Source of the DNA: Cetorhinus maximus | Lineage: Eukaryota | Length of the DNA: 64,000 nucleotides | Direction: 5' to 3' | NCBI RefSeq assembly: GCF_964194155.1 | Contig: NW_027596508.1 | Span: 62,001 to 126,000 of the forward strand | Shown: piece after piece, positions 1-64,000 of the stretch | Position numbering within the stretch: the stretch's first letter is position 1 | How the letters are laid out: every line of letters begins with the position of its first letter | The notes under the pieces: model-generated | Told to the model about the DNA's origin: nothing | The model's database searches: none | What the model saw: the letters and a program-made list of their open reading frames with translations, nothing else | Translations under genes and position numbers: made by a program

Positions 1-625
1 TAGATAGAGGTATTGAGTACAAAAACAGGGAAGTTATGATGAACATTTATAAAGCCCTGGTTAGGCCACAATTAGACTATTGCTTCCAGTTTTGGTCACT
101 ATGCTTTAGGAATGAAGTGAGGGTCCCCGAGAGGGTTCAGAGGAGATTTCCCGGAATGGTTCCAGGGATAAGGGATTTCAGCTGGAAGGTTAGGTTGGAG
201 AAGCTGGAGGTTGGAGCTGGGGTTGTTCTCCTTGCTGAGAGGGAGATTGAGAGTAGGTTTGATAGAAGTGGACAAGATTATGACAGTGTCAGATACGGTA
301 GACAAGAAAACCTGTTCCCATCAGCAAATCGTACAAGAACTCAGGTACACAGATTTACAGATTATGGGGGCGGGGAGGGGGGGTTGTAGAGTTTGGAGGA
401 GGGAGAAATGAAGCACATTTTATTTTTGACTCAGCAAGTGGTGATGACCTGGAAGTCACTGCCTTCGAGGTTAGTAAAAGCAGAGATAAACAATGGTTTC
501 AAAAGGAACTTGTTTGAACACTTGGGGGAATTAAACATGCAGGGATATGGTCATCGAGCAGGTCAATGGGACTGGCTGGATTGCCCTACACAGAGCTGGC
601 TTGGACTCTTCTGTGCTCTATGACA
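1..625 (+). mobile_element. CR1-type LINE, 3' end of ORF2 and tail (degenerate)
   Basis: Translation YKALVRPQLDYCFQFWS...ERVQRRF..M.PG and LGLFSL..RLR.GLIEV are typical of the CR1 ORF2 C-terminus; frameshifted. Confidence 0.85.
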
Positions 626-1132
626 TCATCATTCCTGACCAAAGGGAGGGAATTGAGCTTCAGGTGACCCTGCTGTCAGCTCATTGGGGTTAGACTCTGG
701 GAACTGACCACCATAATTGCCTTCTGATGGTGTTGCTTTAGGGTCTCCGGCACAGAACACCCCCACCCCACACTTCCCCATACACTGCAGAGAAGTGGGC
801 TCTCTCTTCCATCCAAGCCCTGGACTGTTGCCTTTAGAGCTGCATCCAAGAACCTGGGATCCCTTTCTCTTCCGTGTTGCTCTATTTCGAGTGCTTTGTT
901 TTACAGGCAATTTTTGCAAATCGGCAACAGCTTCCTTACAATTAGTGCAGTTCCCCTTTAAGAGGGGCAGGCTCGCTGGAACAGTAGCCATGCAAAACTG
1001 CTTTTCCTCCCTTTCAGGTATTCAGCAAGCGAACCTCACAGTGAGCTCTTGCCTGAAGGCTACACTCATGAAAATGAGTATGGAGGAAGAAGGGCAACAC
1101 CTTTTACCCGTAATAAGTTCAGTGAGTGACTC

Positions 1133-1136
<4 letters not shown>

Positions 1137-1168
<32 letters not shown>
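1137..1168 (+). repeat. (TG)16 microsatellite
   Basis: Direct reading. Confidence 0.97.
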
Positions 1169-1169
<1 letters not shown>

Positions 1170-2029
1170 TTATAAAAACAGCAAACTCTCCGAGATTAGA
1201 TACAGAACATTTCTACTCCAGCATCCTGATACTGTCTGTGAGGAACTCCATGGAAGATAATGAAAACTCTCTTCCTGCTGATTCAATTTCTGCTCCTGAC
1301 TCAGCCAAGTCCGACTGCAGGGAATGGGTTTCTCCATCCTGATAGTAAACACCGGCACATTTCCCCAATCCCTTCACAGCCAGTGTTCAGACAGGATTCT
1401 TTTCAAACTACATTACTCTCTTGGAATTTCACAGTTTAATTGTTTGAACATCACAATATAATTGGTTGAATTGTTATTTATGAAAGACTGAAGAATTTAA
1501 TGTAAACCAGTTGCACAGGTAAATTCCCTGAATGATTAGTCACTATCTGAGCGGCTGGAGGGGATGGTGGGTGTTGAGGGCTGATCCAAATAGACCAGCA
1601 AGAAAAGGGCAGTGCCGAGTTGGTGGATCACAGCCGGATGAGTTACTCAGTTGGGAGACTCTGTAATTGGCCTCAGTACCCAGGAACCACAGAGGAGTAA
1701 CTCCCAGTTGCTGCTCCCCATCGCTGCTACCTGCTGCAGTGTGAGAGTGCAGATTGTGTGTGAGGACAGAGTCGGCAGTTCCCTCAGTCCCTTTCCTCCA
1801 CACGCACTGTCCAGTCTAACAGGTGAAGAATGAGGAATTCAGAATGATACTGGAGGTGTCTGTGGGATCAATCCCCAGGCATGAGTCAGCTTTTCATAAT
1901 GAGGGCAAGGAGTGAGAGTAAGAGGGTTTAAGACAGGTTTATTTAAATTGATTAATACTGCAGCTTTCACACAGATTGGGTTGTGAGAACACAGATTGTG
2001 TTGATAAGAGAAGTGGTTTATTTATCCAT

Positions 2030-2440
2030 TGTCACTCTGCCTCAGTTGGGAGTTGAGTGAACAAATTGTGGGTTGATGTCCTACTCCAGTAGATCCAGAC
2101 CATCACTGGGGGAGTGCTGCACTGTTGGAGGTGTCATGTTTTGGATGAAAAGTTAAACTGAGACCCTGTCTACCTGTTAATGCCAAAGGTTATATCTGGT
2201 ACATTATTTGAAGAGCTGGCAGTTCTCCCCGTGTCTTGGAACAACATCACTCTCTCAACCAACATGACCAGAAACTCCTCACCCCGTCAAATCTCATTCA
2301 CTCTTTGTGCGACTTTGCTGAAAGCTGATTGGCTGCAATGTTTCCTATAAAACAGTATCAGTACTTCAGAAGCAATCGCCAGTCTGTGAAACTCTTTGGA
2401 CTCTTCTCATGACAGGAAAGGTTTGATATAAATGTCCGAT
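2030..2440 (+). mobile_element. Deu-domain-like SINE (SacSINE1/LmeSINE1-like), degenerate
   Basis: ggagtgctgcactgttggaggtgtcatgttttggatgaaaagttaaactgag...gaagagctggcagttctccccgtgtcttgg resembles the DeuSINE core as recalled; not database-checked. Confidence 0.6.
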
Positions 2441-3399
2441 CTTTCATTTCATTCTCTCTGGTCTGAGATTGTGGGTCTGGTGGGGTCCAATCTGAGAAAA
2501 ATCCCTTGGACTGCCCTTCAGGACAGAGAATGAGTCTGTACAGGTCGAGGGGAGGGAGGGATGTGTGGGTTTTAATTGAAAATAAAAGAGGTGAGGTTGA
2601 TGTGTGATCCAGAGTCATTCCAGTAATACTGATAGAGTCAGCTTCATGTTTTCACATTGATCTCCCTCCCTCTGTGTACAGAACAATCACTCAATTCATT
2701 CTTCATTTTGGATTTTAGTGTACAGGCGGGCTTGCTTTGTGAATGGAGGAGAAACTGTTCAAAAGGCCTGTGAGGAAACTGGGGAATTTCTCTTTAGAGA
2801 ACCTGACCAGTCAATATGTTGCGTTCGAATACAGTGAAAGATCTGGTGATGGATTCCCAGCAGCCCGAGCTCTCCAAGTTCTTACTGCATGAAATCTTCG
2901 TTTCTGGGAAACAGGCTGTTTGATTGTTTCAGTCCAGTGAGCACTGACCCTGTGTTACTGCTGTCTGAATAATGGGCTGTGCTCTGAAATAAAACTTACT
3001 GCTCTGATCACAGCTTCATATCCGTGTCTTGTTTCTCTTTAGGATCAGTGTGTCCCAGGACAAGGTATTTAGGGATGAATGAGGCTGGGAGAAGATGTGG
3101 GAATTGCAAGGAATGGGAAGTGGGGAATAACTCCAGAGAATCTCTGAAAGTTCAGAATAACCCAATAAAGAAGGGACTGAGAGAAGACAGGGGTCTTAGG
3201 TTGTCAGCACTCTGACCATTCACGGAGCAAGCTATCTCACAAATATCAGAGGCGGGAGAAGGAGCGAAGGCTGTGGAAGGCGTTTAAGGGGACGAGGAAA
3301 GTGGGTCGGGAATTGGTTCATGGGGTGGGGAAGGGTTTCAAAGGGAGGATTGGTGGCTAAGGGGGCAGAGAAGGGGTTTGGAAGAGGAATGTTTTCGAA

Positions 3400-3555
3400 C
3401 GTACGAACATATGAAGATAGGAATTCGGAGCAGGAGTCGGTCAATCAGGCCCTCGAGCCTGCTCTGCCATTTGATAAGATCATGATCGATCTGATCACGG
3501 CCTCAACTCCACATTCCGCCTGTCCCCATAACCTTTCACTCCCTTGTTAGTCAGG
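3400..3555 (-). mobile_element. CR1 3' tail fragment
   Basis: gaacatatgaa...ggagcaggagtcgg..ggccctcgagcctgctctgccatt resembles the tail at 10790-10870. Confidence 0.65.
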
Positions 3556-4179
3556 GAAAAAAAATCACCCTGGCTGCTGCAATTTCAATAAGATGGACAT
3601 TGTTGCAGATTGAAGGAGCATCTCCTTCACTCCCATTGAGGGAGCAGGAGAATTCAACGGGAATTGCTCACTTTTCATGGCTTCCTGGGAATTGACCAAG
3701 TTTCGCTGGAAGCAGCAGTGAGACAGGGACTGGAATCCTCGGCCCTCAGATTACAAAGCTGATCCTTTCCCAATGGGTCAGAGGCTGGGGAAAGGGCTTT
3801 ACCAGGTGGGGAAGAGTTTCAGTGGGTGGGGAAGGAGATCAGGAGGAGGAGACGAGGGTGCAGTGTTGATGGGAGGGGGGCTGGGGCTCGTTCAGTGGTG
3901 AAGGGCTGTAGACGGGTTTCAGAGGGTGCGGCCATCATATACAAAATGGGCTGAGTGGCCTTTTCAGTGTTTTCTGTGACTCCTTTCTATGTTTCTATGA
4001 AAAAAGCAAAATATTGCATGTATATATTTTCCTTCACAAACTCAGAACATCTCAATGAGCTTTACAGACAATGAATTCCTTTTAAAGTGTAGTCACTGCT
4101 GTGGGAAATACAGAAACTACATTTCACTGATGCCAATTAAAACAGCAACTGGTCTGTGTAAAGCCAGAGGGCGAGAGAG

Positions 4180-5600
4180 GAGGAACTCGGGGGAGAGGAA
4201 GGGGGAAACAAATGGAGGGAATGGGATCCAGGTAGGGGAAGGAGGAAAGCAAGATACAGGCAGAGTGGTTTCGGGAGGGAATTCGAGAGCTTAGGGCCCA
4301 GGAGCTGAAGGCACAGCCACCAATGGTGGAGTGATTAAAATCAGGGATGTCCTGAAATTAGTGGAGCTCAGATTTCTCAGCGCATTGTCGGCCTGGAGGA
4401 GATTCCAGAGATAGGGAGAGGTGAGGTCATGAAGGGATTTGAAAACAAGGGTGAGAATTTTATCATTGAGACCAGGAGTCGGTGTAGGTTAACGTGCACA
4501 GGGGTGATGGGTGACCGCCATTTGGAGTGAACTCAGATCCAGGAAGCAGAGTTTTGGATGAGCTTCACTCTCTGGAGGGTGAAAAATGGGAGGTTGGCCG
4601 GGAGTGCGTTTGAATGGTCAAATCTAGAGGGAACAAAAGCATGGACGAGGGTTTGCGCAGTGGATGAAGGCTTCAGGGCCGGTTAATTGAGGCATGGTGA
4701 CATGGGAAGGTTGTGGCATAGTGGTGTTGGTAATTATTGGTAATTAACTAGATTGGTAATCCAGAGACCCAGGGTAATGCCCTGGGGATGCTGGGTTCAA
4801 ATCCCACCACAGCAGATGGTGGAATCTGAATACAATATATTTTCAAAAATCTAATGATGACCATGAAACCATTGTCGATTGTTGTAAAAACCCATCTGGT
4901 TCACTAATTCCCTTTAGGGAAGGAAATCTGCCGTCCTTACCTGGTCTGGCCTACATGTGAGCCTCAAGGGCAATTAGGGTGGACAATAAATGCTGGCCTA
5001 GCCAGCGACACTCACATTAAAATAAAATGTGCAATGTTACAGACCTGGGAATAGATGATCTTGGTGAAGGAACTGGTATGTGGTCAGAAGCTCATTTCAG
5101 GGTGAAGTGAGGTGCCAAGGTTATGAGAGTTTGTTTCAGTCTCAGACAGTGACCAGGGAGAGGGATAGAGTCAGTGACTGGGAATGGAATTTGTAGTGTG
5201 GTCTTTGGTCTTCTGAATATTTAGTTGGGGGAATTTTCTGCTTATCCAGTACTGCATGTCGGGTAAGAAGTCTGATCATTTAATGACAGTGGAGGGGTTG
5301 TGAGAGGTGATGGTGAAGTGGAGCTGGGTGTTATCAGCATACATGTGGTAACTAACACTGTGTTTTCAGATAATGTCACCAAGGGGCAGCATATAGATGA
5401 GAAATAGGAGGAGCCAAGGATAGATCCCTGGGGGATTGCAGAGGTAACAGAGCAGGAGTGGGAAGAGAAGCCATTGTAGGTGATACTCTGGAAAGATTAG
5501 AATGGGAGCAGGTGAGTGCAGTCTGACCCAGCTGATCAATCCCTTCTCATCCTTCTCAACCTTTGACACTGTTCACTTCACCATCCTCCTCCAATGCCTT
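4180..5600 (-). mobile_element. L2-clade LINE ORF2 fragment (RT and C-terminus), interrupted by a SINE
   Basis: Minus strand encodes PQGSILG / LLFLIYMLPLGDII / HMYADNTQL and KILTLVFKSLHDLTSPYL. Confidence 0.8.
4705..5030 (+). mobile_element. tRNA-derived SINE
   Basis: B-box gggttcaaatccc, core aaaacccatctggttcactaa..ctttagggaaggaaatctgcc and LINE-like tail aataaatgctggcctagccagcg; further copies at ~33570, ~43905 and ~62740. Confidence 0.8.
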
Positions 5601-6149
5601 TCCACTGTCAGGTCAGTGTTCACAGCAGATGAAGATGATAATGTACCTGATATTCCAGGAAAACCAATGATGATTCAAGGACTAGGGGTCAGTAAAGTTA
5701 ACGAGTGTAGTGAAGACGTGAGTTCTTGATCACCTGTATCTTGGGAGGCAGCACATCCACCTCAATATGTGCGGTGAGTGTGACAGAATAGGGACATTCT
5801 GCTCAGTCAGGAACACCCAGACTAACTGTAAGAGAGAAGCTGTAACTCAAACCAAAGAATGAGGGATATCCACTCAGAGTAAACTGAGCCTGAGAGAGAG
5901 CACAGGGAAATCCAAGCCCTGTACGTGCTGAATGAGCTACTTTCACCAGGTGTGGTGCAGAGACACACAGGCACACAGTCTCTATTCCCAGCCTGCGCTC
6001 AGTGAGGTGCTCTCACCCAGGCACTGAAACCCACACATGGAGCACAGGAAGATCCCAGTATCTGTACTGAGTGGTCTGACTCCAGGGGTTTGATGAATTA
6101 CAGCAACACCTCCACTGGTGAGGCTGGTGAACTGCAGCATGACATGTTT

Positions 6150-6460
6150 ACATAGGAAGCTACCATTGGAAACCCTGAGCAGAGAATTCCAAAGATTCAC
6201 AGTGATGAAATTTCCCCTCATCTCAGTACTAAATGATCATTATCTGAGACAGTGCTCGTGTTTTAGATTCCCCAATCAGCAGAAACAATCTCCCAGTTTT
6301 TACCGCATCAAGCCCCATTCAGAATCTTGTAAGTTTCAATGAGATCGCCTCTCATTCTTCCAAACACTATAGAGAGAATAAAAAGCCCAATTTGATCAGC
6401 GTCTCATCGTAGGCCAATCACCACATCCCAGGGACCACTTTAGTGAAACTTTGCTTCGGT
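6150..6460 (-). mobile_element. CR1 ORF2 3' fragment
   Basis: Minus strand agaatgagaggcgatctcattgaaacttacaagattctg (RMRGDLIETYKIL). Confidence 0.75.
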
Positions 6461-7048
6461 TTTAAAATTCACTCCCAATTCAGTTTGATAGTTTCACATC
6501 GAAGGAACAGTCTGTAATGGGCAGGTAGGAAGACCCATTCACAACATTCTGTAATGGGACCCAGTCCAATTCAATCATTGTAAAGATAACACATCACAGA
6601 TTAGAGATTGGTGCCTGGTGACAGGAGCAGCCGAGGGAGTGAATCCAGAGTCCAGGCTTCTGGTGTAAGAAGTTAGAAAGTGACATTAAAGTTTCTGCAC
6701 TCCAGCGGTTTAAGGTTAATGAATTAACATTTCTCAATAAGTAAACACACTGGAAAAGGAGAAGGCTGACACATTCCCTTTAAATCCACTCTAACTGAGT
6801 GGGAGGAGGTGGAACATTAACAGGTGAGGCCAAGAAATTGGACAAAGGGTCAGGGACCAATGTTTAGTTTACATCACAAATACTGAATAAAGAAACAGAC
6901 ATTCCGCTGGGAGAGAAACTGCATTTTGGAGAAACATGTGATCGAATTGGAAAACATTGGAAAATTGACCTACAATCCTCCAGCAAGATATTTATCATTA
7001 ACTCAATATGGGAAAAGATGGTGCAGCTTTTTCAGGGAGATTGTGGGT

Positions 7049-7064
7049 GGCTCTTAAAAGAGCC
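7049..7064 (-). terminator. Histone 3' stem-loop with downstream element (HDE ~7024-7033)
   Basis: Minus strand GGCTCTTTTAAGAGCC-ACCCA followed by GAAAAAGCTG. Confidence 0.95.
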
Positions 7065-7101
7065 GTTGTGTTTTGAATGCTTTTCAGTCCATTGTGGGGC
7101 T

Positions 7102-7462
<361 letters not shown>

Positions 7463-9560
7463 TTTTTTTGCCTCCAGAAATATACTTTCATAAAATTTGT
7501 AGGAGTACGTTGCAAACCATTTCAACTTGAAAATTACCGCAAGTGCAACAAAGTTCAACTTGTCCCCATCCCTAGGTGCCTGTCCGCAGTTGTAGTTCCC
7601 CTGATGTTTATAATATATGTTCCATGTCAGGAATACAGCCCAATGGCAATTGTTTTCAAACTGAAACATTACAGAAACTGCAACAGAATTCAACTTGCCT
7701 TCATGCAGCAAGTTCCTCTCTGAGGTGCTTCAATCCAATTTCTGTTACTCTTGATATTCAGAAAGTACAATCAATGTCAGGCATATAGCCCCAGAGGTGC
7801 TATAAAATTCTTCAGGCCCTCAGTGCACTATGGGTGAAAGGCATTCAGCAGTGACCTTTCCCCATTGAACCTCTGTGGTGGCTGTTCCAAGCTTTAATGT
7901 GTTCCTCAGCACATAGTCTTCGATCTTGGAATGTGCCAGTCTATATCACTCAAAAGGTAGGCAAGTTTCGGGCAGACCAAAGAGCTGATGATCCTCCAGC
8001 TGCAGTTGATGTTTATCTTGGTGTGTGTCCCTGGGAACAGGCCATAGAGCACTGAGTCCTACATCACAGAGCTGCTCAGGATGAACCTCGACAAACACCA
8101 CTGCATCTCTAGCCAGACCTTCTTGGAAAAGGTACATCCCAGAAGGTGCAGAACAATGGCCTCTTCTCCACTACAGCCACCGAGTGTGATGAGCGGAAGG
8201 AGAGAGTCTTTGGGCTTGGAGGAAGGACATGATGGGGAGGACCTTTCTCACCACCAGCCAAGCTACATCCTAGGGGTTGTTTGAAAGTTCTGGTGATGAG
8301 GCTTTCTGCCAAAAGACATTGATAGTTCACTGAGCAGGCTATCTGACAGAATCTACCATCGCCTTATCCTGCTGTACCTGTAGATCATTACGTGGGTACC
8401 ACTGCTGGATGGAGTTGTCCTCAAAGATGTTTTTCTAAATAAAATTTTCCACAAGTTACCCATCCTCGTGTCACCGGGTCAGGTAGAACCTCAGCACATA
8501 TTGACACTTGCTGTTTGCTTCCCGGGGGTCTATGCACAGCTTGATGCAGCCACACACAACAGGGCAATTAGGATGAGGGTGATGTTGGTCACATTTTGTC
8601 CCCATTTATCTAGAGGTTTCATTGCCATGTCCCTGTGAACATGGTCCATTTGCAACCTCCAGATAAAGCAGAAGATAGTTCGGGTGATCACCACAGTGTA
8701 GGAGTGATGAAAGGGTCAAACCTGCACCATGTACAACACCAAGAGTGTTTCATACCTGATGACCAGTTTCTTAGCAGTGATGGAGAGGGAGCGTCGCTCC
8801 CGCATGCCCAGTTTTTCTTTGACCATAGCTACTTGCTCCTTTCAGTCTCCAGTGCATGCCCAGGACCATATCCCCAACACCTTCAGGCAGCCTGACCTGA
8901 CAGTGAAGGGGACAAAGAAATGGTCAGCCTAGGTCCCCAAAGAACATGACGTCACTCTTGCCACAATTTAGCTTGGCTCCCGAGGCCAGTTTGAACCAAT
9001 CACAGGTCTGTACACTATCAGTGGATCCAAGCAGAAGATGATGACGTTGTCCATGTACAGGGAGGCTTTGACCTGAGTGCCTCCGCTGCCTGGGATTGTC
9101 ACCCTTCTTATACCCGAATCCTTCCTGATGGACTCAGCGAGAGGTTCTATGCAAAATACGAACAGGAGAGGGGAGAGAGTGCTTCAGATTTATCGGAAAG
9201 ATATCCAATTTCACCCATTGGCTGAAACTGCACTACTGAGGTTTATGTAGAGCAGCTGGACCCAACTGCAGATTCCCTCTCCAAACTCCATTTTGGAGGG
9301 CAGGTCCATCAAGTAGGCGTGTGATATTCTGCCATAGGCCTTCTCCTGGCCCAAGCTGATGAGGTAGGTCCAGCCGCCCCCATCCTGCAATTATTTCCCT
9401 GAGTAGCGAGAGGCTATAAGATATCTTCTTGCCATGTACAGCGCAGGTCTAGTCAGGGTGGATCACCAGCCCCAGAGCCCATTGGAAATGGCCTTGGACA
9501 GAATTTTGTAGTCCACGTTCAGCAGTGAAATGGATCACACATTTCTAATTTCTTCCCTTT
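7463..9560 (-). mobile_element. Tx1/L1-clade non-LTR retrotransposon, 5'-truncated and degenerate, with 3' UTR and short A tail
   Basis: Minus strand ISLLNVDYKILSK (~9500-9530), SLYMDNVII (~9040-9065), VLYGLFPGTH and HSKIEDYVLR at the C-terminus; 3' end tttatgaaagtatatttctggaggcaaaaaaa. Confidence 0.82.
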
Positions 9561-10789
9561 CCCGCTATTCAGCGATTGGATTTCTATTCTGTCTCTTCAG
9601 ATATTTGTCCTCTGTAGCTATGTGAATGTGGCCTATCAGTAACTGATATTTGGATAAAGCTTTTAATCTATGTCAGTTTTGTGGCAGTTGATTACAACAA
9701 TTAATTCATAACATTTAATCTCCAATTTATGTTTTTTTAAATCTCCATACCATGCAGCTTCAAAGGAAGTGTTTTCCTGTGTTCCTGTCAGTCTCTCCTA
9801 TGTCAGTCTGTATTTTAATCTGCACCTGTCAGTCTCTGCTACATGAGTGTGGGTTTGACTCTGTCTCTTTCAATCTCCCAAATGTGGATGTGGCTTTTCA
9901 TCTGCTATTGTCAGTTCCTGATAGGTGACGATCTGTTTTTGTTTGTATTTGCCAATCTCTGTTCAGTGAATGCAGGTTTTGTTTCCATCAATCACTGACG
10001 TGTGTGTGTGTGGTTTTTACTCCTTGTCTGTCAGTAGGTAATTTTGTATTTTATTCTGTACTGTTGGTATTTGGTATGGAAAGTGTTTTTTTTTACTCCA
10101 TATTTCTCAGTCTGTGGTATGGTGTGCAATTTGTCTGTACATGCTCATTTCTGATATGTGAAGGGTTTTTTTACCCTGTGCATATCAATATTTGGCATAA
10201 TTGGGTGTTTTTTGTAGCTTCTAGTTTCTTATTTTGAGTGTGGCTTTACTGTGTTTCTGGCAGTGTCAGGTATGTGTGAATGAGTGATTTTTTAAACTCC
10301 CTGTGTCTATAAGTTTCACATATGTGATTGTGACTTTGACAATCTACCTGTCAGGTTTGGTAGGTGTGAGTGTTTTGCACAATGCAGCTGTCAGTTCCTG
10401 TTGAGCCAGTGATGGTCTTACACAAATACTAGAAATTAACAGGGATGATGTAAGTGTTTTATTTTGGACAAGTTGGTTGCTTGCCGGTGAGTTTAGTTTC
10501 ACATTGTGTCTTTCTGTAGTTTGAGAGTGTGGGTTTTAGTCTGTATCTCTTGTTTTGTTTTGAGATGAGTGGGCATTTTATGCTATTATAATTTCCATTT
10601 CTGGAATGTCAATGTGCCTTTTACACTGAATTGATCAGTATCTGATGTGTGAGCATGCCCTTTACCTGCCATTTTCTGTTATGAGTGTGGGTTTTAGTCT
10701 GCCTATCATTTTCTGTCATGTAATTGTGGGATATACACTATTCTTATTAACTTCCCTCATGCAATTGTCACATTTAATCTTATTTTTTA

Positions 10790-11235
10790 AGAACATAATA
10801 AATAGGACTAGGAGTAGGTCATTCGGCCTCTTGAATATGCTCCACTATTCAATAAGACCATGGCTGATATAATTGTGACCTTTGCTGCCTGGCCCCCAAA
10901 GCCTCGACTCCCTTGCCAATCAGAAATCAGTCCAACACAGCTTTGAATTTATTCAAAGACCCAACCTCCACTGCTCTCCGGGGACGAGAATTCCAAAGTC
11001 TAACCACCCTTTGGGAGAAAAAATCCTTCTCATTGCAATCTAAAATGGCAGACACTTTATTTTTAAGCTGTGGACCATAGTTCTAGACTCCTCATGAGGG
11101 GGAACGTCCTCCCAGAATCTTCCCCGTCAAGTCCCCTCGGAAACTTATATTTCTAAATAAGATCACCTCCCATTCTTCTCAATTCCACTGAGTATTGGCC
11201 TAAATCGAGCAACCTTTCCTCATACGACCAATTTG
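10790..11235 (-). mobile_element. CR1 3' fragment
   Basis: Tail agaacata..ataggactaggagtaggtcattcggcc and minus-strand RMGGDLI motif. Confidence 0.75.
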
Positions 11236-12629
11236 GCTCATCTATGTCAATGTTGGTTTTACTCTGATTCCCTCACTGTCCGATATGTGATTGTGGGCTT
11301 TGTCCTGTAACTTTTGGTTCCTGCTAAGTGCCTGGATTTTAATCTCTATCTGTTAGACTCTGCTATGGTCATATGCATTTCCTGATTTATTATATCTAAA
11401 TCTATAACCGTCAGTAAGTGGTATGACTGTGTGGATTTATATTGAATATGTGATTTCCTGCCATGTTAGTGTTCTTTTCACTCTGTACAAGTCAGTATTT
11501 TGGAAGACTGGGTTATATACTGCACCGGTCAAACTTTTAAGTGGGGCAATGTGCTTTAATCTGTTTCTGTCAATCTCTTTTATGCAAGTACCTTATTTTA
11601 TATCCACCTGTCCGTTTCTGAAAAATGGGTGTAATCTGTATTCTGTCCTGCCCAGTTTCTGGTTCAGTGAGAATTAGTTTGCTCTCTCTCCAACTGTTTC
11701 TGCTATGAGAATCTGGGCTTTATTGTGCAAGTCACTTACTGATGTGTGATTGTGGATTTTAACTGTTTCAGTTTTGGATAGGTGGACTTAATTATTTTTG
11801 CCTATTTTTGTTACATGAGTGTGTATTTTATTTTGTTCCTGTCGTTTTTTGCTGGAGTGAATGCTGGCTTTGCTTTGGGTCTGTCAATTTCTTAAACATG
11901 TATCTGGGTTTTCCTTTGTACTTGGACATTTCCAGTGTGGAAGAAAAGGCCTTACTCTTTATATGTAAATTTCTGACAAGTGAATATGGGATTGCTGTGA
12001 ACCTCAGTGTCTAATTTGTTATTTTTGGCTTTAATCTTTACCTGGCAGTTTCCAGTCTGTGAATCAGGATCTTCTTCTGCACCTGTCAGTTACAGCTTAG
12101 TGAGTGTCTATTTTTCTCTGTACTAGTTAGTCGCTGGTACGGAAGAAAGGTTTTTCTCCTGTACCTTTTAAATTCTGGCAAGTGAATGTGCGGTCACTCT
12201 GTGCCTATCAATTTGTTAGATGTTATTTTAGATTTAACTCTGCAATTGTGTGTATCTGATATGAGAATGTTGATCTAATTCTGTACCTGTCAGTTACTGT
12301 AACAGAATATGTTTTTATTCAGTACCTCTTCATTTTGTTTAATGAGATGTAGGTTTTACTGTGAATCTTTTAACCTGTAGAATGTAGATGTTGCTATGAT
12401 TCGGTGTCTGTGTCTGATTGGTGAACATTTGTATTCATTTCCCTGTTGATTTTATTATGGACTTCTTTATAATTGAGATGCGACTGTGGGTTTTGTGCTT
12501 TGCCTGCACGTCTACGATAAGTGAGTGTGGCTTTTTCCCTGCAATGGGATATCTCGCTCGAGTGTGACCATCTTTTTTTTTGTGCTTGTTAGTTTATGGT
12601 AAATGATTGAAAGGTTTAATCTTACTCTG

Positions 12630-13225
12630 CCACACAACTACTACAGCTTCAGGAACAGGTCAAAGCAGGTCCACAGTGAGTAACTGACCTTTGCACTCCT
12701 TAAAGCCTATTCTGCAACTTACAACCTACTAGTCAGAAGTGTGATTAAATACTTTCCACTACTGAGTGCACTCCCAACAACACTCATGCAGATCAATAAT
12801 ATTCTGGATAAAGTATCTGAGTGACACACAATTCATGAGTCCATTCCCTCCCCCACTGTCACACAGTTTGTACCATCTACGAGATCTACTGCAGCAACTC
12901 AAAAAGACTACTTCAACAGCATCCTTCAAACCTGCAACCTGTTATACATAGAAGAACATGGACAGAAGGTGCCTGGAACAACACCACCTGCAAAGTCACC
13001 CCCAATTCAAACACCATCCTGACTTGACAATATATCACCATTCAGTCATCATCACTGAGTCAGAATCCTGGAACTTGCTACCTAACAACAAAGTTGCCAC
13101 ACCTATGGATGACAGACAGCATCAGACAGAAGGCAGTCCACCACCGCCTTCAAAATGACAATTGGGGAGGAGCAAAACTCCTGGACATTCTAGTGACACA
13201 AACATCCAAAGAAGAAATCAAACAA
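12630..13225 (+). mobile_element. CR1/L2-type LINE 3' end
   Basis: tacaacctactagtcagaagtgtgatt..., gaacaacaccacctgcaa, atcctggaac; same family as 14620-14800, 25570-25790, 26630-26760 and 31595-31790. Confidence 0.65.
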
Positions 13226-16200
13226 TATTAGTAACTGCTCTATGTGTGAAATACATTTGTTCAGTATCTGCTCATCACTGGTTCAGTCTGTGAGTATGTA
13301 AATCATTTTGTATCTGCCAGTCACTGCAAGTGAATGGTTGTGGGATTTATTATGTATTCATCATTCTCTGCTTCACTATGAGAGTTTTAGACTAATTCAT
13401 TAGCTGATAATTGTCTGTCTTTATCATTTTCTGGTAATGAATGTGCTTGTTGGAATAATTCTATATCTGACTGTTTCTGGTACTAAATGCAATTCTGGGA
13501 TTCATGCTGTAACTTCTAGTTCTGAGGAACTGTACACGAGTACAATATCTGTCACTGTTTTTTTGTGAGATGGTGGAATTCATTCTCTATCTGCAAATCT
13601 TGTACCATGTGAGAGCATAGGGTTCACTCTGCATCTGTCAATCTCTGGACTGAATGTGTGTGAGAGATTCATTGTGTATCTGTCAGTCTCTGCTTCTATA
13701 TGCAAGTGCTGATGTCAATCTGTACCTCCCAGTCTCTGCTCTGCTCTGTGAGTGTGGTCACATTCACTGTCTGCCACTGTTCTGTGTGACTGTGGGATTC
13801 ATCCTGTGATCCTCAGCCCTTGGGACTCAGCAAGTGTGAGAGTCAATCTGCATCTCTCCATTTCTCATCCATTATTAGGTTAATTCTGTAACTGTCATTC
13901 ATTGGGGCTGTGTTGTTATGGCCTTAATTCTCCATCTGTTAGTCTCTGATTTGGGATGAGAGTGTGGGATATATTCTGTATCTGACAGACTCTGGTCATG
14001 TGTGTCAGTGTGGGATATTTTCTCTTTCTGCCATTCTCTGGTACTGAATGGGACAGTTAATTTAGTTCTGCATCTGTCAGTCTTGTGTGCTTTTTGCGAA
14101 AGAGTTTTTAATAATGTATCTTTCTATGCTACTGTATGTGAGCATGGGATGAATTATATACCCATCAGTCAGTGGAACTGAATGTGATTTTGTGATCCAT
14201 TCCATCTGTCAGTCCCCAGAATTACAACTGAATGTGGAGCTCATTCTGAAGCTGCCAGTATCTGGAAGTGAGTGAGAGTTTGATGCTAGTTCTGCTGCCA
14301 TCAGCCTTTGAATAATTATATGTGTAACTGATTCATTGTGTATGTATCAGTCTCAGGTATTGTATCCAAATGCTGTTTTCTGCCTGTATCTGTCAGTTGT
14401 GGTACTTTGTACCAGAGCAGGATGAGCTACATAAATGCAATTCTTTGATCCTGTGATTGCTCTATTCAATTTGCTTCAAGTTTTCTGCTGTGAAATGAAA
14501 AGTGTGTTTTATTCTTTGCTTTCTTTCCGTTTCCGATGGAGTGTAATACTGTTGCATTCAACCTACTTCTGTCAGTCTTATGTGTTGTATGTGAATGCCT
14601 TATTCCTTCTGTATCAGTCATCTCCTACAGAATTCCAGAAGCTTGACACAACCCAGGACAAAGCAGCCTGCTTGATTGGTGCCACATCCACAAACATTAA
14701 CTCCCTCCAGCACCGACACACAGTAGCAGCAGTGTATACCATCTAGAAGATGAGCTGTAGGAACTCACCAAGACTCCTTAGACAGCACCTTCCAAACCTG
14801 TATTCTATATTTTTCAATCTTAACTGCTCAATGTGAATTAGTTATTGTTGGCTATCAGTCTCAAGTACAATAAGAGAGTGTGGACTTTGTGATACCTTTG
14901 TCAGTTCCTGGTGCTGTATATGACAGTGGACTATATTCTGTATCTTTCTGTCAATGACAGTGTATATGAAAGTAGCTTTAATTTTGTATTTTTCCATCTC
15001 TAGATCGAATGTGTGCTTGGAATTATTGTTTAAATGTCTGTTTCAAGGTGGGTGAGTGAGTTTTGGATATATTCTCTATCTATGCATCTCTGGTGTTGAA
15101 TGTAACTGGGATTTCATAAATTATGGTATCAATATTTGTTTAACTTTTGGTTTCTTGTAAAATATTTATTCAATGTTTTCTTTCACGGCCATAGGTTACA
15201 TTCAGTAGTTTTGTATGGGATATGTAGTGCTGTTCAGTTTGTATCTCTGTGAAAACAATTTGAAATGATAACATATACATCAATCTGATATATGGCCTGG
15301 TGTGTAATTCGTGCAGTTTTTAAAAGGAAATTGATACTTTAACTCGATGTTCTCGTCTAACACTTTGTGAGATTTTGGAATTGGTATTTAATCTGTAGCC
15401 CGGTCTACACTCTGGGATACTTAACAGCAATCCATTCTGTATCTCACAAAAGGGTAAATGTTGTCTGATGGAGTTAATAATTGGTATTTAATTTGTGGAC
15501 AAGGTGACACTGTGTACTTAAAAATAATATTGGGTTTGCTTTTGCCCTGGGATTGATGTATCTAGTTCTCAGTTGTACTAAGTTGGAGTGCAATGGAAAC
15601 AACTTCTCCCACCAATGCTCTGTTTGAATATTTTATTGAAAGGGCGCCTCTCAACCTTTGGACCTATGTGGATCTCTATACTGTTTCATTTTGGCCTAAA
15701 GGCCTGGCAGTGTCTCTGTGATTTGTGAGTGATATTGTACTTACTGTGAGTTGGAACCATCAGGCTGCACTTTTCCTTGTTTCGAGGAATCATCTGGTTC
15801 CTTAAATTCTTTCCGTGCACACAGAAAACATAACTCCTTTACCTGAAGAATAGGTGAAGTAGAAGATACAAAAGTGATCAATGTATTTTTTCAAGTAATA
15901 ATTATTATGAAGAATCAACAGAGCAAAACCAGCACCACAAGCAGTACTGGAACAATCAGTTTCTGCTCATCTGTTATTTTAAGTAGATTTGTAACAAGTT
16001 TGTGACCTGCAGAGACAACCTGTCCTGTGCACTGTTCCTTGAATTAGGCTATCCGATGGAGAAATGACCTTTGCAAGGGTCAAATTTCTCTTTACAGCTC
16101 CCTTTGAACTAACTGTACACCCGGAAACAAGCAGGTACTGTTTAAAATGTCTCTTTCACACTTCTCACCTGGTGCCTGAAATTGATCTTCTTTGTGTAAC

Positions 16201-16249
16201 TGGAAACATTGTTACTGTGCGGCTATTTCCCCCGCCATTCTCTGTCCAA

Positions 16250-16900
16250 TAACAAGGGACAGTGGGAGCCGGAACTAAGCCAGGAAGCTTCACTCGGGTT
16301 TGGGGAGAGAAAGCAGCAATGATCTTCAATGGCGAGTTCTTCTCACTCTGTCCAGACACTGCTCGAGAATGGCCTCTCCCTTCCCCCCGCTCACTCCATG
16401 TTCCGGGAGCAGCTCGTGTTCCAGGGAGCCCATTAAAAACAGCCGCCGCCTCCGCCTCAGCTGCCCGGACACTCAATGCCAATCTCTGAGCATATCTGCG
16501 GACGCGGCTCCAAACCGATGCGCTGCTTTAAGCAGATGCTGTTTGTTCACTTCCCTCTGGGGCGGTGATGTCTCCGATCGCTGCTGAATTAAACCCTATT
16601 CCGCTCACTGAGTGAATGACGCTGTCGGCCATTGTTGGGGATAGAGTTGCGCATGCGCTGTTATCCTCATTGTGACGACACTGGGGGGCGGGGTTATACT
16701 GCGCGTGCGCAGATCTTCGTAGCAATTCAGCCGGTAAAATCAATGGGAATTTTGCCCATTTCACTCTCATCACAGAGAGAACAAAATCCCCGAACCTGTG
16801 TCGGCGCGGGGGGCAAGGGGCGTTGGGCGCGAGTGGACGTGTAGCAGAAGCGGGGACCATTTGCGTTTGAAGCTCTGTTTGTCCCATTTCGATATTCAAT
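16250..16900. promoter_or_regulatory. CpG island / orphan promoter with NRF1-type and GC-box motifs
   Basis: TGCGCATGCGC 16648-16658, TGCGCGTGCGCA 16700-16711, GGGGCGGGG ~16685-16693; high CpG density against a CpG-poor background. Confidence 0.7.
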
Positions 16901-17094
16901 TTGCGTCCATCCCCTGCAGATTGTTTGTTATGAAACTGTCTCTCATCCCGTTAAATTTAGACTTCCTACAATCTCGGATATTAGTATTTGTTTAGTTTTC
17001 ACATTTTTGAAAGTTGTAATTGAATTGTATTCCATTATGCTCACTCGTAATAAAATCATTGATCATAGAGTCAATTACTCAATACTTACTGTAC

Positions 17095-18300
17095 TATGGC
17101 CGTCTCCCCCTACCTCCCCCTGGACCATGACCCAACCACTGAACATTGTTTCCAGGACCGTCACTGACCTCACCTCCTCTGGAGATCTTCGCTCCAAAGT
17201 TTCTCACCTCAGTCTCCCAGCCTCGGACGGCCCCCTTCTAGCTCCTACCCAAAATCCACAAATAGGACTGTCGCGGTTGACCGATCTTGTCAGCATGTTC
17301 TTGCCCCACGGAACTCATTTCTTCTTATCTTGACTCCGTTCTCTCTCCCCTTGTCCAGTCTCTTCCCACCTACATCCACGATTCATCTGGTGCCCTATAT
17401 CAAATCAACAATTTCCAGTTCCCTGTCTCCAACTGCCTCCTCTTCACCATGGATGTCCAATCCCTATCAACCTCCATCCCCCACCAGGATGGTTTAAGGG
17501 CTCTCTGCTTCTTGAACAGAGGCTTGAACAATCCCCATCCACCACCACTCTCCCCCACTCGCTGAACTTGTTCTCTCAATGGACAATTCCTCCTTAAACT
17601 TGTCTCACTTCCTCTAAATAAAAGATATGTCTATGGGTACCTGCATGGACCCCAGTTTTGCCTGTCTCTGTATGAGGTGTATGAAACATTCCTTGTTCCA
17701 GTCCGACTCAGGCCCCCTCCCACAATTCTTTCTCGGTTACATCAATGACTGCTTCGGTGCCGCTTCATTTTCATGTCTGGACTTGGAAAAATGCATTAAT
17801 TTTGCTTCCAATTTCCACCCTCCATCACTTTCACATGGTCCATCATTGACACTTCCCTTCCCATCCTTGACCTCTCTGTTTCAATTTTTGGTGATAGTCC
17901 ATCAAAATTCAATATAAGCCCGCCGACTCCCACAGCTACCTCGACTACAACTTCTCACACCCTGCTTCATTTAAGGACTTCATCCCATTCCCTTAGTTCC
18001 TTCGCCTCCGCAGCATCTGTTCTGATGATGCCACTTTCCAAAACAGTGCTTTTAACATGTCTTCCTGCTTCCCTAAACGAGGTTTCCTGCCCACGGTGGT
18101 TGATAGAGCCCTCAGCCGTGTCCGACCCATTTCCCGTGCCTCTGCCCTCAAATTGCCCTCTCCCTCCCAGAACCATGATAGGGTCCCCCTTGTCCTCACT
18201 TTTCACCCCATCAGCATTCAACAGATTCGAAACGTTAACTGTGTTCCTCTCCACAGATGCTGTTAGACCTGCTGAGTTTTTCCAGCTACTTTTATTTTTG
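17095..18300 (+). mobile_element. Penelope-like element, RT fragment plus terminal-repeat piece
   Basis: LFTMDVQSLSTSIPH, MGTCMDPSFACL, YINDCFG, RGFLPTVVDRAL; tail gaaacgttaac..tccacagatgctg..acctgctgagt. Confidence 0.85.
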
Positions 18301-18304
18301 TTTT

Positions 18305-18563
18305 GCTGCACTATGGCAGAAAGGTCTTAAACAGCGACCTTTCCCCATTGTGCCTTTGCGGCAGCTGCCCCAAACTTTCGTGCTTCCCTCAGCACATAGT
18401 CCTGGACCTTGGAATGTACCCAGTTTGCAACAGTCAGCTGGGGAAGACCAACAAGTTTCAGGCAGACCAAAGGGCGTCTTTCACCGAGTTGATGATCCTC
18501 CAGCTGCAGTTGATGTTCGTCTCAGTGTGTGTCCCTGGTAACAGCCTGGAGAACAGAGTCCAG
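18305..18563 (-). mobile_element. Tx1/L1-type ORF2 C-terminal fragment
   Basis: Aligns to 7825-8060 (cctcagcacatagtc, ggcagaccaaag, gatgatcctccagctgcagttgatgtt). Confidence 0.8.
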
Positions 18564-18800
18564 CTTCCAGAGATTTTCACAATCTCATACTTTCACAAAG
18601 AATGAGGAAATCCTCTCACCTTCACTTATTTTTATATCTCCGGGAGGAATGGTGCTGCAGGCGTTGCTGATTGGTCACTTTGTGCTGCGTCTCGTAATGT
18701 TGTTCATATCACAAATCAGATAACTACTGAACTCACCAATCCGGAGACTCCACGGATGAGGGCGGAAAATACCGGCGCCAAATTATCAGATTCCAACTGA
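18564..18800 (-). pseudogene. H2A: H2A remnant: promoter, 5' UTR and first 11 nt of CDS only (ATG>ATC)
   Basis: Homologous to sequence upstream of H2A at 22537 and 58949; minus strand ATC TCT GGA AG at 18574-18564, then Tx1; TATAAAA and CCAAT retained. Confidence 0.85.
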
Positions 18801-19703
18801 TTTTTTTCAAATTTTAAAAGCTCGCAAACTTCGCAAAAAACAGGATATAATATAGTACTAATTGGAAAGAGCTAATTCAGTATACGAATGTTAGATTTAC
18901 TTAATCTCGCTCTCTCCTTCCCTCGTCTATAGTTTCTCTGTCCGTTTCTGATTTTCATTCTGGGTTTATCTGTATCTAAAAACAAGTCGAAAATATCGGC
19001 GCCAAGTTTAAGGAATCCAAACTTTCTTTTTATTCGACATCGAAGACGGCCGATATATTTATAAAACAAAAAATAGTGTTCAGATAGAAATTCCCATTAA
19101 TAGTTAACACGATCTGACCACAAAGTTTTAAAAATATCCATCCCTGATGGGATTATTTCGCATTTTATCCCCAGTTCCAGATTCGCTTATAGAATCCGGA
19201 ATCCATTCGGAGTTAATTTCCATCCTTTATGAAACCCTTTAACCAGCCGGCAGAAAGTTTCATTTACATAGTTCTGCAAACGGACGGTATATTGTAGATA
19301 TTCGACAGTCAAAAGTTAACATTTTTGGTGTAAATTTGCCAGCGTTGAGACTGAAGGTTCCGACACAACCGGGGCTGATAGGAAATGAACTGATCGATTA
19401 TTGAGACCAAACTTGACCAGAACTGGAAACTGACGCATTTGCGCTCTATTCTCTCTCCCCCCAAAAACAAGGAAAGGGGCCGAATATAAACGCGTCTGAG
19501 AACAAAGCGCAGAGGGTCAGCGGACAGCCATTAATTTATGGGCCATTATTAATAACAGCGAATGATTGAACAGAGTGATAAATCTACATTAGCCTGAAAG
19601 TAGGAAACAAAACTAACAGAAAACACCATTCGAAAATGTTCAAATTAGAAACGCGACAAATTAAACATTGAGATGAAATAGCTTTCTCGGAGAGATTGTG
19701 GGT

Positions 19704-19719
19704 GGCTCTTAAAAGAGCC
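19704..19719 (-). terminator. Histone 3' stem-loop with HDE
   Basis: GGCTCTTTTAAGAGCC-ACCCA ... GAGAAAGCT. Confidence 0.95.
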
Positions 19720-19756
19720 GTTGTGTTTCGGGTGTGGTTCAGTCCATTGTGGGGTT

Positions 19757-20134
19757 TTACTTGGAGCTGGTGTACTTGGTCACCGCCTTTGTCCCTTCCG
19801 ACACGGCGTGCTTGGCCAGTTCCCCGGGCAGCAGCAGGCGCACGGCGGTCTGGATCTCCCGGGAGCTGATGGTGCTGCGCTTGTTGTAATGGGCCAGGCG
19901 GGAAGCCTCACCCGCGATGCGCTCGAAAATATCGCTCACGAACGAGTTCATGATGCTCATGGCCTTGGAGGAGATGCCGGTGTCGGGATGAACCTGCTTC
20001 ATCACTTTGTAGATGTAGATGGCGTAACTCTCCTTCCTCGACTTTCGCCGCTTCTTGCCGCCCTTTCCTGCCGGTTTACTCACCGCTTTCTTGGCGCCCT
20101 TCTTAGCAACTGGTTTCTTCTTCTCATCAACCAT
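19757..20134 (-). CDS. H2B: Histone H2B, replication-dependent (125 aa, [13 protein letters not shown]...KYTSSK)
   Basis: Complete ORF from ATG 20134; stem-loop; TATA, octamer-like and CCAAT elements upstream. The ORF-track start at 20254 is spurious. Confidence 0.97.
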
Positions 20135-20184
20135 CTTCAATCTCAATTTCAGACACTGAAATAAACCAAACCCCTTCCGTCCGC

Positions 20185-20340
20185 TCATTATATAGACAGT
20201 CTGACAGATATATGCTAATGAGGAATGGGAGAAAGAATGATTCTGATTGGACATTTTTAAAACAAAATGGGACTTATATGGTGTTTTTTATGATTGGATA
20301 GCTAACCCGACCAATCATATTCAGGTTTCTCCACCAATCA
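20185..20340 (-). promoter_or_regulatory. H2B promoter
   Basis: TATATAA ~20188-20194, octamer variant ATTAGCAT 20212-20219, several CCAAT boxes. Confidence 0.8.
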
Positions 20341-20996
20341 TAAGCCTCCTTACTACAATCAGGAAATACATTTTACAAAGACCCTCTCCAGCCGGAGTTT
20401 CTCAGTGTGTAAAGATACACCGGGAAATGTCTCCTGGCTGTCGGTACGAGGGGCTGTCCGGGAATGTGGGTTCTTTCAGGAACTGTGAGTGTCTGGCCTT
20501 CTTATCGTGTCCACGGACAGTCTCATTTCCAGTTCCATAAACTGACAAGCACAGGATACAGCAGACACACACTGTACCACAGCTTCAAGAACAGAATGCA
20601 CCCGCTGTACTCTATCCCCCTACCTCACACATTAGCAGAGGGTCAGAGAACCAGAAGGAATCCTGCATCCCCGGACGGTCCCTAGCACCGACAGCCAGAC
20701 AACATTTCCCAATATATCTTTACACACAGAGAAACTCAGGCTGGAGAGAAGCCTTGTAGAATGTGTGGCCTGGTTGCAGTAAATGGGCGAATAATTGGTG
20801 GAGAAGTCGAAATGTGATTGGATAATTAAAGACACCAATCAGAAAAATATGAGAGAAGGAGCAGTTATAGTTTTAAAAAAAAGGTCCAATCAGAATCACG
20901 GTTCTCCAATCCTTCATTTACATAGCTCGTCTGTCAGACTATCTATTTAATCGGCCCTCGGAAGGTATTTGTTTTATTCTTTGTCGGAAACTGACG

Positions 20997-21371
20997 ATAG
21001 TTGATGAGAAGAAACCAGCTCCCAAAAAGGGAGCCAAGAAAGCCTTAAAGAAACCGGTAGCGAAGGGGGGCAAGAAGCGGCGAAAGTCGAGGAAGGAGAG
21101 TTACGCCATCTACATCTACAAAGTGATGAAGCAGGTTCACCCCGACACCGGCATCTCCTCCAAGGCCATGAGCATCATGAACTCGTTCGTGAACGATATT
21201 TTCGAGCGCATCGCGGGTGAGGCTTCCCGCCTGGCCCATTACAACAAGCGCAGCACCATCAGCTCCCGGGAGATCCAGACCGCCGTGCGCCTGCTGCTGC
21301 CCGGGGAACTGGCCAAACACGCCGTGTCGGAAGGGACAAAGGCGGTGACCAAGTACACCAGCTCCAAGTAA
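20997..21371 (+). pseudogene. H2B: Histone H2B with lost start codon (ATG>ATA); remaining frame open
   Basis: ATA GTT GAT GAG AAG AAA CCA... reads in frame to TAA 21371; TATTTAA 20944-20950; octamer altered to ATTTACAT. Confidence 0.88.
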
Positions 21372-21408
21372 AACCCGGCAATGGGCTGAAAAACATTCAA
21401 AACACAAC

Positions 21409-21424
21409 GGCTCTTTTAAGAGCC
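21409..21424 (+). terminator. Histone 3' stem-loop with HDE
   Basis: GGCTCTTTTAAGAGCC-ACCCA ... GAAAAAGCT. Confidence 0.95.
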
Positions 21425-22527
21425 ACCCACAATCTCTCTGAAAAAGCTATTTCATCTCAATTTTTACTTTGTCATGTTTTAAATTTGAACATTTCGAACT
21501 ATGTTATTTTCATGTTATTTCCCTCATATTCGGCCTAATGTAGATTTATCACTCGCTCAATTCTTAGGTCCTGATAATAATGCCCCATAAATGAATGACT
21601 GCCCGCTCACCCTCTGCGCTTTGTTCTCAGACGCGTTTATATTCGGCCCCTTTCCCTGGCTTTGGAGAGAGAATAAAACGCAAATGCGTCAGTTTCCAGT
21701 TCTGGTCAAGTTTGGTCTCAATAATCGATCAGTTCATTTCCTATCAGCCCCGGTTGTGTCGGAACCTTCAGTCTCAACGCTGGCAAATTTACACCAGACA
21801 TGTTCGCTTTTGTCTCTCACGAATATCTACAATATACCGTCCGTTTGTAGAACGATGTCAATGAGACTTTGCCGGCTGGTTAAAAGGTTTCATAAAAGAT
21901 GGAAATAAACCCCGAATAGATCCCGTTTTACAAAAGCGAATCTGGAACTTGGGATAAAATGTGAAATAGTCCCATCAGGGACGGGGAATTTTAAAACTTT
22001 GTCGTCAGGTCGAGATCACTTTCTACAAAAGACTTTCTACATGAAACGTATTTCTTGTTTTATAAATCTATCGGCCGCCTTTTCGATGTCGAAAACCGTA
22101 AATTTGGAGCTGTTATTTTCGGTTTGTTTTCAGGTTCAGATAAACCCAGACTGAAAATCAGAAACAGACAAATACAGATCAACCGTAGAATAGAGAAAGG
22201 GAGAGCGAGATTAAGTAAATCTAACATTCGTATATTAAATACTGAATTACCTATTTCCAATTAACACTATGTTCTGTCCGTTTTTTACAAATTTGGCGGG
22301 ATTTGAAAATTTGAAAAAAAAATCGGTTGAAATTTGGCGCCGGTATTTTCCGCCCTCACTCCGTGGAGTCTCCGGATTGGTGAGTTCAGTAGATATCTGG
22401 TTGGTGATATGAACAAAGACGCGGCACAAACTGACCAACCAGCAATGCCCGCAGCACCATTCCTCCCGAAGCTATTAGAGAAGCGAATGTGAGAGGATTT
22501 CCTCATTCTCTGTGAAAGTGTTTGTGA

Positions 22528-22929
<402 letters not shown>

Positions 22930-22959
22930 AGCGGCCATTCTTTAATCTAATAACCCAAA

Positions 22960-22975
22960 GGCTCTTTTCAGAGCC
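22960..22975 (+). terminator. Histone 3' stem-loop with HDE (22991-23000)
   Basis: GGCTCTTTTCAGAGCC then GAAAGGGCTG. Confidence 0.93.
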
Positions 22976-23019
22976 TCTCACAGAGTCTGTGAAAGGGCTG
23001 CCCACTGTCTGAACTCGTT

Positions 23020-23115
23020 TCATTCTGGTTCTGAAGAAGCGTCATGCCGATTCGAAACGGTAACTCTGTCCCCACACAGATGCTGCCAGACCTGCTGAGT
23101 TTTTCAGCATTTTCG
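23020..23115 (+). mobile_element. Penelope terminal-repeat fragment with minimal hammerhead-like core
   Basis: CTGAAGA-agcgtc..gattc-GAAAC then cacagatgctgccagacctgctgagt. Confidence 0.65.
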
Positions 23116-23599
23116 TTAAAAATTCTAGCTTCGCTGCAAAAGACAGCTGGACATACCTTACAACCCGCTTTCAATTCCGATTCCTTACCTGATCTGTTTA
23201 TAACAGGCGGGTAGAAAGCTATTGATGGGCGAAATCACCGTGAATACCGACAGTCCCGGGTCTCTCACATAAACATCATGAACTGTATGGGTTTTATTCA
23301 GGTCACGGATCAATAGATATTGTAGGGAAAATGGGGTGAGTCATTTTTCCACTAAATTGGGAGTGGGAGAGTGGGGTCTGGGTAGTTGTCAAGTGCCTGC
23401 TCTCTCACCCAGACAGGCAAAGGGGTCTGTAGGCCTGCCTGGAAATCCACCGCTCCACTCCCCATTTCAAACATCAACAACCTTAACATATGAACTAATA
23501 ACCGAAAGAGGACGAAATGATGCTAAAGCTGTGTTAGATTCATCTGTAGATTTCTCTGTCCCGTCCCCAGGTCAGTGCTCTTAATGTGACGTTTTGGGT

Positions 23600-23615
23600 G
23601 GCTCTGAAAAGAGCC
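23600..23615 (-). terminator. Histone 3' stem-loop
   Basis: GGCTCTTTTCAGAGCC-ACCCA on minus strand. Confidence 0.95.
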
Positions 23616-23649
23616 TTTGTTGTGTGTTTGGTAGAAAGGGTCGAGTTGT

Positions 23650-23970
<321 letters not shown>

Positions 23971-26900
23971 TCACTCAGATCACTGCAGACTATGAGAGAC
24001 GAGCTGCTTCACGTTCCTCTTTTAAATAGCCCGCCCCGACCTGACTGTGAACGGGACAGAGTGAGAGGCGGGGCGGGGAGCTGTCAGCAATATCACCGCC
24101 TCATTCCAGTCGCTTCTACAAACAGACAAACAGTCTGCTTCCATTTCTAGGACAGGTTCTATTCCATTAACACACAACTCCCCTCCCAGAAGCATTGAGA
24201 CTTTTACTAATCCCTCTTCCAGCTGAATTGGAGAATATGATGTGTTTGGGTTTGAGTTGTGACGCGGGGTTTGGCCAAGGTTGAGTTGGAGAGATTTGTA
24301 ATCTACAAGGCAGTCAAGAGGTATGAGGATCAGGCAGAGAAGGAGAACTAAGGTCACAAACAGACCAGCCTCTAAACCAGTTAGTCTGCAGGTATCACAA
24401 ATTAATGGGACTAAGAACAAGATAAAATCGCATCACGGGCCTGTAATTTAGTTTATTGAGAGGGAATTCGAAAAGTTTTGCAAAGATTGAACCGGTCAGT
24501 GAAAGTGTCTGTCTAAGAACTGGAAATGAATACCGGCTGAAATTTAAACGGTTGGTATTGAATTAGTGACAACAAATCAATTATTTTAAGGGAAGTGTTG
24601 GTGTAGTTATTTCAGACAAAACTTCATCATCCCTTCCAGGATAAGTTGCATTTTTTTATTGTTCGGAACTTTGTGGATATCTACATGGAGCCGTTGTAGT
24701 TGGTCACTATCTTTGTCTGTTTCACGGCCCGTTCCCCGGGCAGCAACAGACCTTTTCCTGTCTCGATGTGTCCACAGAAACAGCAGGAGCCAATATATTG
24801 TGGACTGGTGCCCTCTGCTGGCTGCACGTGAGACGTACAAAGAGGTAACTTCTTTGGGGACCGATTGAAGGATACATTATCTTTCACGATTGTGTTCACA
24901 GTGACAGAGATTTAATACTCAGCCAAAGATGACACACATTGTTTGCTTTAAACCTACCATATCAGTGGCCTGATGTTCTGCTGGAAATGTATGTGGAATG
25001 AATCCAAACTTATAATTAGTCCCAGAGACTGAAAGTTATATAATGAATCCCACACACACAGAATCAGAGAAAAATTCTCAAGTACATTTTCAGTGCCAGA
25101 TGCTGAAAGATACAGGCTGGTCACTGCACTCACTCACAATAGTTGAATCTGAGTGATACTAAAGAAATATAACAAACCAATTGTACCACTGAGAGATTGA
25201 GAAAGAGTCCAAGCATCACATAGAGTAACAGATGCTGACGGATACAAATGGAATACCACACACTAACACACACACACAATAAGCTCCACTTTCACATACA
25301 ATACCAATGATTGGAAAACTCCAATTGAATCTCACAATGTTTTATAATACCAAAGATTGACAGATGTAAAATTAATCCCACTGTCAGATACAGAATGAAT
25401 TTCATGCTCACAAACAGAAAGAAGTGATGAAAGAAACATATGATTCCCACACTTACTTTACAATATCACAGATACAGAGTGCCATTGACAGATCTGTATT
25501 GAATCTTATGCTCACACACGTTACGAGAGTCTGACATGTATGTACCGGATACAGAGTGGATACTACACTCAAAATCCTGACTTGGAAATATATCACTGTA
25601 ACTTCACTGTCACTGGGTCAAAATCCTGGAACTCCCTTCCGAATAGTACTGGGGATGTGCCTACACCACATGCACTGCAGAGGTTGAAGAAGGTATCTCA
25701 CCACCACCTTCTCAAGGGCAAAAAAGGATGGACAATAACTGCTGGCCTAGCCAGCGAAACTAACACCACATGAATGAATTTAAAAAGGGCACCAAAGACT
25801 TCAAATTCAGAATGATTTCCATGTTCACATACAGTAGTACTGACTGATAGGATTAAACACACACACACCATTAAGAAATTCAGAATGAGTCCCAAACTCA
25901 TTTGCATTACCAGAAAGTTATTGAGAACAAAACACTTCCACACCTACAGTTCTACTTTAAAAAGTGTCCCGACGCTCATACAGTACCAGAAAATGCAATG
26001 TGCCTTCTGAATATGACACAGGTATATTGTACCAGAGAATGAGAGACACAGAATGACTGCAGCACTCACTTTCAGTAGCAGAAGCTGACTGATAGAGCAA
26101 AATCCTTCCACACATACAGTTCCACTGACAGTTTCAGAATGTAACCCACCTCTCTCAGTATCAGAAAATGAAAGATAGGAATGGAATATAACACAAATAT
26201 AATGTACAAGAGAGTGACTGTTACAGAATAAATCCAAACATACTGGCAGTTCCACTGATAACGTCTCCACACTCACATACAGTAACCAAAACTGACAACT
26301 TCAGAATGTCTCTCAGTTTCACACAGTACCAGTGAGTGACATAGATATTGAATCCCACGTTCACAATACGGGCCAGAAAAGGGCAATGAAGAATGTATCT
26401 CACTCTCAAATACAAAACAACGGTCTGACGGTTTCAGCACAACATTATAACTTCTGCTTGGTACAATAAAATATTATGAAATGTCATCTCCACCGTTAGT
26501 AATTCCAAATACCTCCCTTCGCCGTCCAATAAAATGTGAACGGTTCTTGTCTGTTCTGTCGCTCTCTGAGCGTGCTGACATCTACTGGCCAGAGCTGAGA
26601 AGTGCAACAGAGCGGAACTTTTTTTTATTAATTCAATGGATATGAGATTCGCTGGCTCGGCCAGCATTTATTGTCCATTACTAAGTGAAGGTGGTGGTGA
26701 GCTGCCTTCCTGGTCCGCTGCAGTCCCTGTGGTGTGAGGGAGGGAGTTCCAGGATTTTGATACAATGACATTAACTGTGTGTGTTGCAGAAACAGCTCAA
26801 TATGAGGAATAAGTGATGGGATGTGATAGGGTGGACATAGAGGTGTCAACAATCAATTCAAAGAGAATTCGATATTATCTTGTTATCCCACTGAGTTGGT

Positions 26901-40500: not shown

Positions 40501-41029
40501 CTTATTTTGATGGACAGCACCTCCAATACAGCAGCACTCCCTCAGTAATGTACTGGAGTGTCAGTCTTACTTGTTACACACAAATTCTGGTGTGGGATTT
40601 GAAGACATATCCTTGTGTTTCAAAGCCGAGTGTGACCAAGTCAGCCCCAGTCAAAGTGTTTAAGAAATCGTCCAATCCACAGCTACATGACTAGGACAAC
40701 TATGATGTCATCCTCTGGCAGGTCACATGACAGCTGGAGCCACAAGGCATCAGATTTGTGACTGGATTCAAACCCAAAATCCTGTCTCAATGATTTTTCA
40801 AATAAAGCTGTCAGCTGCTTGAAAATGCAGCAGTGAAACTTCCTTCTTGACCATGAGGAGAGCTAGGGAGACAGGAGAAAAACTAAATCCTTTAATACAA
40901 CAGTTCAAAAACCATCAAGGTTGAAATCCTGAGAGGAAAAGTCAAGTTATTATTGAGAACTCTGCTGAGAGAACTTCTCTGGACAGCAGAGGAATCAGGT
41001 GAAGAACAGAGTAAATCGACACCAGTGAA

Positions 41030-42560
41030 CAAGTCAACATCAAAATGGATCAACTCTTGTCAAGATCAATGAGTAAAAGCTGAGAGCTCCGTGCATCATC
41101 AGTTCATCAAGTGGAGATATTGTCTGGATAAAGCATTCTCTTTAGAACAAGATTTATTGAACTTAGTGGAATAGATGCATCATTGCAGAACATGCAAGTT
41201 ACACTGTGATAAAGAAAGTGGGACAATTAAATTGCAAACGAGAAATTGAGTGACCTCTGAGCTCAAACACAGAGAGAGTGAATTGTAGAGTGAAGACTTT
41301 AAAACATGGATTTGTTGACAGCGGGGATTAAGTGCATCGTATGCTCTGTTGGACCTCCAAAGCAGGCTGATGGTAAATGTCAGATTCATAAAACATTAGA
41401 GAAACAAGCGCGATAAATAAAGTACAGCAGAGAACCGATAAAAAAGGAAATTAGAGCAGCAGTCAGTGAGTGCATGAGGAAGGATTAGAAGGTAACACAA
41501 GAGAAGACAACGCAGACCTTTAACAAAAAACGGAGAGTCACTGAAAGGGTCGGCTGGTTAGGAGATCAGTGGAGGCAGAGGGCTGAGGTGCTCAATGAGA
41601 ACATTACATCTGTCAGCACGAAACAGAGGATGCTGCTAATGCCACAGTAAAGGAGGAGCTGGTGGAGAAACTGGATAGGATGAAAATAGATAAAGAAGAG
41701 GCAGTTAAAAGGTTGGCAGCTCTCACAGCAGAAAAGTCACCTGATCCGGATGCCATACATCCTGGATTACTGAGGGAAGGGTGGAAATAGTGGAGACTTA
41801 AGCCACAATCTTTTCATCTTTCCTTGGATATGGGAGTGATGCCAGAGAACTGAAGGTTGTTAATGTTACATCTGTGTTTAAAATAGAGAGAGATAAACCC
41901 AGTACCAGTTAGTCAAATGGTAGTGATGGGGACACGTTTAGAGACAATAATCCAGTATAAAATTCATTGTCACTTCGTAGAACATGGGTTGATAAATGAC
42001 AGCCAGTACAGATTGATGAACAGAAAATCATGACTGAAATACTTAATGGTGTTTGATGAAGTTTCAGAGAACATTGACCAGGGGAGTGAGTTTGATGATG
42101 TGAGCCTGGACTTCCAAAGGTGTTTGAAAAAGTTCCATATAACAGACTTGTTAGTAAAATTCAAGCAGGTGGGATTAAATGGGCAGTGGCAGCATGGATA
42201 TAAAATTGAATAAGGGGCAGAAAGGATAATGTAGAGGTGAGCGGTTGTTTTCAGAGTGGAGGGATTTAGGCAGAACCAATGCTCTGTCACGTCAGGCGGC
42301 TGTTCTATTCCCATTCTCAGAGCTCTTTTAAAATTTAATAAATTCCAGACAATATCTAAGTTTGCTGATGGCACTAGGTTAGGTGACATGGTTAGTAGTG
42401 TAGGTGGGAGCAGCAAGTTTCAAAGGATCATTGACAGATTCAGTGAGTGAACAAAAACTGTGGCCGATGGTGTTCAATATGGGGATGTGTGAGGTCACCC
42501 ATCTTGGAGCAAAGAAAGATCAGAGAATTTCCTAAACAGTCAGAAACTTGGGACTGTGGA
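41030..42560 (+). mobile_element. Degenerate CR1 ORF2
   Basis: KSPDPDAIHP, LDFQRCLKKFH, ISKFADGTRLG. Confidence 0.75.
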
Positions 42561-43275
42561 GGAGTTGAGAGTGAGAGTGAGAGCTGAATGAGGCTGGAGG
42601 GTGGATAAAGAGCAGCGGCAGAGCAGCCCGAGAGCAGCAGTGAGAGAGAGAAGGAGAGAAGAGTGAGAGCGGTGGGGGGGATAAAGAGCTGTGAGGGAGG
42701 GGTTGGAGCAAACCGGCCATGTTTATAATAAATAGTCAAAGCATGATATCAGGGGAAAGAAGGGAGCTGGTTGGTTTCTGCAGATTTCTCTAAATTGGGC
42801 TTTGATTTAAACTAGGAGCTGGAAAATTAAACATTTCAATCAGGGTAAGTGTGACAGTCAGTGTAAATGTAATAAGAGTATTAGTGCAGAGCAGGTCAAG
42901 AGATATTAAATACAATTTAGAGTTTAAACAAGGTACTCATTCGATTCTATAAGAAGGAATAGAGGTTTGTTTTCGATCACGGATGGGCAGCTGAGACCTG
43001 TTGCTTGCAGTTCCTGACCCATTTGGGAACCTCAGGCCTTGGGGGCCACATGTGTAGGAAGTCCCTGCAGCTGCTCGAGTTCGAGCTCAGGATTTCCGAA
43101 GTTGAGGGGCAGCTGGAGTCACTGCGGAGCATCGGGGAGGATGAGAGTTTCCTGGATCGTACGTTCCAGGTGGTGAACACCCCAAAGGGAGTGTGTTCAG
43201 GGTAGTAGATGGGCGGCCATCACAAGAGTAGGAAGAGGCAGGAAATGCAGGAGACCTTGGGGTCTGTGCCACCCA
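42560..43275 (+). mobile_element. CR1 5' UTR and ORF1 N-terminus
   Basis: HMCRKSLQLLEFELRISEVEGQLESLRSI...DRTFQVVNTP, homologous to 47150-47400 on the minus strand. Confidence 0.7.
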
Positions 43276-43277
43276 TT

Positions 43278-46200
43278 GACTCAGAGACGTTTACAGCACA
43301 GAAGGACGCCAGTCGGCCCATCGTGTAAGCGCGGGTCAACAAAGATCTGACGACACTAATTTCATTTTCTAGCGCTTGGCCCATAGCCCTGGAGGCTATG
43401 GCAACGCAAGTGAATATCCAAATACTTCTTAAATTTATGAGAGTTTCTGACTGAACCACCTTTCAGGCAGTGAGTTCCGGACTCCCACCACCCACTGAGT
43501 GAAAAATATTCTCCTCAACTCCCCTCTTAACCTTCTACCTCTTCCATTAAATCTATGTCACCTGGTTATTGACCCCTCTACTAATGGAAAAAGTGCCTTC
43601 CTATCCACCCAGTCTGTGCCCCTCACAATCTTATTTACCTCTATCAGGTCCCCTCTCAATCTTTGCTGCTCCAAAGAAAACAGCCTCAGCCTATCCAATC
43701 TTTACTCATAGCTCAGAACATCCAGCCCAGGCAGCATCCTGGTAAATCTCCTCTGACCCTCTCCAGTACAATCACATCCTTCCTATAATGTGGTGACCCG
43801 AACTGCACTCAGTACTCCAGTTGTGGCTGAGACAGTGTTTTATACAGTTCCAGCATAACCTCCCCGCTCTTGTATTCTATGCCTCAGCTAATAAAGGCAA
43901 GTCGGCAGTGGCGCAGTGGTAATGCTTTGGGGACCCGGGTTCGAATCCCATCAGGGCAAGTCTAATGATGACCATGAAACCATTGTCGATCGTCGTAAAA
44001 ACCCATCTGGTTCACTAATGCCCTTTAGGGAAGGAAACCTGCCATCCTTACCTGGTCCAGACCCACAGCAATGTGGGTGACTCTGAATTGCCTCCTGAAC
44101 AAGGGAAATTAGGAATGGGCAACAAATGCCCTGCCCTGCGGCCTTCAGGGATCTGTGGACATGCACACTAAGGTCCCTCTGATCTTCAGTACTTTCCAAG
44201 GTCCTACAATTCAGTGTCATCCCTTACCTTGTTAGCCTTCCCCAAGTGCATTACCTCACACTTATCCAGGTTGAATTCCATTTGCCACTGCTCTGTCCAC
44301 CTGACCAGTCCATTGATATCCTCCTGCAGATTACGGCTATCCTCCTCACTATTTACCACCAGGCCAATTCTCGTGTCATCCGCACACTTCTTGATCATAC
44401 CCCCTACATTTAAGTCCAAATCATTAAGTACACCACAAACAGCAAGGGCCCCAGCACTGAGCCCTGTGGAACCCCACTGGAAACAAACTTCCTGCCACAG
44501 AAACATCCCTCTACCATCACCCTCTGCTTCCTGCCTCTCAGCCAATTTTGGATCCAATGTGCCACTCTGCCGTGGATCACTTGTGCACTCACTTTCTTGA
44601 CCAGTCTGCCATGGGGGACCTTAAAAAAAAAGCCTAACTAAAGCCCATGTAGACCACATCAAATGTATAATCATCATCAACACTCCTGGTTAACTCCTCA
44701 AAAAATTTGATCAAATTTGTCAAACACGATCTTCCCTTAACAAATCCATGCTGACTATCCCTGATTAATCCGAGTCTCTCTAAGTGCAGATATATTCTGT
44801 CCCTCAGAGTTCTTTCTCAGGACTTCCCCACCACTGAGGTTAGACTGACAGGCCTGTAATTTCCTGATCTATCCCTTCCTCCCTTTTTTAATAATGGGAC
44901 ATTAGCTGTCTCCCAGTCCTCTGGTACCTCCCCTGTGGCCAGAGCAGATTTGAAAATTCCTGCCAAATCCCCTGATATCGCTTCCCTCGCCTCCCTCGCC
45001 TCCCTCAACAGGCTGGTATACATCTCATCCAGGCCTGCTGATTATCTACTTTTAGGGCCACTAAACTCTCTAGTACCTCCTCTCTCTCTATGTTAATTTC
45101 ATCTAATATTTCACAGTCCTTCACCCTGATGTCTTTATCTGCGTTGTCCTTTTCCATTCTGAAGGCCAATGCAATGTATTCTTTGAGGACTTTACCCACG
45201 TCTTATGGGTCCACATACAGGTCACCTCTATGGTCCCTAATTGGGCCTACTCTTTCCCTAGTTGTTCTCTTGCTGTTTATATATTTTCAAAAAACCCTTT
45301 AGGTTTTCCTTCATTCTACCCACCAATTTTGCTCATGCATTTTCTTAGCTTCCCTAATTTCCTTATTAAGTTCCCCTTGCACTTTTTATACTCCTCTAGC
45401 ACTCAGCCTTATTGAGCCCTCGGTATCTGTCATAACCTCTTTTTTCCTTAATCCTAACCTTCATGTCCCTTGACATCCAGGGTTCTCTGGACTTGGTCCT
45501 CCTCTTTGTCTTTACAGGAACATACTTGCCCGGTACTCTCGTTATTTCCTCCTTGAATGCCTCCCACTGCTCTGACACAGTTTTATCTGCAAGGAGCTGC
45601 TCCCAGTCCACTTGGGCCAAATCGTACCTCATCTTCGTAAAATTAGCCCTTCCCCAGTTTAGAACTTTTATTCTTGGCCCAACCTTATCCTTTTCTATAA
45701 CTCTACTGAATCAAACTGAGTTATGGTCACAATCTCCAAAATGCTCCCCTACTGATCTGCCTTCCACCAGCCTGGGCTCATTTCCCAATATTAGGTCCAG
45801 AACTGCCTGCTCCCTTGTTGGGCTTTCTACGCACTGGCTAAAAACGTTCTCCTGGTTGCAACTTAAGAATTTTGCTCCCTCCCTACCTTGCACACTGAAA
45901 CTATCCCAGTTATGTTTGGGTAGTTAAAATCCCCGACTATTACTGCCTTATTATTCTTCCACATCTCTGAAATTTAATTACATATTTCATCCTCTATCTC
46001 CCTCTCTCTCACCCAACAGCATGTTTGCCCCTTCTGTGTTTTTTAATTCTACTCATATGGCCTCATTTGATGACCCTTCCATGATATCATCCCTCCTCAC
46101 TGCTATAATTGATTCCTTGATCAATACCCCCTTCCTCTTCTATCCACCTACACCCCCGTCTCCCCCTATCATGTCTGAATACATTATAACCAGGAATGTT

Positions 46201-47460
46201 GAGCTGCCCTTCTTTCAGCCAGGTCTCGGTCATAGCTATGATATCATTCTCCCACTTGCCAATTTGTGCCCTCAGATCATCTGTCTTATTCCTCAGGCTC
46301 CTTGCATGAAAATACATTCCACTTAGCCTTGCTAAACTCACTTCTTTCAGAAGTGGCCTATGTTTCCTCTGCCTTTCAGACTCACTTACTAGTGTTTTAA
46401 CTTCTCATTCCATCTCAGCTTCTCTCCCCTCTGAACAACTTTTCAGGATCCCATCCCCCTAACAATTTAGTTTAAATCCACCCCAACAGCATTAGCAAAC
46501 CTCCCCGTGAGGATGCTGCTCCCGTTCCTGTTCAGATGGAACCTGTCCAACTTGTACAGGTCCCAACTACCCCAGAAACGGTCCCAATGTCCCAGGAATC
46601 TAAAGCCCTCCCACCTGCACCATCTCTCCAGCCACGCATTCATCTGCTCTATCCTTATGCTCCTATACTCACTCCTGTGTGGCACCCGGGGTAATCCGGA
46701 GATTACCACCTTTGAAGTCTTGCTTTTCAATTTCCCACCTAATTCCCTAAAGTCTGCTTGCAGGCCCTCATTTCTCTTTCTTCCTATGTTATTGGTCCCA
46801 ACATGAACCATGGCCTCTGACCGATCACCCTCCCCCCTTCAGAATGTCCTGCAGCTGTTCCGTGACATCCTTAACCCTGTACCTGGGATGCAACATACCA
46901 ACCAGGAGTTACGCCTATTGCCACAGAAGCGCCTGTTTAGTCCCCTCACTAATGAATCCCTTCCCACTATTGCCACTGTCCTCCCCCACTGAGCAGCTGG
47001 ACCACCCACAGTGCCATGGCCTTGGCTCTGGTTGGCCTCCTCAGAGGAACCGTCACTCTCCATGACCGAAAAACAGTTTGCAAGTGTGGTGCACTCGGGG
47101 ATTCCCTCACTACCTGCCTGGTGCCCTTCTTCTGTCTGGTGGTCACCCATTCCCTCTCTGCCTGCACCTCCTTCAGCTGCAGGGTGACCACGTCCTGAAA
47201 CGTGCTATTCATGAGCCTCTGAGCCTCATGGATGCACCGTAGTGCCCCCATCTGCCGCTCAAGCTGCTAAACCAGGAGCTCGAGTTCCTCCAGTCGGAGG
47301 CACCTCCTGCACACATGGTCATCCAGACCGCCGGGAGAGTCTAGGATTTCCCACATAGCGCAGGATGTGCAAATCACAGCACTGAGCTCCCCAGGCATAA
47401 CTTAACTAAATCGAATATGGACTCTTGCTTTTATTTTACCCTTACTCCTACTTGAGTCTC
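43278..47460 (-). mobile_element. Near-full-length degenerate CR1 (ORF1 with SGNH esterase ~46467-47400; ORF2 EN and RT), with SINE at ~43903-44130
   Basis: VHVGTNNIG and DRFHLN (esterase), YFHARSLRNK..IAMTETWL (EN), NYRPVSLTSVVGK, GVPQGSVLGPLLF, ADDTRIG. Confidence 0.92.
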
Positions 47461-48858
47461 GCTGCTTTAACCTCTCTCTCCCGAAGTCTTGCTTGTTTAA
47501 CCTCTCCCTCCGGAAGGGTCTGTGTTTTAACCTCTCTGTCCCAAAGTCTCTGTTTTAACCTCTCTCCCGAAGTCTCTGTTTTAACCTCTCTCCCGAAGTC
47601 TCTGTTTTAACATCTCTCCCGAAGTCTCTGTTTTAACCTCTGTTTCCCGAAGTCTCTGTTTTAACCTCTGTCTCCCGAAGTCTCTGTTTTAACCTCTCTC
47701 TCAAAGTCTCTGTTTAACCTCTCTCTCCCGAAGTCTCTGTTTTAACCTCTCTCTCGAAGTCTCTGTTTAACCTCTCTCTCCCGAAGTCTCTGTTTTAACC
47801 TCTCTCCCGAAGTCTCTGTTTTAACCTCTCTCTCCCGAAGTCTCTGTTTTAACCTCTCTCCCGAAGTCTCTGTTTTAACCTCTCTCTCCCGAAGTCTCTG
47901 TTTTAACCTCTCTCTCCCGAAGTCTCTGTTTTAACCTCTCTCCCGAAGTCTCTGTTTTAACCTCTCTCTCCCGAAGTCTCTGTTTTAACCTCTCTCCCAA
48001 AGTCTCTGTTTTAACCTCTCTCCCGAAGTCTCTGCTTTAACCTCTCTCCCGAAGTCTCGCTGTTTCAACCTCTCTCCTGAAGTCTCTGTTTTAACCTCTC
48101 TCTCCCGAAGTCTCTGTTTTAACCTCTCTCCCGAAGTCTGTTTTAACCTCTCTCCCGAAGTCTCTGTTTTAACCTCTCTCCCGAAGTCTCTGTTTTAACC
48201 TCTCTCCCGAAGTCTCTGTTTTAACCTCTCTCCCGAAGTCTCTGTTTTAACCTCTCTCTCCCGAAGTCTCTGTTTTAACCTCTCTCTCCCGAAGTCTCTG
48301 TTTTAACCTCTCTCTCCCGAAGTCTCGCTGTTTTAACCTCTCTCTCCCGAAGTCTCTGTTTTAACCTCTCTCTCCCGAAGTCTCTGTTTTAACCTCTCTC
48401 CCGAAGTCTCTGTTTTAACCTCTCTCTCCCGAAGTCTCTGTTTTAACCTGTCTCTCCCGAAGTCTCTGTTTTAACCTCTCTCCCGAAGTCTCTGTTTTAA
48501 CCTCTCTCTCCCGAAGTCTCGCTGTTTTAACCTCTCTCCCGAAATCTCCCTGTTTTAACCTCCCACCCGAAGTCTGTTTTAACCTTTCTCTCTCCCGAAG
48601 TCTGTCTGTGTTAAGCTCTCTCTCCCGAAGTCTCGCTGTTTTAACCTTTCTCTCCCGAAGTCTCTGTTTTAAATTTTCTCTCTCCCGAACTCTCTGTTTT
48701 AACCTTTCTCTCTCCCGAAATCTGTTTTAACCTCTCTCTCTATCCTGAAGTCTCTATTTTAGCCTCACTCTCCCAAAGTCTCACTGTTTTAACCTCTCTG
48801 CTCCCGAACTCTCGCTGTTTTAGCCTCTTCCTCCCGAAGTCCCTCTATTTTAACCTCT
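47461..48858. repeat. Minisatellite, 26/28-bp unit TGTTTTAACCTCTCTC(TC)CCGAAGTCTC, about 50 copies
   Basis: Direct reading; homogeneous centre, degenerate edges. Confidence 0.97.
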
Positions 48859-48859
48859 A

Positions 48860-50305
48860 TCTCCCACAGTCACTGTTCTCACTGTCAAACTGGTACTCAG
48901 AATTGCAGACTGCTGGGAATGGTGACACCCTGAAGGAGTGCAGTCCAGACCATGGCATCAATGGGCAAGAAACTGCACAGGTTGGAACAGCAAAGAGTAG
49001 AAACGCAGTCATTATTGGAGATTTCATAGTCAGGCGGACAGACAGGCTTTTCTGTTCCACATGGTGTGTTGTCTCCTTGGGGCCAGGGTAAAGGACATCA
49101 TGGGGAGGGTGCAGATTATTCCGCAGGGGGAAGGGAGTGAGCCAGAGGTTGTGGTACACGTCAGTATCAATGACACAGGGGGGACAGGTATTGAGGTCAC
49201 TCGGTCAGAATTTCAGCAGCTCAGGAGGTCGTTAAAATGTAGGATGTCGAAGGGAGTAATCTCTGGATTACTGCCAGTGCCACGTGATAGTGAGAGTAGA
49301 AATGTAGGAAGAAATAGGGAGCATCAATACATGGCTTGAGGCCAGTGCAGGAGGTGGGAGAGCCTTTAGATTCTTGGGACATTGGGGCCAGTTCTGTGAC
49401 AGGAAACACCTATTCGAAAGGAACAGGTTGTACCTTAACAAGACTGGGACCAATGCCCTCATGGGGAGGGTCATTCATATGGTTGGGGGGGATTTGTACT
49501 GAACTGGCAGGGGGTGAGCCCCAGTATATAGAAGTAGAAAAGAGGAATAACTAGAGAAGGAAGTAGAACCATATAAGATAGGAGTAGATGAAGAAGGAAT
49601 CTAAGAGGAATACAAGGACAGGTTTACAATGTATGTGCGTAATCGCACAAAGAGCGGTGAATAAAGCTGGTGAGCTAGAAGCACAAAGAGCCATGTGGGA
49701 AAATGATGTGGGGGCAATGATGGAAACGTGGTTTAAAAATGGTGAGGATCGGGTTCATATTCAAGGCTACAAAGTGTTCAGAAAAGAGAGAGAAGGAAAA
49801 AAATGGAGGTGTGGTGAGATAGAGAAGCAAATACGCAGGGAAATCACAGAGATGTATAAGAACTATAAAGCGGTGATATCTGGGGATTTTGGAAATGTGT
49901 TTAGGAGAACTTCTTCGACCAGGATGTTCTCAGTCCAGTTAGGAAGGAGGCATTGCTGGATCTGGTGCTGGGGAATGAGGTGGGCCAAGGTTGGCCGCGT
50001 GAACCAAGTGTCTGTGGGTGAACCCTTGGGTAAGAGTGATTGGAAGGGAGCGAACTTCAATGGGGGGAGAGGGGATTTAGCCAGGGTGAAATGGAACCAG
50101 AGACTGACAGGAAAAACTGTAACAGAACAATGGGTGATCTTTCAGGAGGAGATGTGTCAGGTACAGACTAGGTACTTTCCAATAAGGGGGAAAGGGAGGG
50201 GAACCAAAGCCTGGGCTCCTTGGATAATGAGGAAGATAGGAAATATGATGAAACAATGAAGCATATGATGTATGTCAGATGAATTCTTCAAGTGAAAACC
50301 AGGTC
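48860..50305 (+). mobile_element. CR1 ORF1 (esterase) to ORF2 EN fragment
   Basis: AVIIGDFIVRRTDRLFC, VCCLLGARVKDI, VVVHVSIND, VISGLLPVP, ETWFKNG. Confidence 0.85.
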
Positions 50306-53300
50306 ACTGCTATTGTATGAGAGTGTGGAATTAACTCTCTCTCTGCCCATCTCTGTTACTGTATGTGAATGTGGAATTAATTAATCCCCAATATCAGTCA
50401 ATCTGCACAATTAACTCCCTATCCGTCATCTCTGTTGCTATGTTTCAGGGCAGAATTATGATAACTTTCTACCTATCATTAAACATTAGTCTGTCTGAGT
50501 GTGAAATTAATTCAGTATCTGTCAGCCTCTACTGCTGTATGTCAATGTGGAATTAAATCTCCCTCATCTCCATTACTGTGTGTGAGTGCACAATGAACTC
50601 TCATCTGTCAGTATTTGCTTCTGAGTTTCAGTGTGGAATTATCTCTCTGTCCATCTTTGTTAGTGTGAGAGGGCAGAATTAATTCTGTATCTGGTATTCT
50701 ATATTACTGTATGTAAGTGGGGCATTAATTCTCTGTTCATCTCTGTTATTGCATGTGAGAGTGGAATTAACTGTCAGCCTTTGGTACTGTATATGAGTGC
50801 AGCATTTCTTTCTCTCGATGAGTGTAATTGAATATGGAATTAACTCTCTCTTTGACAGTCTCTGTTACTTTATGTGAGTGTGAATGAATTCTCTATCCTT
50901 TAGTCTCCAATAGTTTACTTTAGTGTGGCATTAACACACTGTGAATCTCTGTTACTGTCTGAGTGTGGAATTCACTCTCTGTCCATCTATAATAATGTGA
51001 TTGTCATTAATTCTCAATCCGTCAGTCTCTGTTACTCTATGGAAGTGGGTCACTTTCAAGTTAGCAAACTGCAACCAGTAGAGAGTCACAGGGATCAGTG
51101 CCGGGTTCTCAGCTATTTACATTCTATATTAATGACTCAGATGAATGGAGAGAGCATCACCAAATTTTCAGACAATACATAGATAGGTGGGAAAGCAGGC
51201 TGTGAGGGGACACAAAGAGTCTGCAAGAGGATATAGAAAGGTTAAGTCAGTGGGAAAACATTTGTCAGATGGAATACAATGTGGGGAACATTGATGGGAA
51301 GAATAGAAAAACAAAACATTATTCAAATGATATATATACTAATGGACTAGACTGTGGTGTGCAGCGAGATGAGAAATCTCAAAATTTGCAGATGATCCGA
51401 AGATTGGAAACATTGTCAACTGTGATTGGGATAGTCTTGAACTCCAAAAGGACAAAGACATGTTGGTGGATTGGGCAGGCAAGTAGCAGCTGAAGTTCAA
51501 TGCATAGAAGTGTCAGGTGATTCATTTTGGTAGGAAAAATATAGTGAGACAGTATTAAATAAAGGGACAGCCTTTAAAGGAGGTGCAGGAACAGAGGCAC
51601 TTCATTGTATATGTACATCAATCACTGAAGATTGTGGGGCATGTTGAGGGAGAAGTTAATAAAGCATATAGAATCTCAGGCTTTATTAATAGGGGCACTG
51701 AGTACAAGATTCTGTGATTCTGTGAAGAGTAAGGAGGTCATGTTGAACTTGGATAAGTCACTTTTTAGGCTTCATCTGGAGTACTGTGTCCAGTTCTGGG
51801 TGTCATTCTTAAGGAAGGATGTGAAGGCATTGGAGACAGTACAGAGGAGATTCACAAGAATGATTCCAAGATAAATGACTTGGATATAAATGTAGGGGGA
51901 ATGATCAAGAAGTTTGCAGACAATACAAAAATTGGCCGAGCAGTTGATAGCGAGGAGGATTTCTGTAGACTGCAGGAAGATATCAATGAACTGATCAGGT
52001 GGGCAGAAAAGTGGCAAATGGAATTCAACCCAGAGAAGTGTGAGGTGATGTATTTTTTTTATTCATTCATGGGATGTGGGTGTCACTGGCTAGGCTAGCA
52101 TTTATAAACCATCCCTAAGAGGGCATTTAAGTATCAACCACATTGCTGTGGGTCTGGAGTCTCATGCAAGGCCACAATACATGGGAGGATACTGAGAGGT
52201 GTTGAGGAAGTGAGGGACCTTGAAGTGAGTTTCCACAGATCCCTGAAGGTAGCAGGACAGGTTCATAAGGTGGTTAAGATGGCATATGGAATCCTTTCAC
52301 TTATTAGCTGAGGCATAGAATATGAAAGCAGGGAGGTTATGCTGAAACTACGTCAAACATTAGTTAGGCCACAACTTGAGTAGTGTGCAGTTCCGGTCAA
52401 CTCATTGCGGAAAGGATCCAATTGTAGTAGAGAGAGTCCAGAGATTTATGAGGGTGTTGCCAGGACTGGAAAATCGCAGCTATGAGGAAAGATTGGATGG
52501 ATTGGGGTTGTTCTCCTTGGAAGACAGGAAGCAAAGGGGAGATTTGATTGAGATGCACAAAATTGTGAGGGGCCTGGATAGAGTGGATGGGAAGGGCCTA
52601 TTTACTTTAGCAGTAGGGAAGTCTTGCTACAGCTACACAGCATTGGTGAGACTACACCGGGAGTACTGTGTTTTGTTGGAGTCTCCTTATTTAAAGAGGG
52701 ATATAACTGCATAGGGGCACTTCAGAGAAGTTTGATTAGACTGACTCCTGAGATGAAGGAGTTGTCTCATGAGGAATGTTTAAGCAGGTTGGGCTGATTT
52801 GCATAGGAGATTCGAAGAATGAGAGGTGATCTCATTGAAACAACTAAGATTCTGAGGGGGTTTGACAGGGTAGATGTTGAGAGGGATGTTTCCATTTGTG
52901 GGGAAAAAGGAACCAAAGGGCACAGTTTAAAAATAAACATTTCCCATTTAAGACAAAAATGGGAAGGAATTTCTTCTCTCAGAGCGTCCTTAATCTTTGT
53001 AATTCTCCACCTTAGAGAGCAGTGGAGGCTGGGTCATTGCATATATTCATGCTGAGTTAGACAGATTTTTCATCGGCAGGAGAGTCAAGGGTTATAGGGC
53101 AGGTGGGAGAGTGGGTTTGAGGCCACAATCAGATCAGCCATGGTCTTATTGAATGGTGAAGCTGGCCCGATGGGCTGAATGGCCTCCTCCTGCTTCTCTT
53201 TCTTATATTTTTAATTTGTCAGTGTGGGATTGACCCTCTGTCTGTTAGTCTCTTTTGCTGTATTTCAGCGTGAAATTAACTCAGCCTTATCTGCATGTGA

Positions 53301-54120
53301 GTGTGGAATTGATTCTCTGTCCATCACTTACTGAATGTGAGTGTGTAATTTACATCTCTGTCAGTCTCTGTTACGGTTGAGAGTGGAACTATCTCTCGAG
53401 CAGCCTATGATACTGTATATGAGTGTGGAATTCACTCTTTGTCAGCCTCTAGGTGTATTAGAATATGGAATTAACTCATGTCAGTCTCTGTTACGGTATG
53501 TGAGTGTGGAATTATCTCTATCGCTCAGTCTTGGTTGCTGTGAGTGTGGAATTCTCTTTTCCAGTCTTTGTTCTGACATCTGAGAGTGGAGTTAAGACCT
53601 CTCAATTTCCATTAATATTTCAGTGAGGAATTAACTTACAACAACAGAGGCTGAGAGAAATTAAGAGAGTTAGTTCCACACTCTCATATTTGTCTGTCTG
53701 TGTTACTGTGTGTGAGTGAGGAATAAACAAACAATTTGTCAGGCTCTGTTACTGAGTGTGTGGAATTAACTCTCTATCAGTCAGTCTCTGTTATTGTGCC
53801 TGAGAATGTAGTAGAGGCAGGTTCAATTAAGGAATTCAAGAGAAAATTGGATTATTATCCAAAAAGGAAAAATGTGCAGGGCTATGTGGAAAAGGCGGTG
53901 AAGTGGCAAGAGGTGATTTGCTCCTTCAGAAGGCCAGCATAGAATATAATGGGCAGAATGGCCTCTGTCTGTGCTGTAATCATTCTATGATTCGATGAAT
54001 TAACTTTCCGTCAATCTCTCTTACAATATATGAGTGTGGGTGGAATTAACACCATCTGTCACTCTCTGCTGTTACATGTGAATGTGAAATTTACTTCCTG
54101 TCAGTCTCTGTTACTATACA
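50305..54120 (+). repeat. Degenerate 41-46-bp satellite (T/G-rich), split by CR1 fragments at ~51040-53205 and ~53800-53990
   Basis: Recurring ctgtcagtctctgttactgtatgtgagtgtggaattaactct. Confidence 0.75.
51040..53205 (+). mobile_element. Stacked CR1 ORF2 3' fragments
   Basis: KFADNTKIGR..WQMEFNPEKCEVM, LEYCVQFW, RGDLIE repeated. Confidence 0.85.
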
Positions 54121-54819
54121 AGAAACAGTAAATGACCTTATATCAGAAATGCTTGGGCCCTACTGTTCTCAAAAGTGCTCGCAGTTAAACCCACCACCTT
54201 CTCCTCTCTCTACTCTCCAGTTCTAAAACAGCCAACAAGAACATACCTTCAAAGTAAGCGAGGATCGACTTCCATGTCCAACATCCATTCTGATTCAAAA
54301 GTGTTCTTCAATTGTCAGTTTGAGTTTCTGACCTTGGTTTTGTGAGCAACACCTGCAACAATTCACTGACAACATCATGTGGATAGTGGCAATCTGAAAT
54401 AAAGAGAGAAAATGCTGGAAATACACAGCACATCAGACAGCAAATGTGGAGAAAGAAACGTTCACATTTCAAGCTACTGACAATCAACCTGCAATAAAAC
54501 ACTTACTAACATCTGCCCATGGTGACTGCAGTTCCCACAATTCCCTGCATCCCAGAAACGGCTCTATCAAATGCACTGACTTCCCCGGCATTGAGAGTGC
54601 GCATGCTCCCCAGGGCCGGCCCCGGGTCATTCTGAGGTCGAACTTATCGGCCCATTTCACCAATATGCTTATGTCCTTTTGAAGTTTAACACTCTCCTCC
54701 TCACAGTTCACAATACCTCCAAGTTTCATGTCATCCGCAAATTTTGAAATGGTGTCCCATACACCAAGCAGTCGGTCAACAATATATATCAGAAAGACCA
54801 GGGGATCTAATGCCGTCCC

Positions 54820-55030
54820 CCGGGTCCCCCGCCGCACGTCCGACGGGCCCGGCGGCTTTCATTCGGGCTCTGAGAACCGCTGAGACTCGGTGTTACTGAG
54901 GCTGCGCTCGATCAAGCTCCTTGCGCATGCGCGGCTAGACAGGATTTCCTTTACGATTTGGTGCGCTTGCGCAGTGCGGCCATTCTGATCGAGAATGGCC
55001 GTTTGAAATCACCCAGAGCATTCTGGGAAT
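54820..55030. promoter_or_regulatory. Small CpG island with NRF1-type motifs and a palindrome
   Basis: TGCGCATGCGC 54922-54932, TGCGCTTGCGC 54962-54972, CGGCCATTCT-gatcg-AGAATGGCCG 54977-55001. Confidence 0.6.
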
Positions 55031-55399
55031 TCTGTCTGCCATTTTAGCATTACTGTAACGCGGGAGGAAGAGCCTAATAAATATCAACTTCACTCTATTT
55101 TCCATCCCAGAATTTCATACTCAGGTAATGATGGAGTGATAGTGAACGAGAGAAGAACATTCAGACTGTGCCCGCTCTTTGTGAGAAATGGGCTGGTCTC
55201 CACTGGTGTGTGTTTGCAGCAATTGCAGCTCGTGTTCTTGTGTGAACAAATGCAATTTGAGATGTTTGTTGCCGATTGAAGTGTTTACAGGAAGCGAGAT
55301 TCCAATGTTAATGCCTGCAAACTGAAATGATAAATCAGATAAGTTTGTGAGTGGCAGCAAATATTTCTCTTAGTTGGGAAAGTAATTAACAGAGGATGG

Positions 55400-56400
55400 T
55401 TACTAATCCTACCGCCCACATAGTCATCTATGTTGTTTACATAAATGATGAATAATAGGGGACCCAGCACAGATCCCTGTGGTATGCTACTGGACACTGA
55501 CTTGCAATCACTAATGCAGCCTTCTGTCATCACCCTGTCTCCTACAACGAAGCCAATTTTGAATCCACCTTATCAAATGACCCTGTGTCCCATGTGTATT
55601 TGCCTTCTTTATAAGTCTCCCATGTGGTACCTTGTCAAAGGCTTTGCTGAAATCCATAAAAACTATATCAACTGCACTTCCCTCATCTACACACCTGGTC
55701 ACCTCCTCAAAAATTCAAACAAATTTGTTAGGCATGACCTCCCTCTGACAAAGCCATGCTGAATATCCCTGATCAAAACTTTCCTCTCCAAGTGGAGATA
55801 GATTTTCTCCTTCAGAATTTTCTCCAATAGTTTCCCTAACCATGACGTGAGACATACTGGCCTGCAGTTCCCTGGCTTATCTCTACAACCCTTCTTAAAT
55901 AGAGGAACCACATTAGCTGTTCTCCAGTCATCTGGCACCTCCCCCGTGGCCAGGGAAGAATGGGAACAGGTTTCCTTTGTCTACCTGATCTAAACCTGTA
56001 ATAATCTTGTACACCTCACTCAGACCAACCCTCAATCTCGGTTGCTTCAAGGAGAGCTGCTCCAGATTCCGCAAACAAACCTTGCAACTGTAATCCCTCA
56101 TGCCTGGAACTATTCTAGTAAATCTTCTTTGCACCCTCTCAAAGACTCTCACATCCTTCCAAAAGTGTAGTGACCAGAAATGGATGCAATATTGTAGTTG
56201 CAGTCCAACCAGAGCTTTAGAAAGGTTAAACATAATGTTCCTGTTTTTATGCTCAGTACCTCTGTTGATTAAAGCAAAGATCCCATCTGCTTTCCAAACT
56301 ACACCCTCAAAATCTCCTGTCTCCTTCAATGATCTAAAGACTCTCAGTCCCTCTGACCTTGCACAATTTTTAGAACTGGACTATCATGTTTATACTGCCT
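55400..56400 (-). mobile_element. CR1 ORF2 fragments
   Basis: PQGSVLGPLLFIIYVN, MDFSKAFDKVPH, QHGFVRGRSCLTNL. Confidence 0.88.
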
Positions 56401-57146
56401 CTTTTCTGTCAAAATGCAGAACTGTTCCTGCGTGTGGGATTAATAATATGTCTCTGTTACAATATCATTAAGATCTGAGAATGCAGCTTCTGCCTCTTCA
56501 TGAGAATCTTTCTGGGTAAAACCAGAGTTTACTCGGATTTTTGCAACTGTTGCATTACCTGAGTCTCACCGCCCTCACTCACTCTGTCTCTGTCAATCCC
56601 TCCACCCCCTCTCTCTTGAACTCCACATGAAGGCGGGATACTGTTGTTTCGTGGCTGAGTGCACACAATCTGTATCTTTAAATGATCAAAAATAATTCTG
56701 CTTGTGAACAAGATAATAATTTAAACCAGTTACAGTTTAACCCAGGCATAGCTGTGATTGGCTGCAGTCCCCTGAACCTGGGGAACAGACACTGTGAGCA
56801 GCTCCGGTCTCAGAGGGTTTAACAGTTACTGAGCTGGGAACCTACAATGAATTCCCGAGAATCCACAGCTCAGGCCGAGAGAAGAGGAAATCCTGTCCTG
56901 GGAGCTGTAATTCTGAGACACAGTTTGTCTTGTCAGTGTGTAGATGTGAACATTGTATCAGCGAGAGTGTGTTAAAGGGGCGGGCGGGTTAGACTAATGT
57001 CACTGTGTTTGTGTGTCCGGCCTCAGCGCCAGATTTCCGAGTCATTCTTGTGTAAAATCACAAGATTTCCCTGTCATAGGATCGCGCTGCTCCCCTGCTT
57101 AGCCCTGAAGAGAGAATTTAAGGCAATTTTTTCGCTTATTTCATGA

Positions 57147-57344
<198 letters not shown>

Positions 57345-57378
57345 ACAACTTTACCCTTTCTACCAAACACACAACAAA

Positions 57379-57394
57379 GGCTCTTTTAAGAGCC
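57379..57394 (+). terminator. Histone 3' stem-loop
   Basis: GGCTCTTTTAAGAGCC-ACCCA. Confidence 0.95.
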
Positions 57395-57449
57395 ACCCAC
57401 CGTCTCACAGAGAGAGCAGAGACCTCGGAACGCGAGGTGGGATGTGCGT

Positions 57450-57558
57450 GTGTTTGATTGGAATTCTCAATTTGGGCTCCAGCCAATTACTGTTCGGGGC
57501 GGTTCCTCACACAGTTTAAAAATGCGGATTGTAGGCCAGACTGTAATCGGTTCAGAAA
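57450..57558 (+). promoter_or_regulatory. H3 promoter
   Basis: ATTGG 57457-57461, CCAAT 57483-57487, GGGGCGG 57496-57502, TTTAAAAA 57515-57522. Confidence 0.65.
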
Positions 57559-57963
57559 ATGGTCAGGACCAAGCAAACACCGCGCAAATCGACTGGAGGG
57601 AAAGCTCCCCGCAAACAGCTGGCTACCAAAGCGGCCCGGAAGAGCGCTCGAGCCACGGGCGGAGTGAAGAAGCCTCATCGCTACGAACCCGGCACTGTGG
57701 CTCTGAGGGAGATCCGCCGCTACCAGAGGTCCGAGCTGCTAATTCGCAAATTGGCTTTCCAGCGCCTGGTGCGAGAGATCGCTCAGGACTTTAGCGTCTT
57801 GCTCGCCCAGGGCTCGGCCGTCATGGCCCTGCAGGAGGCCAGCGAGGCTTACCTGGTGGGGCTCTTTGAGGAAGCCAAACTGTGCGCCATCCACGCCAAG
57901 CGAGTTACCATCATGCCCGAAGACATCCAGCTGGCCCGCCGCATCCGCGGGGAACGCGCCTAA
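57559..57963 (+). CDS. H3: Divergent H3.2-derived histone H3 (134 aa); variant gene or in-frame pseudogene
   Basis: Open ATG-TAA frame; 15 substitutions and 2 single-codon deletions versus canonical H3.2; intact stem-loop and HDE. Confidence 0.8.
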
Positions 57964-57992
57964 AACCCGGCTTAAGCACCAAACACAACAAC

Positions 57993-58008
57993 GGCTCTTT
58001 TAAGAGCC
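57993..58008 (+). terminator. Histone 3' stem-loop with consensus-like HDE (GAAAGAGCTG 58024-58033)
   Basis: GGCTCTTTTAAGAGCC. Confidence 0.95.
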
Positions 58009-58513
58009 ACTAAATCAAATAATGAAAGAGCTGTGACCGGCGTTTAGAACAGAAATTAATTCGGCCGCTCAGACTCGAATCTCGTAAGTAATCGGCATAG
58101 AATTTAAACCGTCCCACCCCCATGGGAAGTAAAGAAAATGCTGCCTATATGAGCAATTGAGATCGGAGACAGCCCTTTTCACAGACTGCGTGCGGGCAGA
58201 TGCAATTGAATCAGATCCTGTCCGGGCGCAACACTCGCTGTGAAACCCGCTTGTGAATTTCCTCATGTCGCTCTCGTAATTGCATCGAATAGATTCGGTA
58301 TTTTTGACATTGATGGATTTACAGAATGATTGTTTCTGATATCCTGTCCATAAATAGTTCACTAACAAAAGCGGGAGATGTGTGAGCAGAGAAACAGCGC
58401 TATCCAGAGCGGGAACTGAAAACACAAGATAACAAATCAGAAACAGATAAATCCACCGTTACAATAACTCCATCTCTGACCCTCCTGACAGTGAGCAGCC
58501 CTTTCCCGTGAGT

Positions 58514-58529
58514 GGCTCTGGAAAGAGCC
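58514..58529 (-). terminator. Histone 3' stem-loop with variant loop (TTCC)
   Basis: Minus strand GGCTCTTTCCAGAGCC-ACTCA; HDE GAAAGGGCTG only 8 nt downstream. Confidence 0.85.
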
Positions 58530-58559
58530 TTTGGGTTATTAGATCACATTGTGGCCGCT

Positions 58560-59970
<1,411 letters not shown>

Positions 59971-60103
59971 GAGAATCGCTGTGATTGAGACGTGATCAAA
60001 ATAACAATTAGACCATTCGGAAAGCTTCATAGTAAAATCATAAATATCATTAACACAACTACCGGCAGCGACACCGAACACAGCCAAGCATCAATGGAAA
60101 CAT

Positions 60104-60185
60104 CGATAAGGACAGGATTCGAACGAGAGCGTGTAAAACACAGTTCACCAACAGTCCATCGCCTTACCCTCTCGGCAACACCACA
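60104..60185 (-). pseudogene. tRNA-Ser-derived pseudogene
   Basis: Minus strand gccgagagggtaaggcgatggact...ttttacacgc..gttcgaatcc; 82 nt with long variable arm; anticodon arm broken. Confidence 0.7.
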
Positions 60186-60199
60186 GAAGCCATGACACT

Positions 60200-61050
60200 A
60201 TGGAAACATTACGATGCAGAAAGAGGCCATTCAGCCTGTCATGTCTGTGCCACCAAAAAAAAGAGCGAGCCGCTGATTTTAATCGGACTTTCCTGTACCT
60301 GGTCCGTAGCTTTGCAGGTGACAGCGCTTCAGGCGCAGATTCAAGTGCCTTTCCAATGAGTTGGTCGTTTCAGCCTCAACCACCGATTTAGGCAGTGAAT
60401 TCCAGACACCCGCCACCCTCTGCGTGAAAAAGATATTCCTCGTGTCCCCTCTAATCCTTCTGCCAATCACCTCAAATCTATGCCCCCCAGGTAATTGACC
60501 CCTGAGCTAGGGAAGACAAGTCTTTATTGTTTACCATATCTAGGTCCCTCATAATCTTTTTGCACCTCAATTAGGTCACCCCCTCAACCTCCACTGTTCT
60601 AAGAAAACAACCCTAGAATATCCAATCTTTCCTCACAGCTGCAATTTTCAAGCCCTCGTAGCATTCTTTTAAATATTCTCTGCACTCCCTCCAGAGCATT
60701 TGTGTCCTTCCTGTAATGTGATGACCAGAACTGTGCACAAAATTCCAGCTGTGGCCTAACCAGCGTTTTATAGTTTTCCAGCATTATATCCCTGTTTTTG
60801 TATTCAATATTTCGTTCAATAAAGGAAAATGTTCCGTTACCACCTTGTCCCCCTGTCTTGCCACCTTCAGGGAAATGTGGACATGCACTCCAAAGTGTCT
60901 CCCTTCCGCAACCTGTCTCAATATTCTCCCGTTTATTGAGTGTACCCTTTCTTTGTCTGCCCTCCCCAAATGCATTACCCCAAACTTTCTGGGATTGAAT
61001 TCCATTTGCCAATTTTCTGACCACTCAACCAAACCATGTATGGCATCTTT
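60200..61050 (-). mobile_element. CR1 3' end
   Basis: YKTLVRPQLEFCAQFWS, WQMEFNP, FFTQRVAGVWNSLP. Confidence 0.88.
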
Positions 61051-61353
61051 CAAATCACATTCTGCCCTCTTTGCAGCCTTGGTCCAAACATGGAGAAACA
61101 GCTGAACTCAAGCCGTGAGGTTCAAGTGTTGACTTATGTTCAGGGAAGCATTTGACCTAGTGCGGGCATCAAGGAACCCCAGCAAAACTGAAAGTTCATG
61201 GAAATAAGGCGGGAAACTCTGCACTGTTTGGAGTCGTCCCCGGGGTTTCTAATACATTCCAAAAGAATTCCAGCAGGAACAGTAATTCGCTTTTGTTTCA
61301 TACACTATGGGTGACAATGAAACGATCCCTTGACTGCACTTTGTAGCACAGGT

Positions 61354-61443
61354 GGCTTGTTGATCTCCGGCCATGATTCACGCCTTGGGATTTTCATTTT
61401 ATTAATGTGCGAGAGGTCCCGGGTTCAATTCCCGGACGAGCCC
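61354..61443 (+). tRNA. tRNA-Pro(TGG) with 18-nt insert at 37/38 (61390-61407); 5' half mutated, probable pseudogene
   Basis: 3' half TGCGAGAGGTCCCGGGTTCAATTCCCGGACGAGCCC is near-perfect tRNA-Pro; 5' half GGCTTGTTGATCTCCGGCCATGATTCACGCCT-TGG-G. Confidence 0.82.
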
Positions 61444-62056
61444 ATCGGGCACCTTAATGCAGTAATTTTTTTCGCGCTCGAGGTGGTGGCAGTTCCGGAA
61501 ATCAGGACCAGGTTTGAACACCCGGGAAGTCATTGCAGGGAATGCATCACTTCAACACGCGTGATGAAAATGAATGTCAAGTTTAAAGAACGTTTCTCCG
61601 TGCCATGAGACTCTGAATTTATCCCTATGCGTCAAATAAGGCAACTCCCTCCGTGTGGATTCAGGTAGGAGGCTGATTGCACTCAGTTACAATCTTGACT
61701 GAAAGGGCAAGCAGAGCTGGGAACCCCAAAGTTTCATTTCAATTTACCACATTTTAACTGTGTTCTGATGCTTGCAGTGAGCTGGGAGGGGTTTCTTTTG
61801 CAACCAAATGCTTGTAAGTTCCGGTCTTTCAGCGCTGGATTTTCACACTGTGTAGATGTTTGATATCAGGTTGAAGTGATTCACATCAGTCGGTTTACAA
61901 CAGTCCCTGATCTGATGTGATTGGCATTTATGTTAATGGCAGAAACTACATTTCCACCTTTACACATCTGGCCGAATATTCAGGGCCTGTACCAAAGAGG
62001 ATCATTTATTTCAACAGTTCATGAATGCAAAAAGTATAGAAGGGGGTTTAATTTGT

Positions 62057-62138
62057 GCCGAGCTGGCCGAGAGGTTAAGGTGATGGAATAAAAATCCATT
62101 GTTTTTTGCACGTTAAGGTTCGAATCCCACCTGGGTCG
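62057..62138 (+). pseudogene. tRNA-Ser-derived pseudogene (anticodon now AAA)
   Basis: tggccgagaggttaaggtgatgga-at-aaa-aa-tccattg...ggttcgaatccc; 82 nt; internal T6 run. Confidence 0.8.
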
Positions 62139-62734
62139 TTGTTTCATCAACTGTTTCTTCCTTGGAGGGGTGATTTTGCAGAAGGTCTGCCTGGAATCAC
62201 TGATCTGATCCTCCAACCCAAGTTCTGAGGGCAGATTGCATAGAGTTTTCTTCTAAGATCTCCGTTGCGATTTTATTGTTAACAATAACTTGGGGATTCG
62301 ATTTAGAGTCCATTCGACTTAATATTTCGATCTCTCTCTAAGGGGAGTTAGTGGAGCAGAAATATTCCGGGGATTTGGGTTCATTTCCCAACATGGCTCC
62401 TGGTGGAAATTAAACTCAATAATTAAAACCTGCAATTAAACGCTAATCTCAGTGATGGTTCACTGATGTCTTCCCTGGCCGGACCTACATATGAGTTTGA
62501 TTCCTAACTGCCCGCTGAGAAATCCACGGAGTTCAAGTACAATTTGGGATGTGTAACAAAGACTGGCCTTGCGAGCGACGCTCACATCCCATGAAATATT
62601 GTTTTCACTTTTTGAAATACAAGCGTTAGGCCACCCCTCAGCCTTGTTATTACAAGAGAATAAAGATCCAAACTGTCAATCCTTTCGTCCTTGTATACCA
62701 CGCATTGCATTTTTTTGTTATTTATTCTTCTTCT

Positions 62735-63100
62735 GTGGGCTGTGGGCGTCAATTGCACGGCCAGAACTTCCTGCCCTTCCCTAATCTCCCTCGAACTGGA
62801 TGGCTTGCTCAGTAATTTCCGAGGGCAGATAAGAGTCAACCATATCCCCATGTGCATGGAGTCACATGTAAGCCAGACCAGGTCAGGACGGCAGACTGTT
62901 TCCTCTTAAGTGCATTGGTGAACCAGATGGTTTTTTACAACAATCGACGATAGTTTCATGGCCGTCATTACAGAGACCAGCTTTCAATTCAAGAATCATG
63001 AAATAATTGAATTTCAATTCCACGAGCTGCCACGGTGGGATTTGAACACTTGCCCCCAGAGATGAGCCTGGGCCTCTGGATTCCGAGACCAGTGACATCA
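62735..63100 (-). mobile_element. tRNA-derived SINE
   Basis: rc of the 4705-5030 family (gaaccagatggttttttacaacaatcgac, gtgggatttgaac). Confidence 0.75.
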
Positions 63101-63433
63101 TCTTTCATCCCTGGAAACAACAACTGAACATTCAGCGAATCATTCAGCCGCTTGATGAGGAAATTGGAATTCCCTCCGCAGCATTTTATTAAACTGATTA
63201 ATGCAAAACCTTTTGTTCAATTGGAAATATCATTATTTTCTCGACATTAGTCATATATTGTGGATTTCTTAGTAACGGAACAAAATCCAAAGATGTGTGA
63301 GGGATGAATGCACCAGGTAACAAGGAAATACATTCTGAGAAAGAGCTCCGCATTGTTTGGATGAAAAAGCAGAACTTGCAGCTGACGAGTGGGAACCTGG
63401 TTTACTGGACGTTCCACCAGATTTCTGTATGAA

Positions 63434-63523
63434 GCAACGAGACAGGACACGAAACTGCTATCTTCTGATTACACCATAATGTACATTGAAGTCAGACGCC
63501 TGATCCATTCGGACCAGGCTACC
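63434..63523 (-). pseudogene. tRNA-Arg(TCG)-type pseudogene, anticodon now TCA, with 16-nt insert at 37/38 (63470-63485)
   Basis: Minus strand AATGGATCAGGCG-TCTGA-CT-TCA-A-[TGTACATTATGGTGTA]-A-TCAGA-AGATAGCAG-TTTCGTGT-CCTG; acceptor stem broken. Confidence 0.75.
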
Positions 63524-64000
63524 ATTCCTTCCAGCCGGATAATGCCTTGTCCATAAAAACGGTGCTGCATTTATGTCTCTTGGATTTTTGAATGATCCAC
63601 TGATTCCCAGAACCTTGGCCTCGGGATCTCAGATTGATTTTGGATCATGAAGTCAGTTCCTATTGTCCGCACCTCTCCTCAAAATGTCGCTGCATTTTTT
63701 TTGTCCTCTCTACATCTTTGCTCCTTGACCTTCGCTCAATCGCTGGTAAATTCCTGAAATAAAAACACAGAACATCCCCTTCATCCAAACCACTTCGAAA
63801 GGAATTCCTTCTTCCCTGTTTAACAAGAAATTCCACCGACGGTTCGAAGATGTTGAGGCGATCGTGTCAGAGTGAGGAACTGTTTCCAATGATTGGCAAT
63901 CCAGGTACTGGAGCAGGAGGTGAGGCGGGGTGGAGGAGGAGATTGGTATGTGCGAGAGGTGGGGGGTAGGAGTTAGAGGATGGGAGAGGTTGGGTGGGGG

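Follow-up and report, generated by a model that had tools for sequence, protein, structure and literature searches.

In the analysed window, a stretch of 64,000 nucleotides from the basking shark Cetorhinus maximus, an H3-type open reading frame of 134 amino acids lies on the forward strand at 57559–57963. The frame is free of stop codons, matches the Pfam Histone domain with 130 bits and has H3.2 as its best PDB match. Compared to canonical H3 of the same genome it carries the 15 substitutions A1V, A7P, P30R, R42E, K56R, P66A, T80S, D81V, R83L, F84A, S86G, D106E, T107A, N108K and K122E together with two one-codon deletions, delT58 and delK79. This list agrees exactly with an earlier reading of the bare sequence, hereafter the original prediction; the position of the loop-1 gap depends on the alignment, and three alignments disagree about it. 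Identity to canonical H3.2 amounts to 87.5%. The 133 residues behind the methionine hold 17 differences from a near-invariant protein of 135 residues. K4, K9, K27, K36, C110 and H113, which were said to be kept, are all present, and the claimed abundance of CpGs was confirmed with an observed/expected ratio of 0.88 vs 0.75–0.78 in canonical copies. No disabling lesion is found in the coding sequence of the window copy. An assembly error is ruled out for this frame, its 134 residues recurring identically at seven places in the genome.

Upstream, the promoter core is preserved at 57457–57522 (+) with ATTGG (57457–57461), CCAAT (57483–57487), a GC box (57496–57502) and the TATA-like TTTAAAA (57515–57521), and from CCAAT to the TATA-like box the stretch hardly differs from the cluster's canonical H3 promoters. 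The 3' end exhibits a canonical histone stem-loop at 57993–58008 (+, Rfam RF00032), with the Rfam Histone3 match extending over 57988–58034 at 39.3 bits, and a histone downstream element (HDE, the U7 site) at 58024–58033 (+). The stem-loop is without variation in all 16 variant copies assessed. Being intronless, situated within a cluster of histone genes and equipped with stem-loop and HDE, the gene has the structure of a replication-dependent histone gene, and its message, if transcribed, would be an S-phase, non-polyadenylated one. Behind the TATA-like box, 31 bp are missing in all 17 copies of the family (junction at 57544–57545, +). From this box to the ATG, all 17 variant copies measure 44 nt, compared to 73–75 nt in the nine canonical copies in which the box was located. 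Judged from the usual TATA-to-start spacing, this deletion presumably took away the normal cap site along with most of the 5' UTR. The intact expression signals previously claimed stand for the stem-loop, HDE, CCAAT, GC box and TTTAAAA, whereas the deletion between TATA and ATG had been overlooked. Stem-loop and promoter boxes are also no proof of function, because they are retained, together with the HDE, in two broken copies assessed (subfamily D, see below), and a broken H4 gene keeps its stem-loop as well.

This H4 pseudogene, in which only codons 63–103 are recognisable, sits directly upstream of the H3 variant at 57219–57419 (+); its 5' part is broken and its stem-loop passes Rfam. Downstream follows the H2A of the same duplicated block at 58514–58949 (−), with an altered C-terminus, several substitutions and the stem-loop loop TTCC instead of TTTC. 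TTCC occurs in 17 of 17 blocks vs TTTC in the nine of nine canonical genes located (11 loci given); the third U of the loop is an SLBP contact. In one copy the H2A start codon is lost. The C-terminus of this H2A subtype reads TSAERSQRK in all 17 blocks, and an H4 form marked by four identical substitutions is shared by blocks from two subfamilies. Divergent H2A and H4 runs are found further on, on C450 past the window end (L063) and at L058 and L062. Near-canonical histone genes elsewhere in the window are a 5'-incomplete H2B, two H2B, an H2A and an H4 (7105–7380, 19760–20137, 21060–21368, 22537–22929, 23650–23961).

To count the family, the genome of C. maximus was searched at the protein level (150 of 413 candidates scored, 14 of them full-length variant copies) and with a pattern spanning the T58 deletion, which located 17 copies in concordance with a search by the 3' flank. 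The remaining scored H3 candidates matched at 88–90%, and 29 remaining candidates extracted as full frames were canonical or near-canonical H3 of 136 amino acids. The 17 copies, 14 full-length and three broken, are distributed over C32 (15), C450 (one) and C678 (one) and form the subfamilies A (n=8, including the window copy), B (n=4), C (n=2) and D (n=3). None of the D copies is intact, two having been disrupted by a reverse-transcriptase element and the third by a 47-bp deletion; in addition, one B copy has lost CCAAT and GC box and one A copy its stop codon. Broken orthologues had been named beforehand as evidence against the variant, and this applies in part, to three of 17 paralogues. Nonsense codons are absent from all 17 copies and both white-shark proteins described below. 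K122E, K56R, S86G and A7P differ from subfamily to subfamily. Variant copies have multiplied within duplicated blocks of 9–20 kb or more; the eight A copies have 9–20 kb of flank in common at 99.4–99.7%, so they are not independent but recent block duplicates. A sequencing or assembly artefact might be suspected from the C450 and C678 copies, which lie on small contigs and could duplicate C32 copies. With 15 copies in four subfamilies on C32 alone and identical deletions in a second species, this explanation is exceedingly improbable and is rejected for the family; at most, the copy count would drop by two.

The element in the two D copies, at L032:2210-4617 and in L031, is a non-LTR retrotransposon with a truncated 5' end (RVT_1, zf-RVT), flanked by a 16-bp target-site duplication and Tx1-like by resemblance. 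In L032 the insert is in frame and creates an open frame of about 800 codons joining the H3 N-terminus to reverse transcriptase, and the NCBI model XP_078389063.1 (136 aa) appears to treat the insert as an intron. In copy D_18.98 neither the stem-loop nor the target-site duplication could be located, and its downstream flank rows were dropped from the alignment.

Two NCBI proteins of 134 amino acids from the white shark, Carcharodon carcharias, carry both deletions, and the gene is thus not a single-species copy, the finding that the original prediction had listed against itself. What it had described is a real multi-copy family derived from H3.2, with replication-dependent gene structure, in two shark species. 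Beyond C. maximus and C. carcharias, no relatives were found among the best 120 hits of a word-dependent search in annotated proteins. Shared by every live copy and by the two proteins of the white shark are delT58, delK79, V81 and L83 as well as the loss of P66, T80 and F84, and K4, K9, K14, K23, K27, K36 and residues 125–135 are unaltered in all aligned rows. A1V, R42E, D106E and N108K are missing from the white shark, whose proteins additionally carry T3I, L48P, E50D, E59K, R63H and Q68L and, in one case, V101E. Overall, 17–25 of 134 residues differ between the proteins of the two species. The intact frame in both is a biased observation, since only intact copies appear as proteins. The members XP_078388930.1, XP_078388946.1, XP_041037801.1 and XP_041037802.1, including paralogues from C. 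maximus, are annotated by NCBI as 'histone H3, embryonic-like', which is an automatic label. As judged from the sequences, the variant family is older than the split of the two lamniform families, which dates back tens of millions of years.

Similar to canonical H3.2, the variant is encoded in the cluster without an intron, ends in stem-loop and HDE and has A31, S87-A88-V89-M90 and S96, the residues typical of canonical H3.2. It differs by two deletions, 15 substitutions, a TATA-to-ATG distance shorter by 31 bp and a dN/dS of 0.64 vs 0.001. H3.3 is characterised by S31 and A87-A88-I89-G90, neither of which is present. cenH3 (CENP-A) proteins have a longer loop 1 and an unalignable N-terminal tail. 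The variant shares with them a divergence centred on loop 1 and changes at F84, T107 and, in the white shark, Q68; its loop 1 is, however, one residue shorter, its tail is alignable and nearly canonical, and it is a multi-copy cluster gene with a stem-loop. CENP-A was rejected as its identity on these grounds. Primate H3.Y and H3.X are not known to have deletions in the histone fold. H3.3 was rejected too, for its residues and because H3.3 genes are polyadenylated and located outside clusters (PMC4574566), unlike this stem-loop gene, and the variant is indeed, as had been proposed, neither H3.3 nor CENP-A. H3.Y and H3.X resemble it as lineage-restricted divergent H3 proteins with altered K79 region and changed R42, and were first annotated as pseudogenes; they differ in being H3.3-derived and outside the cluster, and for H3.Y protein and nucleosome are demonstrated, whereas the shark variant is known from sequence (PMC2935562, PMC5291245). 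An H3 without K79 is accordingly not new, since H3.Y alters this residue (PMC2935562). Mouse H3t is likewise a cluster-encoded variant with a stem-loop, but near-canonical and incorporated, and the distant mouse forms H3mm6-18 are likewise intact lineage-specific frames of uncertain function; 13 of 14 genes of the mouse set are H3.3-derived, in contrast to a shark family that is multi-copy, present in two species and marked by deletions (PMC4574566). Two core deletions in such a family are unusual. Among the open-licence papers and bioRxiv preprints listed, no report of a shark H3 variant was found.

Rates of evolution were estimated within C. maximus DNA by a codon model without recombination on 18 sequences (eight live variant haplotypes, three broken copies and seven canonical genes). 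The variant lineage gave a dN/dS of 0.64 compared to 0.001 for canonical H3 and hence lacks strong purifying selection of the canonical H3.2 type. Fixing the ratio at 1 cost 1.33 lnL (p about 0.10) in a test of low power with a point estimate below 1. A dN/dS near 1, likewise considered in advance as counterevidence, is thus partly what was observed: the value of 0.64, obtained from paralogues, is indistinguishable from 1. Between subfamilies 15–18 of 405 nt of coding sequence differ (10–11 for D), and the non-coding flanks differ by 1.6–4.5% upstream and 2.6–4.2% downstream. The coding sequence changes about as fast as its own non-coding flanks. Because the rate is about that of adjacent non-coding DNA, slow decay appears likelier than a working new histone, and we assign a probability of roughly 0.55 to a relaxed lamniform H3.2 paralogue that is likely decaying slowly while carried along and multiplied within duplicated histone-cluster blocks. 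The breakage of three of 17 copies, the decaying H4 and H2A neighbours and the 31-bp deletion point in the same direction. By analogy the white-shark L48P may do so too, as the change L48A at this residue kills yeast (PMC7308085, Table 2).

Tentatively, and with somewhat less likelihood than decay, the gene could instead be a lamniform H3 variant that is functional and fast-evolving, would probably serve the germline or embryo and would be expressed from the replication-dependent cluster. Its copies would turn over by birth and death like mammalian germline variants, and neutral-like rates would be compatible with function, because germline H2B variants of mammals turn over, are often pseudogenised and are in some cases positively selected (PMC8857922). 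The constancy of delT58, delK79, V81 and L83 in every live copy and the two white-shark proteins, the constant tail lysines and residues 125–135, and the retained promoter core, stem-loop and HDE argue for this possibility, and H3.Y with altered R42 and K79 offers the precedent of a real protein (PMC5291245, PMC2935562). Against it stand a dN/dS not significantly below 1 with a coding sequence as fast as its flanks, signature residues that differ across species and subfamilies, the 31 bp lost behind TATA, and relatives in two species only among the best 120 hits in annotated proteins.

The clustering of the changes had been part of the case for a variant. With the canonical gene closest to it as reference, the window copy shows eight replacement and eight silent differences in codons 56–86, and nine and two outside. 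Since 8 of 10 silent differences fall into these same codons, clustering is at least as strong for silent changes (p 1.4e-4 for a codon window picked after the fact), and by itself it no longer speaks directly for adaptation. Codons 56–86 would rather have eluded homogenisation or passed through a mutational burst. Within them pN is 0.12 and pS 0.375, a pN/pS of about 0.3 (p about 0.08), which counts for function and against decay. Where gene conversion operates, a peak of divergence can signal that selection guards a new function (PMC3924837), and a functional variant could thus be one whose codons 56–86 selection shields from conversion by canonical H3. No donor for the divergent core was found, its silent states being absent from the other H3 clusters compared (C39, C22 and small contigs). 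In the canonical H3 genes L017, L034, L042 and L043, 2–5 bases differ in codons 56–86 and 13–36 outside, so the part where the variant has diverged most coincides with the part whose silent sites are best conserved among canonical genes. Mouse H3.2 has a regulatory element in its coding region.

Of 26 amino-acid events that separate the subfamilies, about 9 (hand count, white shark as outgroup) revert to the canonical residue, where 2–3% would be expected from point mutation alone; these reversions, too, speak for function and against decay. In five of them the codon is the canonical one, consistent with short conversions from canonical genes; in the other four it is non-canonical (56, 65, 78, and 69 in B). 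Subfamily A, to which the window copy belongs, has as private differences only L65, R69 and F78, each of them the canonical residue. They were either restored by selection, in which case the protein would matter, or belong to an older core that subfamily A kept by recombination among paralogues; codons 65 and 78 are equally compatible with recombination intermediates.

For the decaying paralogue we propose the following course. An ancestral H3 gene of the cluster would have gained the two deletions and loop-1 changes before the split of basking and white shark, this H3.2 gene having lost constraint in an early lamniform. Codons 56–86 may then have no longer been homogenised with the many canonical H3 genes, the ends being still partly converted; such partial conversion of the ends and none of the middle would result in a peak of silent as well as replacement changes. 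The variant would now drift inside the duplicated blocks, the low shark mutation rate having left most frames open, and its protein would likely be poorly incorporated. Decay would be slow because this rate is low, with 7e-10 per base per generation in the epaulette shark (PMC10587355).

In-frame deletions and missing stops were part of the earlier case for function. Only 1 of 17 indels in the non-coding flank (upstream tally) is a multiple of three, which favours selection on the in-frame deletions of the variant. On the basking-shark branches about 2.3 nonsense changes would be expected (3.1–3.7% of about 67 substitutions) and none was observed (P about 0.1), in support of function. Both signs prove weak here, as 32 of 36 dispersed H2B-like copies used as neutral control (best 40 of 1175 candidates, a set leaning young and gap-poor) are intact at 2.6% divergence. 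The lesions of these presumably neutral retrocopies are two stops and six indels, four of six in frame, and their singleton changes (31 copies, with the likely source gene and four duplicates removed) show N:S of 80:31, as neutrality predicts. Neutral retrocopies hence stay open like the H3 variant. Altogether, the absent nonsense codons, the core pN/pS, the indel lengths in the flanks, the reversions, the invariant stem-loop and an imprecise dN/dS below 1 remain the points against decay.

A rather improbable alternative is that of a family functional in the lamniform ancestor, with constraint on its core while this diverged, that later lost its role and now drifts in both species. The signal of constraint is located in the old core, the younger changes outside it amount to nine replacement to two silent, and lineage-specific changes such as L48P and V101E are damaging, all of which suit such a history. 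However, stem and crown dN/dS are alike (0.64 and 0.76, no difference), and two species cannot separate it from the decaying paralogue.

If made, the protein would lack K79, as had been claimed, as well as R83, and would carry R42E. R42 contacts DNA, and R42K lowers H1 binding (PMC5291245). For a functional protein, the shorter alphaN-alpha1 linker and loop 1, the lost K79 and R83 and, in C. maximus, R42E would loosen DNA contacts, and the loss of K79 would remove the DOT1L site; the loop-1 change would be opposite in direction to that of CENP-A. A destabilisation by R42E and K122E, as first argued, is not sustained: R42E is absent from the white shark and K122E is variable, so these charge reversals are not a conserved signature, and K122E by itself is described as leaving nucleosomes stable in vitro (PMC7926236). 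Distant mouse H3 variants are described as failing to incorporate stably (PMC4574566). Monomer models were uninformative, as the variant reached pLDDT 57 with fused helices and the canonical H3 control only pLDDT 49. A lamniform-specific, multi-copy, replication-dependent H3 with two core deletions that, without K79 and R83, would form DOT1L-blind, loosened nucleosomes in germline or embryo is conceivable but the less favoured outcome. If functional, the protein would represent a naturally occurring vertebrate H3 with core deletions, bearing on the limits of change in the loop-1/H4 handshake and the K79 surface, and the first H3 variant from a cartilaginous fish within the literature reached. 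A non-functional gene would be a clear case of slow histone pseudogene decay in sharks, where open frames, in-frame indels and intact stem-loops would be weak signs of function.

The divergent H2B of the control, about 69% identical to cluster H2B, forms a dispersed family of copies of about 440 bp (L079-L114), with a further copy at L010:913-1287 (−). The dispersed copies lack the stem-loop and stop with a short A-rich tract just ahead of its position; L084 on C22 retains the stem-loop and may be the source gene. Mass retroposition of this H2B would imply its germline expression. One H2B-like copy lies head-to-head with four H3-variant copies. In the window, weak Rfam tRNA matches (42 bits) at 30518–30589 and 37575–37646 are possibly heads of tRNA-derived SINEs.
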